Source: a virus (taxonomy: Duplodnaviria > Caudoviricetes). From it: DNA of 64,000 nt. The position numbers and the translations under genes are program-made. Numbering within the stretch: position 1 is the stretch's first letter; every line of letters starts with the position of its first letter. Positions 1 through 64,000 of the stretch are shown here, in pieces. A model generated the notes under the pieces. That model worked only from the letters and a program-made list of their open reading frames with translations. It did not search any database and was not told where the DNA came from. Where the stretch lies: IMG/VR virus record IMGVR_UViG_3300025580_000039, positions 5,619 to 69,618 of that record; one strand, given 5' to 3'.

Positions 1-2
1 AG

Positions 3-908
3 GCCGTGCGGGTTGGTTGGGCTGGGCGTCCCCGTGCCCAGCAAGCTGCGGTGCAGCCAGTCGTCCGCGGTGAAGCGGGGGACGTCCTGGCTGTACAGGG
101 CCGTGATGACGATCGAGTCGGACGCGTTGGCGACCGGCAAGCTGGCGGCGATCACCTCGACCGTGATGGTTGGGGGCGACCCGCCACCGCCCGAGAGCGT
201 GAACGTCCCGCCCCCTCCGACGTTGACGGCCGCGCCAGCCGCCCCACCGGGGGGCGTCCACGTCAGCTCGGTCGTGGCAAACGCGTACGCGAGCGTTCCG
301 GTACCGGCCGACGTGTTGGACGAGACGGCCGTGATGGTCGTGCCCGTCACGTTGATCGGTTGGGCGGCGTAGTTGATGGTCGAGTAGGCGGTCGGCGACT
401 CGATCGCCCCACCCGTCAACGCCCCACCCGTCGCCGTCACGAGCGCGACAACCAAGCAGCGGTCCTGCGCGTCGTTCGCGAGGTCGTCGTCGGAGACGGG
501 CAGGGCGGCGTACTGGGCGGCCGTGTAGACGCGGAGGCGGACCGACCGGTTTGCCTTCGTGTAGGGCGAATTCGTCCCGGTCTCGTGGGGCTGGGGGGCC
601 GATTGCGTTTCCGTGTAGACGGCCACCACGTAGTTGACGGTGCCGAGCACCCCGCTCGCGAGCGCGACGGCCGACTGGCCGGGGTCCAGCACGACGTACT
701 CGCCGTTCGGCGCGTAGCCCGTCCCGGCCGCCACGTCGATGCGGGTGTTGTCCGCTCCATTGACCGTGACGCCAAACCCCGACGCCACTCCCATCGTCGC
801 TTCGTCGAGGGACCGCTGGATGTGTTCGGTCATCCGGGCGGTCTGCTCGAACGCCAGGTCATTCTGATGGACTTCGACGCCTTCAGGCCACAGGGCGCGC
901 TGCGACAT
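3..908 (-). CDS. Virion structural protein (tail/baseplate region), C-terminus runs off the window; absent from the ORF track
   Basis: ATG at 908 after GGAGGAG, 1 nt after the HNH stop. Frame is open to the window edge: MSQRALWPEGVEVHQNDLAFEQTARMTEHIQRSLDEATMGVASGFGVTVNG... Codons are GC3-rich and it carries one copy of the shared module (QPINVTG...GTGTLAY...LTWTPPGG...GGTFTL). Confidence 0.85.
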   Translation of the reverse strand, partial: MSQRALWPEGVEVHQNDLAFEQTARMTEHIQRSLDEATMGVASGFGVTVNGADNTRIDVAAGTGYAPNGEYVVLDPGQSAVALASGVLGTVNYVVAVYTETQSAPQPHETGTNSPYTKANRSVRLRVYTAAQYAALPVSDDDLANDAQDRCLVVALVTATGGALTGGAIESPTAYSTINYAAQPINVTGTTITAVSSNTSAGTGTLAYAFATTELTWTPPGGAAGAAVNVGGGGTFTLSGGGGSPPTITVEVIAASLPVANASDSIVITALYSQDVPRFTADDWLHRSLLGTGTPSPTNPHG

Positions 909-909
909 G

Positions 910-1668
910 TCACTCCTCCAATCGTGCCGGATTGATCGGCAGGTGCAGGGTCAAACGGTACGCGATGTACTCGCGCTCCGTCTTTCTGTTCTTCTGAAAA
1001 TTGCACTCCCTGCACGTGATGGCCAGGTTGGTAATGTCGTTGGTGGGGTGTAGGTCCATCCGAACAATCGGGATCTTGTGGTCCAGGGAAATGGTAGTCG
1101 GCTCAGCCCCGCAGTAGTAGCAAAGGCCACCTTGCTGCGCGTGCAGCGCCAGAACGTCTGCCTCCGTGAACCGACCTGGTACCATAGAGAGGCGTGCCCG
1201 CCTCGTATGTAGCCATGCCTTCACACGGTTCGGTGTCTTCCTGTAGATCAAGCGCATCCGCTCGCGTGCAGCCTTCCTGGAGGCTTTGATGTCCTTGCGA
1301 TACCTGTTGAACTCGTACTCAGCGAGGCGCGCCGCGTTCCTTATCTTCCACACGCGCGTTGCTACACGCTCCTTCGCTACGTTTTCTGGATTCGACCGGT
1401 ACTGGGCGTGTTGCTCTTTGACCTTGCTTGGGTTCTCCGCGCGACGGCGCGCAGCATCAACACGAAGCTGTTCCGGATCGCGCCGGGCATTTTGCTCCTT
1501 CCGCTTCTCCGGGTGCTTGGCGAAGTAGCTCTTGACCCTCGCTCGATCACACACAATGCACTGAGAAACCAGGCCGTCGCGCATAGCTGCACGCGTGTAG
1601 AAAAACTCCCGTGTTGCAGGTTTCTTCTCGCCGCATTTCGAGCACTGCTTCGTGGCCGGTCGCTTCAT
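910..1668 (-). CDS. HNH homing endonuclease (252 aa; true start 1668, not 2007)
   Basis: N-terminal CSKC...CIVC zinc motif, basic helical middle, C-terminal CYYCG...SLDHKIP...NLAITCRECN. ATG overlaps the upstream TGA (TGATG). Visibly more AT-rich than neighbours. Confidence 0.9.
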   Translation of the reverse strand: MKRPATKQCSKCGEKKPATREFFYTRAAMRDGLVSQCIVCDRARVKSYFAKHPEKRKEQNARRDPEQLRVDAARRRAENPSKVKEQHAQYRSNPENVAKERVATRVWKIRNAARLAEYEFNRYRKDIKASRKAARERMRLIYRKTPNRVKAWLHTRRARLSMVPGRFTEADVLALHAQQGGLCYYCGAEPTTISLDHKIPIVRMDLHPTNDITNLAITCRECNFQKNRKTEREYIAYRLTLHLPINPARLEE

Positions 1669-4600
1669 CACGGTCTCAAGATCGGGGAGGTTCCGCCCAC
1701 CCCAAACAGGTTGATGCCCTTGGCGGACACGGATGATAGCCGGAAGTCCCGGGTGTCGACGATGCCGTCGACCGTCACGCGGAACTGACAGAAACGCCCT
1801 GTCGCCGGCAGGACGGCGTCCTTGGCGGTCACGACGTAGGGGGCGGCCGCCAGCAGCAGGGCAGTGGTGGCGCGGCGCCTTTCGATCGTGATGGTCGGGA
1901 CGCTCGTGGGGTTTCCCCGGAGCGACTGGTAGGTGAGGTAGTAGATGGCGTCCGTGCGGTATTCGTCCGCGTTGATCGAGATCGTTTGGTTGTCGAGGTA
2001 GCGCCACCCGACCGACTTGACCGTCCGGACGTTCAGGCCGTTGTTCTCGACGAGAGTCGAAGCCGTCTTGTCCTGGTCGGACCGATCGAACAGGCGGGCT
2101 CGCCTGGTCTGCGGGTTGAAGACGACCTGACTGGTCCGCTCGACCGTGACGAGCGCCGTCTCATACCGGCTCCACGCGTGAAGGTCGACGTACCAGCAGT
2201 AGTCCGCGAACGTGCCGGCCAAGTCGATGACGGCCGACTCGAATCGGATGAGGGCATGGTAGTCGATCGTGTAGCGGGCGGCAGGGTCGTACCCGGCCGT
2301 CACCTCGATCTGGGTGGCCGTGTTGAACTGCCAGCGGTCGTTCGGAACGAGCACGCCGTTCTCGAACAGGCGGGCGGCCTGCTGGTCCTGGTTGGACGAG
2401 ACGGCCAGGGTGGCGGTGTAGGGGGCGAGCACGGGAGTGGCGAACGCGAGCACCTCCCCCTCGACCAGCGAGATGCGTGAGGGCGCCAGATAGGTGCGGC
2501 GTGATGGCGTCCGGATGACGAGGTCGAGGTTGGTGCGCGTTCCGCCGTACAGGTCTACCTCGGTGAACGCACCCTTCAGGTTGCGGGGTACGCCGGCCGT
2601 GTACTCCGTGACATCGAACCGATCCCCCTCCACGTGGGCGGGCAGGACGGTGTCGACGTGGCCCTTCGGGGTCGTGGGGGCGAACGGGAGGCCGAGCAGG
2701 CGTTGCTCCGTGGCAGCCAGGGCGACGGGGCTCCAGATGTAGATCAACTCGCCGAAGTAGCCGCGGTGCCCGCTCCTGGGCGTCGTGTTGATCCCGAGGT
2801 TCAGGGCGGTCGTGTTGGGCTGGCGGAGGACCGCCCTGGCCAGCTCGATCGTCTGTCCCACGGCAGCACCGTCGTGCCGGACCCGCACCTTGAATTGCGT
2901 GGCGGTCGCGGGCAGGACGGTCGAGTACGACAAGCGCGTCATCGCATCGCCGCCATCCGCGTTGATCGACGGGACGGCCGTCGCGCCCGACTCCACCCAG
3001 CCGGCCCCATAGTCGACGCCGAGCCGCACGTTGATCGCGGCCGTGTGGCGATTCCGGACCCACACCTCGAAGGTGAATGGCCACTCCAGGTGGTCGAACG
3101 CGCGGGCGAGCGCGTCCGTTTCGATGGTCGTGTCGCCTGTCCCGTCGTTCGTGAGGGCGATCTGCTCGAAGTCGAACCACCCGTAGTCCAGCAGGTCAGC
3201 GGTCGCGTTGTCAGCGAACCACCCATCCGGCACGTTCGAGCCCAGCAGCGTGACGGTTTCGGTGTCGCCGATGCCCGGCAGCAAGCCGGCATCGATCTCG
3301 ACCGTGATGCCCTGCTCGAAGTTGTCCGACCCGTTGACCTGGTAGGGGAACTGGCCGGCCTGCTCGACAACGTCGCCCGCGTTCTTGGCGAGTACGAGGC
3401 CGGGGGCCGGGACGGTCAAGATGTCGGTCGTCCGGTTGTTCCCCGAGATGGTGACGAGTTCCTCACGGACCGTCCCACGGGCGATGACCACTTGGAAGGT
3501 GTCGTCCGTGTCGGCCTCCCGGAAGGTGTCGGAGGAGGCCAGCTCTAGCGAGACGGACCCGATGATCTCGGGGTTGAGGAGGGTGGACCGGATCCACGGG
3601 TAGCTGAAGACGGTCGCGTAGGCAGCGTTTGCCACGACCTCCAGGACGATCGAGGCGGCTGCCCCGGCGGTGCCGGCGGGGGTCTGGAGGCGGACCCGTT
3701 GGGTCGTCAGGACGGACGCGACCGCGTTGTAGGTGACACCGTAGCGGGTGTCGGCCGCCAAGGCCCCGTTGATGTCGGCGGCCACCTGGGCGGCCGTGCG
3801 AGCCCCTCCGGCCGTCAGGGTGATGTCGATCGAACCGATGCCGTCCAGGTTGAGGCGAAGGGCATCATTCGTGCCACCCACGATGTTGAAGGGGCCGTTG
3901 ATCCGACCGTCGAGCCGGGCGGGGAGGGCAACACCTGGGATCTCGAATGTCCCACCCGCTGCGACATCGACAGTAGGGCCGATCGCCCCGCCGGGCGTCG
4001 TCCACTGGAGTAGTCGGGTAGGGCCTGCAAGCGAGAACGTGAGGGTCCCAGCGCCCGTCTGATTGGCCGCCGCGACCGCCAGAGGGGTGACGCCTGGGAT
4101 GTTGCTTGCGCGCGTCCACTGGGTCCTGTCGCGCTCCTGGAAGGCAGCGTTCCGGAGGAGCGATCCACCCAGCACCCAGCGGGGTCCGAACGTCCGGAAT
4201 GACCAGCGCATCGGTGTGACAGTTGTCACCGCCGAGACGGCCGAGTCGAGCCCCTTCTGCCGCCCCCCGAACATCCGGTACGCCTGGTGGACCTCCTGGA
4301 GCTGCTCGCGGTACGCCTCGTGCTCGTAGGCGGGAGTGTTGAGGTGGAGGAGCCGCTTGCCCCAGACGTCCTCGATCTGGCCCCGCTCGGCCGTCATCAA
4401 GCAGCGGTCGTTGAACGAGTCCGTGACACTGGCGTCGATCCCCTCCAGCACCTCGGCGAGCGCCGCCATCGTCGTGTGGAAGTAGCGGGCGTCCAGGGTG
4501 GTGCGGATCCGCTGGCCGGTGACGTCGTCCTCCAGCTCGACGTCGTTCTTGCCGAGGTCGAGCGTGATGGTGAAGCGGGCGACCGCGTCCGAATCGGTCG

Positions 4601-4811
4601 TGACGGTCCCGCGGAACCGCCCATTCGTGAAGATGCCGAACGTCCTGGCTGGCGCAGCCGTCTGGACGACGAGGTCGTACGGCTTGGTCCCCTGGTACGG
4701 AATCCGGATGCCGGTCGCGTCGTAGAACTGGCCCTTGGGGATGGCGTCGACGAGGTCGCTGTACCGGTTGACCGGGGTGCCATCGAGGTTGAATCCGGGG
4801 TCGCCAGGCAT
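1668..4811 (-). CDS. Large baseplate wedge protein (P2 gpI/T4 gp7-like core with inserted domains), 1047 aa
   Basis: Segment EAYREQLQEVHQAYRMFGGRQKGLDSAVSAVT resembles the gpI-type wedge motif. Lies in the baseplate region and contains inserted beta modules shared with the sheath and neck proteins. Confidence 0.6.
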   Translation of the reverse strand: MPGDPGFNLDGTPVNRYSDLVDAIPKGQFYDATGIRIPYQGTKPYDLVVQTAAPARTFGIFTNGRFRGTVTTDSDAVARFTITLDLGKNDVELEDDVTGQRIRTTLDARYFHTTMAALAEVLEGIDASVTDSFNDRCLMTAERGQIEDVWGKRLLHLNTPAYEHEAYREQLQEVHQAYRMFGGRQKGLDSAVSAVTTVTPMRWSFRTFGPRWVLGGSLLRNAAFQERDRTQWTRASNIPGVTPLAVAAANQTGAGTLTFSLAGPTRLLQWTTPGGAIGPTVDVAAGGTFEIPGVALPARLDGRINGPFNIVGGTNDALRLNLDGIGSIDITLTAGGARTAAQVAADINGALAADTRYGVTYNAVASVLTTQRVRLQTPAGTAGAAASIVLEVVANAAYATVFSYPWIRSTLLNPEIIGSVSLELASSDTFREADTDDTFQVVIARGTVREELVTISGNNRTTDILTVPAPGLVLAKNAGDVVEQAGQFPYQVNGSDNFEQGITVEIDAGLLPGIGDTETVTLLGSNVPDGWFADNATADLLDYGWFDFEQIALTNDGTGDTTIETDALARAFDHLEWPFTFEVWVRNRHTAAINVRLGVDYGAGWVESGATAVPSINADGGDAMTRLSYSTVLPATATQFKVRVRHDGAAVGQTIELARAVLRQPNTTALNLGINTTPRSGHRGYFGELIYIWSPVALAATEQRLLGLPFAPTTPKGHVDTVLPAHVEGDRFDVTEYTAGVPRNLKGAFTEVDLYGGTRTNLDLVIRTPSRRTYLAPSRISLVEGEVLAFATPVLAPYTATLAVSSNQDQQAARLFENGVLVPNDRWQFNTATQIEVTAGYDPAARYTIDYHALIRFESAVIDLAGTFADYCWYVDLHAWSRYETALVTVERTSQVVFNPQTRRARLFDRSDQDKTASTLVENNGLNVRTVKSVGWRYLDNQTISINADEYRTDAIYYLTYQSLRGNPTSVPTITIERRRATTALLLAAAPYVVTAKDAVLPATGRFCQFRVTVDGIVDTRDFRLSSVSAKGINLFGVGGTSPILRP

Positions 4812-4820
4812 CTCGCTACC

Positions 4821-5900
4821 TCACGCAAGCAGGCCGTACCGGCCGGTTCGCAGGTTCCGAAGGGTACGGTCACCGACCAACCCGATCGTCGTACCAGCTT
4901 CCTGAAGGATGAGGAACTCGAACGACAGCTCGTAGGTGAAGGCGTCCGGGACGGTCAGGGCGAGGCCGGCGGCCGTCCAGACCGTGATGGAGACGGTCCT
5001 GGGGGTCGCGACGGCCGGCGACTCGACCCGTACGAGGCTCGCGGAGACCTCGCGGATGAGGGCGGGCTCGTCACCAAACAGCACGACCGTCGGGCACGAG
5101 AAGTCGTCCACGCTGGTGGTGAAGTCGTACGGGTGGGTCGCGGAGGGGTTGGCCACCCGGAACACCACGCTCGCGGCCGTTACGGTGAAGGGGGCGGCGT
5201 CGTAGATGCGGGTTCCGTTTGCCTCCACGATCACGCGATTGCGAACCCGGGTGATCCGAATCGTCCCCGACAGCATGGTGGACGGCGTGATGACATCCTC
5301 GACGGTCGTCCCCCCGACCACGCACAGGAACCGGAAGATGTGGCGCGATCCGGCCGGCAAGCTGGCGTCGAACTCGCGGGAGACCCGGAAGTAGTTGGAG
5401 GCGTCGACCTGCAACTCGAAGTCGAACAGGCGGGTCGTATCGGCCGGGGGCTGGTCGATCACATCCGTCTCGATGGTGAAGGCGGCCTCGAACGCACCCG
5501 TCGCCCCGAACGTCCCCACCGCCGTCAAGCGCGCCGAGCTGTTGGGGGTCGTGCCGCTCCGCAAGAGGAGACGGTCGTCTTGCGTGACCGTCCCCGACCC
5601 CGTCACCCCCGTCTCCCAGAGGGTCACGTCGATGACGGCGCCGGTGAAGTCGTCGTCGAAGGTGGTGTCGGTGTAGACGTACGGCCGTGCGTACGCGTCC
5701 GACCCGCCCGACATGATGAGGTCGGTACCGCCCTCGATGGGACCACCGGCTGCATCGAACAGGAAATCGGGTGGGGCCGGGGGGACGGGCGGCATGGGCC
5801 GCTCCGCACACCTCGACATCGCCCCCAGCACCTCGGCGGTGATGTCGAACGCAGAGAACCCTGCGGTCGGGTCGCGATCGGCGCCTGTCCGGTCGGCCAT
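4821..5900 (-). CDS. Split IPT/TIG-domain virion protein with inserted beta-sandwich; paralog of 8944..9918
   Basis: GGPIEGGTDLIMSG and VVLFGDEPA...VRVESPA...TVPDAFTY are the two IPT halves. Shares DDDF...W, NY..VSR and the C-terminal TLRN.RTGR.G.L with 8944..9918. Confidence 0.65.
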   Translation of the reverse strand: MADRTGADRDPTAGFSAFDITAEVLGAMSRCAERPMPPVPPAPPDFLFDAAGGPIEGGTDLIMSGGSDAYARPYVYTDTTFDDDFTGAVIDVTLWETGVTGSGTVTQDDRLLLRSGTTPNSSARLTAVGTFGATGAFEAAFTIETDVIDQPPADTTRLFDFELQVDASNYFRVSREFDASLPAGSRHIFRFLCVVGGTTVEDVITPSTMLSGTIRITRVRNRVIVEANGTRIYDAAPFTVTAASVVFRVANPSATHPYDFTTSVDDFSCPTVVLFGDEPALIREVSASLVRVESPAVATPRTVSITVWTAAGLALTVPDAFTYELSFEFLILQEAGTTIGLVGDRTLRNLRTGRYGLLA

Positions 5901-5904
5901 CCCA

Positions 5905-6027
5905 CTACTCCGGAATCACCAGGTCGATGCAGTCGCCCAGGTCGGCCATCTCCTCGGCGGTCAGGTCGGCCAGGTGGGCGGTGTCGTCAGCCGGGGGGTC
6001 CCGGTTCTCTCCAGAGCGATCGGCCAT
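5905..6027 (-). CDS. 40-aa acidic peptide MADRSGENRDPPADDTAHLADLTAEEMADLGDCIDLVIPE; absent from the ORF track
   Basis: ATG overlaps the upstream TGA (TGATG at 6029-6025), ends with TAG at 5907-5905 and exactly fills the gap. Codons are GC3-rich and the sequence resembles the N-terminus of the next gene. Confidence 0.7.
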   Translation of the reverse strand: MADRSGENRDPPADDTAHLADLTAEEMADLGDCIDLVIPE

Positions 6028-7034
6028 CACCCAACCTCCACGACGACCCCGGCGGGCCACGGAAGCGTCACGTCTCCGAAGCAGATGCGGTCTGCCACGC
6101 CGTTGCGGATGAGGGGCTCACCCTCCTCCTTGGGGCATGCGAGCCAGCGCATCTGCGAGCCGAACCCTTTCCACCCCACCCCCGTGCCCGCCCCCGACCC
6201 CCGCCCCCAGGCGATTGGGAAGTCGTTGACCTGGCCGGTGTTGCCGTTCGTGCCCGCCTGGATGGGGACCATTTGGCCGTACCCCGAGTTGTAGTAGACG
6301 TGTGGGACGAGGTTGACCCACGCCTCACCAGCCGTGTTCTTCGCGTACCACCCATTCGTGTTGGTGCCGGCCGGTCCCAGGCCCCCTCCATACTGGAACA
6401 TGCTGGTCGTAGAGCCAGAGAGGTAGATGGCCGGGTCGGGTTCCTCGTCCGGGTAGCTGCCCGGCACCATTGGCTCGAACACGATGGTCCCGCCATCATT
6501 CGACGGGTAGGTCCCGCACGACTTCGCGATCACGTACCAGCCGAACGGAGCGGCGTCGTCGGCACCGATGTGGTAGACGAACTCGCCGTAGTTCGGCGCG
6601 CTGCCTGGACCGTCGAAGATGAAACCCCCGTTGGTCGTCCCCCCAGCCGCCATCATGGTGACGTTCTGGCTGTCGCCGTCGGCGGCCGACTGGGTCGGCA
6701 TGTCATTGGCATCGCCGGCCACATCGTAACCGTCCTCGGCCGACACCTTGATCCACCAGTACGCCACCCCCGACGCACCTCGCTGGAAGCAGAACTCCCG
6801 GCGCGGCACCATCGTGGCAGGCCCGCGGATGTGGAACCATGCCCGCGAGTTGTTCATCCCGTTGGCCCCGGATCCCGCGTGCGTGATCTGCACGCCAGTC
6901 CCCGAGTAGGTCGTGCCGTCCGCATCGGCCACCACCGTCCACCCGCAGGACACAAGGAGCTGGCGGAGCGCGAAGATGACCTCGGCACCGCCGTTCACCC
7001 CCACGAAGTTGTTGACGTCGTACTGATAGGCCAT
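6027..7034 (-). CDS. Tail-appendage paralog P3 (335 aa; start 7034)
   Basis: MAYQYDVNN start after TAGGAGG. Family motifs SRAWF, REFC.QRG, GSYP..PDP, P.AWGR, GWKG.G..MRW, PWP. Confidence 0.8.
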   Translation of the reverse strand: MAYQYDVNNFVGVNGGAEVIFALRQLLVSCGWTVVADADGTTYSGTGVQITHAGSGANGMNNSRAWFHIRGPATMVPRREFCFQRGASGVAYWWIKVSAEDGYDVAGDANDMPTQSAADGDSQNVTMMAAGGTTNGGFIFDGPGSAPNYGEFVYHIGADDAAPFGWYVIAKSCGTYPSNDGGTIVFEPMVPGSYPDEEPDPAIYLSGSTTSMFQYGGGLGPAGTNTNGWYAKNTAGEAWVNLVPHVYYNSGYGQMVPIQAGTNGNTGQVNDFPIAWGRGSGAGTGVGWKGFGSQMRWLACPKEEGEPLIRNGVADRICFGDVTLPWPAGVVVEVG

Positions 7035-7044
7035 CGTCGTCCTC

Positions 7045-7995
7045 CTACGCGAGCACCGGAACGACATCGGGCCACGGGAACGTCACGTCATCCATGAGGA
7101 CGCGGAAGCGGACACCACCCGCCGAGATGGTGTCCATGTTGGCTCGGTCCTGCACGGTCCACCGGACCATCGACCCCACCCCCTTCCACCCCAGACAAGA
7201 GCCGGCGGAGGCAGCGCGGCCGTATGGGATGGGCAGAGTGTCCTCGCCGGTCGTGTAGGGGTTGGCGTGGGTCCCCTCGGATGGGGCCATGATGCCGTAC
7301 CCGCTGTTGTAGTACCGGTGACCCAGCATGATGACCCACGCTTCACGCGTCATGTTCATCCGGAACCAACCGGAGGGCGCGCTGCTCGCACTGGCCGATG
7401 TCCAGGACGAGTAGGTCAAGGTACTGTTGGTTGCCGTGATGACGACTGGGTCGGTGTCCTCGGCCGGGTAGCTGCCTGCCACCATCGCGTCCATGAAGAA
7501 GGCGCCAGCCGTCACGGCGGTCGTGTCGACCGCGGCGAACGCGTAGAACGTGTAGGGGGCGGCGTCGTCGGCGCCGAGGTGGTACTGGTAGGTGTTGGCG
7601 GTGGCGAAGATGGTGGCACCCACGACCGAGCTTCCACCGCCCACATTCTGCTGGTCGGTGGCGGTCGGCATGTTGGTGGCGTCGCCGCCAGTCGTGAAGC
7701 GGTCGAGTGCGCTGTACTTGATCCACCAGGCCGTGTTGCCCGCGGTGCCGCGCTGGATGCAGAACTCCCGCCGGCCAGCCGGGTCCTGGATGCGGAACCA
7801 TGCCCGCGAGTTGTTCATCCCGTTGGCCCCGGAGCTGGCATGCGTGATCTGCACGCCAGTCCCCGAGTAGGTCGTGCCGTCCGAATCGGCGAGGACGACC
7901 CATCCAACCGAAACGAGGAGCTGGCGGAGCGCGAACATCACCTCGGCGCCACCGTTGGCACCGTTATTGTTGTTGACGTCGAACTGGTAGGCCAT
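7045..7995 (-). CDS. Tail-appendage paralog P2 (316 aa)
   Basis: Same motif set as P1 and P3; RBS TAGGAGGGG upstream. Confidence 0.8.
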   Translation of the reverse strand: MAYQFDVNNNNGANGGAEVMFALRQLLVSVGWVVLADSDGTTYSGTGVQITHASSGANGMNNSRAWFRIQDPAGRREFCIQRGTAGNTAWWIKYSALDRFTTGGDATNMPTATDQQNVGGGSSVVGATIFATANTYQYHLGADDAAPYTFYAFAAVDTTAVTAGAFFMDAMVAGSYPAEDTDPVVITATNSTLTYSSWTSASASSAPSGWFRMNMTREAWVIMLGHRYYNSGYGIMAPSEGTHANPYTTGEDTLPIPYGRAASAGSCLGWKGVGSMVRWTVQDRANMDTISAGGVRFRVLMDDVTFPWPDVVPVLA

Positions 7996-8004
7996 CGTCC
8001 CCTC

Positions 8005-8940
8005 CTACCTGACCGGCGCGACTCCAACGGGCCAAGGGAGCGAGATGTCGTCGAAGACGACACGGCCGTTGGAAAGGGGTTGCATGTTGGAGTGGTCGGA
8101 TCCGGTCCATCGCATCATTGCGCCGAACCCCTTCCATCCGAACTGGGTGGCAGCCGATCCACCTCGCCCCCACGCGATCGGGAAGTCCATGTCTTCGTCG
8201 GTGTAGGGGTTGGGACCCATGCCATTCGGGTAGAGCTGGCCGTAGCCCGAGGAGAACAGGTAGTGGCCGGTGAACCGTACCCAGGTTTCGCCGCCGAGGT
8301 TCATCGCGTACCACCCGAACGGCGCCGACGCCGCCGACGTCAACCGGGATAGATCGAGGGGAGTGCCGCCCGCGTGGCAGTGGACGATGCGGGGGTCCGC
8401 ATCCTGCGAGGGGTAGCTGCCCGCCACCATCGCGTCGAACACGAAGCACGAGTACGGCGCTCCCGTCCCATTCGAGCAGGTCACGAGGTAGAAGGTGTAG
8501 GGGGCGGCGTTGTCGGCGGCCGCGTGGTACTTGTAGTAGCCGGCCGTGTTGAACAGGGCGGTGCCCGCGTTGGTCGTCCCCCAGACGTTCTGGACGTCCG
8601 TGGCGGTTGGCATGTCGTCTTCATCGGGCGCCCCACCCGTGAACTTGTCGAGCGCGGAGTACCGGATCCACCAGGCCGTGTTGCCACCCGATCCCCGCTG
8701 GATGCAGAACTCCCGCACGCCAGCCGGGTCGGTGATGCGGAACCACGCCCGCGACACGTTCATCAACGTGGCAGTCGTGAGGATGTCGCCGACCGCCGAG
8801 TAGAGCCCCGAGCCCGTCCCCCCGCCAGATCCGAGGACGGTCCACCCGGCTGAGACGAGAAGGGCCTTGAGGTCCCACATGGCTTGGGCGCCGCCGTTGA
8901 CGGTGCCACCCACGTTGTTGGGGTCGTACAGGTAGGCCAT
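8005..8940 (-). CDS. Tail-appendage paralog P1 (311 aa)
   Basis: Same motif set as P2 and P3; starts 3 nt after the upstream stop. Confidence 0.8.
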   Translation of the reverse strand: MAYLYDPNNVGGTVNGGAQAMWDLKALLVSAGWTVLGSGGGTGSGLYSAVGDILTTATLMNVSRAWFRITDPAGVREFCIQRGSGGNTAWWIRYSALDKFTGGAPDEDDMPTATDVQNVWGTTNAGTALFNTAGYYKYHAAADNAAPYTFYLVTCSNGTGAPYSCFVFDAMVAGSYPSQDADPRIVHCHAGGTPLDLSRLTSAASAPFGWYAMNLGGETWVRFTGHYLFSSGYGQLYPNGMGPNPYTDEDMDFPIAWGRGGSAATQFGWKGFGAMMRWTGSDHSNMQPLSNGRVVFDDISLPWPVGVAPVR

Positions 8941-8943
8941 CCG

Positions 8944-9918
8944 TCACCTCAAGAACCCGGGTCGTCCCGTCCGGCGGTTGCGGAGGGTTGGGTCGTTCGC
9001 GATCGTGATGGCCAGCTCGCCGTTCAGCGGAGCCATCACGGTGAAGGCGGCGTCATCGAGGTACTCGAAGGCGTCGGCGAGCGCCGAGAAGGAAACGGCC
9101 GCGGTAGCGAGGTTGAGGTCGACGACGCCGACCCGGATGCCCGGCGGGGTCGTCCCGATGATCCGGTCTTCCGAGAGGACTTGGGCGTCGAGCATGGGTT
9201 CCGTGCCCATCACCACCATCGTGTGGACCAAGAAGGAGTCGAAGTCGGTCGAGATGGCATACGGGTCAGCCAGGTTGCCGGTCGAGATGCGGATCGACCC
9301 TGCCGTCGTAGGGAACGCGGTGTAGCGAAGCACCTCGATGTCGTTGGCGTACAGGTAGACGGTCGAGCCCTGCCGGATGACCCGGAGGTCGCCCGCCAAG
9401 TCGCTGGTAGGCAGGTAGGCGGACTCGACCGTCACACCCCCGACCACGACAGCAACCTCGTAGCGGTCGCCGAACGCCCCGCCCGTCTTCCTCGACACCT
9501 GCGCGTAGTTGTTGGCATCGATCCAGAGGGACAGGACGGCCAGCTCGACGGGTGTGGCGGGGGGTAGAGCGACCACGTCCGTCTGGACGGCGAACGAGAC
9601 CTCCGCATCCGTGTCGGTTACGGTTGCGATGGATGTGATGCGCGCGTAGGCGGCCGCCCCAGCTCCGACATCGAGGTGGAGGCGGCCGTCCGATTCGGAC
9701 GCGGCCGACCCAGCTCCGTTGACCGCCACGGTCCAGAGGGCTGGGTCGACCACGACCCCGTCGAACGGGTCATCCATGCTGGTGTCGAGCAGGCCGAATG
9801 CGGCGATCTCAACGCGTGTCCCACCCGACACCGGCCCACTGCCCGGTGTGACCAGGATGAGGCCCTGTCCGTAGACCACCCCACCCCGGTAGACGATCCC
9901 TGTTCGATAGATACCCAC
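8944..9918 (-). CDS. Split IPT/TIG-domain virion protein with inserted beta-sandwich
   Basis: ILVTPGSGPVSGGTRVEI is a classic IPT N-half; IIGTTPPG...GVVDLNL...DAFEY is the C-half. About 190 aa of beta-rich sequence lies between them. Confidence 0.7.
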   Translation of the reverse strand: MGIYRTGIVYRGGVVYGQGLILVTPGSGPVSGGTRVEIAAFGLLDTSMDDPFDGVVVDPALWTVAVNGAGSAASESDGRLHLDVGAGAAAYARITSIATVTDTDAEVSFAVQTDVVALPPATPVELAVLSLWIDANNYAQVSRKTGGAFGDRYEVAVVVGGVTVESAYLPTSDLAGDLRVIRQGSTVYLYANDIEVLRYTAFPTTAGSIRISTGNLADPYAISTDFDSFLVHTMVVMGTEPMLDAQVLSEDRIIGTTPPGIRVGVVDLNLATAAVSFSALADAFEYLDDAAFTVMAPLNGELAITIANDPTLRNRRTGRPGFLR

Positions 9919-9929
9919 CAGCTACCCGC

Positions 9930-10517
9930 TCAGGCGGCCTCCTCGGCGGCGGGTGGGAGGGCGGGCTCGGCCGGCTTGGCCTCCTCGGCGGCCGGCGTGA
10001 GCGCCTTGGCCGCCTCGGGCTTGAACGCCACCAGCACCCCTTCCGTCTCCTCCCCATCCGACTTGATGGCCTGCTCGAACGCCTCGACGTACGGGATGAG
10101 CTGGCGGGTCACCGCCCCCCTGGTCAAGTGGGGGGCCTGCTTGGTGAGGTCGTTGTCACCGACGACCCGGTCGTAGACAGTCAGGAGGAACTCGACGTCC
10201 TCGCGGGAGAGCAGCATAGTGATGGACTCGTCGGTGGCGGGCATGCGCTTGAGGTCGGTGGCGAGCCCCTCGACCATCTTCTCGTTGACGCCGAACTTGA
10301 CGAGCAGGTCGGCGAACGCCTGGACGATCCCGGGTTCGAGCGAGGGGGTCGACTTGGACAGGTCATCCTCCCCCTCCCACAGGTCCATGAGGGACGCGTG
10401 GTTCTTGCTCTCGTTCCGATCCTTCGGCCGGAAGACCTCCAGGTAGCGGAAGAAGAGGGTCCGGGTAGACTGCTTGATCGTCAGGTTCCATGCGGGGGGT
10501 CGTGCTTTCCTTGCCAT
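9930..10517 (-). CDS. Hypothetical helical protein, possible fibre-assembly chaperone (start probably 10517)
   Basis: AGGA RBS before ATG 10517; acidic Ala/Pro/Glu tail; lies downstream of the long fibre gene. The function is inferred from position only. Confidence 0.6.
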   Translation of the reverse strand: MARKARPPAWNLTIKQSTRTLFFRYLEVFRPKDRNESKNHASLMDLWEGEDDLSKSTPSLEPGIVQAFADLLVKFGVNEKMVEGLATDLKRMPATDESITMLLSREDVEFLLTVYDRVVGDNDLTKQAPHLTRGAVTRQLIPYVEAFEQAIKSDGEETEGVLVAFKPEAAKALTPAAEEAKPAEPALPPAAEEAA

Positions 10518-10554
10518 CTTCGGTTTTCCTTTCGCGCTCTCCAATGGGAGCGGT

Positions 10555-11160
10555 TTAGATGAAACAGTAGTCGGCGGCCCTCGCGCGGGGCCCAGGGAAC
10601 GTCAAGCTCTCCCTCGTTCGGCTGATCGCCTGCCACGCGTGCCCAACGAGGCTGTCGCGACCGATGTGCTGAGCGAGGTTTGGGTAGTGCGTGTAGGCCG
10701 CGACCTTCGCGTCACCGATCCAGTCGGTGAGGAATCGGTCCCAGAAGTGGGCGCGGTGCGCCGGGTATCGTGCGCGGCACGCGCGAACCCCTTCGACCGC
10801 CGCCCCCACGAGGTTTCGACGGATGGCCATCAGGTACGTGTAGAACGACTGGTCGTCGATCGGGACCCACCCGCACCGCGTCAGGTACTTGAGGTTGCAG
10901 AACGACAGGAAACCTGCGTTCGCTGGAGCACGAGCGAGTAGCCTGGGTAGTACGGCGGCGAGGTCGGGCAGGCAGATGACGTCGTCCTCGGCACGCACGA
11001 CCCAATCGCTCGTCTGTTCGGCCGCCCCAACCTCCAGGGTCCTGAGTGCGTTCTCGGTCAAGCCACGACCATCATCCTCGACGAACGTGCAATCGAACCC
11101 AGGCAAGAGGCCCACGCGGGATTCGCGGCGGGCCGGGTGGCTCGTGACCGCTACCTTCAT
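10555..11160 (-). CDS. GT-A fold glycosyltransferase (GT25/GT2-like), 201 aa
   Basis: WVVRAEDDVI (EDD metal-binding motif) and YPNLAQHIG...SLVGH C-terminal motif. ATGA overlap with the fibre stop. Confidence 0.75.
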   Translation of the reverse strand: MKVAVTSHPARRESRVGLLPGFDCTFVEDDGRGLTENALRTLEVGAAEQTSDWVVRAEDDVICLPDLAAVLPRLLARAPANAGFLSFCNLKYLTRCGWVPIDDQSFYTYLMAIRRNLVGAAVEGVRACRARYPAHRAHFWDRFLTDWIGDAKVAAYTHYPNLAQHIGRDSLVGHAWQAISRTRESLTFPGPRARAADYCFI

Positions 11161-14100
11161 GCAGCCGCCTCCAACTTGGCGATCCGGTCTTGCAGGTCGG
11201 CGACCTGCGCCTTCAGCATGTCGATCTGCTCGCGGTTCTGGTAAGCGGCGCCGCCGACCAACGCGAGCATCGGCTTGATCCCAACCATGTAGCCGCCATC
11301 ATTCGCCCGCGAGAACACCCCCATCGCGCACAACCGGTCGAGCGACTCCTTGCTGCGCTGACGACTGGCCGGGAAGACGTGGTCACGCAGCACCATCGCG
11401 TCGTCGAAGTCGTCCATCAGGTTGACGGGGTCGGATCCATCACCGATGTCCGTACGAACCGAGAGACCGCCCGTCTCGTCAAGTGTCATGGTATCGGTCA
11501 TGGCGGCCGAGATGTTTTGCCGCCACACGAACGTGGCACCGATGCCGGAGAAGTTCGTCACCTTCATGACGAGCTGGCCGTATGTCACTCGAATGGGGGT
11601 GGTGTCGTCCATCGAGTCCCACTGGATGCACCCCAGCTCATCGTTGTTCGCGATGTCGTCCGTGTGGGCGCGGTAAAGTGTGAAGGTCGGACCGAAGGTT
11701 GCACCGTTGTCGTTGGTCTGGATCGACATGTTTCCCAGACGATCGACGCGGAAACGAGCTTCCGTACCCGTTGTTCCAGCGTACCAGTCAGCAAGGTAGA
11801 GGCTGCCGACGACTGCCGTCTCCGACACGGCCATCCGGTTGATCGTGATGGTGCCGTTTGCCCCGCCCGTCTGGTTGACGGTCACGATGGTGTTCCACCC
11901 ATTGAAGACGGCTGTCCCGCTGGCCGGTGCAAACCCGATGGTGTGTGAAACGGCGTTGGTCGTCCCGCTCGCCTGCGCGAAGCTGCCGGAGTGCTGGAGG
12001 GTGACGGAGTCGATGTTGATGGCGAACGAGTAGCCCGACACGATCGACAGCGTTCCGGTATCCGAATAGAAGCCTAGCCCACCCGCATAGATGTAGCTGA
12101 CGTAGAGACGACTTGTCCCCGCAATGATGTTGGCAAACTGGTCGGCGTACGCGCGGAACACCTCGTACATCGTATTGGAGCCATCGGTACCGCCCCGCCC
12201 CCAAAGCGACATGCCACCCGCCGTGGTGACGTTGTCGGGCCCAACCGTGTGGTTGGGCCGACCGATGAACCCATTGATCCGGGCGTACTCAGTCTTTACG
12301 GACTGCTCGTCCTCCCCATGAAACGAGACGCGCCCGACAACATCGGCCGCCGCCGGGCTCGCGGAGTTCTGGTAGAGCTGGATCTCGGGGCCGAGCGCGG
12401 CTGCCTCCAGGTTGGTGAGGAAGAGGTTGCCGATTCGATCGACCGCGAATCGTGTCGAACCACCAACCTGCCAATCGGCGATCTGGTGGCCAGTCCCTCC
12501 CAGGGCCGTCTCGATGATCTGGATGCGGTGCGCGGTGTATGCGCCCGGTGAACCGCCCGCACTCGTGTGGTTGACGGCAACCTGGTGGTCGACGCCGATG
12601 TAGACGGCAGTCGACGCGGCGCCCGGCACGAAGGTCGCGTTGGTCCTGTGGCCGATGGCCGTGCCGGCCAGTGTCGTGTGGGTCGCGTTGTGCGTGATGC
12701 TCGGGACGGTCGTGGGCGTGTCGCCGCCAGTCGTGTAGACCGTCGACCCCCCACCCGTGAGATCCGTTCGGCCGTTGAACGCGGCCACGGCGTAGATGAG
12801 CATCCCACCCCCGGGCGAAGACACTGTCCAGAAGGTCGAGCCGTTCGCACTGCAACTGACGACTCCATCGCCACCCGAGAAGAGGCCAGAGTTGGTATCG
12901 GTGGCAAACGAGTAGGTTGGCGTCGACGCCGCACCTGCGACGCCAAGGGTCTGGCCGATCCCGTTGATCATGAAAAGGGTAGCGCCACCACCTGGAGTAG
13001 CTGCGTTGTCTTCGATGAAGAAGACGTACTCGTCGACGGCGGCATCATCCGTCATGGTGAAGCCGAAGGCCGTCGTTCCAGCCGTCATCGTTTTCGTTGA
13101 CTGGAAGAACGCGGACCCGACCGCATTCGACATCAGGTTGAGGACAGTCTTGAGCGTGCCGGCGTCCATCAACTTGAAGTTGAGGTAGCCGTCCTCTGTC
13201 AGGTTGCTCACGTCTGAGGCGACGACGGCGATCTCGCCGAACTGCGTCTTCGCCCCCGGGACCGCCGAATCGTCCTCCGCGTAGAACGTGATCCGGCCTG
13301 CCACGTCACCATCGAGCGCGGCATCCGTGCGATTCAGGTAGAGCTGGATCTCCGGTCCCGTCGCCGGAGCGCCAGTCGTCACACCGGGGGTGTGGGAAAG
13401 GATCGCTTGCGCGATGGTCCCGGCGGTGCCGGTCAGATCCAACCTCGTGGCAGACGTCGAGATGGTCGCATCGGTGTGGTAGCCGTTGCTGATCGTGTAC
13501 GGCGCCGCCGTCTGGAAGGCGATGGCGGTCGTGTACATCCACAAACCATCGGCGCCGATCGAACCTGCCGTGTTGAATGTCCCACCGTACCCGTAGTCGA
13601 AGACGAGCCTGCCCAGGTGGTTCGGCGAGGTGGCGTTCGTCGGATAGGCGTAGACCCTTCCGGTTCGCACCGTGGCCCCAGCCGAATCCTTGCCCCAGAA
13701 CGTGAGCGACCCAGCGATGTCGTAGGCGGCACCAGCCGCGGTTTTGTCGAGGAAGAGGCGAAGCTCGGGACCTGACGTGCCCGCAGTCGTGAGCGTCGAT
13801 GTCGTCAGCCCTGATGCAAACCTCATCGTCTCGACGCCCGCAGACGCGATGGCGGTCTCGGTGCTGCCCGGGAAGAAGAAGCCGTTGCCGACCGCCGACC
13901 CTACCGTGATGGCGGCGGCTGACCCGACGCCCGAGTAGAGGTAGGACGCCAGGACAGTCGTGACATCGAACCGACCAGTGGCATGCAGGACGGCGAGCTG
14001 ACCACCCCCGTTGTCGTTGATGCGCAAGCGGTACGTGTCGGTCCCGACGTCCGCTTCGTTGATCATCGAGATGGTCCGCAGCGCGGCACTCGTCTGGCCG

Positions 14101-15665
14101 ACGAAGTTGATGCGGCCGGACGACACACCCGCAGCCGGCGCGGCACTGAGGCCGATTTGCAGCGCAGCCCCGATGCCGGTTGCGCCTGTCCGGTTCAACT
14201 CCAGCGCATTCGTCGCATCGACAACCGCGTTGGTGATGACGACAGCGCCCGCGTCGGCCGTGATGCTTCGGCCAGCACCGGCCCCACCGAAGTCGTAGGA
14301 GGCGTCGAGCGTGCCGGCCCCTGCGCCCGAGTAGGCGAGCAGGTGGTCGACGCCGGTATCATCGGTGAAGTACGGGGTCGACGGAACGTCGTTCTTGACC
14401 CAGTAGGTCCCGTAGCCGGCCCATGCGGCCGGAGCGTTCGGGACGGTCGCGCGCTCGGGGAACCGGATGCCACCGTGTTGAAGGCGCATGCCCTCGACGT
14501 CCGAGCCGACCTCGGCGATGCGGACCTCGATCTCACCTTCGTGCGACCCAGCCGTCGCGGTCGTGATGATGCCGCGGAGTCCTGCGAACTTGATCGGGCT
14601 GAGTGATGAGTAGGTCGAGTCCTGGCCGTAGAACGTGTACTCGCCCAGCTCATCGAGCGCTTGGCCGGCCGCACCTCGGTGCCTGTAAGACCTGATCTCC
14701 CCTCCAGTAGCGGAATCGGCGTACTGATACTCGATCTCCAGGTGGAGTCGATCGGCATTCCCGGTAGAGTAGGTATGGATGCGGGTACTAGAAGCGGATG
14801 CCCCGATGCCCAGGCCCATCCGACCCGAGGCATGAACCTGGAAGTAGGTTTCGGCATCATAGTGCCCGCCAGTGATCAAGACGCCTGTACCGGTACCGCT
14901 CTGTCCGGCCTTGAGCACCAGGGCTGTACCGGAGATGTCCGTGACCTTGATCTCTGCTGCCGTTGGAGCGCCTGCCGTTCGTGCAGAGTCGACCATGAGG
15001 AGCGGACCAAGGGCGTCGACCCCCCCGACCGGCTCGGAGACGCGAAGGGCGTAGTCCGTGATGCCCATCGGAGACGATGCCCCGCGAGCAATGTCGACCG
15101 CCCCACTGGCGTCGATGACGATCGTGTTGCCAGCAACCGCGTCGTATGCGTTCTGGAGCGTGGTACCTAGTGCGGTCGAGATGTCGGTCCAAGCGCCCCC
15201 GTTCTCCGAGACCTCGAACCGGCTGAGCGCTTCGTTGTAGCGGATGCGTCCGCGGCCAGCCGCCGAGATTGGGGCGGTCGAGCCACCCCCAAGATCGAGG
15301 TAGACGTCGTCGGCCGCCCCGCCCCCGACCCGGAACCGTTCGTTGCCGGCACTCCGGAGCGACAGAAGGATGTCGGAGTCGAGGTGGGCGTTCGTCGTGT
15401 CGAACAGGAAGGCGATCGACCCCGTGTCCCCACCGGCCCGCTGGCTGGTCAGCCGGCCCTGACGAAGCTGGTAGTCGTGCGAGGTCGCGACCGCCGAATT
15501 GTCGATCCCGACCTTGGCCTCGATGGCGTCGACGGCATCAGCCAACGAGTTGGGGTGGCTGGCAATGATGTCGTGGACGGTGTCGACGAGGGTGGGGAAC
15601 GAACCGGCCACCGAGTCGAGCGCGGCCGGGAAAGCCGTTCCGCCCCATTCCAAGATGACGCCCAT
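11157..15665 (-). CDS. Long tail fibre protein, 1502 aa
   Basis: N-terminal FP..LD...H.NSLADAVDAIEAKVG anchor-like motif; G/A/T/S-rich body; five GPEIQLY...D..GR..F.G.D modules; C-terminal coiled coil (EQIDMLKAQVADLQDRIAKLEAAA). Confidence 0.85.
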   Translation of the reverse strand: MGVILEWGGTAFPAALDSVAGSFPTLVDTVHDIIASHPNSLADAVDAIEAKVGIDNSAVATSHDYQLRQGRLTSQRAGGDTGSIAFLFDTTNAHLDSDILLSLRSAGNERFRVGGGAADDVYLDLGGGSTAPISAAGRGRIRYNEALSRFEVSENGGAWTDISTALGTTLQNAYDAVAGNTIVIDASGAVDIARGASSPMGITDYALRVSEPVGGVDALGPLLMVDSARTAGAPTAAEIKVTDISGTALVLKAGQSGTGTGVLITGGHYDAETYFQVHASGRMGLGIGASASSTRIHTYSTGNADRLHLEIEYQYADSATGGEIRSYRHRGAAGQALDELGEYTFYGQDSTYSSLSPIKFAGLRGIITTATAGSHEGEIEVRIAEVGSDVEGMRLQHGGIRFPERATVPNAPAAWAGYGTYWVKNDVPSTPYFTDDTGVDHLLAYSGAGAGTLDASYDFGGAGAGRSITADAGAVVITNAVVDATNALELNRTGATGIGAALQIGLSAAPAAGVSSGRINFVGQTSAALRTISMINEADVGTDTYRLRINDNGGGQLAVLHATGRFDVTTVLASYLYSGVGSAAAITVGSAVGNGFFFPGSTETAIASAGVETMRFASGLTTSTLTTAGTSGPELRLFLDKTAAGAAYDIAGSLTFWGKDSAGATVRTGRVYAYPTNATSPNHLGRLVFDYGYGGTFNTAGSIGADGLWMYTTAIAFQTAAPYTISNGYHTDATISTSATRLDLTGTAGTIAQAILSHTPGVTTGAPATGPEIQLYLNRTDAALDGDVAGRITFYAEDDSAVPGAKTQFGEIAVVASDVSNLTEDGYLNFKLMDAGTLKTVLNLMSNAVGSAFFQSTKTMTAGTTAFGFTMTDDAAVDEYVFFIEDNAATPGGGATLFMINGIGQTLGVAGAASTPTYSFATDTNSGLFSGGDGVVSCSANGSTFWTVSSPGGGMLIYAVAAFNGRTDLTGGGSTVYTTGGDTPTTVPSITHNATHTTLAGTAIGHRTNATFVPGAASTAVYIGVDHQVAVNHTSAGGSPGAYTAHRIQIIETALGGTGHQIADWQVGGSTRFAVDRIGNLFLTNLEAAALGPEIQLYQNSASPAAADVVGRVSFHGEDEQSVKTEYARINGFIGRPNHTVGPDNVTTAGGMSLWGRGGTDGSNTMYEVFRAYADQFANIIAGTSRLYVSYIYAGGLGFYSDTGTLSIVSGYSFAINIDSVTLQHSGSFAQASGTTNAVSHTIGFAPASGTAVFNGWNTIVTVNQTGGANGTITINRMAVSETAVVGSLYLADWYAGTTGTEARFRVDRLGNMSIQTNDNGATFGPTFTLYRAHTDDIANNDELGCIQWDSMDDTTPIRVTYGQLVMKVTNFSGIGATFVWRQNISAAMTDTMTLDETGGLSVRTDIGDGSDPVNLMDDFDDAMVLRDHVFPASRQRSKESLDRLCAMGVFSRANDGGYMVGIKPMLALVGGAAYQNREQIDMLKAQVADLQDRIAKLEAAA

Positions 15666-15668
15666 CGC

Positions 15669-15884
15669 CTACCTACCTTGCCCGTCGAACCGGAACGCGA
15701 TCGTCCGGTACGCCCCGTTCGCGTTGTACCTCGTCCAGGTGAATCGAGCGCCCTGCCTGACCATCGAGCGCTCGTCGGCCGGCACGTCCCGGTACCAAAC
15801 GGTCGTCCTGGATGTGGAGCCGTCCGGATGGGTGATCTCCGCGACGAACACCCTGGAGAACAGGTGGGTCACGACGCCACGCAC
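15669..15884 (-). CDS. Small hypothetical protein, 71 aa
   Basis: GC3-rich frame fills the gap between baseplate J and the fibre gene; its stop lies 3 nt before the fibre ATG. Confidence 0.55.
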   Translation of the reverse strand: MRGVVTHLFSRVFVAEITHPDGSTSRTTVWYRDVPADERSMVRQGARFTWTRYNANGAYRTIAFRFDGQGR

Positions 15885-15943
15885 TTGACTGGGGCCGGCT
15901 CCACCGTCCCTGCATGGCCCTCACCCTTTCCTCGTCGTCAGCA

Positions 15944-17365
15944 TCACACCACCGTCAGGACGACGTTCGTGCTGGTCGTCCGGGCGTACTCGTTCTTGGC
16001 GATCAAGATGTCGGCGGGCGCGGCACCCGATCCGATGACCCGGAAGGTCGTGAAGACCAGGTTGTCGATGCCGGCGATCTTCCTGACCTCCGCGTTGACG
16101 TCCGACTGCTCGACGTCATCGTCGAGGCCGAACCCGTTGATGAAGGCGACGATCGCCGAGATGGCGGCTGCCCGGCCGGTCGTCGAGTTGGTGCCGGCCA
16201 GGAACGAGATGTTGCCGGCGATCTCGACCTCCACCTCCGTCCCCTCCTTGAACAGGACGTCGCGGCCGAACACGTAGCGGTCCGGGTTGACGAACTCGGC
16301 CTGGAGGGTGCCGGGCAGCGCGTTGTAGTTGTATGTGATGTTCAGGGAGGTCCCGATGGCCGGGGGCGTCCCACCCGCCAGGAAGACGACGGCGTCTTGC
16401 GCGCGGTTGGAACCGGCGTTGTCGCCCGTGTCCTTGACGAGTTCGTAGTCGACCCCCTGGATGAAGGCGGGGCCGCCCGCGTCAACCGATGCGATCGATC
16501 GGACCGGCTGGCTGTTGAGGACGATGGCCTGCCCGACCCCCAGGAAGACGTGCGATTCGGTCGTCGAGACGAGCGATTCGCCGATCAAGTAGACGTCGAC
16601 GGCGCCCGAATCGGTTGTCGCGCGGGTCAGGAGGGGGTCCTGACCGAAGACGAGGCCAGCGCCCAGCACGGCACTGAACAGGTCGTCGACGTCACGGCCG
16701 AGCCCGTAGGGCGTCGAGATGTCGGTGCCGGCAATCGCGACGAACAGACGCTCGGCGAACCGTTCGTTCGACTCCCGGTCCGCTCCATTGATCGTACGGA
16801 CCCGGTTGGTCACGTAGTCGAAGCCGGGCAAGCTCGTCTGCATCTGGGTGATGCGGCCGGGCCCCACGTTGCCCGACTGGCCGACCGCAACGGCCTCGAT
16901 CGAGACCTCCAACTCGTAGAAGGAGGTCGACGCGTTGAAGTAGAGGGCGGCAGTTGCAGCCGGAAGCGTCTGGGTCTCGACCGTCCGGAACGAGATGGAG
17001 CGGCCGAGCGTTGGGTCCACCACGGTGGCGACCGGGAAGTTGATGGGGACGACGAGGTCGCTGCCGGGCGCGATGCGCGCCTGGAAGAAGACGGTCCCGG
17101 ACGCCCGGGTCCCCGGCGATCGAATGAGCTGCTCGTTGAACGCGTACTCGTCCAGTTCGTTCTCGGTGAAGTCGCCGACGTTCAGGAGGGACATGATCAA
17201 CGAGAGGCGTCGGATCCGGTCGTTCTGGGGCTCCAGGACGCTCGCGACGGGGGCGACGACGGTGTCGCGGATGGGGCCGACCTCGACGTCCAGGTTGGGG
17301 TTGCGGTCGAGCGTGGCGGTCTTGAGCTGCTCCTCGAACTCGGCACTGGTAATTTTGGCGATCAT
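15944..17365 (-). CDS. Baseplate J-like wedge protein (473 aa; start 17365)
   Basis: GPIRDTVVAP, R.PGTRASGTVFF, IEAVAVGQSGNVGPGRI, NGADRESNERFAERL and SGAVDVY are Baseplate_J-type motifs. Confidence 0.9.
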   Translation of the reverse strand: MIAKITSAEFEEQLKTATLDRNPNLDVEVGPIRDTVVAPVASVLEPQNDRIRRLSLIMSLLNVGDFTENELDEYAFNEQLIRSPGTRASGTVFFQARIAPGSDLVVPINFPVATVVDPTLGRSISFRTVETQTLPAATAALYFNASTSFYELEVSIEAVAVGQSGNVGPGRITQMQTSLPGFDYVTNRVRTINGADRESNERFAERLFVAIAGTDISTPYGLGRDVDDLFSAVLGAGLVFGQDPLLTRATTDSGAVDVYLIGESLVSTTESHVFLGVGQAIVLNSQPVRSIASVDAGGPAFIQGVDYELVKDTGDNAGSNRAQDAVVFLAGGTPPAIGTSLNITYNYNALPGTLQAEFVNPDRYVFGRDVLFKEGTEVEVEIAGNISFLAGTNSTTGRAAAISAIVAFINGFGLDDDVEQSDVNAEVRKIAGIDNLVFTTFRVIGSGAAPADILIAKNEYARTTSTNVVLTVV

Positions 17366-18006
17366 CACGCCACCTTCCTGTTGCCGTAGGTCTCTGTCGT
17401 TCGATGGCACGGCACACAGAGCGTTCGCCCGTTACCAACTTCTAGTCGAAGGGCTGGGAAATCTGAGAACCGCTTGATGTGATCGGCATTCAGCCGCCCA
17501 CCCCTCAAACCACAGACCTGGCAGGTGTAGTCGTCTCGTACGAAGACGGCCACCCGCCACGCCTTGTACGTCGCTGACGTCCTGATCAGTGTTTGTTCCG
17601 GCGTCACGCCACCCTTCCACGCTGGGTGATTATCTCGACTGTTGGCCCTAGAAATCTTTCGCCGAGCCTCTTCGCTGAGCTTCTTCCCCCACATCGGAGC
17701 CTTCTTACCGGTGTTCCCGTAATTGGGATTTTTTATCCCTACGAACTTCCCATCCTTGGCTGCTGCCTGCTTGCGTCTCGCTTCGATGGTGTGGTGTCGA
17801 CCGAACATCGGGTTCGCAGAGCCGGGTCGCACTCGACGGCATCCGCAACTCTGTGAATGACCAGAACGAAGATCGACGCCGACTACAACGGTCTCGTTTC
17901 CGCAAAGACAACGACAAAGCCAGCGCACATATCGACCCCGGTTTGGCGCTCTGGCAAGCACACTAAGCTGCCCGAACGTCTGCCCGCTGATGTCGATCAA
18001 GCGCAC
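17365..18006 (-). CDS. HNH homing endonuclease with NUMOD3-like motifs (213 aa; GTG 18006)
   Basis: GQTFGQLSV...WLCRCLCG...SQSCGC N-terminus; NPMFGRHHT.EARRK and MWGKKLSEEARRKIS NUMOD3 repeats; RDDYTCQVCG...ADHIK...NGRTLCVPCH. Visibly more AT-rich. Confidence 0.92.
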   Translation of the reverse strand: MRLIDISGQTFGQLSVLARAPNRGRYVRWLCRCLCGNETVVVGVDLRSGHSQSCGCRRVRPGSANPMFGRHHTIEARRKQAAAKDGKFVGIKNPNYGNTGKKAPMWGKKLSEEARRKISRANSRDNHPAWKGGVTPEQTLIRTSATYKAWRVAVFVRDDYTCQVCGLRGGRLNADHIKRFSDFPALRLEVGNGRTLCVPCHRTTETYGNRKVA

Positions 18007-18007
18007 C

Positions 18008-18433
18008 TTAACCTCCCGTGACCGACGTGATGGTCCCGCCGTTCGCGATCTCCTCACCCGCCACCGTCCGGATGGCCGCCCGGAAGATCACGGAGGTGGG
18101 GTCGGCATCGTCGACGCGAGCTTGGTTGAACACCAGCTTGGCGACCGTCTCGTTCTTCGCGAGGGTGGCGCGCAGGCGCTTCTGGAGCCCCATCCATCGA
18201 TCCACAGCGGTCGAGATCCGCTCCATGATGGTGAAGGCGGTGACGTCCGGATGGTCGGGGACGGCGCCGACCAGCGCGATGATGCCGGCACCGAACCCGT
18301 TCGCCTGCGTCTCGATCGAGAGCAGCTCGCGGAAGTCCTGCTTGGCCTTCGCCAACCCCGAGACGGTCAGGGGGCGGCCAGTCGAGTCGTCGAGCACCCA
18401 ATCCCCGTTCTTCATGTAGATCGTCAAGGCCAT
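18008..18433 (-). CDS. Baseplate wedge/sheath initiator (gp25/gpW-like)
   Basis: 141 aa; GDWVLD...V.GLAKAKQD...LL...FGAGI pattern; lies between spike and baseplate J. Confidence 0.7.
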   Translation of the reverse strand: MALTIYMKNGDWVLDDSTGRPLTVSGLAKAKQDFRELLSIETQANGFGAGIIALVGAVPDHPDVTAFTIMERISTAVDRWMGLQKRLRATLAKNETVAKLVFNQARVDDADPTSVIFRAAIRTVAGEEIANGGTITSVTGG

Positions 18434-18437
18434 ACGT

Positions 18438-18914
18438 TCACGCGGCCGCCGGGCTCGTCAGCTCCACGATGATGATCTCGATGAGGGCGCAGACGTCGGT
18501 CAGGAGGGTGGAGAGGTCGTTGAGCCGAGCCATCTCCGTGTTGATGTCGTCGATGATGGCGGTCTGCTCGCGGACCCGGTAGAGCACGTTGTCTGCTACG
18601 GCCAGGGCGGTCGTGACGACCTCCTGGGGGGCGGTCAGGAAGTCGCCGAACTCCGTGCAGGTATCGACCAGCCTGGCCACCCCGGTCGGGTAGAACGAGA
18701 GGGCTTCCTGGACGGGTGCCAAGGCGGCCTCGTAGGCGGCCTGGACGGCCTCCAGCTTGACGTTCTTGAGCTGGATGGACGTTCGGTTGACCAGCAACTT
18801 AGTCAACCTGGTGGCGATGATGGCCTGCTGGGCGGTCGCGGCATCGCACAGGGCCCGGAGGGTCGCGATCGACAGGGTTCGCAGGATGGTGGCGACGCAG
18901 GGCTCCAACGCCAT
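18438..18914 (-). CDS. Hypothetical all-helical protein, 158 aa
   Basis: Clean ORF directly downstream of a promoter-motif copy; heptad-like pattern. Confidence 0.7.
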   Translation of the reverse strand: MALEPCVATILRTLSIATLRALCDAATAQQAIIATRLTKLLVNRTSIQLKNVKLEAVQAAYEAALAPVQEALSFYPTGVARLVDTCTEFGDFLTAPQEVVTTALAVADNVLYRVREQTAIIDDINTEMARLNDLSTLLTDVCALIEIIIVELTSPAAA

Positions 18915-18923
18915 TGCTCTGCC

Positions 18924-18955
18924 ACTCTACCGCCCAACCGAGCGGAACTTTAGAA
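18924..18955 (-). promoter_or_regulatory. Bipartite promoter motif, copy 1: TTCTAAAGTTCCG-N11-GGTAGAGT
   Basis: Intergenic; one of four copies with an identical 11-nt spacer; TAnnnT hexamer lies 9 nt before ATG 18914. Confidence 0.75.
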
Positions 18956-18968
18956 GTCCTGGGCCTAC

Positions 18969-20114
18969 TCAGCTACCAGGAGTTGCCGCGAGTTGCGTGA
19001 AGGCGACCTGGCTGAGAATCGCGTTGCTGGCCAGGTAGGCTTTGAGCGCGTTGAGGGCCGCGACCGTCGCGGGGTTGAACCCGCCCGTGCTGCCGGCCAC
19101 CAGGACGACACCGGTCGACAACGTGTCGATGAGGTTCTGGAGAAGGGTGTTGAGCTGGGTGCCGAGTGGAACGGGTTCGTTGGCACTCGGTCCACCCAAT
19201 CGGAGGACTGTTGCAGGCTGAAGGGTGATGTCACGGTACTGGGCGAGCAGGCTGGACGTCAGGCCGACCATCTTGAGGCCCAGGGCAGTCGCGAGGGCCG
19301 ATTGGGTCGCCTCGACGTTGCCCAGGGCGTCGACCTCCAACTCGAACGCAACCGTCGCGCCGGCCGCATCGTAGACGCGTACGTGGGCGCGAAGCGGCCC
19401 CCCTCCCGACCCTACCGTAGGGGCAAAGGGGGTCGAGTCGTCCACGACATCCCCGACCTTGACGTCAACCATCGGGGTCGCGACCGCCCCAGCGTCGTGG
19501 GCGAGGAACGTGCGGGCCTCCCGGTAGACCCCAGCCGCCAGGGCCGACTCCTCGGGGTCGGTGGGGAGGAGGAGGCGGCGGACCTCGCCGAACCGCTGTT
19601 CCGACCCCGCGACCACCACGCGATGGAGGGATGCTTCGATGACGCTCTCCAGCCGGTCCTTCGACAGCGTGATGGCAACGGGCCCCCCGGTGAGCTGAAG
19701 GGTTCCGTCCGCCCCACCCCAGATAGTCGCTCGGCCGGCGCTGCGCAGCTCGTACTCGCCCGCCTTCAACTCGCGGATGAGGAACTGGTCGGCGGCGTCT
19801 TCGTCGGCGAGTTGCCCGTAGTTGATCGCCTCGAACGCGATGATGTGCATCGACCCGTCCATCCCCTGGATGAGGGTGACGGTGTCGCCCACCTGCGGGA
19901 TCATCCGGAACCAGCTCGACCGTCCGAGCGCGAACGAGAACTGGACCATCGGGAGCTTGACGTCATCCCGCACGCTACCCCCCTGGGTGATCCGGACCTT
20001 CAGGACGCCGTTGCGCGGGTCGACCGCCGTGATGACGCCATCGACCGAGCAGCCTGGGATCTCGTCGCGGTTGCCGTAGAAGGGGTCCTCGTCGCCTGGG
20101 ATGGGCTCTCTCAT
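18969..20114 (-). CDS. Baseplate central spike (gpV/gp5 OB-fold-like), 381 aa
   Basis: GVITAVDP...LKVRI...WFRMIPQVGDTV OB-fold motif; C-terminal LGGPSANEPVPLG..L..LL..L. Confidence 0.8.
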   Translation of the reverse strand: MREPIPGDEDPFYGNRDEIPGCSVDGVITAVDPRNGVLKVRITQGGSVRDDVKLPMVQFSFALGRSSWFRMIPQVGDTVTLIQGMDGSMHIIAFEAINYGQLADEDAADQFLIRELKAGEYELRSAGRATIWGGADGTLQLTGGPVAITLSKDRLESVIEASLHRVVVAGSEQRFGEVRRLLLPTDPEESALAAGVYREARTFLAHDAGAVATPMVDVKVGDVVDDSTPFAPTVGSGGGPLRAHVRVYDAAGATVAFELEVDALGNVEATQSALATALGLKMVGLTSSLLAQYRDITLQPATVLRLGGPSANEPVPLGTQLNTLLQNLIDTLSTGVVLVAGSTGGFNPATVAALNALKAYLASNAILSQVAFTQLAATPGS

Positions 20115-22738
20115 ACGATCACATCTCCGTCGATCAACTGCTGTTCGAGCTGGCGGTCCTGGATGGGGACGCGCGTGGCGGCTTGCTGGAGTGTCGCCTC
20201 CCGATCACGCCTCACCTCGTCCGACTCGTTCGCGTCGGGTGTCGTGGAATCGGGTTGGGCTCCGAAGAGGACCCGGTAGTTGAGCGGCCGACTTGCCTGC
20301 CCGGACAGCGGCACGTAGATCATCTTGTTGTCAGCCGTCATCATGCCGGTCCACCCCCGCATGTACCGCAGGCCGATCGACGTCCGCCACCCCCCGTTCC
20401 ACGCCATCGAGTGCGACACATCCGCCGAGGTCCCGATGTGGTTGCGGAGCTTCCAGAGGTACGGGCGGTTCAACCCGCAGGAGAAGCGGGGGACGAGGGG
20501 GAGGCCAACGGAATGGGCGTCCGCGTTGACCTTGTTGAGCATGATGTTGGCGTAGATGCGGGCCGCTTCCTCCGTTCGGATCCGTCCCTTCGTGTTGCCG
20601 CGCTCCTGGCGGGTCCCGTAGACCGGGAACATGGCGGGCAGCTTGACGACCACGTCTGGCAGGTTGGCTGCGATCTCGTTGCCCGTCTGGGTGTGGCGGG
20701 TGGGCTGAGGGGCGACGGCCGCGATCGTCCTGACGGCTGCGTCCGAGAAGGTCGAGGACGACGCGAACTGGTCGTCCAACTCGACCAGGTAGTTGCGCTC
20801 GTACACGCCAAGGTCGTCTGGGTCGAAGTCGTACAGGGGGAACTCGACGACCAGGTCACCCTTGGGGGTCGCGTAGAAGACGAACTCGATGCGGGCAAGC
20901 GCGTCGTAGAGGAGCTGGAGGAAGTTCTGCGACTCCGACTTCATCGAGTACGACTGGACCAACTCCAAGCCGACGACGTCGTTGCCGATCGATTCCGCGC
21001 CCGCGGGTAGCAGGACGAAGACGCGACCGCCGTCGACCGGGAAGTTGACGGGGTCCTCGCCGATCAACGTGATGAAGTCCTCGATGGTCGCGTCGTAGAA
21101 CGGCTTGCCGAGCCGCCGTTCCATCTTGGCCCGGTAGTCCGATTCATCCGTGTCCTTGTTGAGCATGGTGTGGACGTCGTCGCGGCGGACCGGCCACGAG
21201 ACGATCCCCTCCCACTGCTGAAGGGAGACGGGCTCGATGCCATCGGGTAGAGGTTCCCCTCCCTGGATCGACAGGCCATACACGTGGGCACCCACGCAAG
21301 GCGATTCCAATGCGAGACGGGCGTCGCTGACGCGGTTCTGCGCGACCTGCTGGACGGTGCGCTGGTCTCGGTTCTGGTTGATCGCGTCGGCGACGGCCCG
21401 CTGTTCCTGCTCGGTCAGATCGGTCGTCAGGGCTCCGGACCGTGCGCGGGCTGCGATCCGTTGGACGAGCAGGGTGCCTTGGATCTGTGGGGTGGCACGG
21501 AACGACTGGATCTCCTGCTCGACCGTCTGACGCAGCGCTTGGCGGTCGATGTCCCTGGCAGGCTTGAACGACCCGATCCCCGAGATGCCGAACCGGCGCA
21601 TGACCTTGTCGCCGAACCGGTTGATGTAGTCGACGACGAAGGCTTCCTGCTGGATCTCACCGAGACGGTCGCGATCGTTGCTCCGGCGCTCGATGTAGCT
21701 GTCGAGGGCGGCCTTCTGGGCTGGGGTCAAGGTGGCGCGGATCTCTTCGATGGACGCGGTCGGTGAGTACCGGGTCGTATCGACGTCCCCGATGAGCCCC
21801 ATTTCGATCGCCCGCTTCTGCGCGTCCGCCTCTGTCATGTCCGGTGGGGCGATCAAGAGGGTCTCGAAGACGGGCTCCCGCTGGGTCCCGAACACGATGA
21901 AGTCGATGATCTCGGTCAGCGTCTTGTTCGAGAGAGGGTTGGAGAAGGCGCTGTACTGCGCCTGGTCGGCTGGCGTTCGGTTCGCCGCATCGATCAACCC
22001 GGGGTTCGCGTACACGCGAGCGTACCGGAACAGCTTGGTCGGGTCCTCCGCCGCGATGGTCAAGACCTTCTGGTTGTTGACCGAGCAGTCGTCCGTGATG
22101 TCAGTCAAGAGGCCGGAGAACCCGTAGTACCAGGTGGTCGGGTCGAACGGGTCGCGCACGAAGATGCGGAGGGGGTCGTTCGGGTGGAACAGGGGGACGC
22201 CATCCGCGTACGGGTAGCGGGTCCGGTGGATCTTCCCGACCGTGTTGCCCTTGGCATCGACGTTGTCGACCAGGATCTTGGCGTGCGACTGCTTGAGGAA
22301 GAAGAGCTGGCTCTTGACCGACTCGGGGTTGGAGAGGCGGTAGTCGAGACGGGTGGTGTCGGTGCTGACGTACTTGGAGGCCCGCTGGGCCGCGAGGTCG
22401 CTGACCCGTTCGTCGAGCCCGCTGACCCGAACCTTGTTGCCCAGGTCTCTCGACCGCACCTGTACCTGACTGGCATCGATGCCGGTCAGCCAGAGCATGT
22501 CCTCGGTGGTCATCAGGTACTTGTCCCGCTCGCTCAGCAGCGTGATCGAGCAGGTGTTGGGCTGGTTGCCCACGTGGTTCTTGATGTTGATGGCGGTGAT
22601 GTCTTCGGTGACCTCGAAGCCGCACAGGAAGACCCGGTAGGCCGGGAAGGCATGCCGGACCTTCGGGAGGGGGCCTTCCGGCATGGAGTCGCCGTACAGG
22701 AACCGGAGGGCACGATCGACGGACGGGTCAGCCATCAC
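20111..22738 (-). CDS. Baseplate hub protein (gp27/gpD-like), 875 aa
   Basis: Lies between tube initiator and spike; NTCSITL, FSGLLTDITDD, EFVFYATPKGDLVVEFPLYDF and terminal WRTSIGLRYMR fit hub folds. Confidence 0.75.
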   Translation of the reverse strand: MMADPSVDRALRFLYGDSMPEGPLPKVRHAFPAYRVFLCGFEVTEDITAINIKNHVGNQPNTCSITLLSERDKYLMTTEDMLWLTGIDASQVQVRSRDLGNKVRVSGLDERVSDLAAQRASKYVSTDTTRLDYRLSNPESVKSQLFFLKQSHAKILVDNVDAKGNTVGKIHRTRYPYADGVPLFHPNDPLRIFVRDPFDPTTWYYGFSGLLTDITDDCSVNNQKVLTIAAEDPTKLFRYARVYANPGLIDAANRTPADQAQYSAFSNPLSNKTLTEIIDFIVFGTQREPVFETLLIAPPDMTEADAQKRAIEMGLIGDVDTTRYSPTASIEEIRATLTPAQKAALDSYIERRSNDRDRLGEIQQEAFVVDYINRFGDKVMRRFGISGIGSFKPARDIDRQALRQTVEQEIQSFRATPQIQGTLLVQRIAARARSGALTTDLTEQEQRAVADAINQNRDQRTVQQVAQNRVSDARLALESPCVGAHVYGLSIQGGEPLPDGIEPVSLQQWEGIVSWPVRRDDVHTMLNKDTDESDYRAKMERRLGKPFYDATIEDFITLIGEDPVNFPVDGGRVFVLLPAGAESIGNDVVGLELVQSYSMKSESQNFLQLLYDALARIEFVFYATPKGDLVVEFPLYDFDPDDLGVYERNYLVELDDQFASSSTFSDAAVRTIAAVAPQPTRHTQTGNEIAANLPDVVVKLPAMFPVYGTRQERGNTKGRIRTEEAARIYANIMLNKVNADAHSVGLPLVPRFSCGLNRPYLWKLRNHIGTSADVSHSMAWNGGWRTSIGLRYMRGWTGMMTADNKMIYVPLSGQASRPLNYRVLFGAQPDSTTPDANESDEVRRDREATLQQAATRVPIQDRQLEQQLIDGDVIV

Positions 22739-23451
22739 TCACCCCCCGTGACGCTCGGGTCCGAAAAGACGGAGTCGGCCAGGTCGAGCGCACTCTTGAC
22801 CCGCTCGATCGATGAACGGGAGAAGATGTAGTCGGACACGAACCCGGCGATCTCGTCGAGGTGAGGTTCGGTCGATTGGACGACGAACTGGACGTTCCAC
22901 TGCCGCTGGAAGGGCTCCTGAGCCGTCTCGGCGAACTGGAGGACGTTCTGGAAGAAGCCGCGGAACTTGACCTGCTTGGGGAAGATGGCGGACGCGTACG
23001 TCATCGTCACCAGGTTGGGGATGCCCAACTCCAGGTCGACGATCGGCGCAAGAGTCATCTCGTAGAACTGGAGCCAGGCGATGAGGTGGTCCTTGGCACC
23101 GGTCCGATCGGTCGACAGGTCCACCCCAAGGACCCGACCGATCTGCCGCTGGAAGGCTCGGGGGTCGATGTTGCCAGTCGTCCCCGACAGCGACAGCATC
23201 AGGATGTCGTTGTTCTGGCCGCGCGCGTTCGAGAAGTGGAAGTAGGTGGTGCCGCCGACCGTGTCCTGCTTCTGGATCCTCTTGGTCTGTTGAAACTGGA
23301 CGTTCTGCGGGTTGATTGTCATGCGGAGGGGCGGCCGCTCCAGCCGGGCGTTCAGGTCGGACTGCCAGATGACCGCCACCCGATTGTGCGAGTCGGGCCC
23401 CGCCGTCAACGTGCTCTTGAGGAGCGCCCCGATGTCCGCGATGAGAGCCAT
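22735..23451 (-). CDS. Tail tube initiator (gpU/gp48-gp54-like), 238 aa
   Basis: LRMTINPQNVQF...RI...T.GG...LSLSGTTG and FRGFFQN...F.E...PFQ..W..QF motifs; follows the tape measures. Confidence 0.7.
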   Translation of the reverse strand: MALIADIGALLKSTLTAGPDSHNRVAVIWQSDLNARLERPPLRMTINPQNVQFQQTKRIQKQDTVGGTTYFHFSNARGQNNDILMLSLSGTTGNIDPRAFQRQIGRVLGVDLSTDRTGAKDHLIAWLQFYEMTLAPIVDLELGIPNLVTMTYASAIFPKQVKFRGFFQNVLQFAETAQEPFQRQWNVQFVVQSTEPHLDEIAGFVSDYIFSRSSIERVKSALDLADSVFSDPSVTGGE

Positions 23452-25514
23452 TAGCGTACCCTTCCTGAACGAACCGCCTTGTGACGAGCGGCGCTAGTAG
23501 CGAGCGCGTTCGTGCCGATCACGACGGTAGCGCTACCGGTCTGCTGGGTTGGTGCGGGCTGGGCCAGGTAGGCATCGACGTCGGATTGGAAGCGGTTGCC
23601 GCCTCTTCCCCTGCTCGCCCGTCTACCCCCTCCGCCGCCGGACCCCTGGGCAGCCGCATCTCGAACGGATTGGTTGACTCCCTCTAGGGTAGAGGGGTCG
23701 CCCGTCCCTGCACCCTCTCCCGAAGGCATGTTGATCCGACTGGGTGGGAGCATGACGGTCGGGGTCTCGTCGTCTTCCTCGCCGATCCCTTCCAGAGCCT
23801 TGCGGAGCGGCTGAAGGCCCTCGACGCTGCCCAGGAAGTTCTCGCCGGCACCACCGATGTCCTTGAGCCCTTCCCACGCCCGACCCAGGGCCGGGCCGAA
23901 CAGCTTGCCGGCCTCGCGCATGGCCTGTCCGTAGGCGGCGGCCGTCTTGTCCTCGCCCTTCAGGATGGCGACCATGTAGCGGACGCTCAGGACCAACTCG
24001 GCCAGCCCCGCCATGATGATGTCGAACAGGGCAGTGCCGACCTGCCGGACCCCATCGAGTGCCTGGCGGACGAACTTCTGGAACGCCTCCGTCTTCTGCG
24101 CTTCCGTCTGGAACGCACCGGCCAGCGCCTTCTTCTCTTCCTTGCTGAGCTGCTCGACCGTCAGACCGGCCGCCAGCTTGTCGCCGATCTCCATGATGGC
24201 CTTCGCGCCCTTGAATCCCATCCGCGATTCCAGCCATGCCCTGGCCGACTGCGGGTCTCCCCGCGACATCTCCAGGGCCATCGAGCGCAGCTCCGTGATG
24301 CTGCCGGCCAGCACGTTCTGGTCAGGGCCGCCTTCACGGGTGAGCTGGTTGAGCAGGCGGGCACGGGCTTCCAGCCCCTTGCCCATCCCGAGTCGCTCGG
24401 CCAGCATGACCTGCTCGCCCATCCCGAAGGACGACAGGCCCCCGAGGATCTGCTGGGTGGCTTGCAGGGCCTCCGCACCAGCCATGTGCTTGGAGATGCC
24501 AAGCGCCTCGTACTGCTTGGTGAGCTTCTCGGTCAGGCCGATGACCTCGTGGGTGTTGATGCCCATGTGGCGGACACCGCCGGTCGCTTGCTGGATGGCG
24601 TTCGTGAATGCCGAGATCCCCACCCCCGACTTGGCGCCCGCGAAGTTCAGTTCGACGATCGCTTCGGCCGCCTGCTTGGTCGAGTACCCGTACTTGACCA
24701 TGAAGTCGGCGGCCTGCCGGCCGGCCGTGCCGCCCGCCAACTCGAAGTGGCGTTCGAGCCCCACGGTCAGGCCGTAGAGCGTCTGCATCTGCCCCCCGTA
24801 CGCCTTGGTGACCCGCTCGCCCAGCTCGCCGGCCGAGATGCCAGCGTCCGAGTACGACTTGGCGACGGCTTCCAGTTCGCCGCGCGTCGCCCCGAACTGG
24901 ATCTCCAGATCCTTGGCCAAGCCAGCCAGCTTGCCGGCCGCCAACCGGTCGGCCCGGGTGGCCTTGTCGCTGTAGCCGCGGACCGACTGCTCGAAGAGTT
25001 GGACGAACCGGTTGGCCTCCGCCTCGTACTTCTGGGTTTCGGCGACCCCCCAGAGCATCAGGCCGAGGATCCCCCCAACCCCCATGACACCGGGCGTCAG
25101 CATCGACAGGATGCCGCCCCCCGCCTTCTTGATGTCCTCGGCGATCTCCTCTGGGCGGACCCGGATGAACTTGCTCTCGTAGCTGGAGAGCATCCCGCGG
25201 ATCTTCTTGAGCCACTGGGAGCGCTGGCGCTTCTGCCCCTTGCCCTTGTCGACCTCGGTCGACTTCTGGTTGACCGCCTGCCAGTCCTTCGTGATGTCCT
25301 CGATCTCCTTCCGGCACCTCTCGGTGTACTGGCGGATGTCCTGGATGGGACCAAGGCCCGCTTCCTTGAGGAGGCGGTCGACCTCCACCTTCGAGTCGGC
25401 CCCCGTGCTGAGCGACTCGGCCGCCTGGACCATCCGCTGAGCCGACTCGGCGTACTCGGTGGCGGTCTCCTGGTGGCCGGTGACCCTGACCTTCGCTTCA
25501 AGTAGATCGGTCAT
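23451..25514 (-). CDS. Tape-measure-like protein 2 (687 aa; start 25514)
   Basis: Helical A/G-rich; colinear with the upstream paralog (MGVGGILGLMLWGV; GLAELVLSVRY). Confidence 0.75.
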   Translation of the reverse strand: MTDLLEAKVRVTGHQETATEYAESAQRMVQAAESLSTGADSKVEVDRLLKEAGLGPIQDIRQYTERCRKEIEDITKDWQAVNQKSTEVDKGKGQKRQRSQWLKKIRGMLSSYESKFIRVRPEEIAEDIKKAGGGILSMLTPGVMGVGGILGLMLWGVAETQKYEAEANRFVQLFEQSVRGYSDKATRADRLAAGKLAGLAKDLEIQFGATRGELEAVAKSYSDAGISAGELGERVTKAYGGQMQTLYGLTVGLERHFELAGGTAGRQAADFMVKYGYSTKQAAEAIVELNFAGAKSGVGISAFTNAIQQATGGVRHMGINTHEVIGLTEKLTKQYEALGISKHMAGAEALQATQQILGGLSSFGMGEQVMLAERLGMGKGLEARARLLNQLTREGGPDQNVLAGSITELRSMALEMSRGDPQSARAWLESRMGFKGAKAIMEIGDKLAAGLTVEQLSKEEKKALAGAFQTEAQKTEAFQKFVRQALDGVRQVGTALFDIIMAGLAELVLSVRYMVAILKGEDKTAAAYGQAMREAGKLFGPALGRAWEGLKDIGGAGENFLGSVEGLQPLRKALEGIGEEDDETPTVMLPPSRINMPSGEGAGTGDPSTLEGVNQSVRDAAAQGSGGGGGRRASRGRGGNRFQSDVDAYLAQPAPTQQTGSATVVIGTNALATSAARHKAVRSGRVR

Positions 25515-25516
25515 CG

Positions 25517-28447
25517 TCAGCCACCCCTTCGTAGGGCCTTCAGGTACGGGTACGGATCGACAGCCCCCCAACGGTTCTCGGCACCCGCCTCTTCGGAGAT
25601 GGGGCGCCGCCGGTACGTGGACGGGTCGTAGATCCGGTAGTGCAGGTGGGCGCCGCTCTCGATCTTCGCCCCCTTGACCGTCACGCTCGGGCTACTGGCG
25701 TGCGCGGATAGCACGCCGATGCGGGTGCCGGCATCGATGGCCGGCCAGTTCCGCCAGTTCCCACCCCGCCCCTTGGGGATGTCCTCGCTCTTGTCGATGT
25801 GGGCGAGCACATGGGTCATGCCGCTGTTGGGATCGTAGATGGAGACGCGACTCGGTCCGGTGTCCGGGGTGATGCGGCCCGTGACGGGCGCGTAGACGGG
25901 TGTGCCGCCCGGCATGACGATGTCCTGGGCGCCGTGGACCGCCCCCTTCTTCCCACCCTTCACGAACTGGTGGGAGAACGAACCGCCGAACAGGTTGCCC
26001 GCGCCCCCAAGTGGATCGAACTGGACAAGCGGGATGCTTGGGTCGCGCAGTCGCCCCCGGAAGGCTCCCGACGTCATACCTCCGCCTGCGGATGCGTTCG
26101 TCCCTTCGCTCCTGGCATCCGCCTCGGCGGCAGCCGACGGGGCCGCCGCGCTGGTCAGGGCATCTCGCCCCTTCTCCGATCCGGCCGCCAACGCGATTCG
26201 TCGTCCCTGTTCACTTGGAATGGTGACGAAGTGGATGGTGACCGGGAGGTTCTCACCACGAGCAGATCCGAACTCCACTCCGGTGATCGCGATGTTGGGG
26301 CGGCCCTCCAGGAAACCCCGGTCCGCCCATGTGCCCCGATCATCCTCCGTCTCGTAGGCGATGTCCGAGAGGAGGTCTTGGACGCCCGAGTAGTCCCCAG
26401 ACGATTGCGCTTGCGCAAGCGCCATCTGTTGATCGGGGGTCAGGGACGTGCCAGTCGCTAGCCGTTGGCCCCCGCGGGACGCGACCGTCTGGATGACGTC
26501 TCGACTGGACCGCAGCGCCGCCGTGATGCCCGCCTTCGACTGCCCACTCATCAGACGGGCGGCCATCCGCTTGACGGCATCGGGAGTGGTGATGGCCCCC
26601 ATGAACGCGTTCATGCCGGCCGAGTCGGGCAGGAGGGCCTTGGCATGTTGGCCGAGCCCGGAGAACCCTTTGCCGATGTCCTTGAGCACCTTCTCGTTCG
26701 TGCTCTCCGCGTCCCAGAAGGTGGTTTCCAGACGACCCATCTGTGCCTTCTCCGAATCGGTCAGATCGGAGAAGCCAGGGATGACGGAGAGCTTGTCCTT
26801 GAGGAGGAGGGGGAGGTAGCGGAGGCCGATGACCAGTTCGGCGAGCCCGACGGCGATCAAGTTGAACAGACCGAGTCCAATGCGGGCGATGTCCCGGGCG
26901 ACGTCCTTGAACCCCGTCTCGAAGTCGGTATGGGTGGCGCGCTCCTTCTTGAACGCGTCGTTGAACGTCTTCTCCGCCTTGGTCCGCTCCTCCTTGGTCG
27001 CGTTGGTGTTCTGGAGGGTGTCGACCGCCTGGATCATGATGAGGGCGGACTGAGGGCCGAGCTGGGGCATGACCCGTTCGAGCGCGACGCCGATCTCTTC
27101 CCTGGTCATCCGCCGGCCCCCACGGAACAGGTCGACGGTCGCACGGGCCATCTTGAGCGCGACGCCCGGCCCCTTCTCGGGATCCATGTAGGCGTCACGG
27201 AGCGCGTAGTAGGCGGCGAGGTCGGTGCCGAGCCCCATCTTCTCGGCGACCGCCATCTGCATCCCCTTCGACATGCCCGCGAGCCCTGCGCTGATCTGAC
27301 CGGTCGCCATGATGGCAGTCGTGGCGGCGAAGTGGGGTTCTAGGCCGCGCTCGACGAGCATGCGCTGGAGGCCGTGCGCCATGTTGAGACCGTCCTGGAC
27401 GGTGGCGCCGTACTGCCGCATCTGCCCGGTTGCCGTCAGGACGTCGTTGACGAATGATTGGACCCCGATGCCGGAGTCACGGCCGGCGAGCGCGAGCTTG
27501 CCGGTCATCTCGGTCGCCTCTTGGGCGGACATGCCGTACTGCTGCATCATCTGGTTGGCCGTCTTGGCGGCCGTCCCCTCGGGCAACCGGAGGGTCGTGT
27601 CGATCGCGGCCGTTGCAATCGCAACGCTCGCCCGCGCACCACCGACGTAGATGTTGGTCTTGGCGGTCGCCTCCTCGATCGAAACGCCGGAATCGGCAAG
27701 CGTCCTCGTGACCGCCGTCGCCTCCGCCTTGGACAGGCGGAACGTGTCGACCAGGTCGGCGAACTGGCGGCCCAACTGGGCCATGTGCTGGTGGGCGACC
27801 GCGTAGCCCTTGGCATCCCCGGACGCGATCGTCTTCTCCCAGAGCTGGGCGTACCGCTCGCCCTCGGCGCGGAGCTTCTCCTCGTAGTGGACGCCGTACA
27901 GCATCAGGCCGATGATCCCCCCCACCCCCATCGTCGTGATCGTCCCGCCGACGAGCCGACCGGCCGATGTGAGCGCCTGCCCGGCCTGCTTGTAGAGGTT
28001 GAAGAAGTTGCCGATCTTCTTCCCGAGGTCCCCCCGCTTGGTGGACGTCGCCCGTCTCCTGACCCCCTCCTCATCCTCCTCGGTGTCGTCGTCTTCGTCC
28101 TCCTCTTCATCCAGGAGGACGGCGCGCAAGGAGTCGATCGATGTGACGAGCTGCTTGTACTCGGTGAAGACCCGGCTGAACGCTTGAGACTGCGCTTCCG
28201 ACTCCTCCCCGGCCTTCTGGGCGACGCCGGCCGCCTCCGAGAACTCCGAAGCGGCCGTCTCCGCTTCGGCGCGGAGCCGCTTGGCCGCTTCGATCTCGGC
28301 GTCGGCGACCGCTTCCTTGCTCTTCTTGATGTCCTCGATGAGTTCCCGGTACTTCTCGACATGCTCGCCGAGCCCGGCGTGCTCGATGACGAGGTCGAGG
28401 TCGGCACCCTCGCCTCCACCGAACGAACCGCCGGACTCGGGGGGCAC
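25517..28447 (-). CDS. Tape-measure-like protein 1 with C-terminal M23 peptidase, 976 aa
   Basis: Follows the tail chaperones; helical body; C-terminal VHGAQDI...GTPVYAPVTG...LAHI...GAHLHYRI matches the M23 HxxxD and HxH motifs. Confidence 0.85.
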   Translation of the reverse strand: MPPESGGSFGGGEGADLDLVIEHAGLGEHVEKYRELIEDIKKSKEAVADAEIEAAKRLRAEAETAASEFSEAAGVAQKAGEESEAQSQAFSRVFTEYKQLVTSIDSLRAVLLDEEEDEDDDTEEDEEGVRRRATSTKRGDLGKKIGNFFNLYKQAGQALTSAGRLVGGTITTMGVGGIIGLMLYGVHYEEKLRAEGERYAQLWEKTIASGDAKGYAVAHQHMAQLGRQFADLVDTFRLSKAEATAVTRTLADSGVSIEEATAKTNIYVGGARASVAIATAAIDTTLRLPEGTAAKTANQMMQQYGMSAQEATEMTGKLALAGRDSGIGVQSFVNDVLTATGQMRQYGATVQDGLNMAHGLQRMLVERGLEPHFAATTAIMATGQISAGLAGMSKGMQMAVAEKMGLGTDLAAYYALRDAYMDPEKGPGVALKMARATVDLFRGGRRMTREEIGVALERVMPQLGPQSALIMIQAVDTLQNTNATKEERTKAEKTFNDAFKKERATHTDFETGFKDVARDIARIGLGLFNLIAVGLAELVIGLRYLPLLLKDKLSVIPGFSDLTDSEKAQMGRLETTFWDAESTNEKVLKDIGKGFSGLGQHAKALLPDSAGMNAFMGAITTPDAVKRMAARLMSGQSKAGITAALRSSRDVIQTVASRGGQRLATGTSLTPDQQMALAQAQSSGDYSGVQDLLSDIAYETEDDRGTWADRGFLEGRPNIAITGVEFGSARGENLPVTIHFVTIPSEQGRRIALAAGSEKGRDALTSAAAPSAAAEADARSEGTNASAGGGMTSGAFRGRLRDPSIPLVQFDPLGGAGNLFGGSFSHQFVKGGKKGAVHGAQDIVMPGGTPVYAPVTGRITPDTGPSRVSIYDPNSGMTHVLAHIDKSEDIPKGRGGNWRNWPAIDAGTRIGVLSAHASSPSVTVKGAKIESGAHLHYRIYDPSTYRRRPISEEAGAENRWGAVDPYPYLKALRRGG

Positions 28448-28455
28448 GCATCCTC

Positions 28456-29103
28456 CTAGTCGTCGAGCACGAAGCTACTGCGGGGGATCGGGACTGGATG
28501 GGCGCCGCGTTCGTCGATGCGGACGTCCTCCTCGGGTGAAGCGGGCTTGCGCTGGTCGACGATCTCGACGCCCGCGACCGCCAAGACCTGGCGGCGCTCT
28601 ACTTCGCTCATCCGCGAGATGTCGATCGGCCGGTCGAGGATCTCCAGGCCGGTGTCACCCGTATCGATTTCGGCAGGTGGGGCGTCGTCCACCTCCCGGA
28701 TGTCGGGCGGGGCCGCCTGCTCGCCGTCCATCCCCTTGGCCATCTTGTCGATCACGTCCCCGATGGTCGCGAGGAACGCGGGCCTCGCGATGGCGGGAAG
28801 GATGGGTTGGACCTCCTGGAAGGTGGTGGGGAGCCGCAGCTCACCGGTCACGGCATCCCGGATGGGGATGAGGTGGGCGCCCAGTACACGGCCGAAAGAG
28901 GCGTGCATCAGGTCGGCCGCCTGCTTCTCGTGCCGCTGGATGCCGGTGTACAAGAACACCCACCTCGTCGGGTTCATGTGGAGAAGCTGCTGCCATGCGC
29001 CTCCGGGATCGGAGGTGCTGCCGGAGCCTCCAAGGAGGGACCATCCTCCGGCGCCGATGACGTAGTGTTGGATGTCGAGGAGGCGGTCTTCCTCGATGGC
29101 GCT
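28456..29103 (-). CDS. Tail assembly chaperone T segment, translated by -1 frameshift from the G gene (fusion about 370 aa)
   Basis: The -1 frame from 29103 (SAIEEDRLLDIQHYVIG...QQLLHMNPTRWVFLY) is open into ORF 28456..28977 and has C-ending codons, while the 0 frame turns S/T low-complexity. Confidence 0.75.
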   Translation of the reverse strand, partial: SAIEEDRLLDIQHYVIGAGGWSLLGGSGSTSDPGGAWQQLLHMNPTRWVFLYTGIQRHEKQAADLMHASFGRVLGAHLIPIRDAVTGELRLPTTFQEVQPILPAIARPAFLATIGDVIDKMAKGMDGEQAAPPDIREVDDAPPAEIDTGDTGLEILDRPIDISRMSEVERRQVLAVAGVEIVDQRKPASPEEDVRIDERGAHPVPIPRSSFVLDD

Positions 29104-29567
29104 TTTAGGCCGCTGACGACCTCCGCGCGCCGCTCTTCCAGCTCGCTGTAGAACTTGAAGAACTCGGTGATGATCGTGTCGTCGAACTGCTGGAGGTACT
29201 CGTACAGCCGCTCACGGAAGTAGCTGCGCTGCTCCTCGGGGTCGTTCTGGAGGAGGCCCAGGAGTTGCTCGTCCTCCGGCAGTGGGAACAGCTCCCCGAT
29301 GGGCATGTCGTTGATGTGGGAGATGGCGGCCGCGGCGGTCGCCGACTTCCTGGACGACAAGAGCGCCATGTTGGATGCCATCGAGATGTACTGGTCGCGC
29401 CAGAGCGCTTCCCCATCCGACAGGGTGTGCATCCGGAACCTGCGACCCGCGAACTCGAACGTGTCCTCGATGCGACCCTTGAGCAGATCGCTCTTGAGGT
29501 CGAGGAGCACCTGGGACATGGGGCGCGGCGCCTTCTTCTTCTCGGGCGGCTTGCGATCTTCGGCCAT
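28974..29567 (-). CDS. Tail assembly chaperone G, 197 aa
   Basis: Lies between tube and tape measure; FEFAGRRFRMHTLS..E motif. Confidence 0.8.
   Translation of the reverse strand: MAEDRKPPEKKKAPRPMSQVLLDLKSDLLKGRIEDTFEFAGRRFRMHTLSDGEALWRDQYISMASNMALLSSRKSATAAAAISHINDMPIGELFPLPEDEQLLGLLQNDPEEQRSYFRERLYEYLQQFDDTIITEFFKFYSELEERRAEVVSGLKAPSRKTASSTSNTTSSAPEDGPSLEAPAAPPIPEAHGSSFST
29075..29124 (-). promoter_or_regulatory. Programmed -1 ribosomal frameshift signal
   Basis: GGAGG (29124-29120), 13 nt, then A_AAA_G in CTA AAA GCG (29106-29102). A 7-bp hairpin TCGAGGA/TCCTCGA (29096-29075) begins 6 nt after the AAA codon. Confidence 0.7.
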
Positions 29568-29589
29568 TGCGGTGGCCCTCCTGTTCTCG

Positions 29590-29639
29590 CCCGCCGGGCC
29601 CTATCGACCCGGCGGGGTGTAGTGGGGGCGGGATGCCCC
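29590..29639 (-). other. Two adjacent intergenic hairpins between tube and chaperone genes
   Basis: GGGGC-ATCCC-GCCCC followed by CCCGCCGGG-9nt-CCCGGCGGG; no U-tract. Confidence 0.5.
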
Positions 29640-29642
29640 GTG

Positions 29643-30095
29643 TTACTGGAGCCGGACCTTCCGGACGTACACGAGGGTGCCCTGCGTCTGGACCAGCCGG
29701 TCGCCGCCGGCCGTGTACGTCCGACCCAGTGAGCTGAACCAGCAGCCGATGTAGCTGCGGCCCTCGATGCCGTTGTTGGGGAACCGCCAGGTCTCCCGAA
29801 CCTCGAACGGGTTGGACTGGTCGCCCAACATCTCGAAGTCGGGCGTACCGAACGCCTGCTCCATCCGACGGCTGAACAGGTCGTAGCGGCCGACCGAGAT
29901 GGACAAGCCGCCGACGTTGCCCGGCACCGCTTCGATGGGCTCGCCGGAGGTCGCCTGGTTGATCTCGTAGACGTGCGAGACCTGGCGGGTCATGGTTGCG
30001 CCCCACGACTGGATCGATCCGACCGTCAGGCCGGACGCCCTGATGGTCATCGCGTGGGACGTGCGATGGACCGTGTTGGGAGGATTGACAGGCAT
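29643..30095 (-). CDS. Tail tube protein, 150 aa
   Basis: Directly after the sheath; VGSIQSW..TMTR....VYEI...EAVPG...ISVGRYDLF...YIGCWFSSLG fits the gp19-like tube. Confidence 0.88.
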   Translation of the reverse strand: MPVNPPNTVHRTSHAMTIRASGLTVGSIQSWGATMTRQVSHVYEINQATSGEPIEAVPGNVGGLSISVGRYDLFSRRMEQAFGTPDFEMLGDQSNPFEVRETWRFPNNGIEGRSYIGCWFSSLGRTYTAGGDRLVQTQGTLVYVRKVRLQ

Positions 30096-30106
30096 CGTTC
30101 GTCTCC

Positions 30107-32899
30107 TTACGCCGTCGCGGCGCTCTCACCCACGCTGAAGAACGGCGAGTCCACCGAGAACTCCCCGAAGATCCTCTTCGCCGGGTACCGCAGGTTGAAG
30201 TAGAAGCGGAAGTCGAAGCGGGTCGGGTCCGTCGACGACTGGAACACCTGGATGTCACTCGCGAGGTTGATGTCGCGGGTGCGGCCGTTGTCGTCGCGGA
30301 ACGGCCCGATCGCTCCCGACTGGATCAAGCTCGTGAGCGTGACGGCCACGACCGTCTTGATGTCGAAGATGAAGTCGGTCAGGTCTTCGGGGACGATGCC
30401 GATCAGGTTGGCATCGACCGCCTGGGCGACCGTCCGGACGCAGTTGTCCTTCTGGGCACCCGCGCTGATCTCCGCGAACGACACGAGCCCGCCGCCCCCT
30501 GCTTCCGTGGTGATGGGGTCGAGCATGATGAGACGGCCGGCGTCGTTCGTGACGACCAGGACGCCCGCGGGAGCGAGCAGATGGCGCTCGGCGTCCAGGT
30601 AGGTCTGGAACGTGTCGAGGTCGAACCCCGTGATCGTCTTGCGCAGCAGCGAGGTCGCCACCGACGTGAACGACGTGTGGCGGGCTGCCACGGCGACCGC
30701 CAGGAAGGTGGAGTTCAGCTCGACGACCGGCTGAGTGCCGTCCGGGAGCGTGAGGGTCTTGTCGACGTTCGGGGGAGCGCAGAGGATGAAACGGCCGCGC
30801 CCGGGCGAGTCGGCGGCGACCTGGAGGGTCCGCTTGGCCCGGTAGATGAACGTGTTGGCCGTGTCGATGTCGCCGATGTCGGTGTCGCGCACCATCCCGA
30901 ACCAGCCCCGCCGGAACTTCTTCTCCGTGATGGTCGACTTGTTGACCACGTGGTTCATGAGGGTCGATTGGATGGAGAGGAGCTGGCTGGCTGTCATGAC
31001 ATCGGGCAGGGGGGTGACGACCGCCACTTCCGTGATGGCGAAGTTGTCGAGCCCGTCGTTGATGGCGGTCTGGTAGTCGGCGACCGAGTAGGCGTCGTCG
31101 TCGTTCGAGTCGCGCACCTGAACGAGGAAGATGCTGGGGGCGTCGTTCTCGAAGGCGATCTGGCCCGCGATGGCGAGGGAGTTGTCGATCGCCGAGTCCC
31201 CGACCTGCCCGAACACCTGGTCCTGGCTGAACACCCGCAGAGGCGTGTTGTAGTCGGTGGTGGGGCGGACGTAGTCGTAGGACGCGTAGTAGACGGATCC
31301 GACGGCCGGCCGCTCGCCCGTTCCCGTGATGGTGTAGGGGAGCTGGGCGGTCTGGAGGCCGAGGACGATCGTGTGGGCGGATGCCGTCTGCGACTGCGAG
31401 ATCCGCACTTTCGACGTCTCCCCCTGGGTTGGGCTGAGGAGACGCAGCATGTCGGCGCCGGTGTTCTGCGCGACCGTCGAGAACGTCGACCCGTACTCCG
31501 AGTGGTCGGCGAACCGGGCGTTGATGTCGGCGATGATGGCGGCGATCGTGATGGCGCCACCGACGTCCAGGATGCAGGCGACCGACCCATCACCGAGCTG
31601 CTTGAGGGGCACCTGGGTGTTGTCGAGCCCGAAGAGGATGGTGTGGGCGTTCGAGACACCCTCGTCGAGGATCTCGACCGAGCTGTTGGCTCCGATCGTT
31701 GGACTGGTCAGCCGGATGCGAGCGCCCGCCGCCACCGTCGAGGCGACCGACCCGTACGATCCACCGTACAGCCCGGAGGCCACCAGCGCCGCGTTGATCT
31801 CACCCACGATCGTCCCGGCCGTCACCGCCCCACCCGCCGTCAGCGTGATGTCGATGTTGCCGCGCCCGTCGATGTTGAGCCGGAGGATGTTGTTGCCCGC
31901 GCCCGTGTTGTACGGACCGGTCACCAACGTGGTCCACTCGGCCGCGATGGCACCGTCGACCAAGTCGTCGAACGCGATGTCCAGCACGGAGACAGCGGCC
32001 AGGTTGAATGGGGTCGCATTCGTCCCCAACAGCTCGGCGGCCTGGTCGATCGACCAGTCGATCGCATCGGCGTTCACGATGTAGGGGAAGGTCGAGATGC
32101 CGAACACCGCGGCGGCCGCGTTGGTCGCGCCCGTGTTGATCCGGATCTGCGAGGTTGCGCCGCGCGTCGGACTCGTCAACCGGACCTGGTCGCCGTTGTA
32201 GACCTCCGCGACCGTCCCGTACGATGCCCCGTAGTCGCCGGAAGCGATGAGGGCGGCGTTGATGTCGGCGACGACCTCGGCGGCCGTCGACGTCGCCGGC
32301 ACGGCTCCCACGACCGTGATGGTGAGCTGGGGCTTGCCGTCGATCTGGATGTAGAGCGACTGGTTGACCGCCAGGTCGTAGGTGTCGTTGATGGGCGAGT
32401 TGATCCGCGCGTACGTGTCGAGCTGGTAGTCGATGTTCTCATCGAACGTCGTGACGCCCGCGAACGAGCCGACCCGGACGATCTCCCTGGAATCGGCGTT
32501 GGCGAGGTAGTCGCGGTCGGTCGTGGTGGCGACGTAGTCGATCGTGTAGGTCGCGCCCGACACGTACCCGTTGTCACTGATGCGCACGACGGTCGTCGAG
32601 TCGAACGACCAGAGCGAGACGGCCAGCGGGACGCCGTTGACGTACAGGGTCGAGTCGTTCTGCAACCCGGTGGACGTCTGGGCCAAGGTGGCGGTGTGGG
32701 CGCCCGGTGTGGCTGAGACGGTCAGGGCCTCGGCGGCGATGCCACCCCGCCGGATCGCCTCGTTGGATGCCCTCTTGAGCTTGTTGCCCGGCCCGACGAT
32801 CGCGAGCGTCTGGGGGACGGATGCGATCGAGAGGGCGTTCGGGACCACGACCTCCTGGATGAGGACGCCGGGATCCGTGTAGGTTGTGACCTGGACCAT
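30107..32899 (-). CDS. Tail sheath protein with large inserted domains, 930 aa
   Basis: YTDPGVLIQEV N-terminus; C-terminal VAVAARHTS...LLRKTITGF, DPITT and FRFYFNLRYPAKRIFGEF are sheath-like. Confidence 0.92.
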   Translation of the reverse strand: MVQVTTYTDPGVLIQEVVVPNALSIASVPQTLAIVGPGNKLKRASNEAIRRGGIAAEALTVSATPGAHTATLAQTSTGLQNDSTLYVNGVPLAVSLWSFDSTTVVRISDNGYVSGATYTIDYVATTTDRDYLANADSREIVRVGSFAGVTTFDENIDYQLDTYARINSPINDTYDLAVNQSLYIQIDGKPQLTITVVGAVPATSTAAEVVADINAALIASGDYGASYGTVAEVYNGDQVRLTSPTRGATSQIRINTGATNAAAAVFGISTFPYIVNADAIDWSIDQAAELLGTNATPFNLAAVSVLDIAFDDLVDGAIAAEWTTLVTGPYNTGAGNNILRLNIDGRGNIDITLTAGGAVTAGTIVGEINAALVASGLYGGSYGSVASTVAAGARIRLTSPTIGANSSVEILDEGVSNAHTILFGLDNTQVPLKQLGDGSVACILDVGGAITIAAIIADINARFADHSEYGSTFSTVAQNTGADMLRLLSPTQGETSKVRISQSQTASAHTIVLGLQTAQLPYTITGTGERPAVGSVYYASYDYVRPTTDYNTPLRVFSQDQVFGQVGDSAIDNSLAIAGQIAFENDAPSIFLVQVRDSNDDDAYSVADYQTAINDGLDNFAITEVAVVTPLPDVMTASQLLSIQSTLMNHVVNKSTITEKKFRRGWFGMVRDTDIGDIDTANTFIYRAKRTLQVAADSPGRGRFILCAPPNVDKTLTLPDGTQPVVELNSTFLAVAVAARHTSFTSVATSLLRKTITGFDLDTFQTYLDAERHLLAPAGVLVVTNDAGRLIMLDPITTEAGGGGLVSFAEISAGAQKDNCVRTVAQAVDANLIGIVPEDLTDFIFDIKTVVAVTLTSLIQSGAIGPFRDDNGRTRDINLASDIQVFQSSTDPTRFDFRFYFNLRYPAKRIFGEFSVDSPFFSVGESAATA

Positions 32900-32979
32900 G
32901 TTCTATTCCCTCGAAAAACAGCGGTTGCAGCCCGAAGGCTCGTCGTGGGCACATGGCCCAGTGGTCCGACTCGTCCCCA

Positions 32980-34740
32980 TCAGCTCGCCTCCGGGAGTTC
33001 TTCTCGGTTGAGCGTGATGGTGTCGGAGAAGGTTGTCGTGATCGTGATGGAATCGGTCGCGGGCGTGGTGGTCGGCAAGGCGAGCGGGTCGACCACGACC
33101 GTGATGGTCGTGCCCCCCGCTCCCGCCAGCACGAACGTCCCACCCGCCGCGACGTTGACGGCTGGACCCGGGGTATCGCCGAACGGCGCCCACGTCAGGT
33201 TCCTGGCCAGGCCGACGATCGCGTACGCGAGTGTGCCGGCGCCCGCCGGGGCCGTAGCACCGACGGAGTCGATCCGGACGCCCGTGATGTTGACGGGTGC
33301 GGTCGCCCGATTGACCGGCAAGCCAGCCGCCTGGACGGAGACGGCGATGGTCGATCCGTCCCCACCCGGCAGGGTGAACACCCCGCCTGCCCCAACCGCC
33401 ACGGCCGCACCCGGCACAACCGACCCAGGCGCTTGCCACTGGAGCGTCTGGGCGGCGCCCGCCACGTACGTGAGGGTGCCGGCGCCCGAGAGGGTCGCGG
33501 AGTCGAGGGCGATGATCGTGCAGCCGAGGATGTTGGTCGGCTGCGTGTTGGTCTGGTAGGCGTGCTGGCGGAGCTGGTAGGTCGGTGGAATCAGGTTGGC
33601 CGGGATCTTCCGGTCGACGTAGTCGTTGATGACGATCGGGATGTTGAACCGGTTGACGTGGATCTTCGTTTCCCTCTCACCATCGGACCGGGGGATGTCG
33701 GCCTCGCCGGCCAGCGACCAGTCCCCCAGGATGATCTGGAAGTACCGCTCGGTCGTCGCGGCCGCGCCCGGCTCGCTGTAGACGTGCTCGCCGTAGAACG
33801 TGAAGTCCCGGTCGGCCATGTAGAGGGAGAAGAAGTAGATGAGGAGGTCGGTCAGCTCGGTCCGCTCGTTGTCCGAGTCGGCCCCGACGTCGATGCCGAT
33901 CGTGAAGGAGGCGGAGACGCCGTACCTGTTGGCAGGGCGACGGTCCGGGTTGTCGGAGTCGTCCTGCTGGCCGATCGTGAAACCCAGCTCGGTGAGGAGG
34001 GCGGCCGTCCCACCCGTCACCTCGATGGCGTTGGGGGTCTCGTGGTCGGAAACGCGGTAGTCGCGCGGGTTGGTGGCGACCGGCAGGTGGGTCGACTTGG
34101 TCGAGCGGACCGGCCCGCCGGCAACCAGCTCCAGGTAAGTGGCGGCCCCGACCGTGACGGCGCGGGCCCGCGCGTAGAGCGCCTGGAAGTTGATGATGTC
34201 GGCGAGCTGTTGGGCGGTCACGGCAGCAGGCGTCGGGAACACCATGCTGGGCAGCACCATCGTGCTCGTCCGGTACGTGACGCCATCCGGCTTGGTCCGG
34301 AAGGCGATCCGTGGCGGGGTCGTGACGTTCAGGATGCCGGTCAGGTCGTAGGGCTCCGGATTGGCCGAGCGAACCCGCGGGGGGTACTGGACGTGGTCGA
34401 CGAACGAGCCCGTCACCCCGATGGGCCGCCGCCCTCCACCCGCCTTCGTGACGGAGATGAGGGGGAGCTTCTGGAGGATGTCGGGGTACTCGCGGATGAG
34501 GGTGACGAGGTTCTCGAACGGGTCGGTCGACTGCTGGGAGATCCCGTACTTCCCGATCGTCAGGATCTCGGCGAACCGGGCGGCCGCGGTGGTCGGCTGC
34601 GCGAAGAACCGGCGCAGCTCCTCGATGAACGCGTCCTTCGCCGTCTCGACCAACTGGGAGAAACGGAAGTCGTCGCGCGTGTCGGTCGCGTTGGTCGGGC
34701 TGTTGCGCTTGAGCGCAAGGTCATCGGTCGCGAATGCCAC
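32980..34740 (-). CDS. Tail terminator/completion-like protein with two C-terminal shared modules, 586 aa
   Basis: Directly before the sheath; KLPLISV and FTIGIDVGADSDNERTELTDLL motifs. The function is inferred largely from position. Confidence 0.55.
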   Translation of the reverse strand: MAFATDDLALKRNSPTNATDTRDDFRFSQLVETAKDAFIEELRRFFAQPTTAAARFAEILTIGKYGISQQSTDPFENLVTLIREYPDILQKLPLISVTKAGGGRRPIGVTGSFVDHVQYPPRVRSANPEPYDLTGILNVTTPPRIAFRTKPDGVTYRTSTMVLPSMVFPTPAAVTAQQLADIINFQALYARARAVTVGAATYLELVAGGPVRSTKSTHLPVATNPRDYRVSDHETPNAIEVTGGTAALLTELGFTIGQQDDSDNPDRRPANRYGVSASFTIGIDVGADSDNERTELTDLLIYFFSLYMADRDFTFYGEHVYSEPGAAATTERYFQIILGDWSLAGEADIPRSDGERETKIHVNRFNIPIVINDYVDRKIPANLIPPTYQLRQHAYQTNTQPTNILGCTIIALDSATLSGAGTLTYVAGAAQTLQWQAPGSVVPGAAVAVGAGGVFTLPGGDGSTIAVSVQAAGLPVNRATAPVNITGVRIDSVGATAPAGAGTLAYAIVGLARNLTWAPFGDTPGPAVNVAAGGTFVLAGAGGTTITVVVDPLALPTTTPATDSITITTTFSDTITLNREELPEAS

Positions 34741-34754
34741 GGGCCTGTGCGGAC

Positions 34755-34786
34755 AGGCTACCGCGCGAGAGCACGGAATTTTAGAA
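34755..34786 (-). promoter_or_regulatory. Bipartite promoter motif, copy 2: TTCTAAAATTCCG-N11-GGTAGCCT
   Basis: Intergenic; same spacer; hexamer 14 nt before GTG 34740. Confidence 0.75.
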
Positions 34787-34806
34787 CCGGAACGGCGACT
34801 TGCCCG

Positions 34807-35379
34807 CTACCTGGTCAAGCCGAGCACCCGAACGATCAACCCGTCGAACGTCGTCTTCAGCTTGGTCTGCCGGAACTCCTCCATCCCCTTCTCCAGGAAG
34901 TTCTTGGGGGCGAGGCCGGGGTGCCACCAGGGCGGACCGCCGGGATTCCGCGCCATCTGCTCCTCGGTGACGGTCCGGAAGAGGACATCCCCCTTACCCG
35001 GCCCCGTCTTGATCGGGATGATGGCCGCCTTGGCGCCCTCACGAAGTGGCCCGTGACCCAGGTACCAGGCGTTCTTGGCGTTGAGCAGGTAGACCATCTT
35101 GTGCGGCCGGACGCCGACGTTCTGCCAGTAGGCGTACGGCTTCGAGTTCGAGATGAACCCCATCCCCTTCGCGAGGTCGTACCTGGAGAACCACGACTGG
35201 TCGAGCCCACCGCCCGACGGGTTCTTCCACAGACGCGACGCGTAGGACCGGATGGTGTCGAGCGCCCCTTCCGTGATCTCGCGGATGACGTACATGCGGT
35301 AGACCTCCCAGAAGCGGGGGTCGGCCAGCTTGGTCAGGAAGTTGTGGTCGGAGACGACCTGGATGGTGACGGACGGCAC
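34807..35379 (-). CDS. Neck/tail-completion protein (HK97 gp10-like), 190 aa
   Basis: PYAYWQNVGVRPH and WWHPGLAPKNFLEKGM resemble gp10-like motifs. Confidence 0.7.
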   Translation of the reverse strand: MPSVTIQVVSDHNFLTKLADPRFWEVYRMYVIREITEGALDTIRSYASRLWKNPSGGGLDQSWFSRYDLAKGMGFISNSKPYAYWQNVGVRPHKMVYLLNAKNAWYLGHGPLREGAKAAIIPIKTGPGKGDVLFRTVTEEQMARNPGGPPWWHPGLAPKNFLEKGMEEFRQTKLKTTFDGLIVRVLGLTR

Positions 35380-35712
35380 CTACATCCTCCTGCGCGCGTA
35401 CTCGCGGCGGGGCGGCCGCACCACCGAATGGAGCGGGTTGGGTCCAACCAGGTAGCTGGGGACCATGCAGGTGGGCAGGCCCGTCTTCGTGACCTTCTCG
35501 TCGAGGCCAAGGGGATCGGCCGCTACCGATGCGATCGGGCGGGACGGCGCCGGTCCGAACTTGCTTGGCCCCCGCTGCGGCCGCCCGAACTTGATCGGAG
35601 GGCAGCAGTTGCAAGCGGTCGGGCACAGGGTCGTCCCGGTCGTCGTCGCCGCGTTGGAGTACGTCAGCGTGAGGGTGTTGGTCGTGTAGGTCGCGTCAAC
35701 CGCGAAGAGCAT
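35380..35712 (-). CDS. Small hypothetical protein with CPTACNCC cluster, 110 aa
   Basis: TGATG overlap upstream; its stop abuts the next GTG. Confidence 0.6.
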   Translation of the reverse strand: MLFAVDATYTTNTLTLTYSNAATTTGTTLCPTACNCCPPIKFGRPQRGPSKFGPAPSRPIASVAADPLGLDEKVTKTGLPTCMVPSYLVGPNPLHSVVRPPRREYARRRM

Positions 35713-37088
35713 CAGAAGACCTGCCCGATGATCTCGTCACGCTGGGGCCGGCGAGACGAGAACCCCTGCGAGATGAAGATGCCCTTGGGGTCGTCGTAGT
35801 CGAAGGCAACGAGGTCGAACCGGATGCCCGCATGGACGCCCTCGCGGAACTCGATGAACGCCTTCTGCTGGATGAGGTTGACGTCGGGGGGTGCGACGAC
35901 GTCGGGATCCTGGTCGACCATGTTGTCGAAGTGGCGGAGGGGGACGGTCCACCACCGAAGGTTGCCATCCGAGTCCACCACACCCGTCCCCTCGCGCGAG
36001 CGCGTCTTGGTCGGCCGCCCCTTCAGCACTCGGATGAACGGGTCGTCGAGCCGGGCGTAGCGGACGCGGAGCATCTCGAAGAACGGGCTCTTGTCCGCCG
36101 CCAGCGTCCTCGTGAGCGTCACGCGGAACCGAAGGGTTCCCCCGGCTGTCACCGACAAGCTCGGGAGGGTCGAGATGGCCGCGTAGCCCCCTCCGTTGAC
36201 CGACACCTCCACCACTACCGCGGTGCCGGCCGGCTGGCGGATGTAGCTGTCGACCCGGTACTGGGCCGGGTTGGTGGCGGCCGAGATGCCCGGCACCCCA
36301 ACGGTGTAGATGGGGGAGGTGATCGTACCCGACAGCGCCCCCGCATTGAGCTGGAGGCGGTAGGGGGTGAACTCGGTGTAGAGGGAGGTGTTGGCGAGCG
36401 TGACGGCTGGGTCGATCGCGCAGACGTGGATCTCGTGGTGGCCGAACTTCGTGAACCCTGGCACCACGCCGGTCCCGTAGCACGACCGGCACTTGCCGTC
36501 CGGCTGCTTGGCCGTTTGCTTGTAGCAGGAGCACAGCGGGTAGACCGCGTTCGTGACGGTTGTCTGGTCGACCTGCGGGTTGAAGTTGGGGGTGTGGATC
36601 AAGGACCGGGAGAACGTGATGGTGTTGCTGTACGGCCCCCCGGAGGTCGGGACGGTGATGGGGTCGACCGCGATGGTCAGGTAGTGGCCGGAAGGGGGCT
36701 CCAGGCGAACGACGCCGCCCGCACGGACGTTGACGGCCGGGGCAGCCGTTCCCCCGGGCGGGGTCCAAACGGCCATCGTGGTGGCGCCAGCGACCGTCAG
36801 GACGAGCGTTCCGGCCCCCTGGGGGATCCGATGGCTGAACCCGACGACCGCCACCCCCGCGATGGGGGTGGCCTCCGAGAGGGCGGCCTGCGGGACCTCC
36901 CGCCACAGGTCGGCGGCCAGCCCGGCCCCCAGCACCTTGTCGATGTGGGCCTTCAGCATCTTGAAGATGGTCTGGTCGCCCTGGATGCGGGCGTGTACCC
37001 CCTCGCCCGCGTAGCGCCCCCAGTAGCCGGTGGGGTGGTGCTTGCCCGAGACCTTCACGAACCCCCTGCGTCCGACCCCAGTCGTCAT
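35712..37088 (-). CDS. Head-closure/neck protein with zinc finger, 458 aa
   Basis: YPLCSC...PDGKCRSCYGTG.VPGF motif as in myovirus neck proteins; one shared module inserted. Confidence 0.7.
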   Translation of the reverse strand: MTTGVGRRGFVKVSGKHHPTGYWGRYAGEGVHARIQGDQTIFKMLKAHIDKVLGAGLAADLWREVPQAALSEATPIAGVAVVGFSHRIPQGAGTLVLTVAGATTMAVWTPPGGTAAPAVNVRAGGVVRLEPPSGHYLTIAVDPITVPTSGGPYSNTITFSRSLIHTPNFNPQVDQTTVTNAVYPLCSCYKQTAKQPDGKCRSCYGTGVVPGFTKFGHHEIHVCAIDPAVTLANTSLYTEFTPYRLQLNAGALSGTITSPIYTVGVPGISAATNPAQYRVDSYIRQPAGTAVVVEVSVNGGGYAAISTLPSLSVTAGGTLRFRVTLTRTLAADKSPFFEMLRVRYARLDDPFIRVLKGRPTKTRSREGTGVVDSDGNLRWWTVPLRHFDNMVDQDPDVVAPPDVNLIQQKAFIEFREGVHAGIRFDLVAFDYDDPKGIFISQGFSSRRPQRDEIIGQVF

Positions 37089-37098
37089 CGCGGCCCTC

Positions 37099-37959
37099 TC
37101 AGGTGCTCAGGAACCCCCGGAACAGGATGCCGTTCGGGGCTGCCTGCATGAGCTGCATGAGCCGGAACGAGACGCCTGCCTGGAGGTGGATCGACCCCAT
37201 CGTAGCGAAGTTGAGCTTGAACAGGGGGACGAGCCGGTCGAGCCGCTGCTGGAGGAAGCCGAGGAACGACTGGAGGGGCTGGACGTGTCCGATGTTGAAC
37301 GAGTAGCCCTGGTCCGAGTAGTTGATGTCGGTGTCGACCGCGAAGAGGGTCTGGCTTTGGAGGGCGACCAACGTGGCGGTGTCGACGAGGAGCTGGCCGT
37401 GCGTCTGGAACGGGTAGTTCTCCAACAGGATGGAGGTCGACGGCTGGTAGAGGTTGATGACGTTCAGGCCGCCCTCCAAGTACATGAGGAGCTGGGCGTC
37501 CGTGTAGCCGAGGAAGATGTCGTTGGTGGGGTCGACGATCTTGACGGCCTTGTCGATCTGGAGCCGGAAGTACGGGAGGTACGCGAGGACCCGGGGGTCG
37601 ACGATCTTGACGACCTGGAGGACGGTGGCCGCCTCCGTGGCGCCCGCGATGGTCGCGCGCCAGATGAACAGGAGGTCGCGGACCAGGTTGGTCTCCGTCT
37701 GGGTCGGGATGTTGTCGGGGGCGGTCGGGTCGCCCCAGTCGATGTAGTATTTGCCGGTCGACGCGTTGACCAACCGGGTAGACGGGTTAGTGAGGGAATC
37801 GCTGTACAGGACCGTCTTGCTCCGGTCCATGACGGTCAGGGCCAGGGTGTTGGCGTTCGCCAAGTTGCCGTTCTCGTCGTAGATGGTGATGTTGACGAGC
37901 TGGTCCTGGTTCTCCAGGATCATCTCGACGTCGTTCGACATCAACGCCGGGCCGGCCAT
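37099..37959 (-). CDS. Head-tail adaptor with N-terminal Ig-like domain, 286 aa
   Basis: Beta N-half (LVNITIYD...STGKYYIDW) followed by a helical adaptor (LPYFRLQID...YTDAQLLMYLEGGLNVIN). Confidence 0.65.
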   Translation of the reverse strand: MAGPALMSNDVEMILENQDQLVNITIYDENGNLANANTLALTVMDRSKTVLYSDSLTNPSTRLVNASTGKYYIDWGDPTAPDNIPTQTETNLVRDLLFIWRATIAGATEAATVLQVVKIVDPRVLAYLPYFRLQIDKAVKIVDPTNDIFLGYTDAQLLMYLEGGLNVINLYQPSTSILLENYPFQTHGQLLVDTATLVALQSQTLFAVDTDINYSDQGYSFNIGHVQPLQSFLGFLQQRLDRLVPLFKLNFATMGSIHLQAGVSFRLMQLMQAAPNGILFRGFLST

Positions 37960-37965
37960 ACCGAC

Positions 37966-37997
37966 AGGCTACCGCGGCGAAGAGCGGAACTTTAGAA
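37966..37997 (-). promoter_or_regulatory. Bipartite promoter motif, copy 3: TTCTAAAGTTCCG-N11-GGTAGCCT (predicts leaderless mRNA)
   Basis: Exactly 6 nt lie between TAGCCT and ATG 37959; no SD. Confidence 0.78.
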
Positions 37998-37999
37998 GG

Positions 38000-40693
38000 C
38001 TACTTGCCGCCCGGCTTGATCTGGGGGCTTCCCCCGCGGGTCGCCCGGATGGCGGTGGAGGGACGGGCGGCCGCCCTGGAGATCAAGACGGTGGGGGCGA
38101 TGGACGGCCGCACCGCCGGGGTACGGGCCGGGCCCGTGAAGACGATGGCGGCCGAGTCGGTGAACTCGATCGAGTCCCCTTGGGTCCGGTCGTACCAGAC
38201 CTCCCTGGCGAGCACGTCCAGGGCGGCGACCAGGTCGGCAATGGTCCGGTCGTACACGAAACCGGAGGCCGCCGAGTCGGTCAGGTCGATCGTGTCGGAA
38301 GCGGTACGATCCTGGGTGAAGTCGACGACGAGTGAGTCGGCCAGGGTGACGGCATCGGCAGCGAAGCGGGCGTAGTCGGTCTCACGGGAGGTCGTGTCGG
38401 ACGCGACAACCGTGTCGGATGCGGTCCGCCCGAACGCTGCGGTCTGCTCGCGGGCGTCCGCCACATCGACGGCGTCGACGACGGTCCGGCCGAATTCCGA
38501 TGCCGATGCAGCCGAGTCGGCCGCCGTGATGGTGTCGGCGAACTCGTAGGTGAAGACGCCGGACGCCTCCACCACGACCGTGTCGGCCAGGGCGACGGCA
38601 TCGGTCGCACCCCGCACGTAGCTGACTTCCCGTGCGCCCGTATCGGACGTGACGACCGTGTCGGACGCGGTCCGCCCGTACGTGAAATCGACGACAGCCG
38701 CATCCGAGAGGCTGATGGTGTCGGCCTGAGTCCGCTCGTACGCGAGGGCAGTGGCGACGGAATCGAGCGCCGAGACGGTGTCGGACCTGGACCGTTCGTA
38801 CTCGACCACCCGGCTGAGCGCGTCCGCCAGCGTGCTCGTATCGGACGCGTCCCGCCCAAACACGGCGGTCAGGGCGGCTTCGTCATCGAGGTCGATGGTG
38901 TCGACGACGGTCCGGTCGGACGTCTGCACCTGGGCGAGCGCGTCAGCCAGGGTGGCGGAATCGACTTCGGACCGGCTGTAGTCCGCTTCTCTGACGTGCC
39001 CGTCCGTGACGGCGATCGTGTCCGAGTGGGTCTGCTCGATTAGACCGCCGCCGCTCAATTCCGCGTCGGCCGAGTCGGTCAGGTCGATCGTGTCGGTCGC
39101 GGTCCTGGCGTACTCGCTGGCTGGTGCGGCCGCGTCGGAGGTCGACACGGCGTCCCCGACGGCCCGCGAGTAGCTCGACTCCCCCGTGGACGTGTCGGAC
39201 ACGTCGATCGCGTCCGCGGCAGCAAGAAGCAGCTCCCGCTCCGAGCGCACCGAGTCGGAGGTGCTGAGCGAGTCGGAGGCAGACCGATCGGCCGTGAACT
39301 CCTTGGCCGTCGTGTCGGAGGTGCTGAACGAGTCGGAGGCGGACCGGTCGAGCGTGAGGTCGCGGGCGGCCGAGTCGGAAGTGCTGACCGCGTCGGAGGA
39401 GGCGCGGTCGTAGCTGGCGGCATGCGCGACCGAGTCGGCAACGTCGATGGTGTCGGCGAAGGTCCGCTCGACGTACCCGGACGTTTCGAGTTCGACCGAG
39501 TCGGCCAGCGTGATGGAGTCGGAAGCCGTCCGGCTGGCGTCATGGGCCTGAGCGGTCGTGTCCGACGTCGAAACCGAGTCGGTGACGCTCCGCTCGAACT
39601 CCATCGTTCCGGTCGAAGAGTCCGAAGTGTCGATCGAGTCGGAGCCATCCCGGGCCAACTCGCGGGCGGTAACGACCGAGTCGGACGTGTCGATCGAGTC
39701 GGACGCGGACCGCGCCGAGTCCTGAACGACCGCGCCCGTGTCGGCCAGGCTGACGGAATCGGACGCGGACCGCGCCGAGTCCTGAACGACCGCGCCCGTG
39801 TCGGATGTGTCGATCGAGTCGGATGCCGAGCGGTCGGCTGTGAACTCCCGGGATGATGTGTCCGAAGTGCTGACCGAATCGGACGCGGACCGGTCAGCCG
39901 TCCACTCCCTGGAGGCCGTGTCGGCCAGGCTGACGGAGTCGGACGCGGACCGGTCAGCCGTCCACTCCCTGGAGGCCGTGTCGGCCAGGCTGACGGAGTC
40001 GGACGCGGCTCGCTCGAATGTCAGCTCGGTCGCAGCCGTGTCGGTCGTGGCGCCGATCGTGTCGTCGTTGAACCGGTTGTAATCGGTCGCGCCCGCCACC
40101 GAATCGGATGTGTCGATCGCATCGGCGCCCGCCCGGTCCTGCTCGGAGACGGTCGTGAGCGCATCCGCCAGCGTGACGGTATCGGCCCGGGTCGGCTCGT
40201 AGGTCGCCTCTCTCGTGTGCGAATCGGCGACGTCGATCGCGTCCGAGTAGGTCTGGTCGTAGACGGTCCCCCCGGTCGTGAACTCCTGGTCGTGGGTGTC
40301 GGCCGCCTCGATCGAGTCGGACCCGCTGCGGGCGTAGTCGGCTTCGGTGGTGCGGGCGTCCGTGACCTCGAACGAGTCGGAGGCGTCTCGCCCGTACGTC
40401 AGGTCTTGGACGTGCGCATCCCCGAGGGCAATGAGATCGCGGTTGGACCAGACCTGATAGGTCGTCTCGTTGGTGAGGGCGATGGTGTCCGAGTAGGTCT
40501 GGTCGTAGACCTGCCCGCCCTGCGAGCCCCACAGGTACTTCTGGTCGGCCGTGCCGGTTGAGGGTGCGCCCTCCTGCGAGGTGAAGCCGTCGGCCCGGCC
40601 GCGCGTCCAGATCGATGCGTCCCTACCGGCCTGGGCCTTTGCAGGCGCCCAGCCCGTGAACCCCCCGATACGGCCGTTACGAAGGAACGCCAC
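38000..40693 (-). CDS. Ser/Thr/Asp-rich 20-aa-repeat fibre-like protein, 897 aa
   Basis: Most of the protein is the unit R.ASDS(V/I).(T/L)(S/A)D; basic Pro/Arg C-terminal tail. Confidence 0.85.
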   Translation of the reverse strand: MAFLRNGRIGGFTGWAPAKAQAGRDASIWTRGRADGFTSQEGAPSTGTADQKYLWGSQGGQVYDQTYSDTIALTNETTYQVWSNRDLIALGDAHVQDLTYGRDASDSFEVTDARTTEADYARSGSDSIEAADTHDQEFTTGGTVYDQTYSDAIDVADSHTREATYEPTRADTVTLADALTTVSEQDRAGADAIDTSDSVAGATDYNRFNDDTIGATTDTAATELTFERAASDSVSLADTASREWTADRSASDSVSLADTASREWTADRSASDSVSTSDTSSREFTADRSASDSIDTSDTGAVVQDSARSASDSVSLADTGAVVQDSARSASDSIDTSDSVVTARELARDGSDSIDTSDSSTGTMEFERSVTDSVSTSDTTAQAHDASRTASDSITLADSVELETSGYVERTFADTIDVADSVAHAASYDRASSDAVSTSDSAARDLTLDRSASDSFSTSDTTAKEFTADRSASDSLSTSDSVRSERELLLAAADAIDVSDTSTGESSYSRAVGDAVSTSDAAAPASEYARTATDTIDLTDSADAELSGGGLIEQTHSDTIAVTDGHVREADYSRSEVDSATLADALAQVQTSDRTVVDTIDLDDEAALTAVFGRDASDTSTLADALSRVVEYERSRSDTVSALDSVATALAYERTQADTISLSDAAVVDFTYGRTASDTVVTSDTGAREVSYVRGATDAVALADTVVVEASGVFTYEFADTITAADSAASASEFGRTVVDAVDVADAREQTAAFGRTASDTVVASDTTSRETDYARFAADAVTLADSLVVDFTQDRTASDTIDLTDSAASGFVYDRTIADLVAALDVLAREVWYDRTQGDSIEFTDSAAIVFTGPARTPAVRPSIAPTVLISRAAARPSTAIRATRGGSPQIKPGGK
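39700..40008. repeat. Near-exact 60-bp coding tandem repeats
   Basis: Period 60 at 39879-40008 (DRSASDSVSLADTASREWTA) and about 39700-39800 (ARSASDS...DTGAVVQDS). Confidence 0.9.
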
Positions 40694-40696
40694 CCG

Positions 40697-41809
40697 TCAG
40701 CTCCAGACGAACCCCAGGTTACCGATGAAGCCGCCCGTGTTGTTCGTGGATGTGAACAGCAGCATCGACAGACACGCGGTGTCGTAGACGATGGGGTGGC
40801 CTTCGATCTGCTGGATGGCATCCACAGGGTGCCAGCGACCGGACGTGCTGTGCTGGATGAGGTAGCCGAGCGGGCGGACCAACGCGACGCAGAACGTCCC
40901 CGTCGGCGCCGCCGAGAACGTGTAGGTCTGGACGCTGCGGACCCCGCTGTCACCGGATGCGAGCGGCAGGAACGGGGGACCCCACAGGACCGAAGCGCCC
41001 GAGTCCGCGGGTGCGATGATGCGGGCGCCGAGCGTGTAGGACCCTTGCGTGGCGCTCACGATGATGGCGACCGTCCTGGTCGTCGGCATCGCGGCTGAAC
41101 CGTTGCCGTCTTGATCGGTGTAGGTCAGCTCCGAGATGTTGGCGGCGGTCGCGTTGGTGGTGGTCTCGACCTCCACCATCGCCTTGAGCCCGCCCTCACC
41201 TGCTCCGATGTACCGCTGGGCCGCCACCCCGTTCGTCATGGACTGCTGGGCCGCGTTGAAGTTGCACGCCTCGTAGGTGAGGACGCGGTCGTACAGCATG
41301 ACGTCGCAGGGCGAGAACCCCGAGTCGAGCATCTGCGAGTAGAAGAGGTATCGGGTGTCTGGATCGACGTTTCCGCCTAGCGCGAACGCGCCAGTGGTGG
41401 ACCCGTTCTTCTGGACGGCAACCCGCGCCGATCCACCGAACGCGCCCCCTTCCGACACGCCCCCCACGGTCCAGAGGTCGTACCAGTTGAGCGCGACCCC
41501 ACCCGTCGACATCCGCTTGCTGACCCAGACCTCGCGCTTCTGCCCAGACGACGCAGCCGCGATGGCATCGTCGTAGCTGCCGATGGCGCAGCGGTAGCCG
41601 GCGCGGGGCTTGGCGATGAGGACGTCGGGTCGATCGACAAACCCCTGCGCAATCCCGATCGCTCGGCCCCCGAAGATGACGGGCAGGGGGACGTCAACAC
41701 CGCGTGCCATGCGGGCGGCCCGCAAGAGGGCCCGGTCCTCGTCGAGGGGGCCCAGCCGCGTCTTCGACCGGGTGTGGATGGCGGGACCGCGATCAACCCC
41801 AAGCTGCAT
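40697..41809 (-). CDS. Appendage paralog H3 (370 aa; start probably 41809)
   Basis: Family motifs GPLDEDRA, WYDLW, GGNV..DT, LYDRVLTYEAC.FNA, YTD.DGN...MPT, PLA.GD.GVR, IYD.AC.S. Confidence 0.8.
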   Translation of the reverse strand: MQLGVDRGPAIHTRSKTRLGPLDEDRALLRAARMARGVDVPLPVIFGGRAIGIAQGFVDRPDVLIAKPRAGYRCAIGSYDDAIAAASSGQKREVWVSKRMSTGGVALNWYDLWTVGGVSEGGAFGGSARVAVQKNGSTTGAFALGGNVDPDTRYLFYSQMLDSGFSPCDVMLYDRVLTYEACNFNAAQQSMTNGVAAQRYIGAGEGGLKAMVEVETTTNATAANISELTYTDQDGNGSAAMPTTRTVAIIVSATQGSYTLGARIIAPADSGASVLWGPPFLPLASGDSGVRSVQTYTFSAAPTGTFCVALVRPLGYLIQHSTSGRWHPVDAIQQIEGHPIVYDTACLSMLLFTSTNNTGGFIGNLGFVWS

Positions 41810-42893
41810 CGAAGCCACCCTGGATGTAGAAGTTGTTGTTGTCGGCCGTGTGGGCGAACAGCGACAGGCACGCTCCGTCGTAGATGCGGTTCAGCGAGAC
41901 CATCTGGCGGACGAAGTCGAGGTCGGCCGGAACGCCAGCCGTCTCCAACGGGATGATGGCGGTTGGCCGGCAGCACACGAAGCACATCGTCCCCGTGTTG
42001 GCCGCCGACGTCGTGAAGTCGTTGATGAGACGGACGCCGGTGTCGCCGTTGGCAAGCGGGAGGAACAGGGTGGACCGACCACCACCGCCAGCATCCACGA
42101 TGGAAAGGACACGAGCCCCCAGCGCGGAAGTCGGTGCAGCGGCGTCCTGCTGGATCCCCACCGTCGTGGTGGTCGGCATCGACTGCGTGGCGTTGCCGTC
42201 GTTGTCGGTGTAGCGCATCTGGGTAAGATTGGAGGACGTACCACCCAGGAGCGTCTGGCCCGTCAGGGACACGAGCAGGCCCGGCTCACCCGCCGAGATC
42301 CACCGCTGAGCCGCGACGCTGTTGGTCATCGACTGGTTGACGCTCGCGTTGAACGAACACGCCTCGTAGGTGAGGACGCGGTCGTACAGGACGAGGGCGG
42401 GAGGTCCGCCACCGCTCGGTTGGCTGGCGACCGCCCACGCGTGCGTGAGGTGGCGGGTGTCGGTCGAGACGTTGACGCCGATCGGGATGCCACCGGCGGT
42501 CGCCTGCGAAATCTGGACGGCCGTGTAGGCGGCACCCGCGTACCCGCCGCCCTCCGGGTCGCCCTTGACCGGCCAGAGATCGTACCACAGCGAGCCGCCG
42601 GCCGCCTGCGAGGTCATCGCCTTCGAGAAGACCTGGCTGAGCACCTTGGGCGACGCGGCCGTGATCTCGGCGATGAAGTCGTCGAAGGTGGTAAACGGTG
42701 CCAGGTGGCGGCGCTCCCGCGTGTAGTCGACGCGGTCGCAACACCGGCACCCGTGAACCCAACCGACGTGACGGCCGCCCGAGATGACGGCCAGGGGGGC
42801 GGGGATCCGTCGAGCCGAGCGGGCGGCTCGACGGAGCGCTCGCTCTACACCCCGATCGGAACGGACATCCCGGAGGGTGAGCGCTTCAGCCAT
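41793..42893 (-). CDS. Appendage paralog H2 (366 aa; start 42893/42896, not 43175)
   Basis: Same motif set; TGATG overlap with the H1 stop. Confidence 0.8.
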   Translation of the reverse strand: MAEALTLRDVRSDRGVERALRRAARSARRIPAPLAVISGGRHVGWVHGCRCCDRVDYTRERRHLAPFTTFDDFIAEITAASPKVLSQVFSKAMTSQAAGGSLWYDLWPVKGDPEGGGYAGAAYTAVQISQATAGGIPIGVNVSTDTRHLTHAWAVASQPSGGGPPALVLYDRVLTYEACSFNASVNQSMTNSVAAQRWISAGEPGLLVSLTGQTLLGGTSSNLTQMRYTDNDGNATQSMPTTTTVGIQQDAAAPTSALGARVLSIVDAGGGGRSTLFLPLANGDTGVRLINDFTTSAANTGTMCFVCCRPTAIIPLETAGVPADLDFVRQMVSLNRIYDGACLSLFAHTADNNNFYIQGGFDAAWG

Positions 42894-43984
42894 CATCCCC
42901 ACGATACCTCCATGCCGCCTGATGTGATGCGCCCCGACGTGTCGCCTGGCCGCACGATCGCGCTGATGCAGGCGCCGTCGTAGATGCGGGGCAGGCGATT
43001 GCGCATGAGGATCTCGTCCTCGTTGGTACCGAGCCCGAAGGTCGTGATCGGCACCATCGCGATCGGGTACAGCAGGGTGAACGTCAGGGTCCCCGTGTTG
43101 GCCGCCGACGTCGTGAAGTCGTTGATGAGGCGGACGCCAGTATCGCCGAAGGCGAGCGGCATGAACGGACCCCACGGCAGCGCGGCGCCCGAGTCGGCTG
43201 GCGCGACCACCTGGGCGCCGAGCGTTGTCGAGGGTGCCGACGCGGAGACGATGTGCGAGACCGTCACGGTCGTGGGCATCGACTGCGTCGCGTTGCCCTC
43301 CTGGTCGGTGTAGCGAAGCTGAGTGAAGTCCGACGGGGTCGCCCCGAGCGCCGACTCCACCGTCACCATGATCTTGAGACCGGGCTCACCGGCGGCGATG
43401 TAGCGGAGTGCCGCCACCCCGTTGGTCATCGACTGGTTGACGCTCGCGTTGAACGAGCACGCCTCGTAGGTGAGGACGCGGTCGTAGAAGAGGAGGACGG
43501 CCCTGTCCGAGGACGACCCCCACACCGAAGTCACGTGCTTGGTGTCGGTCGAGACGTTCCCTCCCAGGAACAGGCTGCCCGCCTCGGTGTCGTCGTGCCG
43601 CTTGGCCGTGTAGGCGGTCCCGCCGTACGCCCCCGCACCTGGCAACCCCTGGCAGGGCCAGAGGTCGTACCAGCAGTTGGCCGTGTGGGACGCGGTCGCC
43701 TCCTTGTGCCAGGCGGTCGCCAGCTTCTTGTTCTTGGTGCGCTCGCTGAGGAGGTCGGCGTACGTCGTCCAGCCCAGACGCATCGGGTCACGGCGCCAGT
43801 GGACGTGGGGGGACGGCGCACGCTCGCCCATCACCCACCCGAGCACCCGGCCCCTCCATACCACAGGGAGAGGGACGTCGATGCCGCGGGACGCGTGAAC
43901 GGCACGCTTGAACGCGCGGTCCTCGTCGAGAGGGCCGGCAACGCTCTTGCGGGGGACGTGGATGGCTGGTGCGAGCTGCATCAT
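42893..43984 (-). CDS. Appendage paralog H1, 363 aa
   Basis: Same motif set; ATGA overlap upstream. Confidence 0.8.
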   Translation of the reverse strand: MMQLAPAIHVPRKSVAGPLDEDRAFKRAVHASRGIDVPLPVVWRGRVLGWVMGERAPSPHVHWRRDPMRLGWTTYADLLSERTKNKKLATAWHKEATASHTANCWYDLWPCQGLPGAGAYGGTAYTAKRHDDTEAGSLFLGGNVSTDTKHVTSVWGSSSDRAVLLFYDRVLTYEACSFNASVNQSMTNGVAALRYIAAGEPGLKIMVTVESALGATPSDFTQLRYTDQEGNATQSMPTTVTVSHIVSASAPSTTLGAQVVAPADSGAALPWGPFMPLAFGDTGVRLINDFTTSAANTGTLTFTLLYPIAMVPITTFGLGTNEDEILMRNRLPRIYDGACISAIVRPGDTSGRITSGGMEVSWG

Positions 43985-45174
43985 AGGGTCGTCACGATCT
44001 CCAGCACGAGGTAGCTGGCGCGGTCGTAGATGGTTCCGACGCGATCGACTCCATCGGTCACGTCGATCGTATCGGACGGCGTCCTTGCAGTCTCCAGACC
44101 CGCGGTGGTCGCGTCGGTCAGCTCGACGGTGTCGGCATGGGTCTGGTCAAACGCGCCGGAAGTGAATTCCTGCGTGACCGAGTCGGACAGGTCGATCGTG
44201 TCGGAACCGGTGCGCTCGTAAGAGGCGACCTGCTCGACCGAGTCGGACAGGTCGATGGTGTCGGCGGCCTCTTCCGAATGGTCCGTGCCGGCTGTGGCCG
44301 AGTCGGTGAGGTCGATGGTGTCGGAGGCTTCACGGTCGTACGTCTGGGCGCCCTGCGTGAACTCCTGGTCGTGCGTGTCGGAGAGGGTGAGCGTATCGCT
44401 AGCGGTACGCTCACACGCACACGTCTGAGCAAGCGAGTCCGACGTGGAGACCGTGTCGGAAGCGGTCCGGTCGTAGACCGTTCCCGTCGTCGAGACGGAA
44501 TCGGACGTCGAGACGGTGTCGTCGCCGCCACCCTCCTGGAGGCCGTCCAGCTCCAGGACGATGCAGCCCCACGCGCCCGTCTGCGTAGCGGCAGACGTGA
44601 TCGTCGTGCCCGTGAAGCCCGTGTCGCGGGTCGCACCCTCGCACGCGGTGGTCGGCGACGACTGGCTCGCGTCCTGCCGCTCCGTCCAGCTTGTCGGCGC
44701 CGTGGTCGTCGTGTCGGCCGACCCACAGAAGAAGATGGTCGGGTTGGTCGTGAGGGCCGCTTGGTCGAGCGCGGCTGCCGGCGCCACACCGGTAGCGCCC
44801 TCCGCCTTGCCCGACGACCTCACCGCCGCCGAGCCCGTCTTGGTCATCCTGGAGAACGCCAGAACAACCAACTCGCCGGCCGTGTTGGAGCCGGTCGCCG
44901 CCGTGATGGTGTGCGAGTTGGTGTTGGCGCAGAGCTGGTCGCGAACAAACACGGACATGCGGTCCGCGTTGGCGCCCGTCATGTCGCAGGTCTGGTTCTG
45001 GATGAGCGTGTAGGTGCCGGACTGGTCGTCCGACATGGTCGGCGTGTTGTTCGTGTTGGCCGAAACGACTACACAGACGACGAGAAGGTCGCCGATCGCA
45101 GGAGTGAAGGCGACAGACCGATTACCAGTGGAAGCAGAGCCGCCACCTGCTCCGCTTGCTCGGTAGACGGCCAC
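43981..45174 (-). CDS. Beta-sandwich domain plus Ser/Thr/Asp repeat protein, 397 aa
   Basis: N-half GDLLVVCV...S.WTERQD resembles phage lectin-like/decoration domains; C-half carries the same R.ASDTI..SD repeats as 38000..40693. Confidence 0.8.
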   Translation of the reverse strand: MAVYRASGAGGGSASTGNRSVAFTPAIGDLLVVCVVVSANTNNTPTMSDDQSGTYTLIQNQTCDMTGANADRMSVFVRDQLCANTNSHTITAATGSNTAGELVVLAFSRMTKTGSAAVRSSGKAEGATGVAPAAALDQAALTTNPTIFFCGSADTTTTAPTSWTERQDASQSSPTTACEGATRDTGFTGTTITSAATQTGAWGCIVLELDGLQEGGGDDTVSTSDSVSTTGTVYDRTASDTVSTSDSLAQTCACERTASDTLTLSDTHDQEFTQGAQTYDREASDTIDLTDSATAGTDHSEEAADTIDLSDSVEQVASYERTGSDTIDLSDSVTQEFTSGAFDQTHADTVELTDATTAGLETARTPSDTIDVTDGVDRVGTIYDRASYLVLEIVTTL

Positions 45175-45182
45175 CGGTCACC

Positions 45183-45500
45183 TCAGTTGAGCGTCGGGTT
45201 CTGGCACTCCGGATGGACCCGCTTGGCTGCTTCTTCGATGTAGACGTCGCTCGTGCCGGGCTCGTTGCAGACCCGGCAGACGAACACCATGACGGGCACG
45301 GAGTCGCGCGGGTAGCGGACCTGGCACCGGGGGCAGTGGATGTCGGTCGTGTGGATGGCCTGCCCGCACGCCTCGCAGGGAAGTGCGGGTGCCGGGCTCC
45401 CGCCCTTGCCGCATTGGGGGCACGGGTACAGGGCGTCCTCGACGACGAGGATCTCGGCGGACGCCTGGTCGGAGAGGTTGACGCGGTCTCGACTCATCAT
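45183..45500 (-). CDS. Multi zinc-ribbon protein, 105 aa
   Basis: CPQC, CEAC, CPRC, CRVC plus HPEC. Confidence 0.8.
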   Translation of the reverse strand: MMSRDRVNLSDQASAEILVVEDALYPCPQCGKGGSPAPALPCEACGQAIHTTDIHCPRCQVRYPRDSVPVMVFVCRVCNEPGTSDVYIEEAAKRVHPECQNPTLN

Positions 45501-45522
45501 GACCTCCAGTGAGAACTCCCGA

Positions 45523-46110
45523 TCAGGTCACCCGGCATTTGTACGTGACCTTGAGCTTGTCGGCCGTCGTCTTGTTGACGACCGGTGACAGGACCACGCG
45601 GGCCATCATCGAGCCGCCCGGCGTCGTCTGCATGTCGAGGACGGCCAACTCACCGATGCCCGTCGCCGACAGCGTGCCGCCGCCCGATATCCACGAGTAC
45701 ATCCACCGGAACGTCCGGCCGGCCGACAGCGTGAACGCCGTGCAGGTGTGGATGGTGGACGTGATGGCCGTGATGACGTTCGTCTGGGCCGACCCAGCCG
45801 CCACTGTGTTGCGGCCCAGCCGGAAGTGATCGAACACCCGGCCGGCCGTGATCGAGCCGATGGCGAGGCGGAGGAGCCGCTTCTTCCCCACGTTGACGAC
45901 GAGGTTGGGGTGGACGGTGCGGCGCAGGCACACGATCCCGTTGGGACCGGCGCGGAACAGCTCGACCGTCGCCCAGCCGCGGACCACGTGGATCTTGTCG
46001 TGCAGGCTGGCGGGCGTCATCCGCTTCCACACGCCGACGAGCAGCGCGAGGAACGCGCCCCACACGCGCAGCCAAAGGGCGCGCAACCAATCACGCATCT
46101 TCGTCATCAT
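45523..46110 (-). CDS. Fibre-attachment (tail-collar-fibre/DUF3751-like) protein, about 195 aa (start 46110)
   Basis: NLVVNVGK, F.LG, GIGELAV, MMARVV...VNKT..DKL.VTY pattern; N-terminal Trp-rich hydrophobic stretch; AAGGAG RBS. Confidence 0.6.
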   Translation of the reverse strand: MMTKMRDWLRALWLRVWGAFLALLVGVWKRMTPASLHDKIHVVRGWATVELFRAGPNGIVCLRRTVHPNLVVNVGKKRLLRLAIGSITAGRVFDHFRLGRNTVAAGSAQTNVITAITSTIHTCTAFTLSAGRTFRWMYSWISGGGTLSATGIGELAVLDMQTTPGGSMMARVVLSPVVNKTTADKLKVTYKCRVT

Positions 46111-47947
46111 CTCCGTCTCCTTGTCGGGCTGCCCGGCGGGCAAGCGCATCCTCGAAGAGGCGTACGTTGTCGCGCGCCTCGGCCATGACTTCTTCGGGCG
46201 CGTCGTCGGGGATCTGCTCGACGACGATACGCGCCCACTTCAACCCTTCGTCCAGCAGACCCATCTCCCCGCAGACCATCGCGAGCCGTTGGGCCGGCAA
46301 GTACGTGTAGAACGGGCCGTCGTACCACCACTGCGTGATGGGCGCGTCACCGATCCGGACGGCCGAATACTTGTAGAACACGTGGGCCTGTTGGAGCTGG
46401 CCGGTCGCGTGCGCGAGGTCGCCCAGCATCAGCCAGTGCTCCGTGCGAGCCCAGTCGTCGAACGACATCGAATGGAGGAGCTGACGGGCCGTCTTGACGT
46501 CGTTGCGGCACTGCACCAGCAGCTTGGCCAGCACGAACTTGGCCATGTAGCGCATGGGCCCGTTCTTCGACGGCATCGCGATCAATTCTTCGAGGTACCG
46601 GATGGCCCGCTCGTCGTCGTACTCGCGCCACTCGAAGCCCAGGTAGAGGAGGGCGCCCTCCGAGCCCGTCTCCCGCCAGTCCTCCATGAGGGACAAGCGG
46701 TTCTGTACCTTGCGTTGCCCCCGCCGGAACTCCGTCCGCTCGTGGACGCGGTCGTGGATCGTCATGACGCCTGGGAGCAGGACGGCAAGCGAACCCTCGG
46801 GGTAGACGAGGAAGTTGTGAGTAGGACGCTTGAAATGGATGTTGTCCGGGTCGTTCCGGAACAGCCACTCGAAGAACCACTTGTCGCGCTGGCCGTGCGC
46901 CGTCCGCTGGACGACCCCGATCTTGGCGCCCTCGGGCAGCGCTTCGTCGAGGTGGAGGAGGATGTCCTGCCCCTTGCCGAGCCGTTCGTGTGCTTCGGTC
47001 ATGAAGATCCAGTCGCCCGAGCACTCCCGGATGCAGCGGTTGCGGCAGTGGGAGAAGTGGACCTGGGGGGCCTGGTCGTCGGGCGGACCCTGGGGGTCGT
47101 CGATGATGAAGACCTTCTCGGCGTACCTGCGGGCGATCTCCTCGGTGTTGTCCTTCGTGCGGTAGTCGATCCCGATCACCATCTCGTCGGCGATGCCGCG
47201 GAACGACGCGAGGGTGGCTTCGATGTCGGCCGCCTCATCGCGGGCCGGGAAGGTCACGCTGAGCGTGTAGGGCTTGTCGGCAAGGTCGCCGCACACGCCG
47301 AGCAGGAAGGGACCCATCACCTCGACGCGGCAGCGCTTCCCCCAGAACTCGCGCAGCAGCGTCAAGAACTCCAACGCCGTCCACTTGATCGTGTGCTGGG
47401 GCTCCTCGTCGGGGCCGAGCCGGTTGTTCGGCACCGAGAAGATGGCGCAGCCGGCCTCTTCGCTGGCCGCAGCAAGCAGACGGCGCCGCGCTCGATCGGA
47501 CAAGTGCTCCAGCACCTCCGTCGCCACGACGGCCGGGTGGGATTCGGCGACCAGGAAGCGCGGTGGGTTGGCCTCCGCCTCCAGGTCCACATTCAGCGTC
47601 TCGATGCCGGCGTCCTGCGCGATGCGCAGTGCCGACTCGCTGTGGTCCCACACGACGGTCCACAGCCCCTTCGCGGCGATCTGGGCCGCGAGAAGGCCGG
47701 CGCCCCCGCCGACATCGTAGACGGGCCCGTACGTCAGCCCACGACCGGTCCCCTTCGAGAGCAGCTTGGTGATCCGCTTGTAGACCCGTTCGAGCGCATG
47801 CTGCCGCCACGAGTCCTCCCCCTCCCGCTTCCAGATCCCATCCCAGAGGTCCCGCGCGTTGGCCGCACGGGCCCTGCGCTCCGCAGCCTCCCGGACGGCC
47901 TCCTCGATGGACGGCGAGCCAGTCAGCTCCATAGCCGCCTCACCCAT
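46091..47947 (-). CDS. SAM methyltransferase - GT2 glycosyltransferase - TPR fusion, 618 aa
   Basis: YDVGGGAG and ATEVLEHL (class I MTase); LSVTFPARDE...DEMVIGID...D.TEEIA...FSHCRN...GDWIFMTEAHE (GT2); helical TPR-like C-terminus (EHWLMLGDL.....QA..FY). Confidence 0.9.
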   Translation of the reverse strand: MGEAAMELTGSPSIEEAVREAAERRARAANARDLWDGIWKREGEDSWRQHALERVYKRITKLLSKGTGRGLTYGPVYDVGGGAGLLAAQIAAKGLWTVVWDHSESALRIAQDAGIETLNVDLEAEANPPRFLVAESHPAVVATEVLEHLSDRARRRLLAAASEEAGCAIFSVPNNRLGPDEEPQHTIKWTALEFLTLLREFWGKRCRVEVMGPFLLGVCGDLADKPYTLSVTFPARDEAADIEATLASFRGIADEMVIGIDYRTKDNTEEIARRYAEKVFIIDDPQGPPDDQAPQVHFSHCRNRCIRECSGDWIFMTEAHERLGKGQDILLHLDEALPEGAKIGVVQRTAHGQRDKWFFEWLFRNDPDNIHFKRPTHNFLVYPEGSLAVLLPGVMTIHDRVHERTEFRRGQRKVQNRLSLMEDWRETGSEGALLYLGFEWREYDDERAIRYLEELIAMPSKNGPMRYMAKFVLAKLLVQCRNDVKTARQLLHSMSFDDWARTEHWLMLGDLAHATGQLQQAHVFYKYSAVRIGDAPITQWWYDGPFYTYLPAQRLAMVCGEMGLLDEGLKWARIVVEQIPDDAPEEVMAEARDNVRLFEDALARRAARQGDGDDDEDA

Positions 47948-48194
47948 TGCCGCCCCCCTCCTCCCCGTCCTTCTCGGGGGCCGGGGGCAGCACCGACATC
48001 CTGGCGACCGTCTCGTCGGCGACCTCGGCGGTCTTGTCGAGGTTCTCGTCGGCCGCGTTGAGCTGGTCGCCGACCTTCTCGTACAGGCGGGTCACCTGCG
48101 TGATCTCATCATCGCCCTCACGCCGACGGTTCCGCTTCGACCCGGCATGGATCGCGTACGTGGACGTGAAGGTCTGGCGGCGCTCGTCCTTCAC
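47940..48194 (-). CDS. Small coiled-coil protein, 84 aa (GTG 48194)
   Basis: CAGGAG RBS and GTGA overlap with the upstream stop. Confidence 0.6.
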   Translation of the reverse strand: MKDERRQTFTSTYAIHAGSKRNRRREGDDEITQVTRLYEKVGDQLNAADENLDKTAEVADETVARMSVLPPAPEKDGEEGGGNG

Positions 48195-48502
48195 CAGCGT
48201 CGCTCCTGAAGGGCGGTCGCCAACGTGTTGAGCGCGGTGCGGAGCTTGTCCATCGTTGAATCGACCTTGAGTGTCAGGTCCATGAGGCGACCGGCAATCG
48301 CCTGCGCTTCTTGCAGGCGCTTCTCCTGGATTTCCAGGATCGCCTTCTCGTGGGCCTTGCTGGCCTCGCGAAGCTCCCGGGCGAGCGCCTCCTTCGAGTT
48401 CCACAGGGCGCGGACGACCAGCGCAAACGCCACCGCGAGTGCCCCGAACAGGACGGCAACCACACCCCCCTTGCTCAACAGGTGATCGAAGAAGGTCCAC
48501 AC
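48191..48502 (-). CDS. Membrane protein (one TM plus coiled coil), lysis cassette, 103 aa
   Basis: GGVVAVLFGALAVAFALVVRALW followed by heptads. Confidence 0.75.
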   Translation of the reverse strand: MWTFFDHLLSKGGVVAVLFGALAVAFALVVRALWNSKEALARELREASKAHEKAILEIQEKRLQEAQAIAGRLMDLTLKVDSTMDKLRTALNTLATALQERRW

Positions 48503-48505
48503 CGG

Positions 48506-48931
48506 TCATCCTGGGGCCTGAAGCCCGAATGCAAGCCCGACGGCGAGGACGCCGGCTGCCAGCGCCCCCATCGCGAACCAGAAGGTTGGGGTCTCGTACC
48601 AGGAGGTACGGACCGGATGGACCGAGCGGAGCGTCCTGGCGAACGACTCCTTCCAGATGCGTGCGACCTGCTCGGTCAGGCGGAGGTTGGTGGTGAGGAG
48701 GCGGACCTGCTCGTCAGCAAGCTGGAGGTTGCGGGTCATCCTCGGCACGACGGTGTCGCGGAGGGAACGGTAGTCCTCGATGTCACGCATGAGCCGGTTG
48801 GCCGCCTCACGCGGGAACCAGGTGCCCGGGGCCCCCTGGACGACCAGGTCGCGGGTCTCAGGCGGCTGAGACGGCTGAGCGGCCGCGCGGGCGGGGACCA
48901 GCAGGACGGCCATGATGAGCAGGGCGCGCAT
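48506..48931 (-). CDS. Signal peptide plus coiled coil plus C-terminal TM protein, 141 aa (start 48931)
   Basis: MRALLIMAVLLVPARAAAQ signal; C-terminal WYETPTFWFAMGALAAGVLAVGLAFG; TGATG overlap. Confidence 0.75.
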   Translation of the reverse strand: MRALLIMAVLLVPARAAAQPSQPPETRDLVVQGAPGTWFPREAANRLMRDIEDYRSLRDTVVPRMTRNLQLADEQVRLLTTNLRLTEQVARIWKESFARTLRSVHPVRTSWYETPTFWFAMGALAAGVLAVGLAFGLQAPG

Positions 48932-49218
48932 CACCCCTCGTCCGGCTCCCGGCCGTTCGGCTCTTCTTCGTCCTGCCCGTTGCCCAGCGGACCGCTGATG
49001 CCGACCAGCGCGGGACACGGGACCGTCCGGATCGCTTCCGCCACCACCTGCTTGATGACGCCGTTGCGCAGACCCTTGACCTCCGTCTCCAACGCTTCGA
49101 TCTTCTCGGCGGTGGTCTTGCGGAAGTCGCTCAGGGTGGCGGCGATGTCGATGACGCTCGACTCGATCGTCTTGAGCGACCTCCGGACAGTTTCCTCGAA
49201 CTTGTCGTCCTTCTCCAC
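48931..49218 (-). CDS. Small coiled-coil protein, 95 aa
   Basis: AAGGAAGG RBS; heptads; acidic tail. Confidence 0.7.
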   Translation of the reverse strand: MEKDDKFEETVRRSLKTIESSVIDIAATLSDFRKTTAEKIEALETEVKGLRNGVIKQVVAEAIRTVPCPALVGISGPLGNGQDEEEPNGREPDEG

Positions 49219-49232
49219 CGCCGTCCTTCCTT

Positions 49233-49589
49233 TCAGTAGCCCAGCTCCCGAAACCGGGCGGCCAGTTGTTCATCGCTCAGGCCGTCGATGCGCCCTTGCA
49301 CCTCGACGACCCTCTTGCGCTCCTGCTTGATCTGCTCGTCGAGGGCGGCCCGTTCGGCCGGGATCTCGGCGAGCCTGGCGGCGTTCCGGACCTTCTGGCC
49401 CTCCAGGTAGGCGACCCGCGCCTCGGCCGCCTTGATGGCGAGCTGGCCACGGAGACGGTCGGCCTCCCGTTCGGCCCCGGCCCTCTTGAGCCGGATGTAG
49501 CCGATGTAGCCGACGACGCCCAGCAGTGCGACGACCGCGAGCTTCGCGCCGAGCGAAATCTTCGCCCATGCCGTCGCCAACCAAGTCAT
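49233..49589 (-). CDS. Rz/i-spanin-like protein, 118 aa (start 49589)
   Basis: N-terminal TM (LAVVALLGVVGYIGYI) then a long coiled coil; follows the holin with an ATGA overlap. Confidence 0.6.
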   Translation of the reverse strand: MTWLATAWAKISLGAKLAVVALLGVVGYIGYIRLKRAGAEREADRLRGQLAIKAAEARVAYLEGQKVRNAARLAEIPAERAALDEQIKQERKRVVEVQGRIDGLSDEQLAARFRELGY

Positions 49590-49990
49590 CCGCGGGTGTC
49601 CTCGGGCTTGGGGGGTACGGGGGTGCCGCCTGGGAGGTCGATGTCGATCCCCCTCTTCTTGAGCAGCCCCTTGACGACCTCGTAGGCGAACACCGAAACG
49701 GCCCCCGCCATCCCGAAGTACCCACATTGCTCGACGACAGTGTCGACGCCCGGTTCCGGCATCTTCCAGAAGAACCCGAGCGCCAGGCCGGTCACGACTG
49801 GATGGAGCGGGAGGGTCTTGCGCCCCCACCACCAGATCCACTGGGACGACCGCTTCATCCGGGCCTGCGCGTCCGTGAAGACCCGCTTGTTCATGACGGT
49901 CCCGACGAGTCCGAACACCACGACGGCCGCGAGGAACGCCCAGTGCTTCATGACCAAGTCGACAACCCGTTCCACCGTCTCCATCGTCAT
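49586..49990 (-). CDS. Holin-like protein with three TM segments, 134 aa (start 49990)
   Basis: Three hydrophobic segments; GAVSVFAYEVVK; basic/charged C-terminal tail. Confidence 0.7.
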   Translation of the reverse strand: MTMETVERVVDLVMKHWAFLAAVVVFGLVGTVMNKRVFTDAQARMKRSSQWIWWWGRKTLPLHPVVTGLALGFFWKMPEPGVDTVVEQCGYFGMAGAVSVFAYEVVKGLLKKRGIDIDLPGGTPVPPKPEDTRG

Positions 49991-50943
49991 CCTTGCTCGA
50001 TCGTCATCGCCATGAACTCGATCGTCATGGCGAGGTCGACCGTGTCGGCGTTGTCGATCCGGACCGTGATGGGAAGCCCGCGAACGTCGCCTTGCTGGGG
50101 GTTCGAGCTGGGCTCGTTGGCCGACCAAACGCGGCCGGCGTCGCCCGGATCGTAGATGAGGTACTCGTCGTTGGTGATGCGCGCGGTTGGGGCCCCCTGG
50201 TTGGTGGGGCCGAAAAACACCTGGGACGTGAAGTTGCGCGTCTGGGCGGTCGGGAACGTGGTGGTGACGGCCAGGACATCGTTCTGGTCGGCGCCCGGTA
50301 GCGACCCAGCGTCGACCACGACCGTGATGGCCTGGGTATCGTCGCCGAGCGTGATGGGGTCGGACTCGTTGCCGACCGGAAGGCTGATGACCGTCACGTC
50401 CACCGACATTGACGAGCCGTCCCCGCCGGCCAGGACGAAGACGCCGCCGGCCCCGACGTTGACGGCGGCGCCGGGTGCGCCTGCGCCGGGCGCCTGCCAT
50501 GTCAGCTCGGTCGTCCCCACGTTCCACGAGAGCGTCCCCGCCCCGTTGGCCGCATCGCTCGTGACCGAGAGGATGTCGACGCCCGTCACGGTGACGGGCT
50601 GGGTGATGGAGCGGCCCCGCAGTGTGAACGTGCCTCCCAGGGTCACGTCGATGGCCCGGCCGGGCCCCCCCGCACCGGGCGGCTGCCAGTCGAGCGTGGT
50701 GGCGGCGAACACGAACGACAGCGTTCCGGACCCATCCGGAACGGCGGCCGCCACCCCCGTCACCGCCACGCCCGTCACGTTGACGGGCTGCTCGATGTAG
50801 CGGGCCCCCACGACAATCTCGTCGGCCGCAGGAACTCCCCAGATGGTCAGGTCGTTGAAGGGGCGGTCCTGCCTGGCCATCACGACGTCCCTGACCGAAC
50901 CGGCCGGGACGACGACGCGCTGGGTGCTCCGGACGAACCTCAT
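49987..50943 (-). CDS. Virion protein, paralog of 50946..51662, two nested shared modules, 318 aa
   Basis: Shares MRF.R.T..V.VPA.S..DV.M.R.DR.F and YDPGDA.R.W..NEPSSN with its neighbour. Confidence 0.85.
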   Translation of the reverse strand: MRFVRSTQRVVVPAGSVRDVVMARQDRPFNDLTIWGVPAADEIVVGARYIEQPVNVTGVAVTGVAAAVPDGSGTLSFVFAATTLDWQPPGAGGPGRAIDVTLGGTFTLRGRSITQPVTVTGVDILSVTSDAANGAGTLSWNVGTTELTWQAPGAGAPGAAVNVGAGGVFVLAGGDGSSMSVDVTVISLPVGNESDPITLGDDTQAITVVVDAGSLPGADQNDVLAVTTTFPTAQTRNFTSQVFFGPTNQGAPTARITNDEYLIYDPGDAGRVWSANEPSSNPQQGDVRGLPITVRIDNADTVDLAMTIEFMAMTIEQG

Positions 50944-50945
50944 GG

Positions 50946-51662
50946 CTAGCCCTGGTCGATCGTCATCGAGGTGAACTCGATGGTGATGTCGAGGTCGTTG
51001 GCGATGTCGGTGTTGATGACCCGACAGGTGACCGGGAAACCGCGTGCCTGGTTGGTCGTCCCTTTCTGGGGGGAGTTGGAGCTGGGCTCGTTGGGCGGCC
51101 AGATCCGAACGGCGTCGCCCGGGTCGTACGCGAGGTACGCCTCATCGTTCACGCGGGCGGCCGCTGCTCCTTGGGCGGTCTGGCCGAAGAAAATCTGGGT
51201 CGTGAAGGATCGGACCTGCGCGGCCGCCACCACCAGCGTCACGGCGATCACGTCGGACGCGTCCGCCCCGGGGAGGAGGGAGAGGTCGACGTCGACGTCG
51301 ACGTAGCTGCCGTCGCCGCCCTGAAGCCGCACGAGCAGGCTGCCGGTCGTGGCAGACGGGAGCCCGACGGCCGGCCCCGGTGCCGGGCTACCCGGCGCCT
51401 GCCATTGCAGGGCCCGCGGGCGGATCGTGAACGACAGCGTGCCCGTCGCCGTCCCCGTGACGGTCGTCTCGGAGACGCGCAAGACCGTCACGCCCGTCAC
51501 GTTGACGAGAGCGCCGAGCGTACGGTCCCCGTTGGTCCGGCCGGTCGAAGGGATCGCCCAAACGGTCAGCTCGCGGAACGCGCGGTCCTCGCGCGGCATC
51601 ATGACGTCGAGGGCCGAATCGGCCGGCACTCGAACGGTCCTGGTGTATCGATTGAACCGCAT
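50946..51662 (-). CDS. Virion protein with one shared module, 238 aa
   Basis: GGGAGG RBS; colinear with the downstream paralog. Confidence 0.85.
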   Translation of the reverse strand: MRFNRYTRTVRVPADSALDVMMPREDRAFRELTVWAIPSTGRTNGDRTLGALVNVTGVTVLRVSETTVTGTATGTLSFTIRPRALQWQAPGSPAPGPAVGLPSATTGSLLVRLQGGDGSYVDVDVDLSLLPGADASDVIAVTLVVAAAQVRSFTTQIFFGQTAQGAAAARVNDEAYLAYDPGDAVRIWPPNEPSSNSPQKGTTNQARGFPVTCRVINTDIANDLDITIEFTSMTIDQG

Positions 51663-51685
51663 GTTCCGCGAGCCTCCCTACCACC

Positions 51686-52960
51686 TCAGCCCGGCATGCC
51701 CTGCCGGTGGATGAACTCGTCGCCGTCATCCGACTCGACCGGGGCCTCCTCGGGGCTCGGGATCTCGTGGAGGTGCTGCAACTCCACGGTCGCCCACCGC
51801 TTCACGGACGGCCAGTACCCCTTGGACCGGACGTGCTCCAGCTCGTCCTCGGTCAGGCGGCCGAGCGTCTGAAGCTCCTGGAGGATCTTGGACGCCGGCC
51901 GGATGTTGCCCGGGTTGATGGCGGTGCCGTCCCCGGCCGCCCGCTTCTGCTCGTCGACGACGTCCTGCTGGACGTTGTACATGAGGATGCGGATGCGGTC
52001 CCGGATCGCCTCCTCCTCGGTGACGAACTCGTTGGACGCGACCCGCTGGTGCTCGCCGAAGTGGGTGGCGCCCGCCGGCCCGCTGCCTGCCTCGACGACC
52101 CGGTGGATCGGCTTGGGGGCGGGGCCGTCCTCGACGGTCTCCCGGTAGGCCAGCCGGGCCTGCTCGGAGCGGCGCATCGCCTCCTCGGTGGAGATGCGGA
52201 GGGCGGCGGCGCGCTGCTCGTAGTAGGCGCGGTACTCGTCCTCCTCCATGATGCGGAGGTACCGCTGGTTGGTCTCACGGTTGCGCGCGTTGAACGCCTT
52301 GCGGACGTCGACCGACTGCTTGAGATCCTGGAACGACACCATCGAGGTGAGGTTGACGGGATCGGGGGATGCGGGGATCGAGATGGACGTGTAGTTGCCG
52401 TTCGGCAGCCTGAACTCGATGACGAAGTTGGACGCGTGGAGGTTCTGGACGTAGATGTCCCGCTCCTCCCGCCAGAACTCCGTCCAGTTGAGGATGTCGC
52501 CGTTCTTGTCGAGATACTGCTTGCTGCTCATTGGAGGTCTCCTTTCGACCTGTACGCGACCGGTCCGGACCAACCGGATGGTCGGTGGCTCAAGCGTGAC
52601 AACGAAGGCGCGGCCTTCCCGAAGGAAGCCGGTCGCCTTGTGGGCAAGGAAGACGGTCGCGAACGAGCCATCTGGGCTGAGGACCCGGACGGGCTCGTCA
52701 TGGCGACGGAAGTAGTAGCGTTCGCCCGGCGGTGCCCCCAGGCTGCCGCGTCGTAGGCGAAGGGTGCAGAGCGGTTGGTACGCGAAGACGTACGCATCGC
52801 GGTCGCGCAGTAGGATGCGCGCTCGACCGCTCGACACGTAGTAGAGGAAGAGGCGGTTGGGATCGATGACGGCAACGAGTGGCTTGCCGTTGCCGTTGCC
52901 TCCTCGCTCTCCGTTGGATCCCACACCATCGTCTCCAGTTCTCCGAAGGGCTTGCACCAA
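51686..52960 (-). CDS. ORF with N-terminal tandem PLMP/RRXRR-like domains in frame with a 281-aa post-capsid protein (strong internal start at 52531)
   Basis: GAAAGGAG-N7-ATG at 52531 (MSSKQYLDK...). The upstream frame is open, GC3-rich and contains two 40-41 aa PLMP-like units; its start is uncertain (TTG 52960 or GTG 52924). Confidence 0.7.
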   Translation of the reverse strand: MVQALRRTGDDGVGSNGERGGNGNGKPLVAVIDPNRLFLYYVSSGRARILLRDRDAYVFAYQPLCTLRLRRGSLGAPPGERYYFRRHDEPVRVLSPDGSFATVFLAHKATGFLREGRAFVVTLEPPTIRLVRTGRVQVERRPPMSSKQYLDKNGDILNWTEFWREERDIYVQNLHASNFVIEFRLPNGNYTSISIPASPDPVNLTSMVSFQDLKQSVDVRKAFNARNRETNQRYLRIMEEDEYRAYYEQRAAALRISTEEAMRRSEQARLAYRETVEDGPAPKPIHRVVEAGSGPAGATHFGEHQRVASNEFVTEEEAIRDRIRILMYNVQQDVVDEQKRAAGDGTAINPGNIRPASKILQELQTLGRLTEDELEHVRSKGYWPSVKRWATVELQHLHEIPSPEEAPVESDDGDEFIHRQGMPG

Positions 52961-53007
52961 CTCCTGGTGGTCAGTAGCTCGTGCAAAACCTCCCGACCTT
53001 AGTGACC

Positions 53008-53039
53008 CCGCCGGTGGAGCGCTGGGACTCCACCGGCGG
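53008..53039 (-). terminator. Perfect 12-bp hairpin after the major capsid gene (no U-tract)
   Basis: CCGCCGGTGGAG-8nt-CTCCACCGGCGG, starting about 27 nt after the MCP stop. Confidence 0.6.
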
Positions 53040-53066
53040 TGTCGATGACGCTTCAGTGGGGCGCGG

Positions 53067-54272
53067 TTACGGCTTCGCGCCCTTCGCGACCGCCCGAGCG
53101 TTCGGGATGCCGAAGCCGATGATCTCGCAGAACGCCCATCCCTTGACGGTCTCCTGCGTGACGAACCGGTTGTACGGCTCCGAGAACAGCTCGACCCGGA
53201 CGCCCATCTCTCCGAGGTACTCGGAGCCCGTGACCGCGTAGAAGGTTCCCGCGGGCACGACTTCCTCGACGCCCGTACCGGCCGTCGTGATGATCTGGGC
53301 GTTCAGGTAGTTGCCGATGTAGCCGGCGAGGATGAGTTCCCGCTCGGTCACCGGGTCGACGGTCGTCGACATCGTCTTGATGATGTCCGAGAGTTCCGCA
53401 CGGTTGATGAGGAACTTCTCGACGATCAGACGGTGCCGCTCGACCTGGTAGCGCACGTCCTCGAACGCGCCCGTCCCGAGGGACGTGAACGTCGTGGCCG
53501 TGTTGACCGCGGTCGAGGCACGGTCGAGCAGCAGGCGACCGCGCTTGTCCTCGTTCAGCTCGATCTCCTGCCGCGCGGTGTCCTGCGCGCGATCGAGCAC
53601 GTCGTAGTTCATCTGGTAGATGTCGAAGATGTCGACGCTCGTGAAAGCGACGATCTTCGTCTCATCCGGCTGGATGTACCGACCGTGGAGGCGAGCCTCG
53701 ATGGCCTGTCCATCCTGACCGACGACGAACGCGACGCTGCGAACGTCCTTCGCGATCCTGAACAGCTCGCCCTGCGCGAGCGGACGCACGCGGTACACCT
53801 TGCGCGCCCATCCCTCGTAGTCGACGATGTCCTTGATCGGAAGGAGGAGTTCCTGACCGACGAGGGCGAAGCCCTCCCCGGTCGGGTCCTGAAGCGCCTG
53901 GGCCACGATGTTCATCTTGGCCTGACGCTCCTGGAGGGACTCGCGCTGAGCAGCCGCCTTCATGATCGACTGCTGAGCGCCCGGGCCCACGTTCTGGAGC
54001 AGGTGGGCGATCTGCCGAAGGACATCTCCGTTGTCGTAGGCGGACATCTGCCCCGACTTGTCGAACATGCGGTCCTTCGACTCCGCACGGCCCGACCCCG
54101 GACCGGTCTTGCGACCGGCCTGGCGGAGGGGGTTGAGCTGCCCAGACTCGTCCCACACACGCTCCTCCGCCTTCGACGTCGGAGTGTGGCGGACGCTGCC
54201 GAGCGGCAGGCCCCTCGATGCGACCTTGGGTGTTCCGGACTGGGAGGTCCGGAACGGATTCACTCGTTCCAT
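53067..54272 (-). CDS. Major capsid protein (HK97 fold), 401 aa
   Basis: LLLPIKDIVDYEGWARK...LAQGE...KD, DRAQDTARQEIELNED and final GW...E.IGF...N.RAV; follows protease and decoration genes. Confidence 0.9.
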   Translation of the reverse strand: MERVNPFRTSQSGTPKVASRGLPLGSVRHTPTSKAEERVWDESGQLNPLRQAGRKTGPGSGRAESKDRMFDKSGQMSAYDNGDVLRQIAHLLQNVGPGAQQSIMKAAAQRESLQERQAKMNIVAQALQDPTGEGFALVGQELLLPIKDIVDYEGWARKVYRVRPLAQGELFRIAKDVRSVAFVVGQDGQAIEARLHGRYIQPDETKIVAFTSVDIFDIYQMNYDVLDRAQDTARQEIELNEDKRGRLLLDRASTAVNTATTFTSLGTGAFEDVRYQVERHRLIVEKFLINRAELSDIIKTMSTTVDPVTERELILAGYIGNYLNAQIITTAGTGVEEVVPAGTFYAVTGSEYLGEMGVRVELFSEPYNRFVTQETVKGWAFCEIIGFGIPNARAVAKGAKP

Positions 54273-54291
54273 CTCATTCCTCCGTTGTCCG

Positions 54292-55071
54292 TTACGTCAC
54301 CAGGTTGCCAGTTGCGATCCATCCCAGGAACGGATCGGCCGCCGACGGCGCCTGGACCACTCGGCCCAGAGCGTCGCCACCGCCCGCGTTCGTCACCTGT
54401 CCTGCCGTCACGCCCGTGCCCGTGCTCGCGAGCACCGAGTCACCGATCGCGTACGTCAGGGTCGAGTCGTACTCGCTCGTGAAGAGGAGGGACTGGCCCT
54501 GAATGATGGCGATGCGGTTGCCCTGAATGGAGACGTCGTCGTTGAAGTTCCAGAAGTTGCGCCCCTGGAAATCCATGTCCGCCTCCGTGAGGGTCGACTG
54601 GTACGTGATGTACACGGTCTGACCCTGGACGACGGTACCGGGCAGTGGGTTGGCCCACGTGATGGTGCCGTTCGCCTGGACCACGTAGTTGGCGGCGCCC
54701 TCCGCGATGTTGGTGCCGGCACCACCCACCGCCGTACGGATGTGGGTCGTGGCCGCCGCCGCGATCGCGCGACGGAGGGCGACGTTGCCGCCCGCTGCCG
54801 GAACCACCGTCGGCTCATCGACGATGATGGTGTTGCCCGGAGTGGTCGACTTCGTCCACTTCGCGACGCCGAACAGACCGACGCCTGCCGTGCGGCCGCT
54901 GACCGTCACGTCGCCGCGAACGATCTTCCCGGCGGTGTTCATCTTGACGAGCTGACCCTGCCGGAATGCCGCGTTGACGTCTGCCTCGAAAGACAGATCG
55001 TACGCGATCTTGCAGCGAGCCAGATGCAACCCTTGCGGGAAGATTTGGCTCTGGAATGCTTCGATTGCCAT
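54292..55071 (-). CDS. Capsid decoration/cement protein, 259 aa
   Basis: Directly before the MCP; GQLVKM and TSEYD....YAIGD.V...G....LGRV...P.A.DPFLG fit the beta-tulip type. Confidence 0.7.
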   Translation of the reverse strand: MAIEAFQSQIFPQGLHLARCKIAYDLSFEADVNAAFRQGQLVKMNTAGKIVRGDVTVSGRTAGVGLFGVAKWTKSTTPGNTIIVDEPTVVPAAGGNVALRRAIAAAATTHIRTAVGGAGTNIAEGAANYVVQANGTITWANPLPGTVVQGQTVYITYQSTLTEADMDFQGRNFWNFNDDVSIQGNRIAIIQGQSLLFTSEYDSTLTYAIGDSVLASTGTGVTAGQVTNAGGGDALGRVVQAPSAADPFLGWIATGNLVT

Positions 55072-55100
55072 TTTCTCTCACCTCCTTCCCTGGCTGGATT

Positions 55101-57512
55101 TCAGGAGTTGGTCGGCCCTTTGCCGATGGACCCCAGCGCCTTGGCAGCCTCGCGCATGCGCACGAAGCCAGGCCGACCGACACTTTCGCGGATCGCGATC
55201 CGCTTCTCTTCCCGGGCCTCGACCGTCCTGGCGGACGTCTTCAGCACCGGGTTGCCCCCGAGCGCGCGGCTCTCCATCTCCATCGAGCGCGCCGACCGCA
55301 CCCGCTCTCCGCTCGGCACGACCGTCACGGTCGGAGCGGCGAGGGCATGGCGGAGGTCGCGTTCGGAGTCGGTGATGACGCGGTCGTCGAGGGTGTAGAG
55401 CTGCTTGGCGCGAGCGATCAAGCTGGCGAGATGGTCGGGCATGCCTTCCTGCATGCCGCGCTCGACCAGCATGGCGGTCAGGTCGGTCTCGCAACCTGGC
55501 CACGACTCGTTCGCGTTGATGTCGAAGGGGGTGAGGAGCGCGTCGGCCATCGCGGCCTTGAGGGGCGACTCCTCCCGGTTGAGCCGCTGGCGCTCGGAGG
55601 CGAGCTTCAGGCAGCGCTCGAACCGCGCCATCATGTCCTGCGCCTTCTTGGTCGCCAGCTTCTCGACGCGGCCCTCGATGGCCGCCAGCTTCCCCTCCCA
55701 CTCCTTCTGCTGGGCGGCGATCTTGCGCTGGAAGTACGTCTGGATCCGGGCGACCCGCTCGGAATGGTCGTGGACCTCGTCGGCGAGCATCTCGTCCCCG
55801 ATGCCACGGTCGGCCGGTTCGTCGCGGCGGTCGGAGTCGTGGTCACCGAGCGAGTCGAGCGAGTCGGCCGACACGTCGTCGATGTCGGCCGCGTTGCTCA
55901 CGCGGTCGTCGATCACGCTCGCGGGCCCCTTGCCCGACGTCTCCTGCTGGTCGGTCGCGCGGTCGCGCGCCGAATCGGTCGCGGGCTTGCCGAGCGCGTC
56001 GGTCAGGTTGTCCTCGTTGCCTTCGAGGACGGGGGCCTGCCCGTCGACCGCGTCGGTCAGGTTGTCGTCGTGGTGTTCGAGCACCTGGGAGCGCTTGGGG
56101 ATCGCGCGGAACCGGCGCATCGCCTGGTCGAGGCCGTAGTGGGCGATGTGCCTGATGAGGACGTCGCAGAACTGGACGGCCTGCTTGCGGTTGGCGAGGC
56201 GACCGGGCGCTCGGACGGCGAACAGGGTCCGACCGGTCCGCTCGTCGTACACGCGGAAGTTGCCCTGCTTGGTCGCGGCGACCGCGATGTTGGCGTACCG
56301 GCTGGCGTACCTGCGCGACAGCCGGCGGGCCGCCACCGACATGATCCCCATGTCGGCGTCGGACATGGGGGCCTGGTCCTCCAGGTCCCTCTTGTCCTTG
56401 TACTGCTCCATCGCATCCGGCGGGCCGGCGGCCGGGGCCGGCATGGGGGCCGGCTCCAACAAGCCGTCATCCTCGGCGATGGGCATGTCGCCCTCGCCCG
56501 CGAACGGCATCATCCCGGCGGCCGGCGGGGCGGCCGGCGGGGCTTCCTGGGCCATGATCGGCGCTTCCTCCTCCATCGGCGGGCCCATCGGCTGGGCGGC
56601 CTTGGGGGGCGGCGGGATCTGGGCGGGAGCGGGGGCCTGCTGGGCGGTGCGGTTCGTCATGGTCGTTTCCTTCACGTGGGCGAGCGCCTCGGCGAGCTGC
56701 TGCTCCACCTTCGCGAGCCGGCTCTTGAGGACGAGCAGCTCGGACTCGGCCCCAAGCTGCTCGGACTCGGCGATCTTGGCCTGGAGGGAGAGGACTTCCT
56801 GGGTGAGGGCCTTCGGGTCAGCCGGCTGGTCGACCGCTGACAGCTCCTCGTAGCAGACGCCCCCGCATCGCTCGTAAGCGAGGATGCCGTCGAACTCCTT
56901 CATCTTGTGGTTGGCGATGTGGCGACAGAACTGCCACCTGTTCGTCGCCTTGTTCGCGCAGACCGAACAGATGGTGTACTCCGCCACGCACCCCATCGAG
57001 AACGAGTCGATCGCACCCGTCCGGATGCCGTCCGCGTAGACCGGGTCCTTCGACCCGTCGATCGCGATCAAGCACTCGACGTACTGGTCGTCCGGGTTGG
57101 TCCGGTTGAACGTCGAGTCGACGATGAAGCCGCGGGCCGTCTTGGGGTTGTCGGCCCTGTGGTTGATGTGGTTGGGCTTGAGGTCGAACGTCTTGTAGAC
57201 CCGTCGGGCCAACCGGTGATCGAACCGGAGGAGTTCTTCGAGGGGGAAGGCGTCGCCGTTCTCGTTGGGAGCAGGGCGGTCGGGGGACAGCTCGGCCGTC
57301 ACGGCCCGCGCGACCACGAAGATGTAGTCGGACGGCGTCTTGGACACATCGTAGGCGTCGGCGACCAGCAGGAGGGCCTGCTGGAAGTCGATGGTGGACG
57401 GGACACCTCCACCGTAGGCGCTTTCGCCACCTCCTACTTGGGCCCGACGACGGAGTTGACCATCATCCAGCGACCCGACGATTACCGCGCGAGCAGCCTT
57501 GCGGAACGGCAT
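55101..57512 (-). CDS. Capsid maturation protease fused to a scaffold-like region, 803 aa
   Basis: NENGDAF..EEL...YKTF..KP..INH...ARG.IVD; FSMGC....CSVC.N...FC.H; ELSAVDQPADP; then a P/A/E linker and coiled coils. Confidence 0.85.
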   Translation of the reverse strand: MPFRKAARAVIVGSLDDGQLRRRAQVGGGESAYGGGVPSTIDFQQALLLVADAYDVSKTPSDYIFVVARAVTAELSPDRPAPNENGDAFPLEELLRFDHRLARRVYKTFDLKPNHINHRADNPKTARGFIVDSTFNRTNPDDQYVECLIAIDGSKDPVYADGIRTGAIDSFSMGCVAEYTICSVCANKATNRWQFCRHIANHKMKEFDGILAYERCGGVCYEELSAVDQPADPKALTQEVLSLQAKIAESEQLGAESELLVLKSRLAKVEQQLAEALAHVKETTMTNRTAQQAPAPAQIPPPPKAAQPMGPPMEEEAPIMAQEAPPAAPPAAGMMPFAGEGDMPIAEDDGLLEPAPMPAPAAGPPDAMEQYKDKRDLEDQAPMSDADMGIMSVAARRLSRRYASRYANIAVAATKQGNFRVYDERTGRTLFAVRAPGRLANRKQAVQFCDVLIRHIAHYGLDQAMRRFRAIPKRSQVLEHHDDNLTDAVDGQAPVLEGNEDNLTDALGKPATDSARDRATDQQETSGKGPASVIDDRVSNAADIDDVSADSLDSLGDHDSDRRDEPADRGIGDEMLADEVHDHSERVARIQTYFQRKIAAQQKEWEGKLAAIEGRVEKLATKKAQDMMARFERCLKLASERQRLNREESPLKAAMADALLTPFDINANESWPGCETDLTAMLVERGMQEGMPDHLASLIARAKQLYTLDDRVITDSERDLRHALAAPTVTVVPSGERVRSARSMEMESRALGGNPVLKTSARTVEAREEKRIAIRESVGRPGFVRMREAAKALGSIGKGPTNS

Positions 57513-57523
57513 GTCGACACGGG

Positions 57524-57555
57524 AGGTTACCCCGTGAAGTCGCGGAATTTTAGAA
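57524..57555 (-). promoter_or_regulatory. Bipartite promoter motif, copy 4: TTCTAAAATTCCG-N11-GGTAACCT
   Basis: Intergenic; same spacer; hexamer 11 nt before ATG 57512; heads the capsid operon. Confidence 0.75.
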
Positions 57556-57565
57556 GTGGGTCAGT

Positions 57566-57718
57566 CTACTTGGAGGGGGCGGGGGGCGGAGGGGGCTGGG
57601 GAGCATCCTGGTTGGGGCGGGCGACGGTGTGGTCGTGGACGCCAGGCAGCCCACAGACCGCGCACTTCTTGTCGAGCACGCCGATGATCGGCGACTTCCC
57701 GTTTTTGCGGAACGACAC
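57566..57718 (-). CDS. 50-aa zinc-finger micro-protein (GTG 57718)
   Basis: AGGAGG 6 nt upstream; CAVC...HDH; poly-Pro tail. Confidence 0.6.
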   Translation of the reverse strand: MSFRKNGKSPIIGVLDKKCAVCGLPGVHDHTVARPNQDAPQPPPPPAPSK

Positions 57719-57728
57719 GTTCAACCTC

Positions 57729-58088
57729 CTAGTTGGCCGAGAGGATCTCGGCGGCCTGCTGGTCGGCGAGGTCGTCGATCCGGATGGTCGACGACGACTC
57801 CATGACGGCTCGCACATCATACGGCCGCTTGACGCATCGGTCGAGCAGGTGGTCCATGTAGGACGGGTCGAACCGGACGACCTTGCGCCGGACCGTCACC
57901 TGGACGCCCCGGACGTCCCGGGGCTCATGGATGATGAGGGGGCGGTCGAGCCACAAGTTGAACGCCTGCTGGAGGGGCCAATCGGCCGCCCGGCACTTGA
58001 TGACCGCCCGACCCGTCTCGGTGTCGTGGGCGACGACCGCGACGTTCCGATCGGAGTCGCGGTTCCGGATGATGGCGAACCGCCTCAC
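57729..58088 (-). CDS. Hypothetical protein, 119 aa (GTG 58088)
   Basis: GTGA overlap with the upstream stop; GC3-rich from this point. Confidence 0.6.
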   Translation of the reverse strand: MRRFAIIRNRDSDRNVAVVAHDTETGRAVIKCRAADWPLQQAFNLWLDRPLIIHEPRDVRGVQVTVRRKVVRFDPSYMDHLLDRCVKRPYDVRAVMESSSTIRIDDLADQQAAEILSAN

Positions 58089-58297
58089 AGGGAGGACCCG
58101 TGTGCGGCTCGGCGCCACTGGACCGCCATCGACCCAGGCAATGAGACGGCCTGACGGGTCGCCGGCTGGCCACACCCATCGGTCGGGCAAACCACCTGGA
58201 AGGATGGGCCGGCGACCGTCAGGTCCCGGACTTCCGAGCTGCTCAGGAGGATCTCGTTCTTGTGGCCGGCTGGGCACTCGACGTCGTAGAGGGGCAT
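58085..58297 (-). CDS. FmdB-family zinc-ribbon protein, 70 aa
   Basis: MPLYDVEC..GH..E...CP..GC...R..S pattern. Confidence 0.75.
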   Translation of the reverse strand: MPLYDVECPAGHKNEILLSSSEVRDLTVAGPSFQVVCPTDGCGQPATRQAVSLPGSMAVQWRRAAHGSSL

Positions 58298-58309
58298 TGA
58301 CTCCCGATG

Positions 58310-58615
58310 CTACCGAGCTGAGCGACCCTTCGCAACCATCCGGGTCGATCGCTTCGGCCGCTTTGGTTGCACGGCCGCGGTGGTCGCATCGCGTTGACCG
58401 AGCGCATGGGCCGCGATGGTTGCGGCCCTTTTCCATGTCGCGATCTGCTCCAGCAGGACGACTCGCTCCGCTATGAGCACTTCTTCAGCCTCACGGGCTC
58501 GGCGGGCTTCACGAGCGAAGGTAGAGAGGGCTCGGACGGTGTCTACCGTCTCGCAACCATCTTGGATACTGAAGTAGATCCGCATCCACTGGTCCTCCGA
58601 CATCCGCTCATTCAT
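58310..58615 (-). CDS. Hypothetical helical protein, 101 aa
   Basis: Overlaps the upstream stop (ATGAATGA); basic tail. Confidence 0.6.
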   Translation of the reverse strand: MNERMSEDQWMRIYFSIQDGCETVDTVRALSTFAREARRAREAEEVLIAERVVLLEQIATWKRAATIAAHALGQRDATTAAVQPKRPKRSTRMVAKGRSAR

Positions 58616-58826
58616 GTGCTTCCTCGATGGTGGCGAGGGCCTCGCCCTCCTCGGCCTGCTCGCCCATCGGCTTCAGCCACGTGACCGTTCCGTTGCATGG
58701 AGCCTGGACGAGGAACTCCATCTTCATCGACTCGACCGAGATGATGTCGGAGCCGGCCGCAACGACCTGGCCGACCGAGCAGCAGTGCTGCCAGACGACG
58801 CACGCGTGGGGGGCGGGGACGTTCAC
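58608..58826 (-). CDS. Standalone biotinyl/lipoyl carrier domain, 72 aa (GTG 58826)
   Basis: V.AP...V.....VGQVV..G..I..VESMKME..V.AP..GTV...GE....GE.LATI with an intact MKM biotinylation lysine; GGAGG RBS and GTGA overlap. Confidence 0.88.
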   Translation of the reverse strand: MNVPAPHACVVWQHCCSVGQVVAAGSDIISVESMKMEFLVQAPCNGTVTWLKPMGEQAEEGEALATIEEAHE

Positions 58827-59101
58827 GACGTCCTCCACGGCACGCCGAGCGCCTTCGCCCCGCACACGCAGGCCATCAACCCGCCCGCAATGGGTTGCCA
58901 GGCATGTTGGTGGGGAGGCTCCGGCGGGGGCGGAGGTGGCTGGACCCACGCTTCACACGAGCAACCTTCCTCGTCGCACGGGTCACGCCCGATGTGAAGG
59001 CCGCATCGGTGCCCGCATCGAACGCAGACGTCTTCGCAGTCCCACGGCTCGGACCAGTGGCGGCAGTACGGGCCCGACTCGTACGTGTCCCAGTCGGTCA
59101 A
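58823..59101 (-). CDS. Cys/His-rich micro-protein, about 92 aa (TTG 59101)
   Basis: TTGA overlap; CRH, CVRCGHRCGLH, C...CSC, H.H.W...CVCG. Confidence 0.6.
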   Translation of the reverse strand: MTDWDTYESGPYCRHWSEPWDCEDVCVRCGHRCGLHIGRDPCDEEGCSCEAWVQPPPPPPEPPHQHAWQPIAGGLMACVCGAKALGVPWRTS

Positions 59102-59751
59102 AACACCGACCCCCTCACGAAGACCCGCACCGACCCGGCCCGGTCGCCCGTGTTCTTGACCGTGACCTTCAAGGCCGACCCATAGATCGTCACGAGCGTC
59201 TTGTCGCCGACGGCCGGCTTGCCCTCGGCGGCCGGACGGTACTGGCTGACGAGCGCGATGCCGTCGTAGTTGAGGTGGGGGAGGTCTTCGTCGGTTGCGT
59301 CGCGGATGCCCCGCACTGGCCATTCGAGACCTTCGACCTTCCGGGTCGGCCACGCGGATGGCTCCGGGTCGAGGGGGTCGACCGGGAAGGCCCCGCAGAC
59401 GTCCCCGGGCAAGCGGGAGTCGACCATCACGGTCTTGCCGGTCATCGGGTGGGTGCCCGAGACTAACACGCCCGATGGGACGAGCACGCGCTCCTCGTTG
59501 GAGAAGGCGAACGTCAGCTCCAAGGGGACGTCCGCCGAGGTAGTGCCGTAGTACCGCGTGAAGTTGACGGCCGACCCGTACAGCGAGATCGACTCACCCG
59601 ACTGGATGGGCTGGTCGGCCACGTGGAAGCGGACGCCGCTGCGCCATCGGATGTCGTCAAGGGTGTTACGCGGGTCACCCGGCGCGTACCAGAGGACCGC
59701 GCCGAACAGGCCGGCCCCCTCCGCGAGCTTGGGGTAGTGGGTGAAGCTCAT
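59098..59751 (-). CDS. Hypothetical beta-rich protein, 217 aa
   Basis: ATGA overlap; GC3-rich. Confidence 0.75.
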   Translation of the reverse strand: MSFTHYPKLAEGAGLFGAVLWYAPGDPRNTLDDIRWRSGVRFHVADQPIQSGESISLYGSAVNFTRYYGTTSADVPLELTFAFSNEERVLVPSGVLVSGTHPMTGKTVMVDSRLPGDVCGAFPVDPLDPEPSAWPTRKVEGLEWPVRGIRDATDEDLPHLNYDGIALVSQYRPAAEGKPAVGDKTLVTIYGSALKVTVKNTGDRAGSVRVFVRGSVF

Positions 59752-60005
59752 GACGTCACCAGCCCCACCACCTTCGTCACGCCGAACTTGGTGCGCGCCC
59801 AGAACCCGTCGAACTCCAGGCGGGCGTCGAACGACGTCCCCGACGCCACGTCGAACTCGGCGTGGCCATCAAGGGAGATCCACAACGTGTTCATCCCGAC
59901 GTTCCGGATGTTCACCTCTTTGCCCGCCGAGCACTTGATCCGCCGGGGCACCCGGGTGATCACCTCCGAGAAGCACTGGGGCGAGCCGGCAACCGTGACG
60001 GCCAT
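59748..60005 (-). CDS. Hypothetical small beta protein, 85 aa
   Basis: GAGGAG RBS; IRNVG.NTLWISLDG pattern. Confidence 0.7.
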   Translation of the reverse strand: MAVTVAGSPQCFSEVITRVPRRIKCSAGKEVNIRNVGMNTLWISLDGHAEFDVASGTSFDARLEFDGFWARTKFGVTKVVGLVTS

Positions 60006-60017
60006 AGCCGATCTCCT

Positions 60018-60560
60018 CTATCGCTTTCGATCCGGCAACGCAACGACAACCTCGACCCACCGGCCCGAGAGCTTCTCGTGGAGATCGGGGTTGACGGGCG
60101 GGACGTAGTAGCCCTGGGGGACGATCGGGTGGCCCTTGGGACCGCAGTGCTTGTCCGTGCAGCGCACCGTCTTCGGGTGGGTCAGGGGGTTGTAGCCGGG
60201 GCCCGGCACATGGAAGTCGCAGAACTGGTGGTTCCGGAAGGAGCACGGCTTGACCAACCCGACGAAGTGGTTGAGGCCCCAGAGCGCCTTGATCTCGACA
60301 CCAACCAAGTCGAACCGGAAGGCCCAGGCGGAGTCGTGCTCGAAGTCGGTCGCCCCCTTGCCCAGGCGGGCGCCGATCTCCATCGTGGCGTGGTCGCGGC
60401 GCTCTCCGTACCGGAAGGAGGGCTCACCGAATGTGAGCCACGGGAACTTGTGGTCGTGACCATCTTGGTCGTCGACGTCGATGACCTTGATGGTCGTGAT
60501 GACCCGCTTGGACTCGCGGGTGATGGCGAGGAGGTCGACTGGCTCGACGAGAGGGGTCAC
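60018..60560 (-). CDS. Hypothetical protein with Cys/His cluster, 180 aa
   Basis: GTGA overlap; C...HQFC..H...CTDKHC. Confidence 0.7.
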   Translation of the reverse strand: MTPLVEPVDLLAITRESKRVITTIKVIDVDDQDGHDHKFPWLTFGEPSFRYGERRDHATMEIGARLGKGATDFEHDSAWAFRFDLVGVEIKALWGLNHFVGLVKPCSFRNHQFCDFHVPGPGYNPLTHPKTVRCTDKHCGPKGHPIVPQGYYVPPVNPDLHEKLSGRWVEVVVALPDRKR

Positions 60561-60898
60561 GGGGTAGCCCCCCGGAGCAGCTCGGCGAGCGGCTTGCGTG
60601 TCACCATCCAGCCCGAATCGGTCGTGGCGGCTTGGTCGAGGTCGAGGTGGCCGGTCCAGCCTGGTGGCTGGTCGAGATCGGCACCACGCCGGGCGCGTTC
60701 CTGGTCGTCCTGGATGAACGACAGGGCCGCGTGGGCGGCCTCGTCGAACGCGTCGGGTGAATCGACCGCCTTGGTCAAGACGGCCGGGAACCCGACCTGG
60801 ACGTGAGCGGCCCCACCGGGCCCCACGACCCGGACGGAGTAGTCGGTGTCGTTGCAGACGAGGTAGATGGTGATCTGCCCGCAGTACCTACGTGCCAT
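60557..60898 (-). CDS. Hypothetical protein, 113 aa (start 60898)
   Basis: GGAGG RBS; GC3-rich. Confidence 0.7.
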   Translation of the reverse strand: MARRYCGQITIYLVCNDTDYSVRVVGPGGAAHVQVGFPAVLTKAVDSPDAFDEAAHAALSFIQDDQERARRGADLDQPPGWTGHLDLDQAATTDSGWMVTRKPLAELLRGATP

Positions 60899-61187
60899 TC
60901 GCGCCTCCACGGTTGCACCACATCCGAACCTTCTCGTTCGTCCGCCACGCGTTGCTGGGCACGTAGCTGTAGATCCACGTGAGCAGCGGCTTGAACCATG
61001 CGCCGACCTCCGGGGCCCACGCGCACGCCTCGCTCAGATCGTTGGTCAGGACGGCCCACAGGAACTTGTCGGGCTCGGCCCCGTCGTTGACGTAGTCGAG
61101 GAGGCCCCGCGCAACCTCGCGGGGCACTCCCTTGTCGACCAGGTTGGTGAAGTCCTTCTCGGTTGCCGCGATGTAGTTGCCGGCCAT
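60888..61187 (-). CDS. Conserved phage hypothetical protein, 99 aa (start 61187)
   Basis: GLLDYV..G..P..FL.AVL.NDL..A...W...VP..AW pattern recalled from many phage small proteins; TGATG overlap. Confidence 0.7.
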   Translation of the reverse strand: MAGNYIAATEKDFTNLVDKGVPREVARGLLDYVNDGAEPDKFLWAVLTNDLSEACAWAPEVGAWFKPLLTWIYSYVPSNAWRTNEKVRMWCNRGGANGT

Positions 61188-61897
61188 CACGCCGCCTCCT
61201 CGCTGGCCGGCTCGACCACCTCGACGTTCGAGGCGGCCGTCCAGTGGACCGTGCCGGCCGCATCCTTGACCCCGACCCTCATGGGGGCCGTGGTCGACCA
61301 GCCGCCGCGGTAGCGGGGGACCGGACCGAAGTTCTTGCCCTCCCCGTACCAGATGACCGTCCCGACCGTCCCGACCGGGACCTTGCGGCCCTTGACCACC
61401 TTGACCGTCCGGCCCTTGCGCGGGACCTTCGCCTCCGCGGCCGCCTTCTCGTCGGCCGCCCGTTTCCGCGCGGCCGCGCAGTACGCCTCGTAGGCGTCGA
61501 GCACCTCGGGGGTGGCGTCGACGGCCGCGCCGTTCGGGTAGGTCCACCCGCGCGTGCTGGCGTACTCGACCCGCTCGGTCCCCTCACCCGTCCAGACGAC
61601 CGCGTAGAAGTCGCTGTCGTCCCGCCCGTTGTACTCACCGAGCGCCAGGACCACCCCGACGTGCGTCGTCTCCATGTAGAGGGGGTCGCGGACCCAGCAG
61701 CGTCCGTGGCCGTCGGCCCACTCGGTGTAGCAGCCGTCCGACAGCTTGCCGGACAGATCCAGCGTCGTCGAGCAGTTCGGGCACTTCGAGTCGTGCGACA
61801 CGCTGCCGGCCTCGTGGCCCGGGTAGTTGGTCACGACCTCGACGGTCTCGGGGGACTCCAGCCACCGCTCCTTCGACACCATTCTGCGAACCGCCAT
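61187..61897 (-). CDS. Early protein with C-terminal KOW/SH3-like domain, 236 aa (start 61897)
   Basis: GGGAGG RBS; GRTVKVVKGRKVPVGTVGTVIW...RVGVKD..G...W....NVEVV. Confidence 0.75.
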   Translation of the reverse strand: MAVRRMVSKERWLESPETVEVVTNYPGHEAGSVSHDSKCPNCSTTLDLSGKLSDGCYTEWADGHGRCWVRDPLYMETTHVGVVLALGEYNGRDDSDFYAVVWTGEGTERVEYASTRGWTYPNGAAVDATPEVLDAYEAYCAAARKRAADEKAAAEAKVPRKGRTVKVVKGRKVPVGTVGTVIWYGEGKNFGPVPRYRGGWSTTAPMRVGVKDAAGTVHWTAASNVEVVEPASEEAA

Positions 61898-61926
61898 TTC
61901 CGACCTCCCTTCCAGCTTACAGATAC

Positions 61927-61955
61927 AGCCTAGCATGGCTGATTGCGGGTGTCAA
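61927..61955 (-). promoter_or_regulatory. Sigma70-type promoter TTGACA-N17-TAGGCT
   Basis: Consensus -35, 17-nt spacer, TGn before the -10; 29 nt upstream of ATG 61897. Confidence 0.85.
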
Positions 61956-61967
61956 GAGAAAATCGGT

Positions 61968-62195
61968 CTACTCGGGGGTGGCCTGTTCCGCCTCCTCCGC
62001 CTCGGCCCGTTCCGCCTCGAACGTGACCAGCTCGGACCAGATCGCCTCGGCCAGGTGGGCGGCTCGGTCCTGGCAGTAGACCGCGACCTTCTCGACGGGG
62101 AGGCCGCCAAGCCCGACCTTCTCCCAGGCGAACGGGTACGCCAGGCTGTTCTGGATCATCTTGGCGAGGTCTTGCTTGCCCATCAGCTTCGGCAT
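61968..62195 (-). CDS. Hypothetical protein, 75 aa (start 62195)
   Basis: GGGAG RBS; GC3-rich. Confidence 0.65.
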   Translation of the reverse strand: MPKLMGKQDLAKMIQNSLAYPFAWEKVGLGGLPVEKVAVYCQDRAAHLAEAIWSELVTFEAERAEAEEAEQATPE

Positions 62196-62216
62196 GTGAT
62201 CTCCCTGTAGGCCGTT

Positions 62217-62310
62217 GCCGGAGGGTGCCGCCACGACAACACCCTCCGGCCTTCCCGCACCCACCCTGGCCTGGGCGGGTATCGAACGGGCCAGGAGCCC
62301 GCCCACGAGC
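62217..62310 (-). other. Structured intergenic segment with up to three hairpins
   Basis: Perfect 11-bp stem GCCGGAGGGTG/CACCCTCCGGC (62217-62250), plus ACCCGCCC/GGGTGGGT and CGGGC/GCCCG stems. Confidence 0.5.
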
Positions 62311-62311
62311 C

Positions 62312-63649
62312 CTAGAAGTCCTCACCGTCCGCGAGCCACTGGAGCGGCCGCTTGCCTGCCAGGAGCGCGCCACCGGCCTCCTGGACCGCCTGGGTGGCCC
62401 AGGCGCCCTTCAAGTCGGCCTCGTGGGCCGCGCGCGTCACCGCGTTGACGAGCCCCACCTTGGTCGCTTCCGGTTCTTTGGCCCATGCGCCCATCAGCAC
62501 CTCGATGGCGCCGGTCCGGCGGAACCCGGGGAGCTGGAGCTTGCCACCCACCAGGAGGCCGCGGAACACGCCCGCGACCAGCTCGGGGGTGGTCAGGCCC
62601 TCGGGAACGTCCCGGACGATGCCGGGGGCCGTCAGCTTGGTGCGCGCCGCCCCAGCCCACATCTCGGCGAAGTAGCGGACTCGGTCGGTCGCGAGCTTGA
62701 GGTTCTCGAAGAGGAACTCGGCGATATTGTTGCCGACGTGCCGCTTCTTGCCCAGCCGCACCTCCGGGTGGTCGAGGATGATGAGGTTGAGGCACAGGTT
62801 GCGGTCGAGCCCAGCAAACGGCTCGATCGACTGGGTGCCGTCATCGGCCGACCGGAGTCCCGCGGCCGCGCGGAAAATCTCGCCCGCCGCACACGTCTCC
62901 GGCTGGATGTCGGAGTGCCAGCGGAGCGCGATCTCGACCCTGTCGCCGTCGTACTGGACCTCGCAGCGGGCGTCGCCCGGCGCGACCTCCTGTTCGAGCA
63001 TGATGGAAGCGAGCTGGTGGGTGTCGAGTGCGCTGTACCGCTCCGACACGATCGCGTACGCCTGCCGGCCGTTCCCGCTGAGTGCCAGGTTCGAGCGGTG
63101 CCGGATGACCGCCACCTTCTCGGCGTCGGTCTCGCGGATCCACGCGTTGACCTCGGCGGCCCGGCGGGCTGGCGGGACGGTCGCGAGGTAGACGGCGGCT
63201 GCCCCGGGCTCCGGGCAGGCCGTGCGGGCGAGGAGCTGACGGAACGACGTCTCCGTGAGGGCGAGGGGGGAGCCTCCGCGCGTGATCGTCCCGGTCGGGT
63301 CCATCACGAGATCGCGGATGCGGGTGTCCGTGTCGATCCGCCGCTCCAGCTTGACCCGGGCGATCAGGCGGGCGAGCGCGTCACTGGCGAGCGGGAGGCG
63401 CTCGAACTCCTGGCGGGACCGCCGGAAGTTCTCGGCGCCCACGTCGACGACGCGCGTGCCGAGCGCGAACACCGGGGGCTTGGGGGCGAAGCCGGCCGCC
63501 CGCGCGGCCGCCTCCTGGGCCATGAGGCGCTGGACGGCCTCGGGGTCGACCTCCCCACCAGCGATGGCATTGGCCCGCTTGGGGATCGTCATGTCCGAGA
63601 GGTTGAAGATGTTGGGAAGGGCGAGAGCCTGCTGTTGATCCGAATCCAT
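62312..63649 (-). CDS. DUF932-like phage protein, 445 aa
   Basis: AIVSERYS.LD, SADDGTQSI...G..R.LCLN.II, KRHVGN and ..V..VNAVTRAAH fit DUF932; AAAGGAG RBS. Confidence 0.75.
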   Translation of the reverse strand: MDSDQQQALALPNIFNLSDMTIPKRANAIAGGEVDPEAVQRLMAQEAAARAAGFAPKPPVFALGTRVVDVGAENFRRSRQEFERLPLASDALARLIARVKLERRIDTDTRIRDLVMDPTGTITRGGSPLALTETSFRQLLARTACPEPGAAAVYLATVPPARRAAEVNAWIRETDAEKVAVIRHRSNLALSGNGRQAYAIVSERYSALDTHQLASIMLEQEVAPGDARCEVQYDGDRVEIALRWHSDIQPETCAAGEIFRAAAGLRSADDGTQSIEPFAGLDRNLCLNLIILDHPEVRLGKKRHVGNNIAEFLFENLKLATDRVRYFAEMWAGAARTKLTAPGIVRDVPEGLTTPELVAGVFRGLLVGGKLQLPGFRRTGAIEVLMGAWAKEPEATKVGLVNAVTRAAHEADLKGAWATQAVQEAGGALLAGKRPLQWLADGEDF

Positions 63650-63717
63650 CCTGTTCTCCTTTGGTCAACCGGCCCCGCCTCATCGGCGGCTCCGGGATTT
63701 CCGAGTTGAGTGCGTCC

Positions 63718-63746
63718 ACCATACACCCGCTGGTTGCGGGTGTCAA
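63718..63746 (-). promoter_or_regulatory. Sigma70-type promoter TTGACA-N17-TATGGT with an inverted repeat in the spacer
   Basis: Consensus -35 and 17-nt spacer; CACCCGC-AACCA-GCGGGTG overlaps the -35 and spacer. Confidence 0.85.
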
Positions 63747-63750
63747 GTGT

Positions 63751-63999
63751 TCATTCGTACTCCACTGCTTCCTGGCCGGCGATTTCGCGCATCTGGACCT
63801 CGCAGGCGGCCGGGTCGTCACAGGGCAGCATCCCCCAGGCGATCGTGCAGAGCGCACACGAGCAGTTGACCTGGCCGTTGCGCCCGCAGATGTCCTGGTA
63901 GGCGATCGTCAGGGTGACGGCGTTGCCGCGGGGCCCGGGCGCCACCTTGTCCCAGTCGTCGGCCCAGCGGCCGCACGCGAGACACTGGATGTTGCCCTG
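63751..63999 (-). CDS. Cys-rich hypothetical protein, N-terminus off the window
   Basis: Frame is open from the window edge: QGNIQCLACGRW...ICG..VNCSCALC...PCDDPAAC...EYE*. Confidence 0.6.
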   Translation of the reverse strand, partial: QGNIQCLACGRWADDWDKVAPGPRGNAVTLTIAYQDICGRNGQVNCSCALCTIAWGMLPCDDPAACEVQMREIAGQEAVEYE

Positions 64000-64000
64000 A

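What the first reader, a model, noticed from the sequence alone, without database searches (positions are those of the whole stretch)
46091..47947. Candidate virion glycosylation-methylation enzyme: MTase-GT2-TPR with the DxD motif changed to EAH
Seen: three domains in one ORF. The GT2 region follows the usual GT2-TPR pattern, but WI.xLDADE reads WIFMTEAHE (~46985-46996). The gene sits in the late operon immediately upstream of the Ser/Thr/Asp-repeat fibre block. Established: GT2-TPR enzymes glycosylate proteins and peptides (flagellin GTs, SunS-type), the TPR selects the substrate, and DxD binds the metal-nucleotide sugar. Inference: a phage system that adds and methylates a glycan on virion appendages, with altered metal or donor chemistry, possibly for shielding or adhesion. 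With the second GT this could be an undescribed two-enzyme virion-glycan pathway.
Basis: partly seen in the sequence, partly recalled or inferred. Interest (0 to 1): 0.8.

Follow-up and report, generated by a model that had tools for sequence, protein, structure and literature searches.

The report
Phage methyltransferase-glycosyltransferase-TPR fibre-modifying enzyme
A large uncultured phage encodes a three-domain enzyme (methyltransferase, sugar transferase, protein-docking repeats) that is found only in phages and always sits just before fibre-like virion genes, so it probably decorates those fibres with a (possibly methylated) sugar, but no experiment shows this yet.

Summary
ORF 46091-47947(-) encodes a 618-aa class I methyltransferase + GT-A glycosyltransferase + TPR protein. 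WIFMTEAHE lies at 46985-47011, and E318/H320 align with the DxD aspartates of Listeria GmaR.

E-(G/A)-H is not a one-off change. Every one of about 150 close homologs has it. In a tree these form one clade (support 0.99), nested among D-x-H relatives and separate from classical D-x-D GT2-TPR proteins. The other nucleotide-sugar and SAM motifs are invariant, so the enzyme is probably active.

The family was found only on viral contigs, many of them 100-450 kb. In 29 of 29 loci the gene is followed directly by a roughly 160-aa protein with a tail-fibre-tip-like fold. In most loci a protein built of 20-aa Ser/Thr/Asp repeats also lies downstream. The closest published relative, Virus Rctr197k, lacks the enzyme, the fibre-tip protein and the repeat protein together. 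Three small phages have the fibre genes without the enzyme, but the enzyme never occurs without them.

My best reading, at about 0.5, is an accessory enzyme that glycosylates virion fibres and may methylate the sugar. The proposed "second GT" pathway is not supported, because that gene is absent from five relatives.

The scan noted this same family on five other genomes, as first-reader notes only.

The parts
46091..47947 (-). Gene for the 618-aa methyltransferase-GT-A-TPR fusion enzyme (P0001)
   Evidence: ORF and translation. More than 275 full-length homologs at about 50% identity. AF2 model pLDDT 90.7.
47273..47860 (-). Class I SAM methyltransferase domain (about residues 30-225). D78/G80/G81/G84 (DxGGGxG), D101, T143-E144-x-x-E147-H148 and the SVPNxRLGPDEEPQH block are invariant or nearly so.
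   Evidence: Pfam Methyltransf_12/23/25 just under cut-off. UbiG is the best match by sequence. VIA Z about 17-18 to many class I methyltransferases, all tied. Invariant columns.
46748..47272 (-). GT-A (GT2) glycosyltransferase domain (about residues 226-400)
   Evidence: PF00535 28 bits, above cut-off. GmaR GT domain E 7.6e-11 with motif-by-motif alignment. SunS/ThuS fold matches.
46985..47011 (-). WIFMTEAHE: the DxD-equivalent loop, with E318-A319-H320 followed by E321
   Evidence: Translation. Alignment to GmaR DAD. E318, H320 and E321 invariant in A1. ExH in 149/149 high-scoring relatives.
46115..46744 (-). TPR-like helical repeat domain (about residues 402-611), the presumed substrate-docking part
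   Evidence: AF2 helices 402-611. Profile hits to consensus TPR proteins, E 1.6e-7. Aligned to the SunS/ThuS C-terminal domain. TPR Pfam families precomputed on homologs.
45523..46020 (-). Conserved protein of about 160 aa (phrog_5417), beta-sandwich with a tail-fibre-tip-like fold. It is always the next gene after the enzyme. An alternative start at 46110, with a GGAG SD, would add a hydrophobic N-terminus.
   Evidence: PHROG hit. Directly downstream in 29/29 loci. Alignment A2. Model pLDDT 81. BFVD matches to HHTV-1 protein and to Xanthomonas/Stenotrophomonas phage tail fibres. HFTV1 tail chain 9h4p_BD. Start-site sequence.
43981..45174 (-). 397-aa protein: globular N-terminal half plus C-terminal Ser/Thr/Asp 20-aa repeats. 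Candidate substrate.
   Evidence: Translation. Motif count. tblastn relatives downstream of the enzyme in many loci.
40697..43984 (-). Three tandem paralogous genes of about 360-370 aa (40697-41818, about 41793-42900, 42893-43984) lying between the two repeat proteins. Function unknown.
   Evidence: Translations show shared blocks. No Pfam or PHROG hit. One homolog in the same position in L020/L025.
38000..40693 (-). 897-aa protein made almost entirely of 20-aa Ser/Thr/Asp repeats (60-nt period). Candidate substrate.
   Evidence: Translation. TRF period 60, 74-86% matches. 21 motif copies. Related repeat proteins downstream of the enzyme in other phages. No PDB sequence relative.

Best explanation
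This is an active, cytoplasmic, phage-encoded protein-modifying enzyme made late in infection. It works on the fibre-like virion proteins encoded just downstream.

Proposed mechanism:
- The TPR domain docks the target. The target is either the 20-aa Ser/Thr/Asp repeats or the small fibre-tip-like protein.
- The GT-A domain binds a nucleotide sugar through the conserved R-D-E, G-x-D and R-N motifs. It binds a divalent metal through E318 and H320, probably with H377 or H398.
- The GT-A domain then transfers a single sugar to Ser/Thr, as GmaR does on flagellin and SunS does on its peptide.
- The fused SAM methyltransferase then methylates that sugar or, less likely, the protein.

The enzyme is an accessory add-on to a fibre cassette that can also exist without it.

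Shown here: domain identity, motif position and conservation, restriction to viral contigs in the collections searched, and synteny. Inferred: catalytic activity, the substrate, and what gets methylated.
For: 1. Fold and family. The GT-TPR part matches SunS/ThuS (Foldseek E 4e-14; VIA Z 22). It also matches the GmaR GT domain (E 7.6e-11).
2. Signs of activity. The GmaR alignment shows every GT2 donor-binding motif kept (RDE on KNE, GvD on VD, RN on RN, two His on two His), with only DxD changed. E318, H320, E321 and the SAM-binding DxGGGxG are invariant over 43 sequences at about 50% identity. ExH is present in 149/149 high-scoring members.
3. Single origin. ExH forms one clade (0.99) inside a DxH+ExH clade (0.94), apart from DxD proteins.
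4. Phage restriction. There are 31 full-length loci in IMG/VR. In 185,579 species genomes there are only two weak partial matches.
5. Synteny. The fibre-tip-like gene is directly downstream in 29/29 loci. In the reverse test the enzyme is directly upstream of 32 of 35 close homologs of that gene. Ser/Thr/Asp repeat proteins lie downstream in about 21-23 of 27 informative loci. The capsid gene lies 12-35 kb upstream on the same strand in four records of 240-452 kb.
6. Presence or absence as a unit. Virus Rctr197k has a 66%-identical capsid protein and colinear head-neck genes, but lacks the enzyme, the fibre-tip protein and the repeat protein. In L016 the block sits on the other side of the g37099 homolog.
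7. Asymmetric dependence. Three small phages carry the fibre-tip and repeat genes without the enzyme. The enzyme never occurs without them.
8. Precedent. Mycobacteriophages glycosylate capsid and tail-tube proteins with their own glycosyltransferases (Freeman et al. 2023, as cited in PMC12363180 and PMC12619734).
Against: - There is no biochemical or proteomic evidence of any kind, and all members come from uncultured phages.
- Synteny shows linkage but not an enzyme-substrate relation.
- The fibre genes work without the enzyme in three phages, and some enzyme-bearing loci (L004, L014, L018) show no recognisable repeat protein within 10 kb.
- The canonical DxD is absent, so loss or change of activity cannot be excluded from sequence alone.
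- The methyltransferase domain is a generic class I fold. All structural matches are tied at Z about 17, so its substrate class (sugar, protein or other) is open.
Confidence: 0.5

Rival explanations
1. The enzyme glycosylates a different virion protein, such as the capsid or tail tube as in mycobacteriophages Che8 and Corndog. Its position before the fibre cassette would then reflect only shared late expression.
For: The only documented phage virion glycosylation targets are capsid and tail-tube C-termini (cited). The gene lies in the head-to-neck region, 5 kb from the capsid gene here and 12-35 kb from it in relatives. Some loci lack recognisable repeat proteins.
Against: Linkage to the fibre-tip gene is far tighter (29/29 and 32/35) than linkage to the capsid gene, whose distance varies. 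Rctr197k keeps a 66%-identical capsid protein and lacks the enzyme together with the fibre cassette.
Confidence: 0.15
2. The enzyme modifies a host molecule (a surface protein such as flagellin or pilin, or an envelope glycan) to block superinfection or aid release, rather than modifying the virion.
For: The closest characterised relative, GmaR, glycosylates flagellin. Phage glycosyltransferases that alter host serotype are well known. The genes just upstream were read by the first-stage reader as a lysis-like cassette (note e1-5851128, unchecked).
Against: The gene is embedded in the structural module on the same strand and is translationally coupled to its neighbours. It is strictly syntenic with phage fibre genes in phages of very different G+C content (52-67%), which probably infect different hosts. 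A host target would not explain that.
Confidence: 0.12
3. The GT-A domain is a pseudoenzyme. The protein would then act through its TPR domain as an assembly chaperone or adaptor for the fibres, perhaps with only the methyltransferase still active.
For: The canonical DxD is missing. TPR proteins often act as chaperones or scaffolds. GmaR shows that this architecture can take on a non-enzymatic second function.
Against: All donor-binding motifs and E318/H320/E321 are invariant over about 150 sequences at roughly 50% identity, which is what an intact active site would show. D-x-H is a working metal site in other GT-A enzymes (my own knowledge: polypeptide GalNAc-transferases, GT27), and E for D is a conservative change.
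Confidence: 0.1
4. The enzyme matures a small secreted glycopeptide (glycocin-like, as SunS does), not a structural protein.
For: SunS and ThuS are the best structural matches.
Against: No short Cys-containing precursor, transporter or immunity gene was noticed among the neighbouring ORFs (not searched for specifically). The SunS equivalog model scores 10.7 bits against a cut-off of 350. The conserved neighbours are fibre-like proteins.
Confidence: 0.03

Closest known systems
Listeria monocytogenes GmaR (flagellin O-GlcNAc transferase; GT2 domain + TPR; PDB 22ao for the GT domain)
   Same: It is the best sequence match in the PDB (E 7.6e-11). It has an N-terminal GT-A domain followed by TPR repeats and shares the same donor-binding motifs and the two conserved histidines. 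Its substrate is a Ser/Thr-rich filament protein.
   Different: GmaR has a canonical D-A-D, no methyltransferase domain, and a C-terminal anti-repressor domain that this protein lacks. It is bacterial, not phage-encoded. Identity is low.
SunS / ThuS glycocin S-glycosyltransferases (PDB 7msn, 7msp, 7msk)
   Same: They are the best fold matches over GT-A plus the helical TPR-like domain (Foldseek E 4e-14, VIA Z 21.6-22.1). They are peptide- or protein-directed GT2 enzymes. SunS is itself encoded by the SPbeta prophage.
   Different: Identity is 14-17%. The NCBIfam SunS equivalog is far below its cut-off. Their substrates are Cys residues in small secreted peptides. They have no methyltransferase domain.
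Mycobacteriophage virion glycosylation systems (Che8, Corndog, Myrna; Freeman et al. 2023)
   Same: These are phage-encoded glycosyltransferases that modify the phage's own virion proteins and are accessory rather than universal.
   Different: tblastn of this enzyme against 50,697 phage records finds no match, so no sequence relation was detected. Their targets are capsid and tail-tube C-termini. No MTase-GT-TPR fusion has been reported for them. Their hosts are actinobacteria, whereas this family sits in uncultured large and jumbo phages.
D-x-H metal site of polypeptide GalNAc-transferases (GT27) (my own knowledge, not tested here)
   Same: It is a GT-A protein O-glycosyltransferase in which the second Asp of DxD is His. 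The metal is completed by a downstream His.
   Different: It belongs to an unrelated GT family and has D, not E, at the first position. Here the comparison is by analogy only.

Membership tests
GT2 / GT-A glycosyltransferases (Pfam PF00535) | Sequence match to the family model above the curated cut-off | tested here: met
   28 bits against a cut-off of 23.3, residues 230-357. The same match appears in five relatives.
GT2 / GT-A glycosyltransferases (Pfam PF00535) | GT-A Rossmann-like fold with N-terminal nucleotide-binding acidic motifs | tested here: met
   AF2 model with Foldseek/VIA matches to SunS, ThuS and WrtF. RDE, GxD and RN align to GmaR KNE, VD and RN.
GT2 / GT-A glycosyltransferases (Pfam PF00535) | Canonical D-x-D metal/diphosphate-binding motif | tested here: not met
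   The position reads E-A-H here and E-(G/A)-H in 149/149 close relatives. D-x-H relatives exist in the same superfamily.
GT2-TPR protein/peptide glycosyltransferases (GmaR, SunS, ThuS type) | GT-A domain followed directly by a TPR-like helical repeat domain, with detectable homology over both | tested here: met
   Profile hits to GmaR (7.6e-11) and SunS (1.6e-4). Structural alignment spans 226-616.
GT2-TPR protein/peptide glycosyltransferases (GmaR, SunS, ThuS type) | Transfers a sugar to a protein or peptide side chain | not testable with these tools
   Needs enzyme assays or mass spectrometry.
SunS family peptide S-glycosyltransferase (NCBIfam TIGR04195, equivalog) | Score above the equivalog cut-off | tested here: not met
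   10.7 bits against a cut-off of 350.
Class I SAM-dependent methyltransferases | Rossmann fold with a glycine-rich SAM loop and an acidic residue after strand 2 | tested here: met
   D78/G80/G81/G84 invariant and D101 nearly invariant. VIA Z 17-18, rmsd 2.5-3.0 over about 175 residues, to many methyltransferases.
Class I SAM-dependent methyltransferases | Pfam model above the curated cut-off | tested here: not met
   Methyltransf_12 scores 26.1 against 30, and Methyltransf_23 scores 24.5 against 27. Many homologs do carry these families in the precomputed annotation.
Mycobacteriophage virion glycosyltransferases (Che8 gp110 / Corndog gp38 type) | Sequence homology to those enzymes | tested here: not met
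   tblastn against the INPHARED phage records gives no match at E 1e-3.

The most novel reading that the evidence does not exclude
This would be a phage-only lineage of GT-A enzymes that uses an E-x-H metal site and is fused to a methyltransferase. It would install methylated monosaccharides along the 20-aa Ser/Thr/Asp repeats of accessory fibres in large and jumbo phages. That would be the first virion glycosylation system outside actinobacteriophages, the first to be fibre-directed, and the first to couple glycosylation and methylation in one polypeptide.
Probability: 0.3. Interest if true: 0.7.

Novelty: new variant of a known kind. Interest (0 to 1): 0.55.

Why it matters
Virion glycosylation has so far been demonstrated only in a few mycobacteriophages, where it shields particles from antibodies. 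This family would extend the idea to widespread uncultured large and jumbo phages and to fibres rather than capsids.

It also gives a compact, single-polypeptide candidate for heterologous testing: the enzyme plus a 20-aa repeat peptide. The invariant E-x-H site, derived once from a D-x-H branch of the GT2-TPR superfamily, is a clean natural series (DxD, then DxH, then ExH) for asking how GT-A metal sites tune metal or donor choice.

The limits are that no member is cultured and that nothing about activity has been shown.

Tried and rejected
I took genomic context from the search for related loci instead.
- PHROGs gave no family for the enzyme. tblastn against 50,697 phage records gave no match.
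- Complex prediction of GT-TPR (226-618) with the downstream 165-aa protein returned 'no answer' (score 0.00). This counts neither for nor against binding.
- I considered a specific Hen1-like (metal-dependent ribose 2'-O) methyltransferase because of the E-x-x-E-H block. I rejected it as a specific claim: UbiG shares that block and all class I methyltransferase matches are tied at Z about 17.
- The second GT (10555-11160) gave no Pfam, NCBIfam or PDB sequence hit. It is GT-A-like only by ESM Atlas features and structure. It has no match in five related records, so I dropped it as a pathway partner.
- A PDB sequence search with the 897-aa repeat protein found nothing.
- The listing of cluster members gave no organism names for NCBI-sourced homologs or for D-x-H relatives, so the host remains unknown.
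- Literature searches found no description of this fusion family. The Freeman 2023 paper itself is not held and is cited second-hand.
Full report
**Where the gene sits.** The window is 64 kb of a 69.6-kb IMG/VR virus record that CheckV rates as about 40% complete, with about 67% G+C. On the minus strand it carries a late structural operon in this order:
- a head protease fusion (55101-57512)
- the major head protein (53067-54272, phrog_2522, E 2e-55)
- several unknown genes
- the target ORF
- fibre-like genes
- further on, tape-measure-like genes

**The observation.** ORF 46091-47947(-) encodes 618 aa.
- Its ATG is preceded by GGAGGAGG and overlaps the upstream stop codon.
- Pfam gives GT2 above its cut-off (28 against 23.3 bits, residues 230-357). 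Three class I methyltransferase models score just below theirs (residues 52-189).
- An AlphaFold2 model built on 43 homologs is confident (pLDDT 90.7, pTM 0.86). It shows a Rossmann methyltransferase, a GT-A domain and a helical repeat domain spanning 402-611.
- Foldseek and VIA-align put SunS and ThuS, the GT2-TPR S-glycosyltransferases, first (E 4e-14; Z 22). Generic class I methyltransferases follow at Z about 17 for residues 20-225.
- A family profile finds the glycosyltransferase domain of Listeria GmaR as the best solved relative (E 7.6e-11). In that alignment RDE, GxD, RN and two histidines match GmaR's KNE, VD, RN and two histidines. The family's 'tEgHe' lies on GmaR's 'iDaDe'.
- WIFMTEAHE translates from 46985-47011.

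**Is E-A-H a one-off or a family trait?**
- A database search finds more than 275 proteins, nearly all full-length at 45-55% identity.
- In a 43-sequence alignment E318, H320 and E321 are invariant, and position 319 is Gly or Ala. The SAM loop (D78, G80, G81, G84) and a striking SVPNxRLGPDEEPQH block are also invariant.
- A profile search of 1.84 billion representatives gives about 30 tight clusters. It then falls off to a very large GT2-TPR superfamily (15,306 hits at E up to 0.001).
- I read the motif column in all retrieved proteins. All 149 with high scores have E-x-H. Among the more distant relatives, 47 have D-x-H (typically LDGHE) and 57 have D-x-D (LDADE). Three distant MTase-GT-TPR proteins have D-x-H.
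- A FastTree of the GT-TPR region used 107 sequences: 25 random close members plus all others with at least 80% coverage, midpoint-rooted. All E-x-H proteins fall in one clade (support 0.99, with one D-x-N exception). That clade sits inside a D-x-H + E-x-H clade (0.94), separate from 30 of the 31 D-x-D proteins.

The motif is thus a fixed, once-derived variant: DxD, then DxH, then ExH. Conservation of the whole active-site set argues for an active enzyme. D-x-H is a working metal site in other GT-A enzymes (my own knowledge, GT27), and E for D is a conservative change.

**Who carries it?**
- IMG/VR yields 31 loci with near-full-length relatives, on contigs of up to 452 kb.
- One representative genome from each of 185,579 prokaryote species yields only two weak partial GT matches. 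That scan relies on near-invariant peptide patterns.
- In four large records (240-452 kb; one 94% complete, one with terminal repeats) the capsid gene lies 12-35 kb upstream on the same strand.

**Synteny.**
- tblastn of the window's neighbouring proteins against these loci shows one invariant neighbour. The gene at 45523-46149 (phrog_5417) follows the enzyme directly in 29 of 29 loci that have downstream sequence.
- Homologs show that the conserved protein is about 150-165 aa.
- Its model (pLDDT 81) is a beta-sandwich. It matches a Haloarcula tailed virus 1 protein, annotated tail fibres of Xanthomonas and Stenotrophomonas phages, and tail-collar fibre proteins (BFVD, E down to 3e-10). It also matches a chain of the Haloferax tailed virus 1 tail (9h4p_BD, E 1.9e-4).
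- Proteins built of the same 20-aa Ser/Thr/Asp repeat lie downstream on the same strand in roughly 21-23 of 27 informative loci. The repeat has a 60-nt period.
- In the reverse test, 32 of 35 informative loci with a close homolog of the fibre-tip-like protein have the enzyme directly upstream.
- The three exceptions are small phage records of 20-47 kb, one of them 100% complete. They have no enzyme anywhere in the record. There the fibre-tip-like gene and a repeat protein follow a long tail-fibre-like gene.
- The closest published relative is Virus Rctr197k, from a methane-oxidising enrichment culture, with a 66%-identical capsid protein. It keeps colinear protease, capsid, g51686, g37099 and g35712 homologs. 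It has no match to the enzyme, the fibre-tip-like protein or the repeat protein in its 197 kb.
- In L016 the block lies on the other side of the g37099 homolog.

Together these results show a fibre cassette that is gained, lost and moved as a unit. The enzyme is an optional first gene that never travels without the cassette.

**Mechanism.** By analogy with GmaR (O-GlcNAc on flagellin) and SunS, the most economical reading runs as follows:
- The TPR domain docks a fibre protein.
- The GT-A domain transfers one sugar from a nucleotide sugar, held by an E318/H320-bound metal.
- The fused methyltransferase modifies that sugar, or possibly the protein.

In four of five related large phages this is the only PF00535-type GT, which fits a monosaccharide rather than a built-up glycan. 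None of this is shown. The methyltransferase fold gives no clue to its substrate. The complex prediction with the fibre-tip-like protein returned no answer.

**The 'second GT'.** The 201-aa gene at 10555-11160 has no Pfam, NCBIfam or PDB sequence match. ESM Atlas places it among small viral GT-A-like proteins (feature score 0.98, TM 0.81), so it may well be a glycosyltransferase. However, it lies 35 kb away and has no match in five related records. A conserved two-enzyme pathway is therefore not supported.

**Comparison with what is known.** The enzyme belongs to the GT2-TPR protein glycosyltransferase superfamily by fold and profile. It fails the canonical DxD feature and the SunS equivalog cut-off. 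It has no detectable sequence relation to the mycobacteriophage virion glycosyltransferases. Their biology is the nearest precedent. I found no paper describing this fusion family. The scan's own index shows first-stage notes on the same family in five other genomes, none followed up.

**Verdict.** This is a real, conserved family found only on viral contigs in the collections searched. It is a new variant of known kinds (GT2-TPR protein glycosyltransferases and phage virion glycosylation). The comparative case for a role in fibre modification is strong, but there is no functional evidence. Interest 0.55.

Noticed in passing
window 40697-43984 (-): Three tandem paralogous genes of about 360-370 aa lie between the two repeat proteins, with no Pfam or PHROG hit. 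One homolog occupies the same position in L020/L025. They may belong to the fibre cassette.
   Followed up: partly
L048 (KX853510.1, Virus Rctr197k, 39392-80486): This is the nearest published relative of the phage (capsid protein 66% identical, colinear head-neck genes). It comes from a nitrate-dependent methane-oxidising enrichment culture. It lacks the whole enzyme-plus-fibre cassette, which hints at the habitat and possible host range of the lineage.
   Followed up: partly
L056, L060, L061: Small phages (20-47 kb records, one marked provirus) carry the fibre-tip-like gene and a Ser/Thr/Asp repeat protein right after a long tail-fibre-like gene, with no enzyme in the record. The cassette is therefore shared between small and jumbo phages.
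   Followed up: partly
window 46020-46149 (-): The fibre-tip-like gene has two possible starts. ATGATG at 46110 has a GGAG Shine-Dalgarno sequence, overlaps the end of the enzyme gene, and would add a hydrophobic, transmembrane-like N-terminus that homologs lack. ATG at 46020 matches the length of the homologs.
   Followed up: partly
window 39245-40044 (-): The 897-aa repeat protein contains 60-nt tandem units at 74-86% identity, which suggests recent expansion or contraction of the repeat number.
   Followed up: no
window 10555-11160 (-): A 201-aa protein overlaps the stop of the 1502-aa fibre-like gene. It is GT-A-like only by ESM Atlas (mostly viral clusters) and has no match in five related large phage records.
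   Followed up: partly
alignment A1, columns about 395-425 (e.g. P0026, P0087, P0093): A subset of family members carries a Cys-rich insert (CxxC...C) inside the GT-A domain, between the PxGP loop and the RN motif. The window's protein lacks it. It could be a zinc-binding insertion.
   Followed up: no
L010 9116-9940: In one 301-kb phage a protein with similar Ser/Asp repeats also lies directly upstream of the enzyme gene, so the enzyme is flanked by repeat proteins on both sides.
   Followed up: no

Follow-up and report, generated by a model that had tools for sequence, protein, structure and literature searches.

Published accounts treat the PLMP domain as a defining feature of IscB and IsrB that was lost in Cas9. 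In IscB and IsrB, the domain binds the terminal hairpins of the omega-RNA (PMC9581776, PMC9640706). The IsrB structure shows PLMP holding tandem terminal hairpins of this RNA, one of which contains the Shine-Dalgarno (SD) sequence lying just 5′ of isrB, and packing extensively on RuvC and the TAM-interacting domain (TI), so that its role there is partly structural (PMC9581776). The same authors proposed the N-terminal domain of IF3 as a remote relative of PLMP (PMC9581776). No mention of PLMP outside IscB, IsrB and Cas9d-type nucleases was found in the literature searched.

The DNA analysed here (the window) is a 64-kb stretch of a 69.6-kb IMG/VR virus record with an estimated completeness of about 40%. 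An earlier note, made from the letters alone, had described two nuclease-free PLMP units in a gene following the capsid gene, sharing one open frame with a shorter protein. The coordinates given below are those of the window, and all of the features described lie on its minus strand (-).

Gene neighbourhood and relatives

The major capsid protein gene (nt 53067–54272) matches phrog_2522, a major head protein family (E 2e-55), and is followed by the PLMP-encoding gene (nt 51686–52924), referred to below as PLMP-X. Other genes nearby include an 803-aa head-maturation protease fusion (phrog_18299, E 2e-37), a 259-aa gene close to the capsid gene and, near PLMP-X, two paralogous genes to which no function has been assigned. 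The gene order protease/scaffold, 259-aa gene, capsid gene, PLMP-X is found in nearly all of 40 IMG/VR loci, and the position of PLMP-X after the capsid gene is very stable in the window clade. The intergenic gap between the two is an insertion hotspot for homing endonuclease genes, of the HNH type in loci L007 and L008 and of the LAGLIDADG type in L004 and the P0010 contig. The HNH genes of these relatives are separate, upstream homing endonuclease genes and not part of PLMP-X.

Complete relatives of the window phage have genomes of 166–212 kb. Among cultured-phage records, tblastn searches with the window protein and with P0034 gave a single match, Virus Rctr197k. This 197-kb phage came out of a methane-oxidising (DAMO/anammox) enrichment, and its capsid gene shows 78% DNA identity to that of the window.

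Tandem PLMP units in the long reading frame

The frame 51686–52960 (-) is open throughout, and gene callers and relatives agree on a GTG at nt 52924 as its start. This GTG is common to relatives P0005 and P0006, and an SD-like GGAGA, as read from the sequence, lies 7 nt before it (nt 52932–52936). The resulting coding sequence (nt 51686–52924, stop included) specifies a PLMP-PLMP-X protein of 412 aa, here called the long isoform, and exactly this product is already on record as a called gene (P0004). Unit 1 covers residues 17–57 (nt 52754–52876) and unit 2 residues 79–118 (nt 52571–52690), exactly where the earlier note had placed them, and both lie in one open frame with the internal ATG at nt 52531.

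The PLMP identity of the units had been proposed by eye, with a Pfam search suggested as a check. Pfam RRXRR (PF14239) gave two matches in the N-terminal 143 aa, both to profile positions 1–41 of 174, with an E-value of 5.7e-5 and a score of 23.5 bits, slightly below the curated gathering cut-off of 25 bits; the whole window protein scored 17.5–17.9 bits, likewise under the cut-off. The same N-terminus in five complete relatives scored 31.7–35.4 bits, above the cut-off, and is the sole PF14239 match in each of these genomes. PF14239 was matched at E ≤ 0.01 by 65 of 76 aligned relatives (best 2e-11). Judged by these scores, the window units have diverged within a clade whose members do pass the PF14239 cut-off.

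An HMM built from single-unit relatives alone recovered both unit 1 (residues 16–52, E 8.6e-9) and unit 2 (residues 79–120, E 1.8e-5), and the units share 33% identity (E 2e-4). When the family profile was compared with all PDB sequences, six matches were obtained, all of them IscB chains and all within the PLMP domain. The best was the PLMP domain of TbaIscB (E 2.6e-4), aligned with unit 2, and the same domain was again on top when a distant relative was searched alone against the PDB. A word-indexed search with a PLMP region alone as query returned only three close relatives. The P-L-M-P motif itself, on strand 2, is missing from both window units, which carry L-F-L-Y and S-F-A-T instead; L-x-P is kept at this site in some relatives (e.g., P0017, P0032 and L039).

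Predicted structure of the PLMP units

An AlphaFold2 model of the long isoform, based on the 76-sequence alignment, has a mean pLDDT of 83, and both PLMP units, each a beta-beta-alpha-beta-beta fold, are above 90. The unit 2 model was compared by superposition with eight solved PLMP domains, seven from IscB and one from DtIsrB (Z 5.8–7.2, 20–32% identity), giving an rmsd of 0.9–1.4 Å over 44–45 residues in seven of the eight structures, and 2.9 Å over 48 residues against 9k30. The top eight rows of the superposition search were all IscB or IsrB PLMP domains. For unit 1, the comparison with IscB 9liq gave Z 5.3 and 3.4 Å over 50 residues. Weak CRP/FNR-like and TFIIS-N-like rows (Z 3.5–5) also appeared in this search and are given no reading here.

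The structural comparison with IscB, which the earlier note had also called for, thus agrees with the family sequence searches and with the PDB profile search, and at the level of sequence and model both units are confirmed as IscB-type PLMP homologues.

Absence of nuclease domains and omega-RNA

It had been noted that no RuvC or HNH follows the units, and this was borne out. The RuvC-I and bridge helix part of the RRXRR profile was unmatched in the window protein, Pfam returned no HNH or RuvC family for it (for HNH, none at E ≤ 10), and in the model unit 1 is followed by the second PLMP unit and then by an alpha/beta and helical module, with no RuvC split domain. Within the 64-kb window there is no other PF14239 or RuvC match. 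The ORF list of the surrounding region showed nothing that stood out as IS200/IS605 context, TnpA included, and the neighbours are phage head genes.

Rfam, searched in E-value mode with nt 52300–53400 and the loci of seven relatives, returned no significant family and no omega-RNA match. The leader before the long isoform is only about 140 nt in length and holds short hairpins. Apart from a tRNA in L013, the Rfam search listed one asX4 match, which was sub-threshold and fell within coding sequence.

Family distribution and selection

An exhaustive profile search (E ≤ 0.001) found the family in at least 243 representatives of 50%-identity clusters. In 164 called proteins, one PLMP unit was present in 93, two in nine and none in 62, so that 102 of the 164 carry PLMP; 54 of the 62 called proteins without PLMP start directly at the C-terminal module. 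Presence was also counted at the DNA level, which gene calling cannot bias, and 36 of 37 distinct loci encode PLMP and the downstream module in one frame. P0015, for example, was called as a short protein and has tandem units upstream in frame, and at locus L048 there is truly no space for PLMP before module X. Tandem PLMP is confined to the window subclade, the other members, including Rctr197k, having a single unit. One unit is the ancestral state of the family, and the window subclade has two.

The PLMP extension is in frame and free of stops across relatives ranging from about 30% to 75% identity. Pairwise dN/dS among five relatives was 0.10–0.40 for the PLMP region and 0.33–0.44 for the C-terminal part. 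The earlier note had asked for both the dN/dS ratio and presence in relatives, and the two speak for a maintained domain: the extension appears to be translated and under purifying selection, and does not read as a relic.

Internal start site and the two predicted products

The codons of the linker residues E-R-R-P, between unit 2 and module X, read GAAAGGAGA and place an internal SD, AAGGAG (nt 52539–52544, inside the E-R-R codons), 8 nt before the ATG at nt 52531, in line with the strong internal ribosome binding site that had been pointed out there. Initiation at this ATG would give module X alone, a short isoform of 281 aa (nt 51686–52531; model pLDDT 86). The exact 281-aa form is on record in the ESM Atlas, and gene callers picked the short-form start in several relatives (P0008, P0012 and P0015), either start being chosen in different relatives.

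SD cores of 5 nt or more, located 4–17 nt before the equivalent start, were found in 31 of 37 loci (84%), against a background of 8% at other in-frame codon positions in the same genes. The GGAG or GGAGG nucleotide motif persists though the linker residues vary by clade (ERRP, DPRED, IRRRK, PKEAN), and it is followed at 5–9 nt by ATG, rarely GTG, in essentially all loci. At the protein level, a Met (rarely Val) is always present between PLMP and X, a few residues before an N-[FW]-T-x-[FY]-F motif. Because the internal SD and ATG are kept in 31 of 37 loci against the 8% background, the gene is probably nested, with a 412-aa PLMP-PLMP-X and a 281-aa X from the internal start. The long and short isoforms proposed in the earlier note are thereby supported as a prediction.

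Module X and its homologues

In its model (pLDDT 86), module X opens with an alpha/beta domain at the N-terminus, continues through two long helices and a disordered linker rich in Gly and Pro, and closes with a C-terminal bundle of four helices and an acidic tail. There is no Pfam family for X, a PDB-wide structure comparison returned only helical-bundle matches of no diagnostic value (Z ≤ 6.3), and the ESM Atlas gave no usable feature match for it. In the PHROG collection, phrog_17686 (function not known) was matched by 30 of the 76 relatives; the window protein itself gave only one weak, unrelated match at E ≤ 1.

Homologues of X were found in cultured jumbo phages by a BFVD/Foldseek search, in which proteins of PaBG and Motura matched at E 7.5e-8 to 4e-5 over 242–271 columns and a BcepSaruman protein more weakly (1.4e-3). 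The homologues in cultured jumbo phages (PaBG_00154, Motura gp042, RSL1 ORF299 and BcepSaruman gp188) are 200–246 aa in length and annotated as hypothetical. PaBG_00154 is matched by the family profile in both X domains (E 7.8e-8 and 6.5e-5), which are collinear as in the window X, and Motura gp042 was matched by hhalign at E 8.9e-5 (probability 60%). The genes flanking the Motura capsid gene had been considered as X homologues and were rejected, the true homologue being located elsewhere in that genome.

In contrast to the window gene, the X homologues of cultured jumbo phages have no PLMP and lie in replication and recombination neighbourhoods, not after the capsid gene. The PaBG homologue adjoins a primase, a RecB/Cas4 exonuclease and a RuvC-type resolvase; Motura gp042 adjoins the large terminase and an Mre11-like phosphoesterase; and the RSL1 and BcepSaruman homologues adjoin a DEAD helicase and a recombination endonuclease, with Mre11-like nucleases present in Motura, RSL1 and BcepSaruman. 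Since these homologues are away from capsid genes, the post-capsid position does not show a structural role. The earlier description of a post-capsid gene therefore stands for the location, and the gene need not be structural; a nucleic-acid-related role is at least as likely. Locus L048 and the 200–246-aa jumbo-phage homologues also indicate that X can work without PLMP.

Leader hairpins and an RNA motif in sister clades

The region between the capsid gene and PLMP-X has a fold z-score of -3.9. A G+C-rich hairpin of 13 bp (nt 53008–53039) lies 28 nt after the stop of the capsid gene, and a second, interrupted hairpin is found in the 5′ leader of the long isoform (nt 52942–52996). The first corresponds to the 12-bp hairpin of the earlier note, where it was offered as a target through which PLMP might regulate the capsid operon. 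The hairpin exists, and the proposed role is not supported by what is seen in relatives. A strong hairpin follows the capsid stop in nearly every one of them, with unrelated sequences and often a U-tract, and at L008, where PLMP-X starts one base after the HNH stop, there is no such hairpin. Because its position is kept after the capsid gene and it is missing at the PLMP-X start of L008, the hairpin is probably a capsid-gene terminator or an mRNA-stabilising hairpin, of the kind expected behind a highly expressed capsid gene, and is probably not the ligand of PLMP.

In 14 distinct single-PLMP loci of sister clades, a two-hairpin motif (R1) occurs 25–60 nt before the long start, in the form AACC-[CCGC...GCGG]-GAGGU-[GGGU...ACCC]-UGGCAC. 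Compensatory changes occur at four of the nine pairs of R1; paired cells make up 90%, and the observed covariation was reached by none of 500 shuffles. R1 has no Rfam counterpart, and its covariance model finds only the 14 seed loci and the near-identical L029. It was not found upstream of the window gene or of L001, L004 and L007–L017, and the second window hairpin is unmatched by R1. A looser core (AGGU-GGGN-loop-NCCC), examined in two ad hoc pattern scans, was not robust and was set aside. As a GGGAGG-containing tandem-hairpin leader before a PLMP-first gene, R1 may parallel the omega-RNA of IsrB, and the resemblance is suggestive.

Proposed function and alternative explanations

The explanation we favour, with a probability of about 0.6, is that the gene at nt 51686–52924 (-) is a nested, two-product gene in which an exapted, nuclease-free PLMP module precedes X and would bind nucleic acid, most likely RNA. 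The long product would carry its two tandem PLMP domains ahead of the conserved two-domain module X, and the short product, from the conserved internal SD and ATG, would be X alone. The PLMP domains would act as an accessory module, exapted without a nuclease, and by analogy with IscB and IsrB would bind structured nucleic acid, with an RNA hairpin as the most likely target. Binding could tether a fraction of X to RNA or could feed back on translation of the gene's own mRNA, and the internal start would set the ratio of PLMP-bearing to PLMP-free X. The analysis shows the homology, the fold, the lack of a nuclease, purifying selection, the conserved internal start and the architecture across the family; from these we infer the production of both isoforms, RNA binding by this PLMP and any role given to X.

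The two-product aspect would fall away if only the long protein were made, the internal SD-like sequence and Met being by-products of a basic linker. The linker is indeed rich in Arg and Lys in most members, and purine-rich Arg, Lys and Glu codons resemble an SD; yet GGAG or GGAGG is kept where the encoded residues differ (from ERRP and DPRED to IRRRK and PKEAN), an ATG or, rarely, GTG stands 5–9 nt behind it in essentially all loci, and the enrichment is 84% against 8%. Independent gene callers also picked the internal start in many relatives, and X-only genes exist, so a single product seems improbable. That the whole extension is the decayed remnant of an IscB or IS200/605 insertion, or of a PLMP-bearing HNH homing endonuclease, joined in frame by chance to a short protein that alone is functional, we regard as very improbable indeed. 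In its favour, mobile endonuclease genes repeatedly occupy the gap that separates PLMP-X from the capsid gene (HNH in L007 and L008, LAGLIDADG in L004 and the P0010 contig), and the PHROG HNH-endonuclease families 2214 and 119 have the same PLMP N-terminus. An IS200/605 remnant, which the earlier note had kept as its alternative, is nevertheless contradicted, because the family is conserved in at least 243 clusters at 50% identity. The dN/dS of 0.10–0.40, the stop-free, in-frame extension from about 30% to 75% identity, the presence of PLMP in 102 of 164 called proteins and the confident fold (pLDDT above 90) all argue in the same direction, and no RuvC or HNH is left at the locus, no TnpA was noticed there, and no omega-RNA was matched.

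A different question is what PLMP contacts. It could act through protein–protein or DNA contacts, either docking X in trans on a phage nuclease, RuvC-like or otherwise, or binding phage DNA. The extensive contacts of PLMP with RuvC and TI in the IsrB structure (PMC9581776) are consistent with this, as is the location of jumbo-phage X homologues near recombination genes, including the PaBG RuvC-type resolvase and Mre11-like nucleases. Against it, no other PF14239 or RuvC match is present in the window and no partner was identified, and RNA hairpins are the best-documented ligand of PLMP (PMC9581776, PMC9640706); we consider it possible but unlikely. The nested gene with a nucleic-acid-binding PLMP module is preferred.

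A more specific version of RNA binding is suggested by the R1 leader, since it parallels the way in which IsrB PLMP grips SD-bearing omega-RNA hairpins. By this analogy, which is not a basis of the main conclusion, PLMP and a short upstream tandem-hairpin RNA would form an autonomous RNA–protein pair outside the OMEGA nucleases. We hold this doubtful. If true, the long isoform would bind the hairpins of its own 5′ leader and in this way adjust its own translation or deliver X to RNA, and the phage family would be either a co-opted fragment consisting of the omega-RNA 3′ end and PLMP, or a relative of the source of the IscB/IsrB PLMP.

The PLMP-X architecture is real and widespread, and it is relevant to where PLMP came from and to how it may work alone. 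A large, selected and nuclease-free PLMP family in uncultured large phages is a natural context in which to test the ligand of this domain, and could serve as the outgroup when the evolution of OMEGA nucleases is to be polarised. PLMP-X would also be a phage gene seemingly built to supply nucleic-acid-targeted and untargeted versions of one protein. The family also offers a first way into a conserved jumbo-phage protein that has so far lacked annotation (PHROG 17686, PaBG_00154-like).

Comparison with known systems

The units of the window protein share with the PLMP domain of IscB and IsrB (PF14239; PDB 7UTN, 7XHT, 8DMB, 9K2Z and 9K30; about 45–55 residues) the same beta-beta-alpha-beta-beta fold, the N-terminal location and a signature comprising V-x-V-hydrophobic-D/G, the basic helix A-R-x-L-L-+-x-G-+-A and P-F/P-x-I-+-L. 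Unlike IscB and IsrB, the window protein is without RuvC, bridge helix, HNH and TI, its PLMP is in tandem and joined to an unrelated phage module, P-L-M-P itself is not kept, no omega-RNA was recognised 5′ of the gene, and no transposon context was noticed around it. Because it lacks RuvC, HNH and TI, and inspection of the surroundings gave no sign of a transposon, the product is neither IscB nor IsrB. IF3-N is also a small alpha/beta fold and turns up in fold searches of the window model, but it is a far weaker match than IscB (Z about 4 and rmsd 6–10 Å, versus Z 6–7 and about 1 Å), and no sequence-level match between IF3-N and the window protein was found.

In-frame nested genes with two products are familiar in phages, as in lambda C/Nu3, T7 gp4A/4B and phiX174 A/A*. 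PLMP-X resembles these in having an in-frame internal ribosome binding site and start that would give a full-length and an N-truncated protein. It differs in that the part found only in the long form is an IscB-type PLMP, and in that both products are, in this case, predicted. The domain is thus a known one and the architecture new: a nuclease-free PLMP joined to a phage module.

Insertions between the capsid gene and PLMP-X

The gap between the capsid gene and PLMP-X, the gene encoding one or two IscB-type PLMP units (two in the window) and a C-terminal module X, is in close relatives a hotspot where free-standing homing-endonuclease genes, from two different families, are found. HNH genes occupy it at two loci (L007:2794-3513 and L008:1780-2499), and a single base separates the HNH stop from the PLMP-X start in L008. 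LAGLIDADG genes are found in the same gap at L004 (about 2390-2600) and on the contig carrying the family protein P0010. In one relative (L013), the capsid gene and PLMP-X are separated by a tRNA gene (1442-1515; Rfam tRNA, 47 bits).

The L007 counterpart of the 803-aa protease/scaffold gene is far longer, at 1168 aa, and extends past the locus edge (L007:1-717). It carries weak or faint precomputed Pfam matches to Hint and LAGLIDADG_3, a sign that the head protease gene may be interrupted by an intein.

Leader motif and RNA matches

The 5′ leader of single-PLMP relatives holds a conserved two-hairpin motif, 25-60 nt upstream of the start codon, of the form AACC-[CCGC..GCGG]-GAGGU-[GGGU..ACCC]-UGGCAC. 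It occurs at L018:3936-3980, L035:3698-3742, L032:1587-1631 and 11 more loci, and their alignment (A7) shows compensatory changes in four of the nine pairs. The motif has no match in Rfam and was not found in the window by its covariance model (R1). A sub-threshold Rfam match to asX4, a Xanthomonas sRNA, lies on the minus strand within the stretch that encodes PLMP unit 1 (52783-52825); at 22.6 bits (E 5e-4), far below the gathering score of 100, it is most likely a chance match.

Genes downstream of PLMP-X

PLMP-X is followed in the window by a paralogous gene pair (50946-51662 and 49987-50943, both minus strand), the products of which are alike at both ends: M-R-F-x-R-x-T at the N-terminus and a closing T-I-[DE]-Q-G at the C-terminus. 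Neither paralogue has a match in Pfam or PHROG; relatives carry one to two copies, of variable length. A 618-aa ORF in the phage late region (46091-47947, minus strand) combines Pfam matches to methyltransferases (Methyltransf_12/23/25) and to a family-2 glycosyltransferase.

A possible variant architecture and PLMP-less homologues

In P0093, a 335 aa protein matching the PLMP-X family, the PLMP unit is at residue 170 and the N-terminal half ahead of it resembles a membrane permease; the gene call may be a chimera, or the protein may represent a further architecture. Many cultured jumbo myophages keep a PLMP-less homologue of module X, annotated ‘hypothetical protein’, including PaBG_00154 (KF147891, 112347-113018), Motura gp042 (NC_049849, 33373-34050), RSL1 ORF299 (NC_010811, 206968-207684) and BcepSaruman gp188 (NC_049850, 107024-107749). 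This PLMP-less family seems not to have been studied earlier, and its neighbours in cultured jumbo myophages are replication and recombination genes.
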